Below are positions 1-64,000 of a stretch of 64,000 bases of DNA, piece after piece. The notes below the pieces were generated by a model. The model searched no databases and was not told where the DNA came from. It worked only from the letters and a program-made list of their open reading frames with translations. The position numbers were made by a program, and so were the translations under genes. The DNA comes from Eledone cirrhosa (taxonomy: Eukaryota). The stretch's first letter is position 1; each line of letters begins with the position of its first letter. The stretch spans positions 61,442,001 through 61,506,000 of the forward strand of contig OZ024740.1 in NCBI GenBank assembly GCA_964016885.1. Direction: 5' to 3'.

Positions 1-310
1 GCCACTGGGATTTCTCTTCATTTCTTTATGCAGCTGCAATCTTCCATACACATCACTTGTCCATCCCAACGATTTTCTCACTTGCACACTACATCTAATT
101 CCTCTATGCTATGTTGTTCATCCACACTAACATTACACATCCATTAGAACATACTCGCTTCATTCCAGCCTTTGCTGGTCTTTTACTGTCAAGGCCCATG
201 TTTTAATGCCATGTAGCATTGCTGTTTGCATACAAGCATCACGCAGTCTACCCTTCACTCTGAGAGAGAAGCCCTTTCTTGTCAGCAGAGATATCAGCTC
301 TCTAAACAAA
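1..310 (-). mobile_element. Degenerate RTE LINE 3' ORF fragment
   Basis: FRELISLLTRKGFSLRVKGRL.DAC...MLHG..TW, homologous to the other copies. Confidence 0.85.
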
Positions 311-668
311 TTTATGTATAATGGGCTTCTTTTACAGTCTCCATCAACCAAATACATTCACAAAGCATTAGTCAACCAGAAGCTATCGTAGAAGATACTT
401 GTCCAAGATGCTGTGTAATGGTATGGAGCCTGAATCCATGCCTGTAATTAATATCTATGAAATAATGAAAATTATTGTGTACTGTGTACACTGTTCAGGT
501 GCACTACAAAGTGCACTATATAAGTGTAGAATTTCTAACATTTTATTGCAAGAACTATGAAATTTCCAAATCAAATGTTCAATTAAAAAAAATTAAGATA
601 AATATAAAGGTGCAATATTAATACTCATGTCAATGAATTCATTTCTGGTAGAAAGCCTTTAACTGATT

Positions 669-1412
669 TCATCATCATCATCGTTTAACGTCCCTGTTCC
701 ACGCTTGCATGGGTTTGGACGGGGGTAGTCCCACTTGAGGCAAGAGTGGTTGTCTTGCTCGCATAGGACTGTCTGGTGGGTTTTCTACAGCTGGATGCCC
801 TTCCTAACACCAACCACATTTACAGTGTGGGGCTGGGAGGTTTTTACCGTGTTGCCTACACGGCCACATTACAGCGTGGACTGTCTGGCGTGTTTTCTAC
901 AGCTGGATGCCCTTCCTAACACCAACCACATTTACAGTGTGGGGCTGGGAGGTTTTTACCGTGTTGCCTACACGGCCACATTACAGCGTGGACTGTGTGT
1001 TTATTTGTCGTGACACCTAAACGATCTCGTTTGTTTCGGCCTGGATGTTGTGGCACCAACATAACTTTGCATTGAAGGGGGCGGTGTGGATGGGGTGGGA
1101 CGGGGGTGAATTTTGTTAGAGATTCCTACTGACTAGTAGGTTTTACTTTGTATTTAGGTAAGGCGGGTCTTCTCTGTTACTGAGTACCGCCAAAGGTCTC
1201 GGTCCAGTGACATTGTCTTGGAGAGGTGTAAGTGTGTGAGGTCGGAATTTATCAGCTCGTCCCAGGTTTTCCTGGGTCTGCCTACTCCGTGGCTACCATC
1301 TATCTTTATTGCCCTGCACTTTGTTATACAGCTGTCGTCTTTCATGCGCATCACGTGACCATACCAACGTAGCCTTCTCTCGAGTAAACAACATCTGATC
1401 CCTCTTATTTCT
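669..1412 (-). mobile_element. 5'-truncated RTE LINE (ORF end, long 3' UTR, (GAT)n tail) with a 112-bp internal tandem duplication
   Basis: [11 protein letters not shown]...GRPRKTW. The duplication spans 766-877/878-989. Confidence 0.9.
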
Positions 1413-1980
1413 AATTTTTTTATTTTGATAAATTAATGGAACCACATGTCATACACTATAACATACTAGAATGCTATAATATAGGACGTTTCTACATTGT
1501 TGTTTGATCTGCTAGAAATAGCAGTCAAATTTCCATCACATCCTTGTGGTTTTAAAAACAGGACACATTAGATCATGTCATCATAGATAAATTATGCTTT
1601 TAGATAAAAAATAAATGGTCATCAGTTTGCTTGAATAGCAGTGACCTGGAGTAAAATAACGACACAAATAAAATTTTTTTTTTTCTTTAGGCTGAAAGAA
1701 TTTTGATAACATTAAATCAGTTTCCATTATGTGATGCAAGCTGGAAATTTTAAAGATTATATTTAAAAAGCAATTAAATATTTAAAACCCAGGAACATTG
1801 TTTTCTTGCTTGGTTTAAAAAAATAATTATCATAATCATCCTCATCATTTTTATGTCCATAATAACCTACTGGATGGGTTGAGCAGAAAACTTAGAGGTA
1901 ATGTTTTACAGCTGGATGCCCTGATGTCAACCATTGCTTGTTTTATAAGTAAGGTAAATTTTACACATTGAACTGCTGAG

Positions 1981-2900
1981 CCAGATAGACAAAAAGAATA
2001 TTCTATCTAAACTTGTTTATACATAGATCTCCTTACCATGGTTTCGTTTGCAGAAGAATTCTTATTAGAACCACCAATAATTGAACAATCTGTAATACTC
2101 TTCAGGGGAGTTTAAATTCTTCAAAAGCTAAGAAAATATTGACCAAGAAATTATACATACTGTTTCATTTGCCGAGGCTGAACAAAAAGGCCTGTTGTGT
2201 TATGTGATCAAAAATCTCCTAACATATTAGGATTATGTGACAGGCTTATAATCCCGCTGGAAATAGCAGCTAAAAGACTGATACAACTCGACAAATTAAG
2301 AAATAGTATAATATTAATTAAAGGTTAATTAGTCTCTCATACTTAAACATCTCAACGAGAGGAATCACTCAGAGAAGCACTATTATATATCAAATTTTAA
2401 TGAAAAAAAACTATTTATGGAAATACAAACAAGATATAGCCAGACAAAAAATATTCTATCTAAACTCACTTATAAATAGATCTCCGTAGCACGGTTTCGT
2501 TTGCGGAAAAATTCTTATTGGAATAATTCTTATCAATAATTGAAGAATCCACAATACTTGTTTTTTTTCAACATGTTGCCTCGGCAAATGAAACAGTATT
2601 TGGTCAATATTCTCTTAGCTTTTGAAGAATTTAAACTCCCCTGAAGAGTCTTGTGGATTCTTCAATTATTGGTGGTTCTAATAAGAATTCTTCAGCAAAC
2701 TAAACAGTGGTAGGGAGATCTATATATAAGCAAGTTTAGATAGAATAATTTTTGTCTGGGTCTATCTGGTTTGTTCTCCCATAAACAGAGTTTTCTCACT
2801 TAGATTTAGTATATAATATTGCTTATTGCTTTTCTGAGTGATTCCTCTCATTGAGATGCTTAAGTATTAGAGATTAATTAACCTGTAATTAATTTATATA
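1981..2900. mobile_element. Foldback/MITE-like inverted repeat complex
   Basis: 2575-2900 is the reverse complement of both about 1981-2180 and about 2310-2560. Confidence 0.75.
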
Positions 2901-3214
2901 CATATATATATATATATATATACATATACATATGACAGGCTTCAATCAGTTACCATTAACCAATTTCATTCACAAGGCATTCGGCACCTCAAAGCTACAG
3001 AAAAAGACACCCAGGGTGTTACACAGTGAGACAGAACCTGAAATCATGTGGTTAACAAAACAAATTCTCTAACCACATTGCCATTGGGACAGACAGACAC
3101 ATATGATCAAAGGAATTATTTGATCATGTCTACTTGAACTAGATTGAACCCGAAGCAAATCAATAACAACATCCAAAACATTCTGTTCTTAGAAGAAAAC
3201 AAATCTTTTCAAAC

Positions 3215-3349
3215 CTCTAAGTCTGCTTCATCTTGTGTCAATTCTTGAACATCCTTCTCTATCTGTTGAAAAATAAGTTCTTCCTGATGTTTACGAGAGA
3301 ACTCTATCATATTTTTAGGAGGAATATACTCATCTGGATGGAGAATGTG
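3215..3349 (-). CDS. PLEKHA7: Exon (HILHPDEYIPPKNMIEFSRKHQEELIFQQIEKDVQELTQDEADLE); gene continues past the window start
   Basis: Long T tract with atcag acceptor and GAG|gtttga donor, phase 0/0, open frame, coiled-coil-like. Confidence 0.83.
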
Positions 3350-3914
3350 CTGATAAAAGAAAAAAAAATTGTCATATATCATTATGATTTAACATCCCTT
3401 TTCCCTGCTAGGAAACAGCATATATTATTAGACATGTGTGTATATATATCATTGTCATTGTCTTTGCATTATACTTGTCAGCATAAGAAATCAAATGTAA
3501 AGCTTTTATGAGACTATATTTTAGAGAAAGATAGGTTTCTCAACACCAACTCGCATATATGTAAGATACAGAGATTGACAAGTCAAACTGTTGAACATAA
3601 AGAAATGTCACAGCCTGTGCAAATAGTGTCAAATGGAAATCATGGATGGACAAGGGGACACATAATATGGAGATGACGAAGGACCGTGACAAGTGGAAGG
3701 ATGTTGTGCTGAATAGGACCCGTCCCACCCTTGCAAGCAGGGAAAAGCGGACGTAAAATGATGATGATGATATATATATATATAAGCTTCCTCACAATTT
3801 CATATACCAGATTCACTCAAAGCATTGGTTAGCCAGGGCAAAAATAGAAAACATTTGCACAAAGTACCAAATCTGAAACCATGTGGTTTCAAAGCAGACT
3901 CCTTAACTAAACAG

Positions 3915-3965
<51 letters not shown>

Positions 3966-4066
3966 CTGCATCCTCCTGCATTGAACCACCTAGGTACTAT
4001 GACATAACCTGTGTATTTGCTGGCATTAGCGTACATCCGTACGCATATGTTAGTAGATATACTAAA

Positions 4067-4104
<38 letters not shown>

Positions 4105-4410
4105 TATATATATATATATATATAGCTTGAGCCAATTATCTGTGAAATATATGTAATGTAATAAAAACATTTTAAAGTGAAACTTCGTTATCTTATACTA
4201 TTGTAGCAGTACTGAGTGTTCATATTGGTGCCATCTCCAGTAATCAACAACATTACTGAATAATCTATATGGTAGCACATTGCCTGCCATTGTCTGCTTT
4301 ACAACCTTCCTGCTGGTTAGTGGTCACGTGACAGTCATTTTATTCAAAATTTTCACTGACAACAAACAGCTGGGAATTCTTGACTTGAATTTTATTTCTG
4401 GGCGGAGAAA

Positions 4411-6917
4411 GTCTCATCATCATCATCACCGTTTTACGTCCGTTCTTCAGCGCTAGCATGGGTTAAACGGGTTGTCCTGTTGTGGGCAGTGTCTGGTCGG
4501 CTGACCATGCCTTGCTCATACAGGAACTGATTTGGCTTGATTTCTACAGCTGGATGCCCTTCCTAACACCAACCTCATTTACAGTGAGTGCTGGGTGCTT
4601 TTTCGTGGCGCCTACACGTCCACTTTGCAGTGTGGGCTGGGTGCTTTTTTGCCGTGGGGGGTGTGGGAGCATATTGTCTATATGCGTCAGCTTGTACCCA
4701 TGAGAGGTCGGGTACTCTGTATTACTGCGTGACGCCAGAGGTTATGGTCGTGTGTCATTGCCTTTGAGAGGTATAATTGGGTAAGGTCGGCTTTTATCAC
4801 CTCATCCCAGGTCATCTTGGGTCTCCCCACTCCGCGGTTTCCATCAACTTCTAGTGCGCTGCACCTTTTTATGCAGCTGTCATCCTTCATATGCATCACA
4901 TGTCCATACCAGCGCAACCGCCTCTCCTGCACACAGCATTTGATTCCTCTTATGCTCAGTCTCTCTCTCAATTATTTTATGCTTTGACGTTCACGTATAT
5001 TACAGTTACACATCCATCGGAGCATGCAGGCTTCGTTTCTCTCTAATCTACGTAAGTCTTCCACCTTCAGCGCCCAGGTCTCACTACCATGCAACATTGC
5101 TGTTCGCATACACGCATCATACAGTCTGCCTTTCATTCTGAGGGAAAAGCCTTTTGCAGCTAGCAGTGGTAGTAGTTCCCTAAACTTCTTCCATCCCGTT
5201 CTTACCCTAGTTATTGTACTTTCTGAACACCCACCTCCGCTGCTAATTCGGTCACCTAGGTAGCAGAAGAAGTCTACTGTTTCTACAGAGCCCTCCCAGA
5301 GATTGGTGGTACTTGTTTCCTGTGGCTGTTTGCTGCTTGCTGTCCCAGCACAGCTGCTGCATGTGAAGCCTACATTCTTAATTAAGCTTCCTGAGATCCC
5401 GCTACATCTCTTGTGTACCCATTGTTTGCATTTGGGGCAGAGAATGGAGTTCCTACCTACACCTTTCCTACATACTGAGCAAGGCCATTTCCCTGAGGGG
5501 ATCTGGGTTCTGTTTTCTCGTCTACTTACAAGGACCTTAGTCTTTGTCATGTTGACTTTGAGACCCTTTCTTTCTAGTCCCTGCTTCCAAGTTTGGAATT
5601 TATTCTCTAGTTCTACCATAGATTCAGCTATGAGTGCGAGGTCATCAGCATACAGGAGTTCCCATGGGCATCCGGTCTTAAACTCCTCCGTTATTGCCTG
5701 CAGGACTATGATGAACAGGAGGGGGCTAAGAACAGAGCCCTGGTGGACCCCAACCTGTACGCTAAATTCCTCGCTATACTCATTGCTAATCCTAACTTTG
5801 CTGACTGCTCCCCTATACATGGCTTGTACCGCTTTCACAAGCCATTCATCTACTCCTAGTTTTCTAAGAGCCCACCAGATTACAACACGTGGAACTCTGT
5901 CAAAGGCTTTCTCAAGGTCGACAAATGCCAAGTAGAGTGGCTTACTTTTAGCTAGGTACTTTTCCTGTAACTGCCTCACAAGGAAGAGGGCATCAGTGGT
6001 GCCTCTTCCTGGTACAAACCCAAATTGCATCTCGTCTATTTTCACCCGGTCCCTAATCAACTGTGCTATAACTCTTTCTGTTACTTTCATGACCTGGTCC
6101 ATCAACTTTATACCTCTATAGTTTCCTCTATCTAGTGCATCGCCTTTACCTTTGTAGCAGTTGACAATGATGCTACTGCACCAATCTTTTGGTATGACAC
6201 CTAGTATTACCTGGTTAACAATACGTGTGGTTATAGTGTGACCTACAGACCCAGATGCCTTCAGCATCTCGGCAGCTATACCCGATGGACTGGTTGCCTT
6301 CCCCATCTTCATATCTTTGATTGCCTTACTTACTACGTTGCTGCTGACTTGTACTGCTGGCCCCTCTATAGGGTCTACTTGGAGTAGGGTCTCTTCTTCC
6401 CATGCATTCTCCTCATTTAGTAATCTATCATAATGACTCTTCCATGCATCTTTCTTCTTAGCACTTGTGAGGGCAAGCTCACCTTTATCATTCTGGATAC
6501 ACTTCTCTCCAATGACATCACAACTATCTCTGACACACTGCCTTGCAATCTTGAATACCTCCTGTTTATGGTCCTCACGTTGCAAAACATGCTTGAATTT
6601 TCTATCCTCTGCCTCCTAGCTAAATATACTTGTCGCCTAGCTTCCCTCTTGGTCTCTATGTAATGTACCCTGCTCCCCCCGTTCTTCCATTCTTTCCATG
6701 CCTGTCTCTTGGCCTTAACTGCTTCATCTACCTTATTGTTCCACCACCAAGTCACTCTCCTCCTGCTTGAGGTCTTACTCCAGCCACAGACCTCATCCGT
6801 CGCCTCTAGTAAATTATTTTTTAGGAACTCCCAGTTCTCTTCTCCTGATGATATAGGATTTCTTGCGATACTCTACTCAGAGTTTCGTTATTTTCCTAAT
6901 GAAACTGCAGTAGGGAC
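4411..6917 (+). ncRNA. Type-I hammerhead ribozyme (core 6841-6917) whose stem I is split by the RTE at 4416-6840
   Basis: CTGATGA at 6845, a long stem II (TAGGA/TCCTA, GCGA/TCGT, ACTCT/AGAGT), GAAAC-TGCA-GTA at 6901-6912, then GGGAC pairing with GTCTC (4411-4415). Confidence 0.75.
4416..6840 (-). mobile_element. 5'-truncated RTE LINE: RT plus PHD finger, one frameshift (about 6600) and one in-frame stop (4972-4974)
   Basis: ORFs 4972..6585 and 4687..4971 contain [21 protein letters not shown] and LLYADD. 3' UTR, (GAT)n tail and a TCTC target duplication are present. Confidence 0.95.
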
Positions 6918-7091
6918 ATTAAAGTGAGTAAGTAAAGATTTTTTTTCTTAACTTGTTTGCTTTTTCCATAGTTGATATTATTAGGCTCTGAAGCTGTTAA
7001 TTTTATTAACTTTTTAATAGAACCAAACTCGGTATAAGCTGGACACTGTATGTATGTATCTATACTTGTATAGGGATATGCATTCTTCTCC

Positions 7092-7138
<47 letters not shown>

Positions 7139-7181
7139 TGAAGAAAAACCAAGGGTAACAACTTAAATCCATTCTTTAATT

Positions 7182-7617
7182 TCTAAATATGTTTCAATAA
7201 AGGTGACAATATTACATGCATATGTAGACAAGAAGTCAATTGGAAATAGTTAATTAGCAATTATTTACACAAGACATAATGGAGGCACATGGCTTAGTGG
7301 TTAGAGGATTGGCCTTGCAATCGAAAGGTTGTGAGTTCAATTCTCAGACCAGGTGATGTGTTGTTTCCTTGAGCAAGACACTTTATTTCACATTTCCACA
7401 GCTGAGTAAACTGGAGCAATGAGATGATAGGGACTGGGGTTCATATCATTCCACTGCAAAGCACCCAGCACTCATTGTAAATGAGTTTGGTGTTAGGAAG
7501 GGCATCCAGCTGTAGAAATCAAGCCAGAATCAGTTCCCGTTCCACCCTTGCAAGCAGGGAAAAAGCGGACGTAAAATGAAATGATAATGCATGTAACACC
7601 TGTATTTCTTCAGTAAA
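7182..7617 (-). ncRNA. Hammerhead ribozyme motif with a very long stem II, interrupted by a SINE; probably decayed
   Basis: After removing SINE 7282-7589 (TSD ATAATG), the minus strand reads TTTA CTGAAGA AATA.AGGTG TTACATGCAT...ATGCATGTAA..CACCT.TATT GAAAC AT ATT TAGA. Confidence 0.65.
7282..7589 (+). mobile_element. tRNA-derived CORE-type SINE with RTE tail
   Basis: A box TGGCTTAGTGG, B box GAGTTCAATTC, CCTTGAGCAAGACACTT core, tail CCACCCTTGCAAGCAGGGAAAAGCGGACGTAAAATGA, TSD ATAATG. Confidence 0.88.
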
Positions 7618-8524
7618 TATAAGAAGGAATAGAGTTTACCAAATTTAAATAATAATAGATTCCATATCAAATATTGGGTGTAAGGCAAGCATTTAAGGAA
7701 GACTGTACATGAAATGGTTTTAGCATGCAAAGATGTAAGCGATTGTGATTATAGGTTGAGGTAAAAAGCATTACCTCATTATCATTAATAATAGTATTTT
7801 TTCCTTCTATAGTTAGAAGATTTGTTGGTCGGTAGATAAACTAGATAGATAGGAATGTGAAAAACGAGGAGTGAAGTGAAAATTAGTTTAGAGGCAGCAG
7901 TAAGAATTTTGTTAATCAGGTTCGAAGTTCCAATAAACGTAAAGAGCCAAATTGGCTGATCTCATATTATGTTAGTTATAAACATTTGAAAATTCGAAAA
8001 TTTGATTTCACGCAGCAAACTCAAAAGTTATAAAGTATGTTGTTCAATTTGGCAGTGTTTTTCTTTAATATGGCCAGTTAGATATATACACACATATATA
8101 TGTATTTAACAATTCTGTATGTGGCTGAGTGGTTAGAGAATTGGATTTGCAATCATGAGGTTGTGAGTTTGATTCCTGGACCAGGCAATGCGTTATGTCC
8201 TTGAGCAAGACACTTTATTTCACATTGCTTCTTCTGCCTGTATTTGTGACTGGTAGATAGTATTAGCAATTGGAAAGACCGGTTGAAACATTGTTTCCTC
8301 TGTCCGATTTGCTGAGCTCCATCCCACTCGTTAAGCAAATGAGGTCTGGGATCTTGTTGATTGACTGTATATATATGTCTCTGAAGTAAACATATGTATG
8401 CGTGTGTGTGTGCATGTGATACAAAATGGCTGCTTTTTTTATAATTTGGTACTTTATAAGTTGGTTTAATTGGTTAAAAGTTTTGAGAATGATATTTTAC
8501 CACAAATATCAAAAAGAAGCTCAC

Positions 8525-8626
8525 CTTACGGTACTGTGTAGCCAGCATGTAGTTATTTCCACCATATAAACTTCCCATTGTCACCATGTTGTCTACTAAA
8601 TTCTCAATTGGTTTATACATTTCAAG
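8525..8626 (-). CDS. PLEKHA7: Exon (LEMYKPIENLVDNMVTMGSLYGGNNYMLATQYRK)
   Basis: tgaag and gtgagc splice sites, phase 0/0. Carries an LVDNMV..GSLY motif recalled from kramer-like proteins. Confidence 0.87.
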
Positions 8627-8971
8627 CTTCAAGATAATGGAGAATTGTTTTAACATTTAATATTCCCGTGTATTAATTACTACAGTTAAATAAATAAAAT
8701 ATATCATCAAGCCATGAAAACCACAAGTGTTTTAATGCCAATGCTAACCACTATACTGTTGGCTTGACAACAAGTTTCATATCCATCATGAGGTTCTTTT
8801 TAAGGCAATGGTTTATGACTAGATGCTCTTCCTGTTGTCAACACATTTAATCACCTCTTACGACATACAAGGATAGAGCATACCCATTCCCTACTGGATA
8901 CACACAGAATTGTGTAGAAAACAAAGAAAGTAATTTAAATGAAAACTAAGATCATAAGCTACATAACTCAC

Positions 8972-9068
8972 CTTGTTCTCAACATCATCACACTGCTTCT
9001 TGAGCTCCACATAATGTCCATGTTTGTCTTCAAGATGATAGTCTAACACTGTATTGTGTTCATTAATC
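8972..9068 (-). CDS. PLEKHA7: Exon (INEHNTVLDYHLEDKHGHYVELKKQCDDVENK)
   Basis: catag and gtgagt splice sites. Inside ORF 8891..9151. Confidence 0.83.
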
Positions 9069-9920
9069 CTATGTAAACATATTGCATTTAAAATCAAGTC
9101 AGCAATAATTTGTTTCTTATGTATTAGCAAAGGAAAAAAGTCAATCATCAAACGGAATATAGGAAACTATTTTTCCATTAGTAATTTTATTGCTGATACT
9201 ATCTGCAAGCTGCACCGCCTAGCAGGGGCTGGGATTTGAACACAGGATGCACATAATTTGATCAGAATACCACAAAGCATCTCAACAGACTTTCTAACAA
9301 TTCTGAAATCTGCCACTCTTGTACTGGTACTTTATCAACCACCCCAATTGGTTGAAGAGCAAAGTTGACTTTGTTGGGATTTCATTTCAGAGTGCAGACA
9401 CCCCAAAACAAACATTTAATTCAATGCTCTAAAAACTGCCAACTCACCATCATATATTAAGATGACAGACTTAAGATAATTAATGAGCAATCTGTATAAT
9501 AAGCATGAAAGTTTGTATGCCTGTCTTGAAATGATGTAACCATTTCTCAACAAATCTTCACAAAATTTAGATATTCAGACTCCCTGCCACCCCAGGAATA
9601 AAAGAGGATAGTTTTAAGGAAAAGAGGTGGAGAAAAACTGAAAGTTTTAAAAGAGTGGGAATGGTACACTAGAGAAGGAATAACATATAAAAAAGCAGGA
9701 ATTTAAAAAATAGAATGCCGTTTTTTTGTTGTGAAAAGAGTAATTATTTATATAAATTCATATATACACATTGTGTTTATGAGAGACAAATGCCTGTGCG
9801 TATGTATATAGGTTTATATATAAGCACAGATGAATACATATATATCTGTGTATAAATTGATATATATCCATTAGGTGCTTACATGCGTTTATACATCATT
9901 GTCTGTAGTTGGAACCCTGT

Positions 9921-9987
<67 letters not shown>

Positions 9988-10298
9988 TATGTGACCTCAG
10001 TGATCATATTTCTAACAAAATACTGTTTTTGTATTTTCATAATCAAAATACTGGAGACAATAACAACAAAGCCGAACGTGTCCGAATTTTTACCGATTTG
10101 CCGCAATAATTATGCACCATCCCAATAGTTGGATTAAAATAACAGCTTCATACTTCATAACTATCTCAGTAACTTATTTACATCTAATGTAGTCAACAGT
10201 CTGGAGGAGATAATTATACTAAATAAAAAGCATTGTTAGAAAACAAATTATTAAAAAATACATAATTAAAAATCGTTTTGTCTCTTTGTAATACGCAC

Positions 10299-10423
10299 TG
10301 TCGTTTGTATTCCTGTTCAAAAGGTCGGAGGCCTTCGATCTTTTGCCGCAAACTCACTCGATTCTTTTCAAATTTAGCTTTGTTACGTCGCAATTGAATA
10401 AGCAATAGCACCAGTTCCTCATG
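10299..10423 (-). CDS. PLEKHA7: Coiled-coil exon (HEELVLLLIQLRRNKAKFEKNRVSLRQKIEGLRPFEQEYKRQ)
   Basis: tttcag acceptor. The CA|gtgcgt donor gives the phase 2 needed by the exon at 9068. Confidence 0.85.
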
Positions 10424-10945
10424 CTGAAATTATAAAGAAAAATTAGATTTAAAAAAAATATTTTAATTAGAGTAGGAAAGGTAACATTTATGACATTTCT
10501 GATTCTATACAAATTCATCTACAATAATTTTTCTACAGATACAATTCAATTGCAATGGTTCAGCTACAAAAACAATTTATATGAAAAAATTATTATCACT
10601 ACAGGTGTTTTTTCAGGTTGAAACAATTTGTATGTAGAGGAATTGTATAAGTAGACAAATTGTTGTAAATAAATTGTATATGTAGAATTGTTGTGGGTGA
10701 ATTCTCCAAATCCTGATATTTTCAAACTCTTTCAGATTTGAAATCAATCTGACTAACATTTTAGTTTGCTCTTCTGTACATTGTTGCATGTAAGAAAAGT
10801 AAGAAAAGAAGAATTTTAGAGGATTGCAGCTTTGCATGGGGAAGGACTGCACAAAGGGTTTGTAGCTTGAGACAGTAGGAATGATACCAGAAAGAGGGGT
10901 GGGTGTGGAGGTTGCATACAGTTTGTTAGTTTAGAAACACAGAAG

Positions 10946-10977
<32 letters not shown>

Positions 10978-12145
10978 AAGAAGGGAGAACAGCACCTCTG
11001 TGGGTGATGGTTGAACTTTAGTTAAGTGAATAGTTGTCAATCAGCCAGAAGGCTTCTTTTTAGTGGGGTGAGTGATGCAGTGCAGAATGTGTGTTCACAT
11101 GCAAGCTCACATAGTATCAGCATTGTAGGTATGTGCACAATATTTTCATATGTATTGTATTGCACTTTCTTAAAGGATCAGTAACTGATCAGGAATTAAG
11201 TATTTTCTAGCTATAAAGAGGAAGCCAAGACATTGGGATGCAATTTTGGCAATGCTATATTTTTTTTAATGTTTTTATTGGTTTCACTCATAACGGCACC
11301 ATGTTTAAAGGATTTCGTTGATTTCATCAACCCACTACTTATATGAGTCTGGTAATTATTAATCTTGTCACGTCATAAAGTTACAAGATATAAAAAGACA
11401 ACATAAACAGCAACAAAATCAGAAATGCGAGCATGGATGAACATTCACAACTATATAATATTGCCTCAAAAAGTCATATTTAATCCATGCCAGCTTGGAA
11501 AAAGCAAACAATGATGATGAAAAAACAATGCATTTGATTAACTTTAACAAAATTTTGAAATTCTAAAATTGTTTTTGAAATTATCTAATTATAATATTTT
11601 TAATTGTCAGTCAACATTCCACTTGTAAAATAAACTGTTTCTATTACAATATTCCACTTTTAAACAAAATAAAGTCTCAACCACCAAACATAATCAAATA
11701 TTTCCTACTTAAATGTAATTTTTTAATGACTAGACTGGGGTCAGCCTTAATCAAGGTGAACTGGTGCAAACAGGACATTTAGTACATTGTTAATGAAAGA
11801 GAGTATGTAAATATGTGTTTACGTGACTGTATGTGAGTGTGGAGGTGTAAACATGTGTAAGTGCAAACTGTGTGGGTGTATTTGTGCATGTGTGTACATC
11901 TGGACATTTGCACAACTATAAACATGTAAGCATGTGCATTTGAATGTGTGTGAAGATGTTGAGGAGTGTGTAAATGTGTAAATAAGTGTATGTGTGTGAG
12001 GACATATGTTCATGCTTTTGAATATAAGTGCAGGCATGAGTGACAATATCTACATGTGTTAATGTGTGTGAATATTACAATCACAAATGTGAATGTGTGT
12101 GTGTATGCATGTGTGTGAATGTGTAGAGTTGGGGTTTGTGTCAGA

Positions 12146-13605
12146 TAAAAAGTACCACAGACGCTCTTTTCCTTGTACGACAACTACAGGAGAAGTACCT
12201 AGCTAAAAGTAAACCCTTCTACTTAGCTTTTGTTGACTTGGAGAAAGCCTTTGACAGAGTCCCCTGCTCCATTGTCTGGTGGGCTTTTAGAAAACTAGGT
12301 GTTGATGAATGGCTTGTGAGAGCTATACAAGCCATGTATAAAGAAACAGTCAGCAAGGTTAGAATTAACAACGAATATAGTGAAGAATTTAGCATAAAAG
12401 TTGGTGTTCATCAGGGCTTTGTCCTTAGTCTCCTCCTATTTATTTATATTGCCCTTCAGGCTATAACAGAGGAGTTTAAGACTGGCTGCCCATGGGAATT
12501 TCTATACGCAGATGATCTAATGCTCATAGCTGAATCAATGGCTGAACTAGAGAAGAAATTCCAAACATGGAAGCATGGCCTAGAATCAAAAGGTCTTAAA
12601 ATTAACTTGTCTAAGACTAAAGTTCTAGTATGTAGGAAGGAAAATAGGGCACTGGTCCCCTCTGGGAAATGGCCATGCTCAGTGTGTAGGAAAGGAGTGA
12701 GCAGAAACTCCATTTTATGTCCCAAATGCAAAGTATGGGTGCATAAAAGATGTAGTAGGATCACAGGTAAGCTAACTAAGAACATAGATTTTATATGTGG
12801 CCGGTGCTCAGGTGCAATAAGTAATAGCAAGTGCCCACAGGATACTAGCTCCTTCCATTGCCCAGATGGTTCTATAGAAATAGTGGACACCTTCCATTAT
12901 CTGGGTGACAAAATCAGCAGTGATGGAGGGTGCTCTGAAAGTACAGTAGCTAGAGTCAGAATGGGATGGAAAAAGTTCAGAGAGCTTATACCACTATTGG
13001 CCGCTAAAGGTTTCTCTCTAAAAATGAAAGGCAGACTGTATGATGCCTGCATACGAACAGCGATGTTACATGGCAGTGAGACATGGGCATTGTGTGCAGA
13101 GGATCTGTGCAGACTGGAGAGGAACGAAGCTTGCATGCTCCGTTGGATGTGTAATAGTAATATACGTGAACGGCAAAGCATAAATGAACTAAGGGAGAAA
13201 TTAGGAATAAGAGGGATCAGATGCTGTTTACTCTCCAAGACAATATCACTGAACCGAGATCTTTGGCGCTACGCAGTAATACTACCCCACCCCTTTCTCT
13301 GTAAAGTTATGTTGGTACCACAACATCCAGTCCTAAATAAATGAGGTCATGTAGGTGTCATGACAAAAAAAAACAAAAACGCACAGTTGACGCTGTAATG
13401 TGGCCGTGTCGGTAACACGGTAAAGACCTCCCAGTCCACACTGTAAATGTGGTTGGTGTTAGGAAGGGCATTCAGCCGTAGAAAACCTGCCAGACAGTCC
13501 TATACGAGCAAGACAACCAATCTTGCCTCACGTGGGACAATTCCCATCTAAACCCATGCTAGCGTGGAAGACAGATGTTAAATGATGATGATGATGATGA
13601 TGATG
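12146..13605 (+). mobile_element. 5'-truncated RTE LINE with RT and PHD finger and an internal deletion near the C-terminus
   Basis: 402-aa ORF 12136..13344, with a 3' UTR like the copy at 669-1412 and a (GAT)n tail. Confidence 0.93.
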
Positions 13606-13979
13606 TGCGCATGTGTGTGAGTGAATGCATGAATATGTGTGCATGTATACAATATTTTAGAGGAAAAGATTCATGATCATTTTAAATCCATGGGCCAACA
13701 GTAGATAGGTTAAACATCACCTATTCCCATAAAAACAAGTAGAGAGGGGACAAAAGAGAGAGCGAAGGAGATATGGGGAAGGGGAGAGAGAGGGGGGGTA
13801 ACGAGAAATACAAGCAGACAGAGACAACGAGAAAAAGAGTTTCAGAGAGAGATAAAACATCTTTATATATATGTGTGTGTATGTGTGTGTGACTGTATCC
13901 TGCATACTAACACAATGGATATTGCTTTATTGCTCAAGACATAAGAAGAAAATATATAAAAGATCACACAGGTACTTAC

Positions 13980-14069
13980 CGTTTTACCAAGCAGATCATC
14001 AGCACTGATACTCATTCTTAGTCTTGCAGTGTTGGTTTTCAGTTTGGAGATTATCGGCCGAGTTGTCTG
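13980..14069 (-). CDS. PLEKHA7: Exon (QTTRPIISKLKTNTARLRMSISADDLLGKT)
   Basis: CAGCAG acceptor and gtaagt donor. SISA.DLLG.T runs into HEELVLLLIQLRR, as I recall from invertebrate kramer-like proteins. Confidence 0.88.
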
Positions 14070-14471
14070 CTGCCAAATCAAAACAGTATGAAAAGTTATG
14101 GCTAATTTCACTTACAGGTGATTACTATTAATAAAGGGTTTTAGATATAAATGTTTCTTTCGTTTTTCTATTTTTATTTACTTTAGTCAGTGTGAACTGA
14201 AATACTCAATTACATTACACCCCACCTCTTAATTTACAAAAAAAATATATACAAATAAATAAAAAATATCAAAATAAAATAAAGCCCCTTCTAGTAACAG
14301 GACGGCTGGTTATTTGAAACAACTATTTATGCTTGCTACAATAAACACAAAGCTACTGGTTAACAGCAGCTTTCTATCAGATTTATTATATTCAAACTGA
14401 TGGAAAAGCTAATAATAGCCTTATAATAGAACTTGATAACACACTTGCCTTTATTTAGACTGCCCCCATTT

Positions 14472-15172
14472 TATTTTTACTGTTTAGTCAGGAAGAGAAT
14501 AGCAGTGGCCTTGACCATTTTCAGAGACTGAGACTGGTAAGAGGGAGAAAGGAAAGTATCTGCAAATCAGAGACCTCCACAGAGTGGATGCAGCTAAAGG
14601 CATAGACAGCAGATTACGTTTACCACCAAATAATCAGGTGGTAATGTAAAACTGGACAACAGATTAAGTTTACCACTCAAGGGCCAGATGATGGTGTTAC
14701 ACCAAACAGATTGTCTACCATTCAAGGCCCAGATGCTGTTAAACTGGACAACAGATTAAGTCTCTCACCCAAGGGTCAGATGATGGTGTTAAACTGGACA
14801 ACATATTAAGTCTACTATACAGGTAAGCCACAGTAGAATTTGAATTAAGAATGTTAAATGATGAAACAAATACTGCAAGCATTTTATTTGAGGCTTTCAC
14901 AATTCTGCCAACCCACAGTACTGGATTTGTAATTTATCAACCTTGAAGAGATGAACGATAAAGTTGACTTCTTCAGGATTTCAGTTGTAGACCGAATCAG
15001 TCACCTGGTTTAACACTGATACCTAGCCCTTCAGTGTTTTTAGCAGAGTTTGCTTTGTTGTAAGCATCTGGGCCAAGTCTCTGGTTAGAGGACATCTTCC
15101 TTCACCAGTCTTAGAGACTCTGAAAAGCATCATAGGCACTGCATTTCCTTTCTTGACTAAACAGTAAAAAAA
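14472..15172. mobile_element. Foldback MITE-like element with internal ~50-bp tandem repeats and a nested OK-like SINE
   Basis: Arms about 14472-14550 and 15093-15172 are imperfect inverted repeats. AAACTGGACAACAGATTAAGT units occur at 14650-14815, and a SINE at about 14825-14990. Confidence 0.65.
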
Positions 15173-16033
15173 ACCCATTAAAATAATATAAAATTCAAAT
15201 AGAGTAAATTTCTCTTCTTTATCATTTTTATTCTAATAATTGTGTAAACAAAAGGTGTACAAGTGATGTGGTGGGATCACAGGCAGATTGACAGAGGAGA
15301 AATACTTCTGATGTAGGAGATGCACAGTAGCAACGAATAGTAAGAGCACCCATAATATAAATGTTTTATGTATAGAGAGTTGCCTGGAATTAATTGATAT
15401 CTTCCATTACATAGGTATGTAAATTAGCAGTAGAAAAGAATGTTCCAAAGTTACGTTAGCCACAGTTCAAAATGTTTGCTGGCAAAAAAGAAATTCTCTC
15501 TCTCGGTGAAGGGCAGGTTATCTAACATTCAGGTCTGAAATGCAATGCTGCATGGTAGGGAAATATGTAAAGCATGGAAATAAATGAGGTAAGTGTCCTC
15601 TGTTGTATGATCAATGAGGCTCAAATGAGGAATCAGAAGTTGTGTGCATGTGAAAAGACAAAGCTACATATGATGCATATGGTAGATGATAGCTGGTGTA
15701 AAGAAGTGTAAAGTAATCGAAATGGAAGAAACCCGTGAAAGAAGATCAAGGCAGGCATATGGTAAAAACTGATCATTGGAAGCTGAACCTCAGAAAGGAG
15801 ATTACAAAGGATTGTAACAAGTGGTGAGACACTGTGCTGTGGAAAATCTGTTCAATCCATGTGAGCATGGGAAAACATTTGAAAGATGATGTTGATAATA
15901 TGATTACTTCAACAATTATATATAGTGTACATTGTCATCCTTTTCAATTACAACCATTAACTATCTTATGAGGTTACAAACTTTATTTAATAAATTATCC
16001 AAACATAAAAGCATACACTTGAATGTATATTAA

Positions 16034-16237
16034 CCCTTTAGCATTTAATTACTCTATATTTACTATTATATTTTCACGGTAAAGGCTTTACCTCACATAA
16101 TAAGGAATCTAGGAGATTTTGATATTTATTTTGAGAATAATACCTTAACAATAGTATGAGTGGCTAGTTATCGCTGGTTTGAACAGAAAGAGGTGAGTCA
16201 TTTCTGGCCGGATATAACCGGTTTAGATGCTAAAGGG
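16034..16237. mobile_element. piggyBac-type MITE
   Basis: TTAA|CCCTTTAGCATTT...GATGCTAAAGGG|TTAA. Related copies at about 19160-19385, 20179-20380, 24779-25113, 54659-54848 and 57546-58331. Confidence 0.85.
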
Positions 16238-17281
16238 TTAAAACTCTAGCAAAGCTTTCCAAATGCTAAGAGAGGTCACTGACTAACAAGTATGTCTTAA
16301 TCTAGACAGCCTGGTATTTGTAAAAATATAATTTAAGAGTGTATTGCTTAAAGCAGACTTAAATAAGCAGTTCAAAGTTTTGACAGTGAAAACAAATATT
16401 TGTCAAGCTACCTGAAATATTTTAAAACAATTCAAAAAGGCTTCCATTGCCTTTTTATAAACATTTATGTATGAAAGCATTGAAGTGTCAGATGCAGCAC
16501 AGAGGCTGTATTTAGTTTTGCCTGTATACATTTTTGAGTTCATAAAAAACATTTACCCCAATTCCCATGGCATGTTTTCTACTATTGTCTTAGGCTGAAT
16601 TTAACAGGTAGAAACTGTAAGGAAGCACGCATGCACTGTGCGTGTGTGTCAGTCAGTCACCGTGAACATCTTCACATCAATACCATTTAAAAAGCAAGCA
16701 GTGACGTTCATTTCTATCTCTTATTACATATCATATTGCTATGGTTCAACAACTGCCAGCTGTATAAATATAATACTTTAAAAATACGAGGGTTTGGTAT
16801 CAGAAACATAAACCAGTTGTAGAAAAACTATATAAAATAAATATTCAATCCATGCAAGCGTAGAAGCAGATGTACAAATGACAATGATAACTAAATCAAC
16901 TTTAATTTCTATCTGACTTGAGTGAATAAAATGGCTGATAAGAATTGTTCAAATAATTTAATAGAAAGAAAGAAAATCTATACAGTGTAATTTCAACAGA
17001 TGTTTCATGGCAAGTAATTGTTTTATACTTTTAAAAGTGATTAGTAAAAAATAAATAAATGAATCAATAAATATAAAATGATTCAAAAGAATTTCAGAAC
17101 ATAATAGAATCAAAATGTCTGGCGAATTCTTAAATAAAAATTTGTTATGTTTTAACCCCTTAAATCTTGATCTCCTGCCACTTGTGTGGTCTCCAACTCA
17201 CATGAAAATAAGCAAAACAACATAATTACTTAAAACTGAAATATATATATATATATATTTATATATACACACACATATATA

Positions 17282-17372
17282 CAGGGTGTCCCACAAAAAT
17301 GTATACATTATTCTAACAAATATTGGCTGTGCGGGTAATCAAAGTATGTATACATTTTTTGGGGACACCCCA
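17282..17372. mobile_element. 91-bp Tc1/mariner mini-MITE
   Basis: TA|CAGGGTGTCCCACAAAAATGTATACAT...ATGTATACATTTTTTGGGGACACCCCA|TA. Confidence 0.75.
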
Positions 17373-18758
17373 TATTATAAACATATGAATATAACAAGAA
17401 TCATGCCATACTGAAGAACTCAAGCTAAAGAAATTATGTAAAATAAATCGCTGAATCATGCAGATGGAGGTGTAAATAAGATTAATAAACAGGACATTAA
17501 ATGATGGTGTAGGGTATTTGATTCACAATCGTGAGGTCGTGAGTTCGATTCCTGGCAACGGGTTGTGTCCTTGAGCAAGACACTTTATTTCACATTGCTC
17601 CAGTTCACTCAGCTGGCAAAAATGAGTTGTACCTGTAATTCGAAAGGCCAGCCTTGTCACATTCTGAATCTCCCCGAGTGTATGCGTGTTTGTGGAATAC
17701 TCAGCTACTCGCACATTAATTTCACAAGCAGGCTGTTCCATTCATCGTATCAACAGGAATACTCATCGTCGTAACTCATGGAATGCCATCATATATGTTA
17801 TGTATGAGCCAGATGTGGTTCTCCAACCCATCTAGTCTTGGACCATGACAACCCATCCAAACCATCTCAGCATGGAAAATGATTATAATGATGAAGATGA
17901 TAAAGTGCACAGCAGAATGAAATACCAGGCCGGCAGAGGTAGTCAATCATCTGGGCCACTAGGTTCATACACTGTTAACATCCAATTTTCCTAACTTGAC
18001 ATATTACAATAGGCATGTAGTACAACCAATTAAGTAGCTCAATACTGTATCTGTGGAATCATTAATTTCAAGGTGTTTGTAAGATACAAATTATATTTTA
18101 AATGTCACTACAAGAGCCAATTGTAATACTTTGTCAAGCAATAATATCATAGATGAGCCTTCATCATTTTTACATTTGCTTTTTCCATGCCATCACATGT
18201 TAGAAAAAAAAAAAAAAAACCTTTTGATGTATGCTGTTTATTTCACTGATCTTCACATCCTGAATCACGAAGCTGCAGGACATAAACAAATGTCACTGGT
18301 TGTTTCAAGCAATGTCAAATATGTGCACATGCAAGCGTGCATTCACATGCACACACACACACACATGGATGGGTTTCTGCAGAGTTTCTGTCTACAAAAT
18401 TTTCCTTACATTTGTCAGCCAAAATACTATAGTAGAAGATACTTGACTAAAATGCCAAGCATTGGAATTGAAACCGAAATTAGATGGTTTTAAACCAAAC
18501 TTGTTAACCAACCAGTCATGTGTCTAGGTTACTAAAATGAAATTAAGATAATGACATTTCCTAATAGCAAAGGAAACCTCATTTAAATTAACGAGGATGT
18601 AAAACCGATGATGATGATTATTAAAAGATAAAACTTATTACATTTGTTATTGATTTTTCAAAAAATGTTCCAATTTTAAAACCTGCTTTATGTTGTCACT
18701 GTGCTAATACTAAAATATACAGTACATAATATGATATAATGAACTAAAATTTTCTTAC

Positions 18759-18892
18759 TATCACTTCTTCATCTGGCATATTGGGATCTTCTTTAACAGT
18801 ACTCATGTTTCTCTGAAGTTGTTGGTTTCTATTGTAAACAGGAGTTATAGTTTCACTTTGCAAAGGTGGTTGCATGTAGCTTACATGATCTT
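18759..18892 (-). CDS. PLEKHA7: Exon (EDHVSYMQPPLQSETITPVYNRNQQLQRNMSTVKEDPNMPDEEVI)
   Basis: tttcag and gtaaga splice sites. Phase 1 in, phase 0 out. Lies inside ORF 18744..18950. Confidence 0.78.
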
Positions 18893-19925
18893 CTGAAATA
18901 TTCATAAAAAGGAAGTAGGATACAGAATGAAAATGGTAAAATTCTAACAATAAACAAGTGTTTTAAGGCCATTTTTCTCTGTTAAAGCAGGGATTAACTT
19001 TGCAGGCCCCATACTAATCATTGGGATACTTAAGACTTAATGCCTGAAAATGCAATCTTCTGTTGATTTTTTTCTTTTTGTACCTATTGCCGCCCCTGCA
19101 GGAACAGGTACAGTCTATCTGAAACTTTCTGCACTATTTCCATCTATCCAATTTTATTTACAGTGTATTTTCATCTTTAAACATTACTCTATATTTACTA
19201 TTATATTTTCATGGTAAAGGCTTTACCTCACATAATTATATCACATAATATTGAATAGATGAGATTTTGATATTTATTTTGAGAAATAACATTAACATCA
19301 GTATGTGTGGTTGGTTACAGCCAGTTTGAACAGAAAGAGGTAAGAGTATTCTGGCCAGGTATGACTGGTTTAAATGCTGAAGGGTTAAAGTAGGTGGTGG
19401 TGTTTGTTTACATCTCCCCACATAATCAATGTGTCTCAGCTACAAGGTTTGGCAAAGATCGGTATATACCATACAAATAAAGTTTTGGTTGGACTAAGAA
19501 AGAACATCCATTTATAGAAAAAAAATGCCTTAAAAAAGGCTTATTTAACCCATGCCAACATGAAATAGTGGACATGCTGCTGCCACTGCTGTAAGTGGTG
19601 GTATCAGCTTACTTATGCTACAGGAAGTTGATACTTAACATAAAACTGGTTTGGCAAATTTAAAACTTTGGCAGGTATTTTATACCTGAATGTGAGACAG
19701 TAGGAAATGATACTGAGGCATATTAATATCTCTTCCTTAACGAGGAAGCTAACCAATACAACTGATATGAAAATATTTGCAGAGTGTTGCTGCAGTCCTT
19801 TATTTATACACCATGGTTATATAAATAACCTGTCATTCATGATAGAATCTTACATATGATGGGGGAATAAGGTCTACCATCTTTGTTGTCATAATATTTG
19901 GTAAATGAAAACTATGAGACAACAT

Positions 19926-20123
19926 ATGAGGGAGGGCTGAAAAGTTCATAGGCTGACTACGAAGGATTGATACTAGTGTTGTGACATCTTGCATACATTA
20001 ATTTCAACTCTTCTTAATAACTGCATTGTTTCTTTCCAGGGAGTATGTTAAAAAATAAACTTTATTTCGTCATTTCATGACAGTACCTTGGTCAGCCTAT
20101 GAACTTTTTAGCCAACCTCCATA
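19926..20123. mobile_element. mariner-type MITE
   Basis: Terminal inverted repeats GAGGG.GGGCTGAAAAGTTCATAGGCTGAC / GTCAGCCTATGAACTTTTTAGCC.ACCTC with TA flanks. Confidence 0.75.
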
Positions 20124-20178
20124 GGAGACCATATACAATCATTCAGTCTATGAGAAATAGAAATAAAACTTTCTTTAA

Positions 20179-20380
20179 CTCTTTAGCATTTGCATTACTC
20201 TATATTTACTATTGTATTTTCATGGTAAACACTTTATCTGACATAATTATTTTACATAAATTTACATAAATTTATGAGATTTATTTTACATAAATTTATG
20301 AGATTTTGATATTCATTTTGAGAACAATATATCAACATAAGTATGAGCAGCCGGTTATGGCCGGTTTAAATGCTAAAGGG
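20179..20380. mobile_element. piggyBac-type MITE copy
   Basis: TTAA-flanked, with the same termini and body as 16034-16237. Confidence 0.8.
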
Positions 20381-20869
20381 TTAAATCATACCCTACTGAG
20401 AGCCAATGAGAGAACCTCTATATAGTTGGCCGACAAGCTAGAGAAAACAGCTAAATAGCTTTTAAATTACACCCCCTCTTTTTTTTATAAAAGGAAATAG
20501 ATTAAATAATGTAGCCCTATATACCCCTAAAACAATAGATAATCACAGCTAGAATGCTTTTAATCCCTGGATTACTCAATCAGTGTTGACCTAGTCAAAC
20601 AACTACAACTACTATGACTACAAATAATGGATATTATGTTTGATCATAATACCATCGTCACTTTCCATGCTGGCATGGGTTGGATGGGTTACTACAGTCT
20701 GTGTCAGTTTTTATTTGGAGTTACTACCCTTCTAGATAGACAAGAGGAACATGTCTCGCTTGTTAGTGTCTATGCTCTTCATCACACCAACAACCATAAG
20801 TGCTGGACAGAATGCTTTTTATCATTTTTTCATGCTCAGAGTTGCTGAAGCATGGAACAGCATCAGTTA

Positions 20870-21085
20870 TTAGCTGTCGAGACACTGCATCCTTTAAAAC
20901 CTCCATGCTTCCTGAGATTCGCCAACACTACACCTAATATTCCCTCTCCATACACACGCACACATGTATATCATGACTCATACACTTCCCTGACATTTGT
21001 ATATTATTCTATGTACTATACATACACCTTTGACGAGTTGTAGTGCACCTGAGCACTGTACACAATAATTTCATTATTATTATTA
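20870..21085 (+). mobile_element. CR1 LINE 3' end fragment
   Basis: Matches the 3' end of the 26.8-30.2 kb element and ends GTGCACCTGAGCACTGTACACAATAATTTCATTATT. Confidence 0.85.
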
Positions 21086-21903
21086 TAAAAATCACAAATG
21101 AAGTTGTAATTTCTTAATGTTATCTCCATTTGATTGAGAACTACTTTACAGAATGTACTGTGCGCATTTTAACATGACACCAACACTAGAGAGGTTTTTG
21201 TCCCCCTGTCTCCCCTACCATACTATCACCTTTTCACATTCACATTCATGTCCACCTTGACTCAGTCTGTTGCAGTTAACTATTCTAGATCTGAGGAGTA
21301 TTCTCCACAGCTCAGTGAACTAAGGTAAATGACAAATAAATGTAATGCTCAGAAACATATTGAAATGACAGGAGTGGATTTGAACTCATGATCTCTGAGC
21401 TGTTATTTCAATTACCTTATCTGTTTAGCTACCTTACCTACATTAGAGACGATTATTACCTCGCTATTGAAAACGTCAGTTGTGAGAATCTAACTCTCAC
21501 ACACATACAAAAGGACTGATGACACCAACGACTTGTAAAGTTTGAGTTTCGTTGGAAAACTGATAGAGTTGCTTTTCCATATGACATTCAGCTTTACCAT
21601 GGCATGTCTTCCTGTCTTCTAAAGGCAATATTTAGTAATATTTTCTTTAAATATTTACTTCTGCATCTACAGATGAATTTTTCTCAGTTTAAGATGAACC
21701 CACTTAGGGTGAAAGCAGAAATCCATTGCTTATACTTTCAATCTGTACTAAAGAGAAATATTTGCTCTACGAGTTTATATATACTTATATATACAACTTT
21801 TACCGGATCCTCTTTGGATTTGGTCTTTGTAATATATATATATATATAAACATATAAATACACACAGATATATATACACACATATATACATATATATACT
21901 CAG

Positions 21904-21934
<31 letters not shown>

Positions 21935-22526
21935 GATATATATATATATATACACACATATATGTTAGCGTGGAAGATAGACGTTAAACGATGATGATGA
22001 TGATACATATATATATATACACACATATACACTCACATATATATATACATATACACACATATATATACATATACACACATATCTAAACCCATGCTAGCAT
22101 GGAAGATAGGCATCAAACAATGATGATGATGATATATATATATATACACAGATATATATATATATATATACACATACATTCACTCATATATATACACATA
22201 CATACACTACACATACATACACTCGTATATATAGACATATATAAAAATATAAATATATACATATCTTTATTGCAATTTAATGTCCACCTTCCATGCTAGC
22301 ATGGGTTAGACAGATTGTTCCATTTGAGGCAGGTTGGGTCAGGTGACCATATCCTACTCATACAGAACTGTTTCTGGCTAGATTTTTACAGCTGAATGCC
22401 CTTCCTAATGTCAACCACATTTACAGTGTGTACTAGGTGTTTTTTTGATATGACTCATACACAACCATTTTACAGTGTGGACTGGGTGCTTTTTGTCACG
22501 ACTCCTACTTTACATATATATATATC

Positions 22527-22741
22527 TAGTATAAACGAGGTTTCATACACTTAGCATGTATGTGCGACCATTGGTTTCAGGGTCCAGTTATGGCCTCCAC
22601 TGTATATTGGAGGAGGCAGTTTTAAAGTAGCCCTTCATTTGTTTAAAAGTGCTTCCTCCAATATACAGTGGTGGCCATAACTGGACCCTGAAATCAATGG
22701 TAGCACATATGTGTTAAGTGAATGAATGTTTGTTTATACTA
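22527..22741. repeat. ~215-bp near-perfect palindrome (hairpin MITE)
   Basis: CCATTGGTTTCAGGGTCCAGTTATGGCC.CCACTGTATATTGGAGGA and its reverse complement, around a short loop. Confidence 0.85.
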
Positions 22742-22877
22742 AATAAGATCTCTTGCAACAGATTGAATACTGTTTTCCTTGATCTTTCATCTACACACAC
22801 ACATACATATATAGATACACACACACACACATACATATATACACACACACACACACATATATACACACACACACACA

Positions 22878-24158
22878 CATCATCATCATCATTTTACGTC
22901 CGCTTTTCCCTGCTTGCAAGGGTGGGACGGGTCTTATTCAGCACAGCATCTCTCCACTCGTCACGGTCCCTCGTCATCTCCACCGTGAGCTTCAATGATC
23001 TGAGGTCTGTTCTCACCACCTCCGCTCATGTTTTTCGTGGTCTACCTCTACCACGTCTTCCTTCAACTGGCATTTCCTGGCACTTCTTTACCCATCGGTC
23101 ATCCTCCATGCGCATCACATGTCCATACCACCTCAGTCTCCTCTCCCATACACTACATTCTATCCCTCTCAGACACAGTTTCTCTCTCAACACATTTATG
23201 CTGGGTCGTTCACGCACATTTACACTGCACATCCAACGGAGCATGCTTGCCTCATTTCTCTCCAGCCGTCGCATATCTTCTGCGGTTGCTGCCCATGTCT
23301 CACTACCATGCAGCATCGCGCTCCTCACACAGGCATCATACAACCGGCCTTTCGTACGCAGGGAGAAACCCTTCTTCGTCAACAGAGGAAGCAGCTCCCT
23401 AAACTTCTTCCAACCCGTCCTTATTCTAGATACTATGGCCTCGGAACACCCTCCTCCCATGCTAATCTGATCTAGGTACCGGAAGCTATCCACCACTTCT
23501 ATAGCGCCCTCTCGCATTTGAAAAATGTGTCTATCAGTGCGACTTCTACTGTCTAATTTCCCTGTACATCTACTGCATACATATTTCTCCCTACCTGTTA
23601 GTTTGCCTGCTATCCCGCTACATCTCTTGTGTACCCAGGACCTACATTGTGTGCATTTTATAGAATTTATGCCAGTTCCTTTTCTGCATATCGAACATGG
23701 CCATTTCCCTGACGGAATCAGGGTTTTGTCCTCTTTTCTACTCATCAACACTTTTGTCTTAGCTAGATTTACTCTCAGTCCTCTTGCTTCCAACTGCTGT
23801 TTCCATAGCCGGAATTTATTCTCTAGCTCCTCTACTGATTCTGCCATAAGAGCCAGATCGTCAGCATAGAGAAGTTCCCATGGACAGCCAGTCTTAAACT
23901 CCTCTGTTATGGCTTGGAGGACTATAATGAACAAGAGCGGGCTGAGGACCGAACCCTGATGTACTCCTACTTGTATCTGGAATTCCTCACTAAACTCCAT
24001 TCCTACCCTGACTTTACTGAGAGTACCTCTGTACAAAGTTTGCACTGTCCTTACAAGCCATTCCTCAACACCCAGCTTCCTTAGGGACCACCAGATGACA
24101 GATCGGGGTACCCTATCAAAGGCCTTCTCTAGGTTAACAAAGGCTAAGTATAGTGGCT
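22878..24158 (-). mobile_element. 5'-truncated RTE LINE (short-tail subfamily) inserted in a (TA/CA)n tract
   Basis: RT and PHD finger in ORF 23026..24447 (the N-terminal CVYIYI part is microsatellite). The tail follows the ORF end directly. Confidence 0.93.
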
Positions 24159-24413
24159 TATACACACACACACATACATACACACACATATATATATATA
24201 TACACACACATATATATATATACACACACACATATATATATATATATACACACACATATATATATATATACACACACATACATATATATATACACACACA
24301 TATATATATATACACACACATATATATATATACACACACATATATATATATACACACACATATATATATATACACACATATATATATATACACACATATA
24401 TATATATACACAC

Positions 24414-24463
<50 letters not shown>

Positions 24464-24470
24464 TTATATA

Positions 24471-24505
<35 letters not shown>

Positions 24506-25563
24506 TCATCCTAACCTGTCAAATCTCAGAATGTCACAACAAATCTAATCTATGTCAGAATGAGACATAAACCTGTCTAATAACTGAAGCCAATATAAGA
24601 AATATATATTTTAAACTATAATATGAAAATAAATAAAAAATCTATAATAAATCAAATACTAAAACCATAAAGCCTTTGTCAGTCTCCTCAATCAATTAAA
24701 TGGCAAGTCATTACATATAAAGTTTTCCAAGCTTCTAACTTCATCTTTTTTAGTTCTCTTTTCACAATTCTTCTATCAATCTTTAGCATTTAAACCAACC
24801 ATATCCAGCCAGAATTCTCTCACCTCTTTCTGTTCAAACCGGCTGTTCATATTGATGTTAAGGTATTGTTCTCAAAATAAATAACATGAAAAGATTCAAT
24901 ATTATGTGAGGTAAACCCTTTACCATGAAAATATAATAGCAAAAATATAATCGTTTCTACTTTAGGCACAAGGCCAGCAATTTGAATGGAAGGGGAAGTC
25001 AACTAAATCAACCCCAATGCGTTATTGGTACTATAATTTATCGACCCTGTAAGGATGAAAGGCAAAGCTAACCTCAGCAGGATTAAATATAATGTAATGT
25101 AAATACTAAAGGGTTAAAGGAGAAAGCAAATTGCTACTCATAGTTGGAAGAGAAGAACATAAAAAACTCCAATGAAAGTGGTTATCTCAAACTCAAGACT
25201 GGTTGAACACATATGGTGTGAGGAAGGAAATCAGATGCTGTTTAAAATTTCAATAGAGTACAAGTATGGCTGTGTGGTTAAATAATTCCTTTTATTACAT
25301 CCCACTGTGTATCAATTTAGACAAGTGACTTCTATATTAGCCTTAGATTGAACAAATAGACTATACAAAATGTACTGGATGCATTTTATCATAGCACCAC
25401 AAGAGGAGTTGCCCCCCCCCCCCCCTCTCATCAACCTTCTACTGTGTGTGGCAAATGAGTTCTCTCGATTCTAGATCATCTCTGATCATTCAAGAAAAAT
25501 GTGTTTGTGTGAGTGATTTGAAGGTGAGTTAATACCAAAAACTATCAAATAAATTTTCCTTAC

Positions 25564-25645
25564 CTCTTTTCTCCAGTTGCATGTTAGACAAAGATATACT
25601 TTCAGGGCTGTAGTTAACATCTCTTGTATTATGCATATTTGGAGC
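25564..25645 (-). CDS. PLEKHA7: Exon (APNMHNTRDVNYSPESISLSNMQLEKR)
   Basis: tttcttttag and gtaagg splice sites. Phase 0 in and phase 1 out bridge the neighbouring exons. Confidence 0.75.
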
Positions 25646-26146
25646 CTAAAAGAAATTTACAACAGAAATTATGCATAGTCCATCCAGAAATGGTTGTTGA
25701 GTTGTTTTTCTAAATGGATATCTGTTGGCTGGCTAGCTATCAAAGGTTAACCATAAACAAACACAAAAGATTCCCAACCAAACAAATCTTATTGCACAAT
25801 AAGCTGTCAACTTTGAACAAAGTATGAGTTAGTATATAAAAACAGTAGAGCAGATATAGAATGTACTGCACTAACAGCAGAAACAGTAGTTCCAGACAGT
25901 ATGACAAGACAAGCAAGTGGAAAAGCAAGATCAAACGTAAAAAAGAAAAATATTTAATTAATACTTCTATATATACAGAGCACAATAAAAGAAGTGAAAA
26001 TTTCTAAAACAACTTTCACAACCATCCAATCAATTTCTAATAGCACTCATGCTACTACAGTTTTAAACAAATGTTTTAAAGACACTTTCTCTGCTAAAGC
26101 ACAGGTTAACCATATGGGGTGAAGGCATGTGGCCAAGTAGTTAGAG

Positions 26147-26415
26147 ATATATGCTGGCCTCCCATGCATATCTATCATTGTACGTAAAAGGAGAGTAAGA
26201 TTTGCTGGCCACTGCCATTGTACCTATGAGGCTGTGTCCCCTCTAGTGATCTGGAAACCACAAGCAGTCACTAATAACATGGGCTGCAAGCTCTCCTATC
26301 CCGATGTCATCCCCAGAGATTCTGGTATTGAAATCCAGGACTTAGCAACGGCAATGAACGACAGACACACATGGAGATCAATTGAGTCGATCTTGGCTGA
26401 GGCCATAGGATGATG
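26147..26415 (+). mobile_element. Unrelated LINE 3' fragment inserted into a tRNA-SINE head
   Basis: AGTTAGAG target duplication at 26139-26146 and 26416-26423, FAGHC-like coding remnant, GATGATGA tail. Confidence 0.6.
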
Positions 26416-26789
26416 AGTTAGAGTGTTGGATTCATGATCATAAGGTCATGAGTTGGATTTGCATTTCATGATAGGACGGGAGCCTCTATTATTAAAACAC
26501 CGAAGAAACCTATGTGGTGCAGCTTTGTAGGAGGACAGCTAAACCTGCATGGGTGTGAGCTATAAATTTCATTTAGCCTTGCAGGACAACAAACCTCCCC
26601 ATTCTGCTCTATTCTCAAACCCCTGGCTTTCATTTTCTCTGCCACCATCTTCCTCTATTTCAATCCACATTCAATTCCATCACTTTCATCCTTCCTGAAC
26701 ATATAACCCAACTATTATCACTGGCTCTATTTCTAATCATCATTTGAATAATTAAAATATGAATTAACCATATCTATTTCATCAAATAT

Positions 26790-29700
26790 CATCATAATAA
26801 TAATAATGAAATTATTGTGTACAGTGCTCAGGTGCACTACAACTCATCAAAGGTGCATGTATAGTACATAGAATAATGTACAAATGTCAGGAAAATGAAC
26901 AGTGTATGAGTCATGATATAATAATAATAATAATAATAATGAAATATTGTGTACAGTGCCCAGGTGCACCACAACTCATCAAAAAGTGCATGTACAGTAC
27001 ATAGGGCAATGCACAAACATCAGTAAAATGAACAGTGCACGAGTCATGATACACACATGTGTGCATGTGTATGGAAGGGGTACATAAGGTGTAGTTTTGG
27101 CGTATTTCAGGAAGCATGAGTGTCTTAAAGGATGCAGTGTCTCGGCAGCTAACAACTGACGCAGGCAGTTTGTTCCATGCTTCAGCAACTCTGAGCGTGA
27201 AAAAATGTCTACGAAAGTCATGGGAGCTGTGCTGTTTTCTGATTTTGTAGGCATGTCCACGTGTGTTAGACACATGGAGATCAAAAAGGTGCTCAGGGTA
27301 GCAATTGGCGAGATGGTTAATAACTTTGTGGGTATTCACCAAGTCCATTGCCAGACGTCGGAGCTTCAATGAATCCATGCCCAGGGAAGCAAGGCGTTCA
27401 GAGTATGGTAGGTGTCTGATGGAGGGTATGCGCTTGGTTGCACGTCTCTGAACAGTTTTTAGGAGGTCAATGTTCTGAGCAAGATAGAGGTTCCAGAGTG
27501 ATGATGCGAATTTCAAGTGTGGTCGTACCATAGCTGTATACAGTTTTAAATAGATGGCTGGAGAGCGGCTAACAAAGGTCTTGTTGAGTGATGCCAAGAC
27601 ACCCTCGGCCTTCTTGACAATCTTAGAGACATGCTTTGTCCAACGCAAATCGCTGCTGACAGTAATGCCCAGGTCACGTTCACAAGAGGACTTCTTGATA
27701 TCAGTGTTGTGGAGGGAGTATGTGGACGCTGGATTTTTCCTTCCAAAATGCATGGTGGTACACTTGTCCACAGCCAGCTTCAGTTGCCTGTCTGTGATCC
27801 ATTGCTGCATTGTGTCCAGGTCTGATTGTAGGAAAGAGTTGTAAATTTCAGGATCAGTCCTTTTGATTTCAAGGTACAGCTTGATGTCATCTGCATATTT
27901 CAGTACCGTGGCATTCTGTAAGTTGGCATCTATGTCATTAATATATGCCACAAACAAAGGGGGACCAAGAACAGATCCCTGTGGTACACCAGATGACATC
28001 TCATATGGTGAAGAATGCTGTCCTAGAACCGTGACTACTTCTTTTCGGCTGAGAATGAAGGATTTCAACCAGTCGGAAAGATCATCCCTCACACCCATTG
28101 CAGAGAGTTTTGCCATAAGTCTTTTGTGTGGCACAGAATTAAAAGCCTTAGCAAAGTCAAGGTAAACAACATCCACCCATGAGCCGCTGTCAGTGATTCG
28201 GGTGATGCCTTCAAGGAACTCGATAAGCTGATCACAGCAGCTGGAGTTAGGGATAAATCCAAACTGTGAGGGCCGGATGAGGCTGTGAGAGCTCCAGAAG
28301 TTCCAAAGTGTTTCTCTGACACAGGATTCCATCAGTTTGGCAATACAGCTAGTAAGACTGACTGGACGATAGTTGACAGGTGACATGCGGTTGCCCTTTT
28401 TGAACAGGAGAATGACACTGGCAGTTTTCCACTGCTCCGGAGTAGCACCATTGTTGAGACAGTATTGAAAGAAGAAAGAAAGCTGGCACAATAGGAAATA
28501 CCCGCCACATTTGAGAAGCAGGTATGTCACACCATCAAGACCAGGGGAGGCATAGTTGCGCTTATTCTTAAGGTGACGTCGCAACATTGCAGGTGTAAAT
28601 TCCATAGTTGTTATGGAATTTGATGTTAGAGATGGTGGAGATGGTACATTCTGGTTTTCAACAGTAAAAATACTTGCATAGCACTCAGCAATGAGTTCTG
28701 CGCATTCTTTGGGAGCGTCAGTGATCTGGCTTGTGTGGGGATTGCGAAGAGGACCAACTGGAGAGTGAGGTCTCTGCTTTGAATGGACATATTTCCAGAA
28801 CACCTTACTGTCAGGATTGGTTGCTATGCACTGTTCAAATTCAAGCACTGCCCTCTTTGTCACTTGCTTGAGATGGTTAGAAGATTTATTCCGCTTTTTT
28901 CTGTTGGCATCTGATTTATGCAGTTTATATTCCCGTTCAGCGTTCCGACGTTCTTTCCTGACAAGTCGGACCGCTGAAGTTTCCCAAATTGCACTTTTGG
29001 GGTGGTTATTTTTCCGCTTATGTGGCACCGATGCTGCACACGCTATCCATATTGAGTCCAGGATGCTCTGGAGTATAGTGTTCACATCTCCAGAGTTATA
29101 CATCTCGTGCCAGTTTGGGCGCTGTAGCTCAGTGCAGTACAAGTTCCAATCCGCCCTCTTCCAATCAAAGCAAGCAGATTGGAGATGGCTCTGGTTTTTG
29201 TTGCTGCCCTCAAGTGCCAGATTGGCAATGATCATAGCATGATCAGAGTCGCCTAGAGGTTCCTCAGTAGTACAACTGATAACCACTTCAGGAATAGTGG
29301 TAAAGATCAGGTCCAAAGTGTTGTCATCTCTTGTTGGAGAGGTGACTACTTGTGACCAGTTTGAGTCCAGCACTAGTTCAAGGAAATCGTTTGCACCTTG
29401 TGGCCAACGAAAGGTTTCCCAATCGATCTCAGGATGATTGAAGTCACCTGCAATAAACACATAAGTGGCTGTTTTCTTGGCAGCAACTCTGAGGATATCG
29501 CAAAGCTGTGTGTCCTGATGGTAGTTTGGGGGGCGATAAACAACACCAAGCAGAAGTGTTGACATGGTCATATGTATGTCACAGAAAAAAACTTCTTCCT
29601 GTGATTCGTTCAAATCAACGCAAGGAATTACCGAAAAGTTTGAACGAACGTAGACCATCACACCACCACCACGGCGATTAATGCGGTCCTTGCGGAAAAG

Positions 29701-30186
29701 GTTGTACCCAGTAATGCTGAAAACCTCATCACAGAGTAAGGAATGTGCCCATGTTTCTGTGATGAAGTCAGGGTCGATGCTTCTGACGTAGGATTCAATC
29801 AGATGTATCTTGTTGCATTAACTGCGAGCATTTAAGGACAACAATTTGTACCCTGCTCACAGTTTATGATGGTGTGTAGAGGGTGGCAGGTTGTTCTGGT
29901 TTAGTTTCCCAGAGTTGTAGCAGTTTTTACGTTGCCAGTTATTGTGGGTAGATCACACTCAGACCAGCTGGTATCTCTCTTCCACGTTTCACCAGCCTTG
30001 ACAAACCTCCAGATCTGCCCATCATCACGCAGACTAAAACTTTCATGTTGTGCTGAGTTCCGATTCAAGGAAGCTGCAGCACGGAGCTTTGGACGTACAT
30101 GGGGTGGTAGGCCTGGGCGTGTTCGGAAGGTAATCCGATTTTCACGCCCAGCTTTAACAGAGGCCAGATGGTATGAGGTTGCCTCA
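26790..30186 (-). mobile_element. CR1-clade LINE with near-intact ORF2 (APE + RT) and a doubled 3' tail
   Basis: 916-aa ORF 26911..29661 with GDFN, VYLDFAKAF, SGVPQGSVLGP, YADD and TRGH...RV..WN.LP. The APE start (ITETW) is at about 29700-29850. TCATCAAATAT target duplication at 26779 and 30187. Confidence 0.95.
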
Positions 30187-30294
30187 TCATCAAATATATC
30201 AGTAATAATTAACCAATGGAAGAAATTCTTTCAGTCATGTAAAATGCTCCTAAATTTTAATTTTTCCTTTATACTTTTTTCTTATAAATTCAAA

Positions 30295-30865
30295 ATCATC
30301 ATCAGTTGTTATTTCTTTTCATGCTTGCATTGGATGGACGAGTCCTCTCCAAAATATCTCATTTGTATGTTCCATTGTTATCTCCCTTGTGAAGTTCATC
30401 CTGAGGTCAGTTTTCATCACTTCTGCCCACATTTTCCTTGGTCACCTTCCACAGCTTCTGTTCACTTGGAACTCCTGGCACTTCTTTACCAAAACATCAT
30501 TTATATGCATTACATGACCATGCTAATGCAGTCTTCGCCTTTGCATACATCATCCAATTCCTATTATACCCAATTTTTCTCTCAACTCACCTATGCTTCA
30601 TCATTCATACACACTAACATTATACATCATGTAGAGAATGCTCAATTCCTTTCTTTCCAACCTTTAGATATCTTAACATTCAATGGATCATACTATCATG
30701 CAAAATTACTCAACATACATAAATATCCTGTAATATATCTTTTGCTCAGAGAGATAATACCATTGTTGTCAGCAGAAGAAATAGCTATTTGCATTTTTTT
30801 GCACCTTGTTATTATTCTAGCTTTTAAACTTTCAGAGCAGCCTCCTTCTGCTGCTATTTAGACCA
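30295..30865 (-). mobile_element. Old RTE 3' fragment
   Basis: Degenerate homology to the RTE C-terminus and tail. Confidence 0.7.
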
Positions 30866-33689
30866 ATTAACCAAATAACATAGAAATTCAGACATTGTGA
30901 TTTGCTACAACAGTATATGAATGCACTGGCACATCATCATCATCACTGTTTAACATCCATTTTCCATGCTTGCATGGGTTAGACGAGTTTCCCAAGTCTG
31001 GCCAATTGACCGTACCGTACCTTGCTCAGACAGAACTGTAAATTGGCTGGGATTTTATAGTCAGATGCCCTTCCTAACACCAGCAGCATTTACAGTGTGG
31101 AACTGTAAATCAAAAATACTTTCTAAATATCATGGTAATATTCAAACTGCTTAGAAACTTGTGTCACGTGTACAGACCATGCATTGCACACAAATGAATA
31201 TTTAGAAGTAACAGGACCAATGAAATGAATTCTTCCAACTACCCAAAAGTTTCTATTATTTAGTTGACCTAATAAACAGTAACGTGAAGGGGTAATGTGA
31301 AAGCATAATTACCAGAATTTGACAGAGTAAAAAACGTTCAGGAAGCCATTACTTCTGTTGACAACAAAGGGATTCTCTGTCCATGTGAAGGGCAAATTGT
31401 ATGATGTATGTGTGCGATGTGATATTTCATGCATGATCCCCTAACTCCTGAGGGAGTCATAGGGGCACTGTATTGACATATGGCATTTCTAGGGCATTTT
31501 AAAATCTGGCAGAGCCCATCTCCTCTCCAAGCCTGAATATAACAAATTTTTCCAGAGAAGGATAGAAAGTGAGGGAATGGAAGTGAGAAAGAGGTATAGA
31601 AGAATTGCTCCTAGTGCTAGACTGGTCCCTTTTTTATTTTTTTATTTTTTATTTATTTTATTTAAAAAAATTTTTTTTTTATCGAAGTTGACCTAAGCAG
31701 GATTTGAACTCAGAGAGCAGAGAGCCAAATGAATACCACAAAGCATTCTATCTGCCATTCTAACAACTCTGCCAATTCACCACCTCAAGGTAGCAAAACG
31801 GCCATTGAATGTAGAGGAAGTGTAAAGTTTAGAAAGAAATGAGGCAAACATTCTTCATTGGTTGTATAATGTTAACCCATACACAACAATGAAGCAGAAG
31901 CTGAGATGAAAAAAAGAAAGACTCAGTGTAAGAGGAATCAACTATAGTGTATAAGATAATAGACTGTGGTGCTATAGACATGTGATACATATGAAGGTTA
32001 TCAGACATGCTAAGTGATGCAAGAGGAAGGGGTCTTTAGAAGAAAAACACCAATGAAAACATGAGAAAAGGTGGTGAAAGCTAATCTCAGAATGCTGAAC
32101 ATCACAAAGACGACGACTAGATGCCACAACAAATACCGAGACACTGTGCTGGAGAAAACCAGTTGAGCCCACGCAAATGTAAGGAAGAAAAATTGCCACT
32201 GGTGATAGGGAAAATAGGGTTAAATCCATATGCTGAGATCAACACTAAGATGAATGAAAGATGAAAATGGAAACAGTCTTTGTCTAACAGATTTACAGAG
32301 AAATACAACTATTACATGATTTAAAGGTGAATGTGTAAATATAATTAATGAGATATAGATTGTTAATTTTAAAAAAAGTTGCATAAATAACAAATAAATC
32401 TTGGACACTTTGCTACCTAAATTAAATTACAGGTTATTAATATATTTGAACTCCTCCAATAAGTAGCTGTACTTTTGATAAGAAAACAAATACCATTTCA
32501 TGATGGGATCATTAATAAGAAAGGCATTCACAGTTAAATATCATTGGAATATTGTATTTATGTCAAAACAGAAAAAAAAAAATAAGAAAATGAAATAAAT
32601 TTGATTACTTAATAAAATAGATAAACTTTTAAGTGGTTTGGATTTATGTTTACAACTCTAACTAACATCTATAATGCCATTGTACAATATTTTGGTTATA
32701 AATCAAATTTAAAAAATAGAACTAATATCATTCAGATGCTTTTAAAGTCACTGGCTGTTTTGTTTATTCAATACTTGAAACTGTTGTCAATTTCAATATA
32801 TGTATGTTAGATTTCCATCAGTTCTATTGACTAGTATTCCAGACCAACAGAACAGCTTTCTCATGAAATTAATATACATGCAGTTTAGCATTTACACAGA
32901 CATGTACTATTCTTGGGAGGGGGTCAGCATGACAGTGTATCACAATACTGGCCCTTTAAATTGCCAGTACAACTAATTTTTTCCAGCTAAGTAGATTGGA
33001 TCAATGTAAAATGAAGTATCTTGCTCAAGAACACAACATGCTGCTGCAAATCGAACTCATAACCAAACAATGATCAACACCTTATCCACTAAGCCATGTG
33101 CCTTTACAATCTATATATAAATTTCTGCGATTCTGTCACAATACATCAAGAGAGAGGAGTAGTTTGACTACCTCATACTACTCTTAACATCTGCTGACCA
33201 GGATGCTGCTACCACTGTTATGACTACCTCATAGTACTCTGCTCTCTTCCCATATAAATGTATGCATACACACACACACACACGTATGCGTCAGCATATG
33301 GAAAAAATTCTAGTATCATAAAATGTTGTAAGTTAAATAAAACAATCAGAAAGTTATGAAAATCTTGTAGAGCTTATACTACAAGTAACAAAAATTTGAT
33401 GTGAAATAAAGAGGCCTTGGTCCTCAGTATATCTTGTGAGACACATGAAAGTTCTTCAAGGTACAGGTTTGGGCAAGTTTGTGTGTGCACACATGCATGC
33501 ACATATCAAACACCAAATGTCACCCAGACATTAGGACTGTTTGAAGTTGATGATCCAATTTCTTAGTTCTATACATTTATTCAGACTAATAAGTGTGAAA
33601 TGCAATAAAGCAAATACAATGCATGGAACTTCAGAATTCGCACTATATATGTTATAACAATGAAAGGTAGGTGTGGCCAGAATATAGAG

Positions 33690-35150
33690 ATACTAGAACA
33701 GAGACGAGTAGGTATATGTTGCATGCAATAATGTGGAGGTAGGGCTTCAGCTAGATTCATTACAGACAAGGAACATAGATACAAATACTTCAGGGTGGAT
33801 AGCAGTTACGGTGTAAGTAGGGTAGGAATACTCCTGGCTGAAAGATGGGTAGACCCGGTAATTAAAGAAGTCAGTCTGTAATAGGATTAGTAAATAGACT
33901 AGCCTTGGGCAAATCAACAGCTACTATACTTTCTGCATATGCTCCACAAGCTGGACTTGCAGACAAGCAGAAAGACAACTTCTATGAGGTCCTCCTACAG
34001 ACTACTTCAATGACAAATGACAGTGACATAATTATCACAGCTGGCAACTTCAATGGATATATTGGCTTTCCCAGTGTGCATAAGTCAATGGGCATAGAAC
34101 AGGAAATAAAGAAGGGTCTAGTCATTTGCAACAAACGTAAAGAAACCAGCCTGAATTTAAAATGCAGGTAGGGATTCACTAGAACTCAGTCCTAAGCCCA
34201 CTTCTGTTTATCATTATCCTTCAGGCCACAATGGAGAAGTATAAAACTGGCACTCCATGGGAACTCCTGTGTGCCAATAAACTAGTCTCTATAGCTCTGA
34301 GAGAATTAGAAGCAAAATTTTCAACATGGAGGAAAAACCTAGAGTTGAAAGGGTTTAAAGTAAACTTAGCAAAGACTAAAAGTTTTAATAAGTAGGACAG
34401 GTAGCTGAAACTGTCAAAGAAAGGGCCATGCTCGATATGTCGATAAGAGGTGGGCAGATATACTATAAGGTGTCTACAATGTAACTTATAAATGCACAAG
34501 AGGAGTAGTAGGATTACAAGGAAAGTAACAGATAAGATGGACTTTATATGCAGCCAAAGCACAGAAATAAATATTAAGAGCACACATGAAATAAATTCTC
34601 TCATTTGTAAGCGAAGCTCCCTAGAAATTGTTGACAAATTTTGTTATCTAAGTGACCAAATCAGTAAGCTCTGAAAGTGTGATAGCCAGAGTAAAAACAG
34701 CCTATAAGTTTAGAGAGCTGGTACTTCTGCTGACAAAAAAGGGTAACAGTAGACTATATGATGCCTGTGTCTGTAATACCATGTGGAAGTAAGACATGGG
34801 CCTTGGCTACAAAAGACCAGCAAAGGCTAATAGGAAAAAAAGCAAACATGCCCAATGGATGTATAATGTTAGTGTGCATGAATAAAACAACATAAGTGAT
34901 CTGAGAGAAAAACTTGACATAACAGGAATTGGATGTAATGTGCAAGAGTAGACTGCATTGCTTTAGAAGATGGCAACTGTTTAAAAAGGTGTAGAAGAAT
35001 CTCAGTGGCTGGGAAGAGGCAGACTCAGGAAGACATGACATGAGGGGGTGAAAACCAACTTGAAGAAGCTGAATCTTACAATGGTGATGACAAAATGGCC
35101 TCAAGAATTGGCAATATGTTGTAGTAGAGAAGACATGCTTACCAGCATAA
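33690..35150 (+). mobile_element. Old, internally deleted RTE copy (APE fragment, RT end, PHD remnant)
   Basis: SAYAPQAG and AGNFNG endonuclease motifs fused to [10 protein letters not shown]-like and downstream RTE sequence. Confidence 0.8.
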
Positions 35151-35850
35151 ATGACCTGATTCAATCATGTACCCCTTCCCTCTAGCCAGCACTGTACACT
35201 TCCATCTCATCTATGAACCTTACTAGCTATTTCTAACAATCACTCTACATGCTTCACCCTTTACTTGCTATTCTAACATCACTATATCCCTTCCTCTAAA
35301 ATCCTGACTTACCAGTCATGTAAACCTAATAACTGCTAACATCACAGTACCCCCAACATGCTATCAGAGGACACTACCTTGTCAAATCGAACCACACTTA
35401 TTGCTCTCGCCCACTCCACAGTAAAATAGAGAGAGCTCTACTTTTATGGCAATGATTTACAGCCTCTCTAGCGCTGATACCACAAAATACATACCCAGTG
35501 CACCTTGTACAGTGGTTGGTGATAGGAAGTGTATCCTACTGAAGATATTTTGACAAAAGGGCTGCGAGGACTCCTCAGTTGTATTAACAGCATGATAACC
35601 TCTCCAATTTTGGTGATCTGCACAAAGAATGCACCTAGTATACACTAAAGGGTCAGGAGGACTCTTTAGCAGTGTTAAAGACATGACAACCTCCTAGTGC
35701 TGATGCCACAATAAAATGCACTCGGTAGAGCACTTGTAAACAAGGTAGAGGCTCCTGCCAATCTGAGAGATCAGTAGCACTGCCCGAGTACTGGCTCACT
35801 CTGAAGACTCATCCAAGCTTAGTAGGGAAGCTGGATGGTAAATGAAGAAG

Positions 35851-35894
<44 letters not shown>

Positions 35895-36449
35895 CCATAT
35901 AAAGTTTTCACGAAGATCAAGTTAGAGCATGAGTGTATTAGAATCCATAGAACAATGAGAAAAACTCAACGCAAGATAACTGTTAAAACAGCAAAATGCC
36001 CTCAATGGCTGCATCAGGTAAAATTTACCTCAAATGAAAGAAATCAGTAGCTAGAAGTGTGTTGGCCTGCTGAAGTGATAGAGGAAAAGGAATAAAGGAA
36101 GAAAATGGACAAGACAAGATCACACAAACATCTTTTAACCTCTTCAGCTCTCTCCCCAACTCTTCCCTTCCTCTGGCCTGGTTACGTAAGAGCCTGGTAA
36201 CATCAGGAGCGGATTGTATAATTAGTTAATCAATAAAAGAAATTATGCAAACACGAATAGAGAATATATTCAATTCAGAGATGGCCAGTAAAATTGGTGT
36301 TAGCATTGCGGCAGACCATCTCTGAATCTCTTATATATTTTGTACACTATTGTAATTATGTGAACCTCTATGTCTATATAACTTTGGGGAGTGCGAGGGA
36401 ATCTAACAGACAGGCAAGCAAGGAATAAATATTTATGAACAATACTTAC

Positions 36450-38121
36450 TTGATATCCATTCTGGTTCACCTGTGCTGGGGAATATCTTCCATAATTGAA
36501 TTCCTCGAAATTGGCTGAAGGGCTTTTTGTTAAAATCACTTCCAATTCTGAACGAGAACTTGAATCAGCAAAAGACTGTCTCGCATTTATATTGACATAT
36601 TCAGAGACAGCTAGTCTATTGTCATCATATTCAGAATGATTAGAATATTCCTGAGGTTTTACTGAAAGTTCCTGAAAAGAGCGTGATGGAAAGGAAGTGT
36701 CGTGTGATGTGCCTTTATAATCATAAAGAATTTGATTGGCACTGTTGTTGAGAATATCTTCTTGGTGTTCTGGAATATTATCTGGTTCAGAGGAAGATGT
36801 GCTCTTTATGGGGTAAGTAGACATTTCTTTCCGTTTGTTAATATCATAGTTGATAGAACCTTCATTAGACAATGTTCTAAACGGATCATCATCATCAGAA
36901 TATTGTGAAAATGTTTGTGAAATGTTTTGGTAATTTGGTGAATAATTCTTTGGGAAGGTTTTGGAGAAAGATGGATGTTTACGTAGTTCATTCATGTGCA
37001 TATTTTGTAACAATTGAAGTGATGTTTGTTTGGGCGTATCAGATTCAGACTGCCGAATTGGAACACTAATGGAATTTGGCCGATCACTAAATTGGGCATT
37101 AGATTTATAAAGAGCCTCAAGATTACCCGTTGACCTTCTCTGGATTGTTGCATATTCAGGATGTGAGTTCTGGTTATATGCCTGGTCACTTTCAATGCTT
37201 AGTTTAGACAAATCAGTTTGAGCACCATACATGTGTTTAGAATAAGGGGCTGCATTACTACTTGTGGGATTTACATTGTTATTTTGATTCAAATTGCTCT
37301 CAGATGAGTTTACAGTATTTGTAGTATGTGAATTTACATCCTTATAATTTGAATAATTGAAACTATCATGAAGTTCTCCATGTGGAGATAAAGAATTTCG
37401 GTTTGAATGTCTTTCTATTACAGCATAATTAATTTCTTTGGGGTAAGTGTCTGTTGATAGTTGTGAATGTGTAGGAGAGATTGGCGGAGGATATGGAAGA
37501 GCATTTGGAGAATTACTAGAACTGTTATTAAATCTATTATCTGTTGAAGGGAAATCTAGTTTTCCATAAATATTATTACTTGTTCCTTTCTGTGATGCTA
37601 ATGAATGGCGAGAGTCATCTAGATAGGGACTTCCTCGTTGGTGTCCATTTTGACTGCCATTAAAGCCTAATGATGAATGAGATTCATTGTCTTGAGAAAT
37701 TTGTTCTGGCGGTCTGTTTGAATATGGGTAAGTTAAAGATGAAGAAGATACTCTTTGATATGGATCATCAAGCAAATAACTGGGTGGCTGAGGTTGGGGA
37801 ATACGATTACCATAATCCCTGTTAATGTCATAGGAACCAGCAGAAGAATAAGAAGATCTGTTGTGAGCAAGATGTTCAGAAGAGGGTATATGTTCCTGGT
37901 GTGAGTGCAAAGAACTTTGACTTGGTGCGGCGTAATTTGGACTGAATGGATTAGATGATGGATACTCAATATTGTTAAAATTATATAAGGAATTATGGCC
38001 ATTGTTAAAATCTTGTGCATAGTTTTCTTCTGGGTAATACTCAGGCGGAGGATCACTTCTTGTAATTGATCCTTCATAATCTGTGGCAAAAGTTTGGCTT
38101 CTGAAAGGTTCTTTAACCAGC
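36450..38121 (-). CDS. PLEKHA7: 1672-nt exon, S/N/P/Y-rich disordered linker
   Basis: Lies in the 609-aa ORF 36300..38129. Long T tract with gtatag acceptor in the correct phase, and a CAA|gtaagt donor in phase 0. Confidence 0.88.
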
Positions 38122-38444
38122 CTATACATTTATAAAAATGGAAAGAAAAAAAAAAAGAAAAATTACCAAATGGTGATAGAGAGAGTGTCTATGTGTGTCC
38201 ATGTGTACTTTTGTATCTGTATTTATGTCTCTATTATTTAGCAGTTGGAAAAAGAACAAAAAAGAAATTAATACATATACCAGACTTGAGAAAATTAAGT
38301 ACTAGGGCTGACTCAATCAACTGAATCCCTTTACAGTGGTAGTCCAACCTGCCCACAGTCTAATGAGTGAAACCAGTAAAATAATAAAAGAGTAAATATT
38401 GAGAAAACTCATTTCACTAGAGAAAATGGAGAAAATTTACAAAC

Positions 38445-38575
38445 CTTGAGTTATCTTGCAATTCAATATTATTTGCTATCATTAAGGCTGACTGATTCAA
38501 AACTCTAACCCATTGGTCCATACTTTCAGCTGATCCAGCAACAAAATATTGTGTCTTCATATTAGCATGCTCTGC
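38445..38575 (-). CDS. PLEKHA7: PH-domain end exon (AEHANMKTQYFVAGSAESMDQWVRVLNQSALM...)
   Basis: tttag and gtttgt splice sites. Encodes the C-terminal PH helix with the conserved W. Phase 2 out. Confidence 0.92.
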
Positions 38576-39021
38576 CTAAAGTAATGGTAAATATAAAGTG
38601 ATAAGAGCAAAAACAAAGTTTTTAATATCCAAGTAGATTTTTTTTTTATGTAAAGAAGGTTATGATTCATTTTCCAGTAAACATGATTGCCAACTAAATA
38701 CAGTATTCCACATTACACACACACAAAGTTTTTCAGCAATAAATATCTGTTAGATCCAGTTTTGATCAATGATTAAAAAAAAATGTTCTAAATAAAATTC
38801 AGATAAAATATGCTTTTTTAGACAAAAAAAATGTTCCTATGGCTTTTTAAAAGAAATTCTTATCCCCCATCGTCTTTGTATAATTATGTAAAAAAATCAT
38901 GGACTCAAAATGAAAGAAGCTATAAGAACACTAGAATTTGGACAAGACAAAATGAACAGGCAAACTGTGCAGGATGAATAGAAAATGTATTTTTTATCAC
39001 TTCAATAAAAGAAAAACCTAC

Positions 39022-39122
39022 CTTGAAGGCATATCTTTTGTTGATAGAATCACTAGCATCACAGGGTCGTATTGTGTAACTGGGTAAAAGAATAGAACCA
39101 ACACAATGCTGCTCACTGGCAT
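39022..39122 (-). CDS. PLEKHA7: PH-domain exon (DASEQHCVGSILLPSYTIRPCDASDSINKRYAFK)
   Basis: gtttag and gtaggt splice sites, phase 1 in. GSILLPSY...YAFK is typical of PLEKHA5/6/7. Confidence 0.93.
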
Positions 39123-39479
39123 CTAAACAACAACAAAAAATACATATATAATATAATGAAAATTATTGTGTACAGTGCTCAGGTGCACTACAACCTATTT
39201 ATAGATATATAGACAAATGTAGTAAAATACCGATAATTTATTTTTTAAAGTCAGTACAATGCAGTAGAAACATAAGATGGGTAAATGATGACAAATGAAA
39301 AAAAACAAAAAGTAATGTTTTACCCAGTGTATTTTAGCATGATATTTCAGGGCTATTACCTTCTTTTCAGATACAAAGCTGAAATAGTCCAAGACAAAAC
39401 AAATGAATGATTGAAGTTTTCTTTCCTAACTGGTATCTAAAACACATGCACAGACAGGTTGCTACAGTAACCATTCTGT

Positions 39480-39800
39480 CCCATAGATTTCTGAGCTATT
39501 ATTTATCTCTGGTTTTATTCGGCTGATGAAAATGGCCTCCTTAATCCTTAAAATTTCCCATTTACTCTCAGTTGGATCTATGGTGACCTCAATGTCTGTA
39601 GAAACTTGCTTTGCTCATCAGTTCACCTCTAGAGAATTCCTCTAACATTCTATATGCTACTTGTTTGGTTTTCTTAAGTTTAACACAACATTTTTGCTCC
39701 ATGTTTCCTTGCATCATGCCACATGTTGACAGATTGATGAAACAGATCACACTGGTTCCACCACATACACTGTTATGCTCCAACCTAGGCATAGGAAATT
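39480..39800 (-). mobile_element. mariner transposase N-terminal remnant
   Basis: MEQKCCVKLKKT...AYRMLEE...LMSKASFYRH, an HTH-like fragment. Confidence 0.55.
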
Positions 39801-39922
39801 GCTAGTTAGTCACTTAATACATTATATGTAAGTCTATTTCACCATGAAGTAGCATTCTAATTGAATATTTAATGCCTGAAATTTTCTCATTACTAACATG
39901 TGTGTGTATGTGTGTGTGTGTG

Positions 39923-39970
<48 letters not shown>

Positions 39971-40021
39971 TGTGTGAGCGTGTGTGTGAGTGAGCGTGTG
40001 TGCATGCATGTGTGTATGTGC

Positions 40022-40057
<36 letters not shown>

Positions 40058-40402
40058 CATCATCATTCATCATTTCATTTTTACGTCCGCTCTTCCCTGC
40101 TTGCAAGGGTGAGACGGGAACTGATTCTGGCTTGATTTCTACAGCTGGATGCCCTTCCTAACACCAACCTCATTTACAGTGTGTGCTGGGTGCTTTTTTT
40201 CCGTGGCGCCTACAAATCCACTTTACAGTGGAATGATATGGACCCCAGTCCCTATCATCTCATTTCTACAGCTGAGTAAACTGGAGCAATGTGAAATAAA
40301 GTGTCTTGCTCAAGGAAACAACACATCACCCAGTCTGAGAATTGAACTCACAACCTTTCGATTGCAAGGCCAATGCTCTAACCACTAAGCCATGTGCCTC
40401 CA
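40058..40402 (-). mobile_element. Full-length CORE-type tRNA SINE with RTE tail
   Basis: Same structure as 7282-7589 and very similar to 57757-58086. Confidence 0.9.
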
Positions 40403-40552
40403 TATATATGAGAGCATATATAAACATATACTATATGCTTATATACAATAAACATATGGGTAGCTTTACTATCAAAGAAAAAACATTTTTTATAACAAAA
40501 ACATTTATTTTTCTTTATTTTTCCTCTGTGAATACATCACAGTTGCCATTAA

Positions 40553-40615
40553 GGTTGAGAATGGCAGACATTGGGGTTTCAAGATTTGTTAATCTTTCAT
40601 CAGTGACACTCAACC
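40553..40615 (-). ncRNA. Type-I hammerhead ribozyme with intact core, sense to the host pre-mRNA
   Basis: GGTTGAG TGTCA CTGATGA AAGATT aaca AATCTT GAAAC cccaat GTC TGCCA tt CTCAACC: all core nucleotides are present and all three stems form. Confidence 0.82.
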
Positions 40616-40659
40616 AGTACTGACATGGAAACAGACTAGAGTCTATGTAGAATTTTGCG

Positions 40660-42240
40660 TGATAAAATGTTTAGAAAGGCCCTATGAGATGCATATGACG
40701 AGAGGGGAAATGAGTTAGATACATATGACAGAGGACAATAAGAAATTCTTATGTGACAACCTATTGCAAACTACAGATGAGATTTGTGGCTGGAGCAAAG
40801 CACCAGCAAGACATAGGGTGACCTAATGGTAGAAAAGTACAGTGGATAGAAGCTTTAAGGTCAAGAGAAGGCATGGAAAAACTGGAAAAATGGTGGTAGC
40901 AGAGACCACTACCAGGTAGCTAAGAAATAAGCTAGATGACAGATATACTTAGCTAGAAAAGTGACTGAAAAAAGAAAGTTTACTAATGTCCTACGATGTG
41001 AAGATCAGAGATGAGATGTGTTTCGCATTGCAAGGTAGAGTCAGTGTGAATTAGTATGTTGTTGGGGAAAAGTGTGTTCAGAATGACACAGGGTTGATGA
41101 AGTAATCAAAGAGATGAAGCTGTAGATAAAGATGTAGGACTCACAGATAGTCACCAAGATGCTAAAAACATCTAGAGAAATAGGAGCTGAACTAGTAGCA
41201 TACATAATCAATCAGATAATATAGGACGGAGTCATACCCAATGACTGGTGCAGCAGTACAATTGTAAATTGCTACAAGGGCAAAGCCAATGCTCGAGAAA
41301 GAAGCAACTACAGAGGAATAAAACTAATAGATGAAATGATCAAAGTGATAGTTCTAGCACAGCTAATTAGGGAAAGAGTCAAATTAAACGAGATGAAGTT
41401 TGGTTTGAAACAATTCTAAAAGAAGTTCCTAGTCAAGAATATGCCACTAAATTTAGCTTTTGTGATTTAGAAAAGGCCTTTGACAGTTTATCTTGATCTG
41501 TTATCTGATGGTCTTTTAGGAAATTAGGTGTACAGAGGAGTTGTCAGTAAAGTAAGAGTAGGAAGTGAGTTTAGTGAGGAATTTAAGATACAGGTAGGAG
41601 TTAATCAGGGTTTTGTTCTTAGCCCACTACTGTTTATTATCATTTTCCAGGCTATAATACAGTAGTTTAAAACTGACTTCCCATGTGATTTTCTTTATAC
41701 AGATGATCTGGTTCCTACACCTCGTTCTATAGAAGAACTAGAGAATATGTTCTGACTGTGGAAACAGAATTTACAATCAAAGGGGCTGAGAGTAAATTTA
41801 GAAAGTGCAATGCTGCATGGTAGTAAAACATAGACAATGACTGCAGAGGACATGCATAGGCTGGAGAGAAATGAAGCAACCATGCTTTGTTGGATGTGCA
41901 ATATAAATGTGAGAGAATGGCAGAGCTTGGATGAACTGAGGAAGCTGGGTTTAAGAGGAATCAGAAGTGGTATGCAGGAGAGAAGACTGGGTTGGTATAG
42001 ACATGTGATGTGCATGGATGATGATTACTGAGTGAAGAAATGCCAGGAAATCCCAGTAGAACAAATCTGTTGTAGAGCTCGGCCATGGAAGATCTGGGCA
42101 GAGGTAGTGAAAGCTGATCTCAAATCACTGAGCTTCACAGAGGAGATGATGAAGGAATGTGATGATTGGGAAAATGCTGTACTGAAAAGGCTCCGTCCAT
42201 GCAAGCATCTAAAAACGCATGTAAAAACGATGATGATGAT
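40660..42240 (+). mobile_element. Old fragmented RTE LINE
   Basis: Degenerate DWCSS.IVNCYKGK, DLEKAFD, NQG.VLSP and RRLGWY motifs, with a (GAT)n tail. Confidence 0.85.
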
Positions 42241-42439
42241 ATGCACACACACTGAGATCTGCAAAGAATTTAATTTAACACTTTTGTTACCAAACCACCT
42301 AAAGCTACCAATTGGTTCTATGATACAAAATTGTTTGTTTTAAAGTGTTTATATTTATGAAACCCTAGTTTAATAATGAGAAAGTTATATCGTATCCCTT
42401 TAATTTCTTAATTATTTTCAGAATTATTTAAAATCACAG

Positions 42440-42805
42440 GTGCAGGCATGGCTGTGTGTTTAATGAGTTCACGTCACAACTACATGGTTTTAGGTTCACT
42501 CTCACTACATGACACCTTGAGCAAGTTCCTTCTACTATAGCTTTGGGTTGACCAATGTCTTGTGAGTGAAATTTGGTAGATGGAAACTGTAGAAGCTCAT
42601 CATATATCTACATATATATATATATATGCATGTGTGTGTGTTTGTGTTTACAGCCAGTAACTTACCAGTTCAACAAAAAGAAATTGATACAATAAGTGCC
42701 AGATTTAAATTAAATAAGTACTAGGGTTGATATAATCAAACTAAATCCATTGAAGATTGTGTCCCAGCATGAGTGTAGTCTAATGAATGAAACCAGTAAA
42801 TGAGT
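42440..42805 (+). mobile_element. Old tRNA-derived SINE (family also at about 325, 2935, 3785, 18370, 43490, 50750, 55075 and 55540)
   Basis: GGCATGGCTGTGTG head, CCTTGAGCAAG, GTGAGTGAAATTTGGTAGATGGAAACTG. Confidence 0.7.
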
Positions 42806-44444
42806 GTCTTTCATTAGAAATACAGTAATGAAAGGGTTTAAACACTTTTGGCTGTCTAAGACATTCTTTGATTACTAATATTTGAACATAATGGAAAGAA
42901 TGTTAGGTTATATCTGAAATGAAAGCAACAAATTACTTTAAACAAACAACAAAAATAATGTAATCAAATTGTGTAGAATCAACAGTGTAAGCTACTTTTA
43001 TTATATGATCCACAGAGTGAGTAGGAGTCAGCTAAGTGGCACTTCTATGACAATGGATGTAAATATATTGTTTTACAACTAAGGAGTCATGTAAAAGTTA
43101 TTTTCTTAAGTCTAGTTTCTGTTTAATGTGTTTGTAAAAGTATCTATGCTTGGGTAAAAATGTATACAGTACATTCCAATTGAATAGATTCAATAGATGT
43201 ACTTAACAGTGAAAAATAAAAGAGAAAGAAAAGCAATTCATATCTGACTATTAAGTCATTATATAAGAAAGGAAATAACTGAAAATAAGGTAAATGACAT
43301 GGTAGGAGATTAATACTATGAGAAATATATTTTAAGCATTGTACTTTCCCGTAGCTACCTTATCTACCAATCAATTACATAGCAGTATAGAGAAAATCTT
43401 TTAACTTAGTGAACAAGAAGGAAGGAGGGAAGATGGTTGCTCAAATTCTAAACCAGTCGTATGTAATGACAAGTGATGAATGAGAAAAAATAAGCATAGT
43501 TGTGTGGTTAGAGAATTCACTTCACAAACATGGTTTTGGATTCACTTCACAAACATGGTGCCTTGGGCAAGTATCTTCTAATAGTTTCAAGTTGACCATT
43601 GCCTTGTGAGTGAAATTTGGTCAACAAAAACTACAGAAGCCTGTCATTATACACACACACACACACATAACTGGTTGACTTAAGAAGCATTGGGAAAATT
43701 TGAAACATACTCAATCCAATGTAAATGACAATACTAATAGTATTTTTCGTCATCCACTTACTCCTGGGAAGCTCATAAGGACAGAGTCCTCAGACATGCC
43801 TTCTAGATGGTCTTATTAGAACCATCTGTTTCCAATTGATCTGGTTGGATCCCTAAGCAAGATCAATCAAGCTAATGGATGTTATCCAACCATCTTGCTT
43901 GTGGTCAGTACTCGGATCTATTTCCAGTTGGCTTTGGCCATAAAATCTGTCTGGCAATTGTTTCCTTAAACATTGTAACTACATGTCCATAGCATTAGAG
44001 TTGTGATTTCTCCATTCAGATCTACCAGAAGTGAGTCTCTGATCTCTGAGCTACACACCCTTTATAAAGTATCTTTACTTCAGATACCCTTCAGAGGAAC
44101 CCCATTTGGGCTGTTTGTCCCACCCTTGCAAGCAGGGAAAAACAGACATAAAATGATGATGATGATGATGATAATATTCGCATCCAGCCCACACTGTAAA
44201 GTGGTTGTATAGGTGTCACAGCAAAAAGCACCCAGTACTCACTGTAAATGAGGTTGGCACTAGGAAGGGCATCCAACTGTAGAAACCAAGCCAAAAATTG
44301 GTTCTGTATGAGCAAGAGATGGTCACCTGACCTGGCATTGCTTACAACAGAATAACTTGTCTAATCCATGTCAGTGTAGAAAAATGAATGTTAAATGGAG
44401 ATGATTATTTGTCATTATTTAAGATTTATGACCATAGGTAATAA

Positions 44445-44625
44445 TTGTTTCTACTTTTGGCACAAGGCCAGCAATTATCCAGTACATTACTGGTACTTTA
44501 TTTTATCGACCCCGTAAGGCAAAGTTAACCTCGGCGGAATTTGAACTCAGATCATAAAGAGACGTAACTCTATACTTCAAAGCATGCTGTTTGACTCTAC
44601 CGATACTGCCAATCCACTGCCCTCC
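44445..44625 (-). mobile_element. OK-like tRNA SINE (also about 9230, 14830, 24950, 31680 and 58380)
   Basis: Minus strand GAGTTCAAATTCCGCCGAGGTTAACTTTGCC...GGGGTCGATAAAATAAAGTACCAG. Confidence 0.7.
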
Positions 44626-44901
44626 ATAGGTAATAATAATTCAATCACTATAAATAATAGCTGGGTAAATCAGGTAAAATGCTCTTGGAGATGGGGTAAA
44701 ATGAACATAGGCACCTTTGCCACCCCACCTCCCTCCCCCAAAAAAGAGTTTAAAAGTTAAAAAAAGAGAGTTTAAAAAAAAAAGAGTTTAAAAAAGAGTT
44801 TAAAAAAAAAGTTTTAAAAAAAGTAAACAAAAAAGCGTCAATGATATGAAAGCAAAAGTTCTTTTCCACATTAAAAAGTAGTCAAAGAGGTCTTCACAAA
44901 C

Positions 44902-44974
44902 CTTTATAAAAAAATAAACCATAGTCAACATGAACACACCAACGTTGCTTCCAGGAACGGAGTCCAGAATTTTC
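44902..44974 (-). CDS. PLEKHA7: PH-domain exon (ENSGLRSWKQRWCVHVDYGLFFYK)
   Basis: ttacag and gtttgt splice sites. SGLR.WK.RW..L..YK is the PLEKHA PH signature. Confidence 0.92.
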
Positions 44975-45734
44975 CTGTAAAGAAAACGTTATCATAAATA
45001 ACCAAAAGAAACATACAATAAAAGAAAAGAACATTCTTTTATTGGTTTCAGTCAAACTGTGCACATGCAAGACTGCAACCCTAAAAAGAGTCAAGTCCAT
45101 CACCCCAGTAATAGTATATATTTTATTGATATCTTTTTGTTAAACTGTTAAGTTATGAGAGATAAACAGATATATAATCAAAACATAAATAGAAAAAAAA
45201 AACAAAAAAAAAAAACGGATCTATCATTTTTGAAATTAATAGAATTTATTAATATGAATTGAAATTGATAAAAAAAAACTTTTCTTTTGAGTTACATAAA
45301 ATTTGAAGGAGGAAGAGGAATAAGAAGAGGGAGAAGAAGGAGGGGAAAGGAGACAGTAAATAGGTTGACATGTTAGAATGCCAGATTGCAGTATTTGTAC
45401 CAGCTCTGAGCTCAGACTTCAAATTTTTCCAAACTCAACTTTGCCTTTCACCATATGGTGATGATGGTGGTGGTGGTGGTAGTAGTAGCAGCAGCAGCAA
45501 TAGTTGTAGTATCAAACTAGTACTTAGCTCATTCCCACACAAAAAATAATAGATTATTATTTAAATTATGCTATAAATATCAGCCCCAAAGTTCTTATGA
45601 ACATTTTTTATAGATAAGTATAAAGGAAATGTTTGTAGATTTTATGAGATTTTTTTCCCTCATAAATAGCCTCCTATTAAGTTAATGAGTGCCCACAACT
45701 TGACAGTAAAACAGTTCATTGTCAATATACTTAC

Positions 45735-45810
45735 CTGTACTGTTAACCACCCACTATGGATGACTTTAGAATTACTCATTCTTTTGGCCTCTGGTGCTTT
45801 AGAAATTACT
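45735..45810 (-). CDS. PLEKHA7: PH-domain start exon (VISKAPEAKRMSNSKVIHSGWLTVQ)
   Basis: ttgcag and gtaagt splice sites. KR...V..GWL..Q matches the PH beta1 strand of PLEKHA4-7. Confidence 0.88.
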
Positions 45811-46187
45811 CTGCAAACAAAACAAAAAAGAAAACAAAAAAAAGGAAATGAATTATATTCATTCTACTCAAAACAAAATATATAAAGAGATTTTTAGTAA
45901 TATAAACTAAATGCAGTAATAAGTATTTTGAATCCTGACATCATATGATGGTACATTTATTGAAGATATTTTATGTAAAAACATACACAGAATCAATTAT
46001 ACATTAACTGAACAAGCACTCAGAAAAAGGTTGCAGTGACTTTGAAGTTGTGGATTTAATAAGTCTCTTCAAAGTGCAAAGAGAGTGTGTGTGGGTGATT
46101 GGGTGGGTGGGGTTTCAATTGGTGGGGGGGGGGGGGGGGGGGGGGGGGTTTAACCACAGTAAGTAAGGCACTCAATACATGATAGAG

Positions 46188-46603
46188 TATATACAAGATT
46201 TAATATAGAAATAGCTTCTACAGGACTAGAACTGTTTCATTTCATCATCATCATTTCATTTTACGTCCGCTTTTCCCTGCTTGCAAGGGTGGGATGGGAA
46301 CTGATTCTTGCTTGATTTCTACAGCTGGATGCCCTTCCTAACACCAACCTCATTTACAGTGAGTACTGGGTGCTTTTTTGCCGTGGCACCTCCACGACCA
46401 CTTTACAGTGGAATGATAGGGAACCCAGTCCCTATCATCTCATTTCTACAGCTGAGTAAACTGGAGCAATGTGAAATAAAGTGTCTTGCTCAAGGAAACA
46501 ACACATCACATGAAGGAAATCATCAGGAAAGCCCCTAATGATTTCCTTCGAATGAAACAGTTCTAGTCCTGTAGAAGCCATTTCTATATTAAATCTTGTA
46601 TAT
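46188..46603. ncRNA. Head-to-head inverted pair of hammerhead motifs; minus copy interrupted by a SINE, plus copy with a CUAAUGA core
   Basis: Arms 46188-46243 and about 46551-46603 are inverted repeats. Each strand reads CT(G/A)ATGA TTTC CTTC..GAA(A)T GAAACAG ttctagtc CTGTA GAAGC. Confidence 0.68.
46244..46510 (-). mobile_element. 5'-truncated CORE-type SINE inserted in a hammerhead stem II loop
   Basis: Near-identical to 40058-40330. Confidence 0.88.
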
Positions 46604-47620
46604 ATATATATACATATATCTAGGGAGTGTAGTAATGTGCAGCTACTGTAGGTTTACCCAGGTGAACACTCGATGCGTAGATTCACGTCTGTAACGAGGT
46701 GAAGAGTTAAACAGAGTGTAAATATAATAATAAAAGGACGATTTGTTATGTCTTCACTAAACATAAGGGAGACATAACAAATCATCCTATTATTATTATT
46801 ATAATATATATATATAATATTGCTGGTATTGGCTACCTTTCTGAAAAAGAGAACTCAAAACATGAGTAAAGTATGTACTCTCGGATCTCAGATAATCGCC
46901 CCCCCCCCCCCCCTCATATTAATTTTTCAGATTTTTTCCAAGCCCCTACTCTTATCCTCCACCCCTGCTTATTAAATATTACAAATCTAACTCCAGTGAA
47001 ATTTTATTTTAAGTGATAGCATTCCCATGATAATTTTCTTTAGACTTTAAAAAACATTATACATGACAAGACATCCCATGTTATAAAATAAATATGATGG
47101 TCTTAATATGTAAACTAAACGACTAATGCTGGATTTAAAAAAAAATCAGGGGAGACAACTTTAAAAAATTACCGACTCCCTCCACTATTTGGGCCCCGAG
47201 AGTACTTTTATTGAAGATGAACCTACATTGCAATGAAACTGATTAGTAATTATGAGACATTATATCTTCTTATATGAGACATATCTTCTATACACTCTCT
47301 CCCCACCACCCACAATATTTACTGATATCAAGACAATTTTGCTCAATGAATAAACATATAATTAACGTGTTATTGACCCAACTAGCAATTCAAGTTTACA
47401 CTGATATATGAAAACTGAACAATGTTGTGAGTTTGAATTATGTTGTTGAAAGTTGGCCAGACTTTAGTTTCCACATCACATACTATATACTATTCTGACC
47501 ATAATTAACATTCATGACATTTATCAGAGTGCATTGCTATCAAAATTGTTGCTTGATTTCGAATACAAACAAAAATAAATTCCTAATTAACATTTGAATA
47601 GATAAGAAGGAAATACATAC

Positions 47621-47664
47621 CGTTGTTTACCTGAGGCTTTTTTACTTTGACTGTATTGTGGAAC
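47621..47664 (-). CDS. PLEKHA7: PLEKHA5/6/7-like gene, 44-nt exon (VPQYSQSKKASGKQR)
   Basis: Pyrimidine tract with caatag acceptor and gtatgt donor. Phase 0 in, phase 2 out, which fits the exon at 45810. Confidence 0.7.
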
Positions 47665-48480
47665 CTATTGATGAAGAAGTAAAAAATTAAAAAACTTAGC
47701 AAATATTTGAATGGTTTAATACAGAGAAACTTTAAAGTATCAAAGTTAAACTTTTTATTGGCCTCAGTTGAACTGTGGCAATGCTTGGGAATTGCCATAA
47801 AAGGATTTTTTAGTTCTCATTTATTTAAATTATTTTTGTCAAACTGCTAAGTTATGAGACATAAGCACAGACAAACATAAATACAGACATGGGCACACAC
47901 ATGTGACTATATATATCATCATCACTGTTTAACGTCCATTTTTCTTCACTAGCATGGGTTAGACAGGTTGTCCTATATGAGGTAAGTCGAGGTCAGATGA
48001 CCATGTCTTGCTCACACAGAACTGATTTTAGCTTGGTTTCTATAGCTGGATGCCCTTCCTAACACGAACTACATTTACAGTGAGTACTGGGTGCGTTTTT
48101 TTGTGACACCTACGTAACCATTTTAAATGGTGATGATGATGTATATGTGTGTGTGTGTGTGTATATATACACACCACCACCCTGCAGATGTAGTGCGTGT
48201 GCCCGTGCGTGCACACTTCTGGTGTTTGTCTTTATCTATGGGGTAGTTGTTTGCATTCTCAGTCTGGTAGTATGGGTATGTATGTGTGTGTACACACTGT
48301 ATGTGTATGTATTTTTTGGTGTATGTGTTTTTGTGTGCATGTGGTCATGCCTGCTGTGTAGCTGTTAGATACTGGGGCTAGAGGGGTAAACTTGTAGATC
48401 CTCGGTTAGTTATGCAATACTGGTGCTCAGTGTTGGAGCTAGATTGGGGTTGTAGTGTGGGTGAGCAAAAAATGGAGCCC

Positions 48481-48830
48481 AAAGAGGAAAGGGGGTGTTG
48501 TGTGTGTTTACTGTGGGGCTGATAAAACTATGCGTATGTGCATTCTGTTCAAGTGTGGTGTAAACACCTATGAGTATGACTTAGTGGTGATATAGCTGTG
48601 TATATTTTCTGCCTTTGGTTGCGTGCATAAACACCGACTCATCAAAACACATAAAGAAGGGGAATGAGGTGTTGTGTGTGCTTACTGAGGGGGTGGGGTG
48701 ATAGCGCTATGTACATGTGCTTTCTGTTTCAGTGGGGTGCACACATCTATATGTTCATCTTCATAGTGATGTAGCTATGTATGCATTCTGCCTATGGTTG
48801 CATGTACAAACACAGACTCACGAACACAAA
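48481..48830. repeat. Diverged ~170-bp tandem dimer
   Basis: GGTGTTGTGTGTG.TTACTG...TTCTGCCT.TGGTTGC.TG.A.AAACAC.GACTCA occurs twice. Confidence 0.6.
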
Positions 48831-48834
48831 TGAA

Positions 48835-49200
48835 CAAATTGTGGAAGCATGAATAAAGTGTTAGGATGATTGCAGAAGAAATAGTTTTGGATAAAAATTT
48901 AGTTCACTGAATTTTAACATGTGAAAAATTAGAGCAAAACTAGTGCCCTTATCTGTGCACTTATCTGTGGAACAAAAAGTGAACCAGTCGGAAATTTATC
49001 AGGATTTGCTTGCAAGACTCAAAAGTGAGCTAAATTTCTTGGATAAAGTAATAACAAAAAATGAATCATGGGTGTTCGAGGATAATCCCGAAACAAAACG
49101 GCAAAGTGAGGAGTGGCACACTAAAAATTCTCCTTGTCTGAAGAGAGCCTACAGGGTGAAAACAATGATTATCATTTTTTCAATAGCTGTGGCATTGGTA
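48835..49200 (+). mobile_element. mariner transposase DDE remnant
   Basis: FLDKVITKNESWVFEDNPETKRQSEEWH resembles the mariner I.TGDESW..Y.PETKRQS..W motif. A second likely mariner remnant lies on the minus strand at about 49920-50340. Confidence 0.8.
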
Positions 49201-51099
49201 AAATAAAGTACCAGTCAAATAATAGGGTCAATATAATCGACCCCCCCCCCCCCCCCCACACACACACCTCCCAAATTACTGGCATTGTACCTAAATTAGA
49301 AATCATTTATTTTATCTATTTATTTACTACCTATTTTATTTATTTATTATTTCATTTTATTTATTTATTTATTTATTTTTGCAGACACAAATACAAACAT
49401 TTCAAAAGAAAGGTCACAATCAGAAAATGTAAAAAAATTTTCAAGAACAAAAACGCAGTAATCCTTTCAAAGCAAGTGCTGGAAATGATTTTAAGTGTTT
49501 GTTGCATGTTTTTTTGCCCCTTGAATAGAAAATATCAAAGGTTTATAATCTTAAGCCATGACATGAACTTTGCAATTTGATATTCAAAAACAGATTTCAG
49601 CAGGTAAAGTAATACAAGCACAACATGAAACATTCTCACATGTTTACAATGAGTTGACTAATAACTTGACTTCTTTTTTAAAGCTACCCACTTCTTCTGA
49701 ATAAATTATGAATAGTGAAAAGAAAAATAGAATATGAGACAGTAAATAAATCAGTTCAACTGAACAAAGAATTTTTTTCTATATAAATAACCTAATATTT
49801 GAAGGGAAGTAATCCAGTCTCAGATATCTTTGAAAGAATGTTTTTGTTAAGAAACATTCTATAATAAGGGTAGGTATGGCTATGTGGTTAAGGAGTTTGC
49901 TTCACAACCATGTGATATTATAAGTTATCTCCTTCAAAATATGACCCTTGGGAAATCACACAGTGGTTCCAACATTTTCCCAATTGATCGTAATAGTGTC
50001 AAAAGTTATTTCCTGTGAGTGTCCTTAGCTCATCAGTTACAATTTTTCGTATGTTTGCCACAGTCCCAAAATGATGACCACTCAACTTTCATTTCAGCTT
50101 AGAGAAGCGGTAGAAACCACATGGAGTTAGATCAGGGCTGTAGGGAGGATATGGAAGAGTGGAAACATTTTTTTTAACCCAATATTCTCTAATTGAAAAT
50201 TACTACATGAGCAGGTGCATTATCGTGGTGCAGTACTTAATCTCGCTGGACCCGTTGTCATAAATATCAAGCCAGGTAATATCTATATCTTAAAGTTAGC
50301 ATATCTAAGTTTCTTAGCTATATGGAGGACAGTAAATAATGGTTTAGTCATGAAAAGTTTGTCCTTTGTTTTTACAATGTGGAAATGTTGATTCTTTGAT
50401 GATTTATAGAAACAATCTTTAGATTTTTTTTCAACAATATGTAATTAGTACTTGTGCCATGACAAAACACATGTAGTTTACTTTGTAAAGTGGTAGTGCT
50501 GGTGCCACAACAAAAAACACCCAGTCTACTCTGTAAGGTGGTAGTTTTAGTGCCACAAAAAATCTGCCCTATACATAAGAGGCTGGCATGAGGAAGTGTA
50601 CATCCAGCCATAGAAACCAAACTAAGAATAGAATGTATGAGCAAGACATGGTCACCTGACATATCTTGCATCTAAATATAACCTGTCTAACCCATGCAAC
50701 AACAAGAAATACATGTTAAATAATGGTGAAGATTATGATGATTTAAGGGCATGCATGGCTGAGTGGTTAAGAAGTTTGCTTCACAATCACGAAGCCCCAG
50801 GTTCAATGCCACTGCTTAGCATCTTGGTCAAGTGCCTTACACCATAGCCTTATGTCATTCCACACCTTGTCGGTGAAACTGGATATGTAGAAACTATATG
50901 GAGGCCACTGATGGGCAGCATTTTTTATTCAAAGGTGCAGCCTTGTTATGCTATGTCATGATTTTACTTGACATTTATGTTAAGGGTACAATAGGTTATT
51001 CCCATCAATCGTCGAATACACCCGTATTTGAATTGGTGAAACAAACCAAGTATGCCGAAATATAGGTCAATTGAATAATATTTAGAGGCTCCACACTTT

Positions 51100-53230
51100 C
51101 ACATCTTTTTATTTATGATATTTTGGACCTGGCCTGTGGTATATTGTCCTTTCTGTTCACTTTTCTGAATCCAATGAGGAAACCACACAACAGAGCAAAA
51201 TGAAAATAAGCAGGAGGAATATGTTCTAAATACACAATAATATTGGGGTTAATTAGCGAAACACTTTTTATGGATGAAATTTATAACCTGAAACAGTTCC
51301 CTTTGTCCTCTGGGGGGACTTGTTGAAATGATAATAAGCAGACAAATGAAATGAAAATAAACAGAAAAAAGATGTTCTAAATACACAATAATTTTGGGGT
51401 TAAAGAGAGAAATACTTTTTATGGATGAAATTCATAACACATTTTTTATAGATCTCTCGACTTACATGATGTGAGCTTAAGTTCTTTGAACAGAACTATC
51501 TTGATCACATATATGGCTTTAGCCATCCAATGAGCCTGGTGGTAAGCTCCTGGGACCAAGAAGGAGAACTGGCTAATCACCAAGATAGAGAAAGGAGAGC
51601 TTTATGAACTAGGCTTAGTTTTCTTGGGGATGATCTCCAGAAAGCAGAACAATAAAGTAGATATTCAACCATCTTCTCCCTCTTTTACTTATAAAAATCT
51701 ACCATGAGTTCATCATTGTCATCCAGGATAATGAGATTTATCGAAGGAGTCCCAACATTTCTGGAACTTTTTGAAAATTGGGATACCAGGACCAGATAAT
51801 GAGAAAAAGATCTCAAAGACTTTCTTCAAAACCAGTTAAAAAATGTTGCAGTGGCAAAAGGGATTTTTTCAGAGCTGCTTCAATTTTCATACTGGCTCCT
51901 TGGTACATGCAGGTGTTACTGGAAGTAGTGTTAGGACATACCAATTATTCTCTCTTCAATTTTGAGTTGTTGAATTTACTTCAAAACAACTTCAGTGATT
52001 TGTTGTCTGGTATCTCTTGCAATCGGAACACCTAAGAACTCCTTTCCTTTAATTTAAACTGCAATCGAATCTTCAATTTTGTTGAATTGGGAAGCTGATG
52101 GTAATAATTCTCCATCCCAGTAGAAGACTAGGCAGGTTTTGTCATCAGGTGGTAAAGCTGATAACTCGATTTCCTGCATCGTCATCTCATGGTGACTGGT
52201 TCTTGCTTGAAAAACAGTTGGGAGGGAAACCGAGAGTTCAGATACATCAGGACCAAGACTTTTTGCAATTGTGATGTAAGAAGTATTTGCTTGTTATACT
52301 GATAGTTTCTCTCATTCCCAAGAGTGGCATCGAGTGCCAGCTTCATTTGTGGTGATTTTGGGGTGATGCTGACTTGAAGATTTCATCATCATCATCATCC
52401 TCATTAATAGTTGAACTGGATGATGAATTTTCAAGAGCTACTTTTCCAGACATCTTGACTTTTTCATCCTGCTTTCTTTTTCTTACTTTCATATCAATCT
52501 TTTCCTTCTTCTGAATGGCTCTCACATGTTCTGCCCCAGTGATGAATGTAGACATCTGATCTCCCTGCTGTGTCTCAAGGAAAGCTTTGTCTTCAGATAG
52601 GACTCCTTTCCAAATCTCACATTTTGTAATTGCTTTTGTCAATCCTCCTTGATTTTTTTTTTGATACTCCTTATACAATTTCTCAATGAAAGTGCCAATG
52701 TTTTTTTTTTCTGATTTGATTGGGGTATTTACTTTTCCTCACACTTCCTGGATCTGCTGGTTAATGTTTTTTAGGGAAACTGAAATTGTCTCCCGTATTC
52801 GATGTGTAGGTAGAGAAAACACAAGAGCACTGAGCACTTCTTTTTTGGAACGGAGTTGAGTCTGAGGTAACTGTCCTTCAGGCTTTCTCTCAAGCAGCAA
52901 AATGGCCTTCTTGGTTTCCATTTTCAAATGTAAAATGATTTCTATACTTAGTTTAAGGTTCATTTCTTTTTCATTTAGGACCCTTTAAATGGTAAAAATG
53001 CTTCCTGCATGTACACAGTCAAAATCGGACAAAAAATGCAACCTGGCTATAAGCAACAAGTGTTGAAGTAAATGTTTTGTATATTTTTGACATAACACTC
53101 AAAAAGTACCAAAATATATTTGTATCTCCTTGTATTTTCGCCTTAATATGAAATGGATCCAGGGCATAATTGACATGATGTGATTCTAACAAAAAAGAAA
53201 TTCCCTATATATATATGAAACAACCTAGAA
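51100..53230 (-). mobile_element. Degenerate hAT-superfamily (hATm-like) DNA transposon
   Basis: PGAYHQAHWMAKAIYVIKIVLF at about 51495-51555 (HxARWMAKAIY-type motif). Broken ORFs 52343..52963 and subterminal direct repeats at 51195-51440. Confidence 0.65.
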
Positions 53231-54658
53231 TATTCTGGAATATTTAGCCACTTTGTATCCTGATTCAATGAGTAAGTTGAACAGTTGATTGAACAGAAAG
53301 ATGTTCATACAACATTCTTAATGGATGACATCGTGTGCATGTGTATGTGCATGTGTGCATATATGTATACATGTATGTATGTATGTATGTAAGTATGTAT
53401 GTATGTATGTAAGTATGTATAAGGATGCTAACATGGCCAAGTGGTTAAGAACTTTGCTTCACAATCATAATGCTTGGATTGAGTCCCTATAATCATGGAA
53501 AATATTAGATCTTTTTGGAAATTGATCATTTGATTAAAACACCTGACCTCAGTAGGATTTGTTCTTGGAGTAAGAACAGAGATTCAGAATGAATATTGCA
53601 AAGCATTCCATCCAACACTGACAATTCTCTGCTTTACCTCGTAAACTATGTGACTATTCAGCTTGCAAAAATTATTGGAGCAGGTGTTTCATAAATAGAT
53701 TTTCAACTTATAATAATCCTCTCAAACTTTTTTCTTAGGAAAGCAATGCAATGAATACAGCACTATTTTTTATTTGTGGTTTGGTATCAGCAGTCTAATT
53801 ACTTTAACCAAACAATCACTGCCACTTATGTTCAGATAGTAAATAAAAAAAAAATATTGAAGAAGAATCTAAATTGCTTATCTTCCTTTGCTAAATCATG
53901 TATATCCATTATCGTAATAATAATAATCATAATAATAATTTTACATCTTTTTATTCCAGTATGGGTTGGACAGGTTGTTACGGTTCAAGTTAGTTCTTAT
54001 TTGGAATTATTGCACTTCTAGTTGGATCAAGAGGACCACATCATGCTCATACATTCCAATTTTTGGCATCCATCCTAATGGCAAACACAAAGCATATTGG
54101 ATGCATTTTATTATGGCACCAGTACTAGTAAAGTTATATCCTCAACAGAACTAAAGAGCCCTCACTACCCTTGCATAGCCTTCAACTGTCAACTTTACGA
54201 CAAAACATAAGCATTTTAAAAGCATTTTCTTTGCTAAAGTAAGGGTTTAGCTCTGTTGCCTCCATGATCAGCTTCATATTCATCATGGACTCCTTTTTCA
54301 GGAAATGTTTTACGGCTAGATGCCCTTCCTAGTGCAAACCCTTTCAGTTGCCTCTTATGACATACAGGAACATAGTGTACCTATTCGAAAAATTAGGTAC
54401 ACACAGCAATGTCAAGCACATCAATTACTTTGCAATTAACAAACTAACCTAGAAAAATATATAATCTTTTATAAAAAGTAGTGCTGCAACACGATTTATA
54501 AAATTTGATTTTCTGCTGAATTAACCTTTTTGAGTTTAATTTTATCCATATATTTTATAAACCCAAGCTTCTTGATAGTCTTAATAATGTAGTAATAAGT
54601 TTACTGCTTTTTAAACAAAAAAAAAACTGACTGACTGATTCTTATCAGATAGGATTAA

Positions 54659-54848
54659 CCCTTTAGCATTTACATTACTCTATATATACTATTGCATATT
54701 CACTGTAAAGGCTTATCTCACATAATATTGAATCTATGAGATTTTAATATTTATTTTGAGAACAATATCTTAACACAAATATGAGCAGCCGGTTACGGTT
54801 GTGTTGAGAGAATTCTGGCTGGATACAGCCAGTTTAAATGCTAAAGGG
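54659..54848. mobile_element. piggyBac-type MITE copy
   Basis: TTAA|CCCTTTAGCATTT...AAATGCTAAAGGG|TTTA. Confidence 0.8.
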
Positions 54849-55210
54849 TTTACTTGCTGCACATGATAGATGTATATTTAGCACGACTGTCAGGTAAATA
54901 AACTTAGTGTGAATATATATAGTTTCAGAAAGACCTGCATTCTGAAATGGTCTTAACAAGTAGCAGTTCTATTTGCTTGATTATTTGTTAATTACTAGTA
55001 ACAGCAATAAAGAGCATATATAATTAAAACACAGTTTAAGCAGACTCAACTTATACATAACATTCATATTATAGCGTTTGTGGTTAAGAAGTCTGCTTTG
55101 CAACCATCTGGTTCCAGATACTAACCCACGATCAAGGCCTTGGGTTGACAAATGCCTTGTGAGTGTATTTGGTAGACAGAAACTGTAAGTCTGTTATATA
55201 TGAATGTGTG

Positions 55211-55254
<44 letters not shown>

Positions 55255-55913
55255 ATATGAATCAGTCTGGTTGTGAAACTTCTTAGCCACACTGCCAAAG
55301 AAGTTTCACAATCAGACCGTTTCAGGTTCAATTCCACTGTAGAACCTTGGGCAATGTATCATTTACTGTGATGATTAGGATGGATCATCTGTTAGTTTCA
55401 ATGATGAGTATTCAGTTCTTCAATCAACTTGGACAATCAAGTTAATTAACATGTAACCATTACATAATTTCTAAGCCAAATCAATGTGACAATGTGACAA
55501 GCTGGACATTTGAATTACAGGTACAATCCATCCAATGAACTTCTATACAGTTTCTATCTACCCAATTTCAATCACAAAGCTTGGGTCAGCCTAAAGCCAT
55601 GGTAAAGATACTTGCTCAAGATTCCACACATTGGATGGAGATAAATCCCAGGTCTTCATGATTGCAAAGCAGATTTTTTAACGATTTTACCATATCTTAG
55701 TCTTGGTCCAACCAATGCCTTGTGAGTAATTTGGGGAATCAAAAAAGATTTGTGGTAAAGAAAAAACTGTGTCATGTGTTTTCTAAAGCTGCATTAATTC
55801 TAATTCACACTTTTCTCAGTATTCAAATTAAATTCAACTGAAAGATCTTATTTTAATTCACACAACTACTATTACTATTTCTCATGATATACGTTTTAGT
55901 TGCTCAGATGAAC

Positions 55914-56102
<189 letters not shown>

Positions 56103-56659
56103 GTTCATGTGTGTGTGTGTTTATATACATACATGTGTACATGTGTAAATGTGTGTTTACAGAAACAGATTGAGAAAAAAACAAAAATGCAGGCTTAGAC
56201 AAACATAACAGTATGCAATGATACGATGAGAAACTCTAGAAGGGCATAACTTAGCTGAATTGCAAATATAATTTTTTTGAAAAAAAGATAAAAGCAAGAA
56301 GACAACAACAGTACTGTTTCTGATTGATTGTGAATGAGATTAATTTGATAGTTGAGAAATAGGTTTCAGCGGTGATGAACGAGGGTTAAATAGCATAAAA
56401 TAAAATGAGCTAAGCAAAATAACTCAAATTAGCCAGTGGCGTGAATTCAGATAATCAAGTTAAGGGGAGGAGGGATACTGAATACTGTACACAAAAAATT
56501 CCTTTCTTAGTTGGAGAAAGAAAATTAAACCTAGCAACAATTGTTAGTGTCTCTCAATGAAAAGAAGATAATTAAAAAAAATATTAGCAATTAAACTCTA
56601 AGTTAATTAACATGCTTAGGGAAGTGAAAGTTTGATCTGATCTTTGTTTACAAGTAGGG

Positions 56660-56710
56660 TGCTATTATAGACACATTTCAGTCTATTAGATCTCATCAGC
56701 TTAGTGTTGT
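56660..56710 (-). ncRNA. Decayed minimal hammerhead motif
   Basis: CTGATGA GATCT aat AGACT GAAATGTGTC, resembling CpG-decayed GAAACGCGTC. Stem I is weak. Confidence 0.4.
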
Positions 56711-56866
56711 CTAACTAAACTAGCTAATACAGACTTTTGCATTTAGAAAAAGTGTTATGAATTATTTTGAGCAATATATATTAACTAAAAAGTAAAATGG
56801 CAACTCTCAAAGAAAAACAGAAATCATTTCAAGAAATTAACAATTAAAATGTCAAAGTATAACTAT

Positions 56867-56901
<35 letters not shown>

Positions 56902-56977
56902 CATATATATATATCAGAGAAAACTGAAGTTATATAATGATATATTAAAACATGTAATAAATTATTCGTATTTAACC

Positions 56978-57046
56978 AACTTTGATGAGCTATTCTGACT
57001 GAAATGAACTCTGTTCATGTTAGTCTAGCAAAACATTCATAAGTCC
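56978..57046 (+). ncRNA. Decayed hammerhead motif with long stem II
   Basis: ACT TTGATGA GCTA...ATGAAC tct GTTCAT...TAGC AAAAC attc ATA AGT. The core deviations are C>T and G>A transitions. Confidence 0.5.
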
Positions 57047-57545
57047 TTTAAATGTTTTAATAATAATCCTCGTCTAAACATTCGTTTTTATTTGAAAATA
57101 AAATCAACAAAGGGTGGCATAGTTAAACGAATATGAATTAGGAATATTTTTATTAAAGAGAAATATTTTGAAGAAGATTGTGACAGATTTCCAGATCATT
57201 TATTAACTTGATTCTGCAAATTTCCATCCATACTTCAACAATGATTAAGACAGCAACATGGAAATTGTCAGAGTTCCACATATCCTAGTATAGTAAAGGA
57301 AACTAGAAAGCAAATGAACAGTCTTCTTATATTCCTAACGAAATACACTACTGAGATGTTTGAATTAATCTTGAAAGATAATCCAAAATTTAGAGGAATT
57401 TAATAACAACCTTTTTATTGGTAAAGTAATGTTTGAAACATAAACAAGATTCTTGAAATTATGTTAGGCAGCTATGTCCCAATCAGGGACAGTTCACATT
57501 GGGTTGGTATCACAATGGTAAAGGTAGCAAATTGGCAGTCATTAA

Positions 57546-57720
57546 CCCTTTAGCATTTAAACCAGTCGCATCCGGCCAAAATTCACTCACCTCTTTCTGT
57601 TCAAATCGGCTGTAACTGGCTGCTCATACTGATGTTAAGGCATTGTTCTCAAAATAAATAATATCAAAATTGTGTAGATTCAATATTATATGAGATAAAG
57701 TGTTTACTGTGAAAATGCAA

Positions 57721-57756
<36 letters not shown>

Positions 57757-58331
57757 CATCATCATTTTACGTCCACTTTTCCCTGCTTGCAAGGGTGGGA
57801 CGGGATCCGATTCTAGCTTGATTTCTACAGCTGGATGCCCTTCCTAACACCAGCCTCATTTACAGTGAGTGCTGGGTGCTTTTTTGCCGTGGCACCTCCA
57901 CGACCACTTTGCAGTGGAATGATAGGGACCCCAGTCCCTATCATCTCATTTCGACAGCTGAGTAAACTGGAGCAATGTGAAATAAAGTGTCTTGCTCAAG
58001 GAAACAACACATCACCCGGTCTGAGAATTGAACTCACAACCTTTCGATTGCAAGGCCAATGCTCTAACCACTAAGCCATGTGCCATCCATATATATATAT
58101 ATGGATGTATAGGAGACACGGTGAAAAGGCTCCAAGTCCACACTGTAAATATGGTTGGTGTTAGAAAGGGTATCCAGCTGTAAAAAAAACCTGTCAGACT
58201 CTTCTGTGCGAGCGAGACATGGTCTCCCGACCTTTGCCGCATCAAATGGAACAAAACCGTCTAACCCATGCTAGCGTGGAAGATGGATGTTAAACGATGA
58301 GGATATATATAGTAATGTAAATGCTAAAGAG
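57546..58331. mobile_element. piggyBac-type MITE carrying a nested SINE (57757-58086, minus) and an RTE 3' UTR fragment (about 58100-58300, plus)
   Basis: TTAA-flanked termini. The MITE body resumes (AGTAATGTAAATGCTAAAGAG) after the inserts. Confidence 0.8.
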
Positions 58332-58774
58332 TTAAAGCCTAGGACAAAAATGCCTTGTGGCATTTATTCAAAATCTCTGTGCACCGAGTTCAAATTCTGC
58401 TATGGTTAACTTTACCTTTCATCCTTTGGGAGTTGATAAAATAAAGTATTAGTTCAAGGCAGTGGATTGGTGGAATTGTTAGTGTTGGACGAGTTGTCTT
58501 GTGATATTTGTTTCAACATCTTGCATTTTGAGTTCAAATTTTGCTGTGGCCTACTGGGGTGGTCGACTTAACCCACTGCAAGGTTTAATAACACCACCAC
58601 CTGGACCGTGTGTGCCTTCAGTATTTTGTTGCAAGCATTTAGATCAGAGGTTTTTAAACTTTTTAGGCTACCGCTCCTCTGACGGCCACATAATACCCTC
58701 AGTGCCCCCCACCTCATTTCCAAAGAGACTTGCCTATACGCAAATTGTAAATAATATACAATAAGTAAAATCAT

Positions 58775-59215
58775 TATCATCATCATCATCATCATTTTAC
58801 GTCCGCTTTTCCCTGCTTGCAAGGGTGGGATGGGTCCTATTCAGCACAGCATCTCTTCACTTGTCACGGTTCATCATCATCAAGGTGAGCTTCAGCAATC
58901 TGAGGTCTGCTCTCACCACCTCCGCCCATGTTTTTCGTGGTCTTCCTCTATTGTGTCTTCCTTCAACTGGCATTTCTTGGCACTTCTTTACCCAGTGGTC
59001 ATCCTCCATGCGCATCACATGTCCATACCATCACAGGCTTCTCTCCCGCACACTACAACTTATCCCTCTTAAACACAGTTTCTCTCTCAACATATCCATG
59101 CTCGGTCGTTCATGTACATTGACATTGTACATTCAACGGAGCATGCTTGCTTCATTTCTCTCCAGCCGTCGCATATCCTCTGCAGTTGCTGCCCATGCAG
59201 CATCGCGCACCTCAC
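58775..59215 (-). mobile_element. RTE 3' fragment (short-tail subfamily)
   Basis: Highly similar to 22878-23330. Confidence 0.9.
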
Positions 59216-59219
59216 ACAT

Positions 59220-59398
59220 ATATAATATATACTATGTATAAATAAATATTATATATTAATTTATATATACTAAATAATATAATATATACTATGTATAAAT
59301 AAATATTATATATTAATTTATATAAACTAAATAATATAATATATACTATGTATAAATAAATATTATATATTTTTTATTTTACTGTATTTATATATAAT
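59220..59398. repeat. ~59-bp AT-rich tandem repeat, about 3 copies
   Basis: TATAATATATACTATGTATAAATAAATATTATATATT is repeated. Confidence 0.8.
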
Positions 59399-59399
59399 A

Positions 59400-59547
59400 C
59401 TAGCAGAGGAATTTTGACCGATGTCTCCGCCGGACCTTCATCATTAAGTGTAGCAATTTCACTGAAATTTGAACGTACGGTTTAAGAGGAGATGTGTGCC
59501 GACCGTTTTAGTAGACAGACAGACAACCTCAGTTTTATATATATAGA
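59400..59547 (-). mobile_element. Non-autonomous mini-Helitron
   Basis: Minus strand A|TCTATATATATAAAACTGAGGTTGTCTGTCTGTC...CTAG|T: TC/CTAG ends, AT target and a short (GTCT)n. Confidence 0.7.
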
Positions 59548-59614
59548 TGTATCATTTGATATTCAATATACAATCATATCATCTCTACCAACCTCAGCAG
59601 CCCCTGGACCTTCT

Positions 59615-59935
59615 TAATTTTCATTTTTCTAGAGTAAATATATACTTTACTTTTAAAAATGATTTGTGAAATGAGATCAAGTATTAGATTTATTTTCATG
59701 TGTAGTGAGGGAGGAGATAGTGGTGCCCATGACTTTTTTCAGGGTCTTTGAGACTGGTGAGAAAATGAGTGCAAGCTACCCTCATCAGGCAGAATAGTTT
59801 AAATCAAAGGTTCTCAAAGTGGGTAGCACCCATCTCCTCCCTCACTACACATGAAAATAAATCTAATACATGATCTCATTTCACAGATCATTTTTAAAAG
59901 TTAACATATTTACTCTATAAAAATTAAAATTAAAA
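59615..59935. repeat. Inverted repeat with ~120-bp arms
   Basis: GTGAAATGAGATCA.GTATTAGATTTATTTTCATGTGTAGTGAGGGAGGAGAT and its reverse complement. Confidence 0.85.
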
Positions 59936-60190
59936 TAAATCTAATAATAAATTACTGTAATAATTAGAGAAATGAGCTGTTTAATATAATGAACAACGAA
60001 TCTCTAATTAAAAAAATATTCTTTTTTTAACATAATGACTTTTCTTTTTCAAGCATTTCATATTTTTTTTATTTTCATTAATCTTTTTATTTTATTTTAT
60101 TTTTATTTTTATTTGTTTAGTTACCCCAATGAACAATCAAGCAGTGAAAGTCAATATTCTAAAAATATGTGTAAAATAAATTTTACTCAC

Positions 60191-60224
60191 TGGCTTTAAA
60201 GCTGATGGGCGCTGAGATTCAACA
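60191..60224 (-). CDS. PLEKHA7: PLEKHA5/6/7-like gene, 34-nt microexon (xVESQRPSALKP)
   Basis: tctattttcag acceptor and gtgagt donor. The phase-0 end matches the next exon. The peptide is not conserved enough to confirm alone. Confidence 0.6.
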
Positions 60225-60596
60225 CTGAAAATAGAATTAAATATATGATGCTAACTCAAAAATATCTGCAAATATCAAATTTCAATTAGCAGGAGAAATC
60301 ATACAACATTGATTAACAAAATAAATAAATAGTAAAAATAAATAAACAAACAAAAAATAAAATTTATACAAGAGACATATCTGTAGCTCCATTATCATGG
60401 TTTTTATTTAATATTTAGAGTGTCTAAAATTTAAAACATTGTATCTATCTGAAAACAATAAATATGGCACACTGTGTTTGGCTGGCCCCATGTATCAAGA
60501 AATGAAAATCTTTTTCAAGGAAGTTATTGGATATTTTTTCAAATTTAAAGGGTTTTTTTTAAAAAGAAATTTTCAATGTTTTCAAGTTTTTATAGG

Positions 60597-60660
60597 TTTT
60601 GCCATCTGAAGAGCTCAGGCTATCATAACTGATAGTCCTCAGTGAAATATGTATAACAGA
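60597..60660 (+). ncRNA. Hammerhead-like motif, decayed
   Basis: CTGAAGA GCT.AGG CTATCA taac TGATAG.CCT.AGT GAAAT AT GTA. Stem II is good and stem I is imperfect. Confidence 0.5.
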
Positions 60661-60917
60661 GTTTTAAATAAACCTGAATCAACTGATTATGGCCTCCAAT
60701 CAAATATACATATAAATATATGTATGTATTTATATATACATATGTATACATATACATACATATATACATATGCATACATATATACACATATCTATACATA
60801 AATACGTATGGATACATAAATACATATAACTCATCTTAGTGTGGAAAATAGACGTTAAACAATGATGGTGATATGTATGTATATGTGTATACATATATAC
60901 AAATGTATACATTTCCC

Positions 60918-61610
60918 TCAAAATGAAAGGCAGACTGTATGATGCGTGTATACAATGTTACATGGTAGTGAGACCTGGGCGCTATCTGTAGAAGACTTGT
61001 GTAGTTTAGAAAGAAATGAAGCCTGCATGCTCCGATGGATATGTAATAGTAATATACGTGAACAGCAAAGCATAAATGAATTGAGAGAGAGACTGAGCAT
61101 AAGAGCAATCAAATGCTGTGTGCATGAGAGGAGGTTGTGTTGGTATGGACATGTGATGCGTATGATGGATGACAGCTGCATAAAAAGGTGCAGAGCACTA
61201 GAAGTCGATGGAAACCGTGGAGTGGGGAGACCCAATAAGACCTGGGATGAGGTGATAAAAGCCGCCCTTACCCAATTACACCTCACAAAGGCAATGACAC
61301 ACAACCGTGACCTCTGGCATCATGCAGTAATACAGAAGACCCGACCCCCCACGGGTACAAGCCGAAGCTGAAGCATATAGACAATATGCCCCCACACCCT
61401 CCCACTGCAAAGTGGACGTGTAGGCGCCACGGCAAAAAAGCACTCAGCACTCACTGTAAATGAGGTTGGTGTTAGGAAGAGCATCCAGCTGTAGAAATCA
61501 AGCCAAAATCAGTTCCTGTATGAGCAAGGCATGGGCAGCCAACCGGCTAGTGCCCACAACAGAACAACCCGTCTATCTAGCATAGAAGATCGGACGAGTG
61601 ATGATGATTA
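60918..61610 (+). mobile_element. RTE 3' fragment, same subfamily as 4416-6840
   Basis: ORF 60946..61371 ends KTRPPTGTS and the 3' UTR matches. Confidence 0.92.
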
Positions 61611-61999
61611 TACATATGTATATATGTATATATATATACATATGCACACATATATATATACACACATACATACATATCATTGTTTAACGTCTATTTTCCA
61701 CACTAAGATGGGTTATATACATAGTTGTTAATACCGAGTTGTTTATCAGTAAGAGTTGTGTTGCAATATCTCAATAAATCGATACCAATACTACACAAAA
61801 CAAAAATAAAAACCAATTGGAGTGTCATATGGTCACTGGACTTTTGCAAACATGGAAGTGTTTGTCTGTGGCATATCAACTCCATCAAATGTCATACTGG
61901 TTACGGTTGTAATGATTGCATAACAGCTCCACACTGGTGTCACTGAAATATGTATTATGCGATAAATATGATTATGTAACATATATTATAACGTTAATT

Positions 62000-62212
62000 T
62001 ATACATACACACACATATATATATACATACACACACACATATATATATATACATACACACACACATATATATATATACATACACACACATATATATATAT
62101 ACACATATATATATACATTGACACACACACACATATATATATACATACACATATATATATACATTGACACACACACACATATATATATACATACACATAT
62201 ATATATACATTG

Positions 62213-62255
<43 letters not shown>

Positions 62256-62997
62256 TACATATATACATACATACACACATATATACATACACACATACAT
62301 ATATATATATATACATACACATATATACATACACACATATATATACATACACATATATATATACACATATATACATACACATATATATATACATACACAC
62401 ATATATATACATACACACATATATATACATACACAAATATATATACATACACACATATATATATACATACACACATATATATATACATACACACATATAT
62501 ATATACATACACACATATATATATACATACACACATATATATACATACACACATATATATACATACACACACATATACATACACACATATATACATACAC
62601 ACATATATACATACACACACATATATATATACACACACATATATATATATATAAATACACCCCCGTCCCACCATCCCCACCCCATCCACACCGCCCCTTT
62701 CAATGTAAAGTTATGTTGGTGCCACAACATCCAGGCCGAAACAAATGAGATCGTGTAGGTGTCACGTCAAAAAAACACACAGTTCACGCTGTAATGTGGC
62801 CGTGTAGGCAACACAGTAAAAACCTCCCAGCCCCACACTGTAAATGTGGTTGGTGTTAGGAAGGGCATCCAGCTGTAGAAAACCCGCCAGATAGTCCTAT
62901 GCGAGCAAGATAACCACTCTTGCCTCAAGTGGGAAAACCCCCGTCCAAACCCATGCAAGCGTGGAACACGGACGTTAAACGATGTAGATGATGATGA

Positions 62998-63034
<37 letters not shown>

Positions 63035-63200
63035 TATATACACACATATATATATATATACATACATATATATATACATACATATATATATACATACACA
63101 TATATATATATATATATATATACACATACACACATATATATATACATACACATATATATATATATATATATATACACATACACACATATATATATACATA

Positions 63201-63231
<31 letters not shown>

Positions 63232-63395
63232 ACACACATATATATATATACATACACACATATATATATACATACACACATATATATATACATACACACA
63301 TATATATATACATACACACATACATATATATATATATACATACACATGGTGTATGTATATATATATATACACATATACATATATACATACACATA
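62000..63395. repeat. Compound (TA)n/(CA)n microsatellite field containing an RTE 3' UTR insert (62660-63000, plus)
   Basis: Read directly. The insert is near-identical to the reverse complement of 669-1110 without the duplication. Confidence 0.92.
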
Positions 63396-63396
63396 T

Positions 63397-64000
63397 GAGA
63401 GAAGCTAGACGTCAGGTATACTTAGCATGCAGGGAGGCAGAGAGTAGGAGGTTTGCCAATGTTCTGCGATGGGAAGATCAGAGGCGTGCGGTGTTCCACA
63501 TTGCAAGGCAGTGTGTCAATGCAAATCAGGATGTTGTTGGAGATAAATGTGTCCGGGATGATGCCGGTGTACTTAGTGTCACGAATGATCAGAAAAAGGA
63601 GGCCTGGAAATGTCATTATGAAAGACTGATGAATGTGGAGAACAAATGGGAGAGAGAGAAATTACCCTTGGTAGATCCGACAGAGGGACCAGCTATTGAG
63701 ATTGACGAATATAGGGTCCAAGAGGCGATTAGGGAAATGAAAAATGGTAAGGCTGCCGGACCATCGGGAATAGTTGCTGAGATGCTGAAGGCATCAGGGG
63801 ACGTAGGCACTAAACTGGTTGCACGCATCATCAATCAGGCTATATATGGTGGTGTCATACCGAAAGACTGGTGCAGCAGTATTCTCATAAATTGCTACAA
63901 AGGTAAAGGGGATGCTCTGGAGAGGAGCAATTATAGGGGTATAAAACTGATAGATCAGGGTATGAAAGTGGCAGAAAGGATTTTAGCACAACTAATTAGA
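63397..64000 (+). mobile_element. 5'-truncated RTE LINE running off the window
   Basis: [20 protein letters not shown] and [28 protein letters not shown]. Confidence 0.92.

What the first reader, a model, noticed from the sequence alone, without database searches (positions are those of the whole stretch)
4125..7095. Hidden ~540-bp ribozyme element split by a 2.4-kb RTE inserted into hammerhead stem I
Seen: removing the RTE (TCTC at 4412-4415 and 6841-6844) restores GTCTC-CTGATGA...GAAAC TGCA GTA-GGGAC with a 5-bp stem I. The duplicated TCTC still leaves 4 bp of stem I after the insertion. The unit is bounded by (TA)n at both ends. A GTGAGT/GTAAGT donor (6924) with acceptors at 6971 or 7020 follows the cut site. 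Established: Penelope pLTRs carry a hammerhead and an intron. Inference: this is a solo pLTR or retrozyme with an extra U between the core and a long stem II.
Basis: partly seen in the sequence, partly recalled or inferred. Interest (0 to 1): 0.72.

Follow-up and report, generated by a model that had tools for sequence, protein, structure and literature searches.

The report
Octopus Penelope-element hammerhead split by LINE
Inside an intron of an octopod gene, a hammerhead self-cutting RNA motif and its multicopy flanks lie on both sides of a 2.4-kb LINE; they are likely the end piece of a Penelope-like jumping gene that the LINE split, a known kind of element, and this copy is predicted not to cut.

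Summary
The type I hammerhead (6845-6917) is the only strict hit in the window (0.03-0.05 expected). A 5'-truncated RTE-type LINE fills 4416-6842. Both flanks are multicopy in reads of the host species. The locus lies in an intron of an octopod PLEKHA7-like gene, with the hammerhead antisense to it.

The deciding test, an uninterrupted copy, is still open: no genome is held, and the read tool showed only 15 of 863 joints.

The unit looks like the 3' end (pLTR) of a Hydra-clade Penelope-like element: (TA)n at both ends, the same hammerhead build as Hydra-1_Obim (extra base, A-U first pair of stem II, palindromic stem III), and a last 25 nt that resemble the first bases of Hydra-1_Obim. No Penelope ORF was found, so membership is not proven. 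The extra U is a published trait. The intron is only predicted, and its 6971 acceptor is absent from most related copies. It is not a retrozyme by the tandem criterion. This copy is probably silent: its most stable fold is not the hammerhead. A second long-stem-II hammerhead family lies 1.5-2 kb upstream. Ordinary repeat biology with one unusual stem.

The parts
4088..4124 (.). (TA)n run at the left end (two runs, 4088-4103 and 4105-4124)
4125..4415 (+). Left arm of the interrupted unit (291 nt), multicopy, non-coding; likely 3' UTR part of a Penelope-like element
   Evidence: summed contig depth 157-441 in run X1 against about 12 for the contig identical to this locus; 13 and 19 contigs carry other letters at 4341 and 4383; no ORF similarity
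4140..4189 (+). Degenerate hammerhead-like motif (one base missing in the first core half, weak stem II, GAAAC-TTC-GTT); may be a decayed end of a second element
   Evidence: about 1% chance in this 291-nt stretch under a relaxed, post hoc descriptor; does not fold (z +1.8); first 100-nt bin has higher depth (380 vs 157)
4411..4415 (+). Predicted original 5' strand of hammerhead stem I (GTCTC)
   Evidence: 0.7% of window positions give 5 contiguous pairs with 6913-6917
4416..6842 (-). 5'-truncated RTE-type LINE with (TGA)n tail; RT and PHD-finger; broken by a frame change near 6615 and a stop at 4972
   Evidence: depth in X1 falls from 340,000 to 26,000 to 972 across 6725-7024
6841..6844 (+). 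TCTC: short duplication or microhomology; supplies 4 bp of stem I at the filled site
6845..6852 (+). Hammerhead core, first half (CUGAUGA) plus one extra U
6853..6900 (+). Long stem II (48 nt): A-U first pair, one bulge, 5-bp helix, internal loop, inner hairpin; 6868-6888 can also pair with 6896-6916 and hide the second core half
6901..6917 (+). GAAAC, palindromic stem III (ACUGCAGU), predicted cut after 6912 (GUA), 3' strand of stem I
6924..7020 (+). Predicted 93-97-nt intron-like stretch: donors at 6924 or 6928, branch-like TATTAAC and acceptor at 7020; not shown to be spliced
   Evidence: GTRAGT within 30 nt of a given site: 1.7%; 6971 G>T, 7016 A>C in related copies
7050..7091 (+). Terminal hairpin (7050-7083) followed by GCATTCTTCTCC; 7069-7091 resembles the first bases of Hydra-1_Obim and a motif near the ends of other Hydra consensus sequences
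   Evidence: by eye; z -1.8
7096..7127 (.). (TA)n run at the right end
3359..8524 (-). Host intron of a PLEKHA7-like gene that holds the whole locus; the hammerhead is antisense to the host transcript
   Evidence: consecutive exons at 8629-8525 and 3358-3215

Best explanation
The stretch is likely the 5'-truncated 3' end (pLTR, about 540 nt) of a Hydra-clade Penelope-like retrotransposon that inserted into a (TA)n run in an intron of an octopod gene and was likely split later by an RTE-type LINE landing in stem I of its hammerhead. Shown: the hammerhead motif, the LINE and its ends, the multicopy nature of both flanks, the intron context and antisense orientation. Inferred: that the flanks were one unit; that a Penelope RT/GIY-YIG protein copied it from the 3' end and stopped early; that in full elements the hammerhead cuts read-through RNA after GUA, probably as a dimer through the palindromic stem III, so that the new 5' end runs into the start of the next tandem unit (the last 25 nt resemble the 5' start of Hydra-1_Obim). 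This copy is predicted to be silent: single, antisense to the host RNA, cut off from its upstream sequence, and more stable in a non-hammerhead fold.
For: Hammerhead unique in window, 0.03-0.05 by chance. Five-pair stem I from the base just left of the LINE tail, 0.7% of positions (about 3% by my own estimate if the two bases shared with the tail are discounted). Both flanks multicopy at a similar level in X1, with depth rising 157, 198, 441, then 866, 815, 418, 137 from 4225 to 7095 across the LINE; 13-34 contigs carry variant letters; a second sample's raw reads show the same letters (6971: 4 of 6 reads, 6993: 4 of 6, 7016: 7 of 9). Host is an octopod (66-67% to Octopus, 55% to Argonauta). 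Hydra-clade elements insert in (TA)n, carry a type I hammerhead near the 3' end with AC-n(3-5)-GU palindromic stem III, and Hydra-1_oBim has an extra base then A-U, U-A as first pairs of stem II, as here (PMC8557442 section 11 and files S1, S2). A 20-base gapped pattern shared with the 5' start of Hydra-1_Obim occurs once in the window, at 7069-7091, 0 of 100 shuffles (pattern chosen after seeing the match). Extra base, long helix II, 4-5-bp helix I and palindromic helix III are published traits, and most such motifs occur as single truncated copies (PMC4209133). A second hammerhead family with inverted partial copies ending at (TA)n lies at 1981-2902.
Against: No read or contig joining 4415 to 6845 was seen (15 of 863 joints shown). 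No Penelope ORF: the best Hydra C-terminus match in the left arm is at chance level (P about 0.45 even for the first 65 nt). The 4-bp repeat is shorter than usual RTE duplications. In a repeat-rich genome two unrelated multicopy repeats can flank a LINE; summed depth is not a copy number and X1 may be the source sample. The similarity to Hydra-1_Obim is limited to about 25 nt and was found by eye; its hammerhead and 3' UTR are not otherwise alike in sequence. Stem II (48 nt) and the cut-to-end distance (183 nt) are longer than in the six Hydra consensus sequences read. The first 100 nt of the left arm may belong to another repeat.
Confidence: 0.68

Rival explanations
1. One interrupted unit, but a non-autonomous hammerhead element (retrozyme-like monomer or SINE-like pLTR derivative) with no ORF-bearing parent of its own, moved in trans by a Penelope protein.
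For: No ORF trace in 291 nt upstream of the core; 542 nt is within the 51-972 bp range of animal retrozyme consensus lengths and solo monomers exist (bioRxiv 10.64898/2026.07.22.740005).
Against: Single hammerhead, no tandem repeat in the window; the hammerhead is of the Penelope minimal type, not the canonical 6-bp/4-bp type described for retrozymes; depth falls towards the 5' end as for truncated copies.
Confidence: 0.15
2. The flanks are two unrelated repeats. The hammerhead element was already truncated at stem I, or lost its upstream part when the LINE inserted, and GTCTC on the left is chance.
For: Join not observed; both TCTC copies can be explained partly by the LINE's own letters; right arm has about twice the depth of the nearest left-arm position (866 vs 441).
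Against: Left letters complete a 5-bp stem I in register (0.7% of positions); similar low copy level on both sides, far below the LINE.
Confidence: 0.12
3. The hammerhead is a chance assembly: a (TGA)n-like tail remnant gives CTGATGA and the rest is coincidence, or the right flank is decayed upstream LINE sequence.
For: TGATGAT followed by TA is a common junction in this window; 20 of 43 LINE protein alignments run 6-36 nt past 6842 and one reaches 7091; Rfam finds nothing.
Against: All parts fit together at 0.03-0.05 per window; stem II z -3.25; a profile of the upstream LINE region scores 1.6 bits, E 0.19, on the right flank and the motif spacing is 83 against 61-66 residues (no positive control scored in that test); LINE depth collapses at about 6845.
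Confidence: 0.05

Closest known systems
Hydra clade of Penelope-like elements, in particular Hydra-1_Obim of Octopus bimaculoides (Craig et al. 2021, PMC8557442)
   Same: (TA)n targets; type I hammerhead on the sense strand near the 3' end; palindromic AC-n(3-5)-GU stem III; extra base and A-U, U-A opening of stem II in Hydra-1_oBim; about 25 nt at the unit's 3' end resemble the 5' start of Hydra-1_Obim; a hairpin followed by GCAY and a pyrimidine run near the ends of several Hydra consensus sequences (my reading of file S7).
   Different: No ORF here; stem II is 48 nt against about 12-26 nt in the listed Hydra hammerheads; 183 nt from cut site to end; a splice-donor motif 12-16 nt after the cut site that I did not see in the Hydra sequences read; not the same family as Hydra-1_Obim by sequence.
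Minimal hammerheads (min-HHR) of metazoan PLE pLTRs (Cervera and De la Pena 2014, PMC4209133)
   Same: Extra base between 9 and 10.1, long helix II, 4-5-bp helix I, palindromic helix III, mostly single dispersed copies, low predicted monomer activity.
   Different: A10.1-U11.1 in place of the highly conserved G-C; much longer helix II; donor motif lies 3' of the ribozyme, whereas the D. virilis intron ends at its 5' side.
Non-LTR retrozymes of animals (PMC7229834; bioRxiv 10.64898/2026.07.22.740005)
   Same: Short non-coding AT-rich unit with a type I hammerhead; proposed to derive from pLTRs.
   Different: No tandem repeat, one hammerhead, no circular RNA shown.
RTE-clade LINEs (insert)
   Same: RT domain, microsatellite-like 3' tail, 5' truncation, very high copy number in the host.
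   Different: Only a 0-4-bp duplication where 7-15 bp is usual; clade assignment was not tested against reference RTE proteins.

Membership tests
Type I hammerhead ribozyme | CUGANGA and GAAA core with NUH cut site in type I order | tested here: met
Type I hammerhead ribozyme | Three helices can form | tested here: met
   stem I 4-5 bp, stem II, 2-bp stem III with palindromic loop; but the hammerhead fold is about 9 kcal/mol above the free fold in a nearest-neighbour model that leaves out stem III and tertiary contacts
Type I hammerhead ribozyme | Match to an Rfam hammerhead model | tested here: not met
   long stem II and extra base may explain the miss (inference)
Type I hammerhead ribozyme | Covariation across copies | not testable with these tools
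   no second copy of this family could be fetched
Type I hammerhead ribozyme | Self-cleavage | not testable with these tools
   needs an assay; no RNA run listed
PLE min-HHR | Extra base between 9 and 10.1; palindromic helix III; short helix I | tested here: met
PLE min-HHR | G10.1-C11.1 pair | tested here: not met
   A-U here; A-U also in Hydra-1_oBim and D. willistoni in the published tables
Hydra-clade PLE | RT with RWK and DKT motifs and C-terminal GIY-YIG lacking CCHH | tested here: inconclusive
   no ORF or motif in the unit or window; expected for a 5'-truncated copy, so neither met nor refuted
Hydra-clade PLE | Insertion in (TA)n | tested here: met
   runs abut both ends; weak, 22 such runs in 64 kb
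Hydra-clade PLE | Sense-strand hammerhead near the 3' end | tested here: met
   cut site 183 nt from the right (TA)n
Hydra-clade PLE | 3' end repeats the element's 5' start (pLTR) | tested here: inconclusive
   7069-7091 resembles the 5' start of a different octopus family; the parent element itself was not seen
Hydra-clade PLE | Dispersed multicopy family | tested here: met
   both flanks; not a measured copy number
Penelope pLTR with intron | Spliced intron in the 5' UTR | tested here: inconclusive
   donor and acceptor motifs present; no spliced joint among those shown
Non-LTR retrozyme | Two or more tandem units each with a hammerhead | tested here: not met
   other loci of the genome not testable
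Non-LTR retrozyme | Circular RNA | not testable with these tools
   no RNA run listed
RTE-clade LINE (insert) | RT phylogeny with reference RTE proteins | not tested
   RVT_1 and PHD hits; homologs unnamed; clade name from recalled motifs

The most novel reading that the evidence does not exclude
Octopod Penelope-like elements carry a long-stem-II hammerhead that works as a switch: the stem II insert holds a strand that pairs with the second half of the core and the cut site (10 + 7 bp), keeping the ribozyme off, and a 5' splice site 12-16 nt after the cut couples cleavage to splicing of the element's 5' UTR intron. A second, sequence-unrelated family in the same window has the same layout (about 50-nt stem II, GUA cut, donor-like motif 17 nt after stem I in 1 of 3 copies, about 186-190 nt to the (TA)n end), which would make it a lineage-wide design.
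Probability: 0.1. Interest if true: 0.55.

Novelty: new member of a known kind. Interest (0 to 1): 0.22.

Why it matters
Little as a single locus: nested insertions and truncated Penelope ends with hammerheads are common, and this copy is antisense in an intron. Its use is as a marker for two octopod Penelope-like families whose long stem II escapes Rfam, and which would also exceed the 7-17-nt spacer used for core searches in PMC8557442. The role of Penelope hammerheads is still open (called unclear in PMC8557442; not needed for insertion in vitro in PMC11167929). If the anti-core pairing and the donor next to the cut site are kept across copies, these families would give a testable case of regulated cleavage tied to splicing.

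Tried and rejected
Genome search for uninterrupted copies: no genome held. Window self-search: no second copy of either flank. Read test of the joint: swamped by the LINE; 15 of 863 joints and 24 of 5118 loose ends shown, none informative; the one contig identical to the locus (4164-4439) reaches only 24 letters into the LINE, under the tool's 31-letter rule for bridging. Expression: no RNA holder listed; run X5 is of unrecorded kind and was not used for or against transcription or splicing. Run X4 (another organism) had no depth on either flank away from the LINE; only 112 records were laid. Pattern scans of viral (1 hit), prokaryote (3) and metagenome contigs (119, from 25 of 64 parts): none similar to the flanks; 1 of 124 matches had both stems of 4 bp or more. 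LINE protein against genome contigs, hoping for host contamination: 0 of 18 candidates confirmed. Earlier-findings look-ups by sequence and place: nothing. Hydra ORF end in the left arm: suggestive by eye, chance level when scored. Right flank as upstream LINE sequence: rejected on depth and profile, though the profile test had no working positive control. Antisense copy of the core's 3' half inside stem II: marginal (5.8% of 5000 loop shuffles, 2.1% of 25,524 background windows). Extra pairing of 4402-4410 with 6859-6866 across the joint: not significant (10% of 600 random 20-mers, 13% of TCTC-ending ones). Homology between this unit and the second hammerhead family: not established (2 of 8 tests under 0.05, at 0.015 and 0.033). 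Literature: the 17-nt core motif is in no paper text; 'hammerhead ribozyme' with 'cephalopod' gave 4 papers, 2 listed, none on this element by title or abstract. Repeat libraries such as that of the O. vulgaris annotation (PMC13282606) were not seen and may already hold the family.

Full report
1. Observation. TCTC stands at 4412-4415 and 6841-6844, CTGATGA at 6845-6851, one extra T at 6852, GAAAC at 6901-6905, GTA at 6910-6912 and GGGAC at 6913-6917. Donor-like GTGAGT and GTAAGT start at 6924 and 6928; AG ends at 6971 and 7020. (TA)n runs abut 4125 and 7095. A strict type I hammerhead descriptor finds only this site on both strands of the window; 60 block-wise dinucleotide shuffles give 0.03-0.05 per window. 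Stem II alone folds at -15.3 kcal/mol, better than 200 of 200 shuffles. Rfam gives no hammerhead hit at either threshold.

2. The insert. 4416-6842 is a LINE on the minus strand with RT and PHD-finger domains, an (ATC)n tail on the plus strand like other copies in the window, a frame change and a stop. I call it RTE-type from recalled motifs; I did not test the clade. Its 5' end is cut off between endonuclease and RT. DNA similarity to another copy ends at 6843. Of 43 alignments from the 44 homologs of 780 residues or more (out of 120 fetched), 22 start at or before 6842 (16 exactly there), 20 run 6-36 nt further and one reaches 7091. That last one is not real: a profile of the upstream LINE region scores 1.6 bits on the right flank and the spacing is wrong (that test lacked a working positive control). 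Summed contig depth drops from 340,000 to 26,000 to 972 across 6725-7024. So the hammerhead is not LINE sequence. The TCTC repeat is weak as a target-site duplication: two of its letters on each side can be the LINE's own, and RTE duplications are mostly 7-15 bp (PMC6007223, passages). The empty site reads the same under either view, though a deletion at the site cannot be excluded.

3. Are the flanks one element? No genome is held and the window has no second copy. In run X1 of the host species both flanks are multicopy: summed depth 380 and 157 in the first two bins, 198 at 4341, 441 at 4383, 866 at 6971, 815 at 6993, 418 at 7016 and 137 in the last bin, against about 12 for the contig identical to this locus; 13, 19, 34, 24 and 21 contigs carry other letters at those five places. 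Raw reads of another sample (X21) show the same letters at 6971 (4 of 6), 6993 (4 of 6) and 7016 (7 of 9). The tool warns that summed depth is no copy number, and X1 may be the source sample. The joint 4415-to-6845 was not among the 15 joints shown out of 863, so the direct test is open. Indirect support: 0.7% of window positions give five contiguous pairs with 6913-6917; discounting the two letters shared with the tail, my estimate is about 3%. I put the one-unit reading at about 0.83.

4. Context. Exons of a PLEKHA7-like gene run along the minus strand; the large exon is 66-67% identical to Octopus proteins and 55% to Argonauta. Consecutive exons at 8629-8525 and 3358-3215 put the locus in a 5.2-kb intron. 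The hammerhead and the predicted small intron are antisense to the host RNA; the LINE is sense.

5. What kind of element. Cervera and De la Pena 2014 (PMC4209133; read parts 1-2 of 4 and part 2 of 3 of supplement file 2; file 1 not searchable) list as traits of Penelope hammerheads an unpaired base before stem II, a long helix II, a 4-5-bp helix I and a palindromic helix III, with most motifs found singly and monomers inactive in vitro. So the extra U is known. Craig et al. 2021 (PMC8557442; passages, section 11, supplement parts 2, 52, 53 and search hits) describe the Hydra clade: short elements in (TA)n with a hammerhead near the 3' end, one of them from Octopus bimaculoides. Hydra hammerheads have AC-n(3-5)-GU palindromic stem III; Hydra-1_oBim has an extra base and opens stem II with A-U, U-A, as here. 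By eye, the last bases of the unit resemble the first bases of the Hydra-1_Obim consensus; a 20-base gapped pattern built from the shared letters occurs once in the window, at 7069-7091, and in 0 of 100 shuffles (post hoc, so the chance figure flatters it). It follows a hairpin at 7050-7083 (z -1.8, 12 of 200 shuffles as stable), and a hairpin plus GCAY-pyrimidine run is visible near the ends of four other Hydra consensus sequences (my reading; GCAYTCTTCT occurs once in the window, 0.24 expected). A 3' end that repeats the 5' start is what a pLTR is (PMC3846280, passages; PMC11167929, part 1 of 4 and passages). Against: no Penelope ORF trace, no wider sequence similarity to Hydra-1_Obim, and a longer stem II and tail than the Hydra sequences read. 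Long loop 2 inserts (29-34 nt) are listed for two spike-moss elements in the same table. Retrozymes are defined by tandem units with hammerheads (PMC7229834, passages; bioRxiv 10.64898/2026.07.22.740005, part 1 of 5 and passages, supplements closed); this locus has one unit.

6. How it most likely works. Shown: motif, LINE, multicopy flanks, orientation. Inferred: a Penelope RT/endonuclease nicked the (TA)n run and copied the RNA from its 3' end, stopping after about 540 nt; later the LINE primed at stem I and left a 2.4-kb copy. In a full element the hammerhead would cut read-through RNA after GUA, probably with a partner through the palindrome (duplex -11.7 kcal/mol). This copy is probably silent. 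The hammerhead-constrained fold is -17.4 (empty site) or -15.0 (filled) against -26.7 and -24.1 for the free fold, in which 6868-6888 pairs with 6896-6916 (the model omits stem III and tertiary contacts). That rival helix is only marginally better than chance (5.8% and 2.1% under two nulls).

7. The intron. GTRAGT within 30 nt of a given site has a 1.7% chance in this window. Related copies have T at 6971, removing that acceptor, and C at 7016, which gives a better pyrimidine tract before 7020. In D. virilis Penelope the intron ends at the 5' side of helix I, the reverse order. Splicing was not observed.

8. A second family. At 1981-2902 lie three partial copies (79-85% identical) of another type I hammerhead element in inverted arrangement, ending at (TA)n about 186-190 nt after the cut site, with a stem II of about 50 nt and GTGAGT 17 nt after stem I in 1 of 3 copies; each copy has a defect, which is why the strict scan missed them. 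Homology with the finding is not established. It suggests that long-stem-II hammerheads at Penelope-like ends recur in this genome.

9. Novelty. A new member of a known kind. No paper text holds the 17-nt core motif and the search for hammerhead ribozyme with cephalopod listed 2 of 4 papers, neither on this element by title or abstract. The O. vulgaris annotation reports 31 recently active Penelope-like families and does not mention ribozymes (PMC13282606, passages; supplement listed but not read); its library may hold this family. Earlier notes of this scan describe the same kind of relic in sharks and rays; they are unchecked and not counted as support. Interest 0.22; the switch-plus-splicing reading has about 0.1 probability and would merit 0.55.

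Noticed in passing
window 1981-2178 (-), 2442-2558 (-), 2578-2902 (+), 2307-2380: Second long-stem-II type I hammerhead family: three partial copies in inverted arrangement plus an inverted 3'-end piece, ending at (TA)n 2903; each copy has one core or stem defect; two neighbouring stem II pairs differ in a compensatory way between copies (by eye).
   Followed up: partly
window 4140-4189 (+) and 4203-4231: Degenerate hammerhead-like motif followed by a small hairpin at the start of the left arm; read depth is higher in this first 100 nt, so it may be the decayed end of a third element.
   Followed up: partly
window 6868-6888 against 6896-6916: The stem II insert can pair with the second core half and cut site (10 + 7 bp); reads like a diverged inverted copy; marginal significance.
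   Followed up: partly
window 4323-4333 and 4400-4407: Palindromic GTCACGTGAC and a GC box upstream of stem I, promoter-like by recalled consensus; not tested.
   Followed up: no
window 3215-45812 (-): At least 12 exons of a PLEKHA7-like gene, including a 1.7-kb exon at 36447-38117.
   Followed up: partly
window 26911-29817 (-): 968-aa open frame with endonuclease-like and RT-like motifs, an apparently intact LINE of another clade.
   Followed up: no
window 7290-7590, 40064-40403, 46246-46512, 57754-58090: tRNA-headed SINE family whose tail matches the 3' end of the RTE-type LINE (Rfam tRNA hit at 40331-40394).
   Followed up: no
P0066: A protein labelled Herbaspirillum sp. (MAG) is 78% identical to the LINE RT, likely host DNA in a bacterial bin.
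   Followed up: no
L013 487-543 (-): Only metagenome match with both stem I and stem II of 4 bp or more; GC-rich, unrelated to the finding, possibly a true hammerhead.
   Followed up: no
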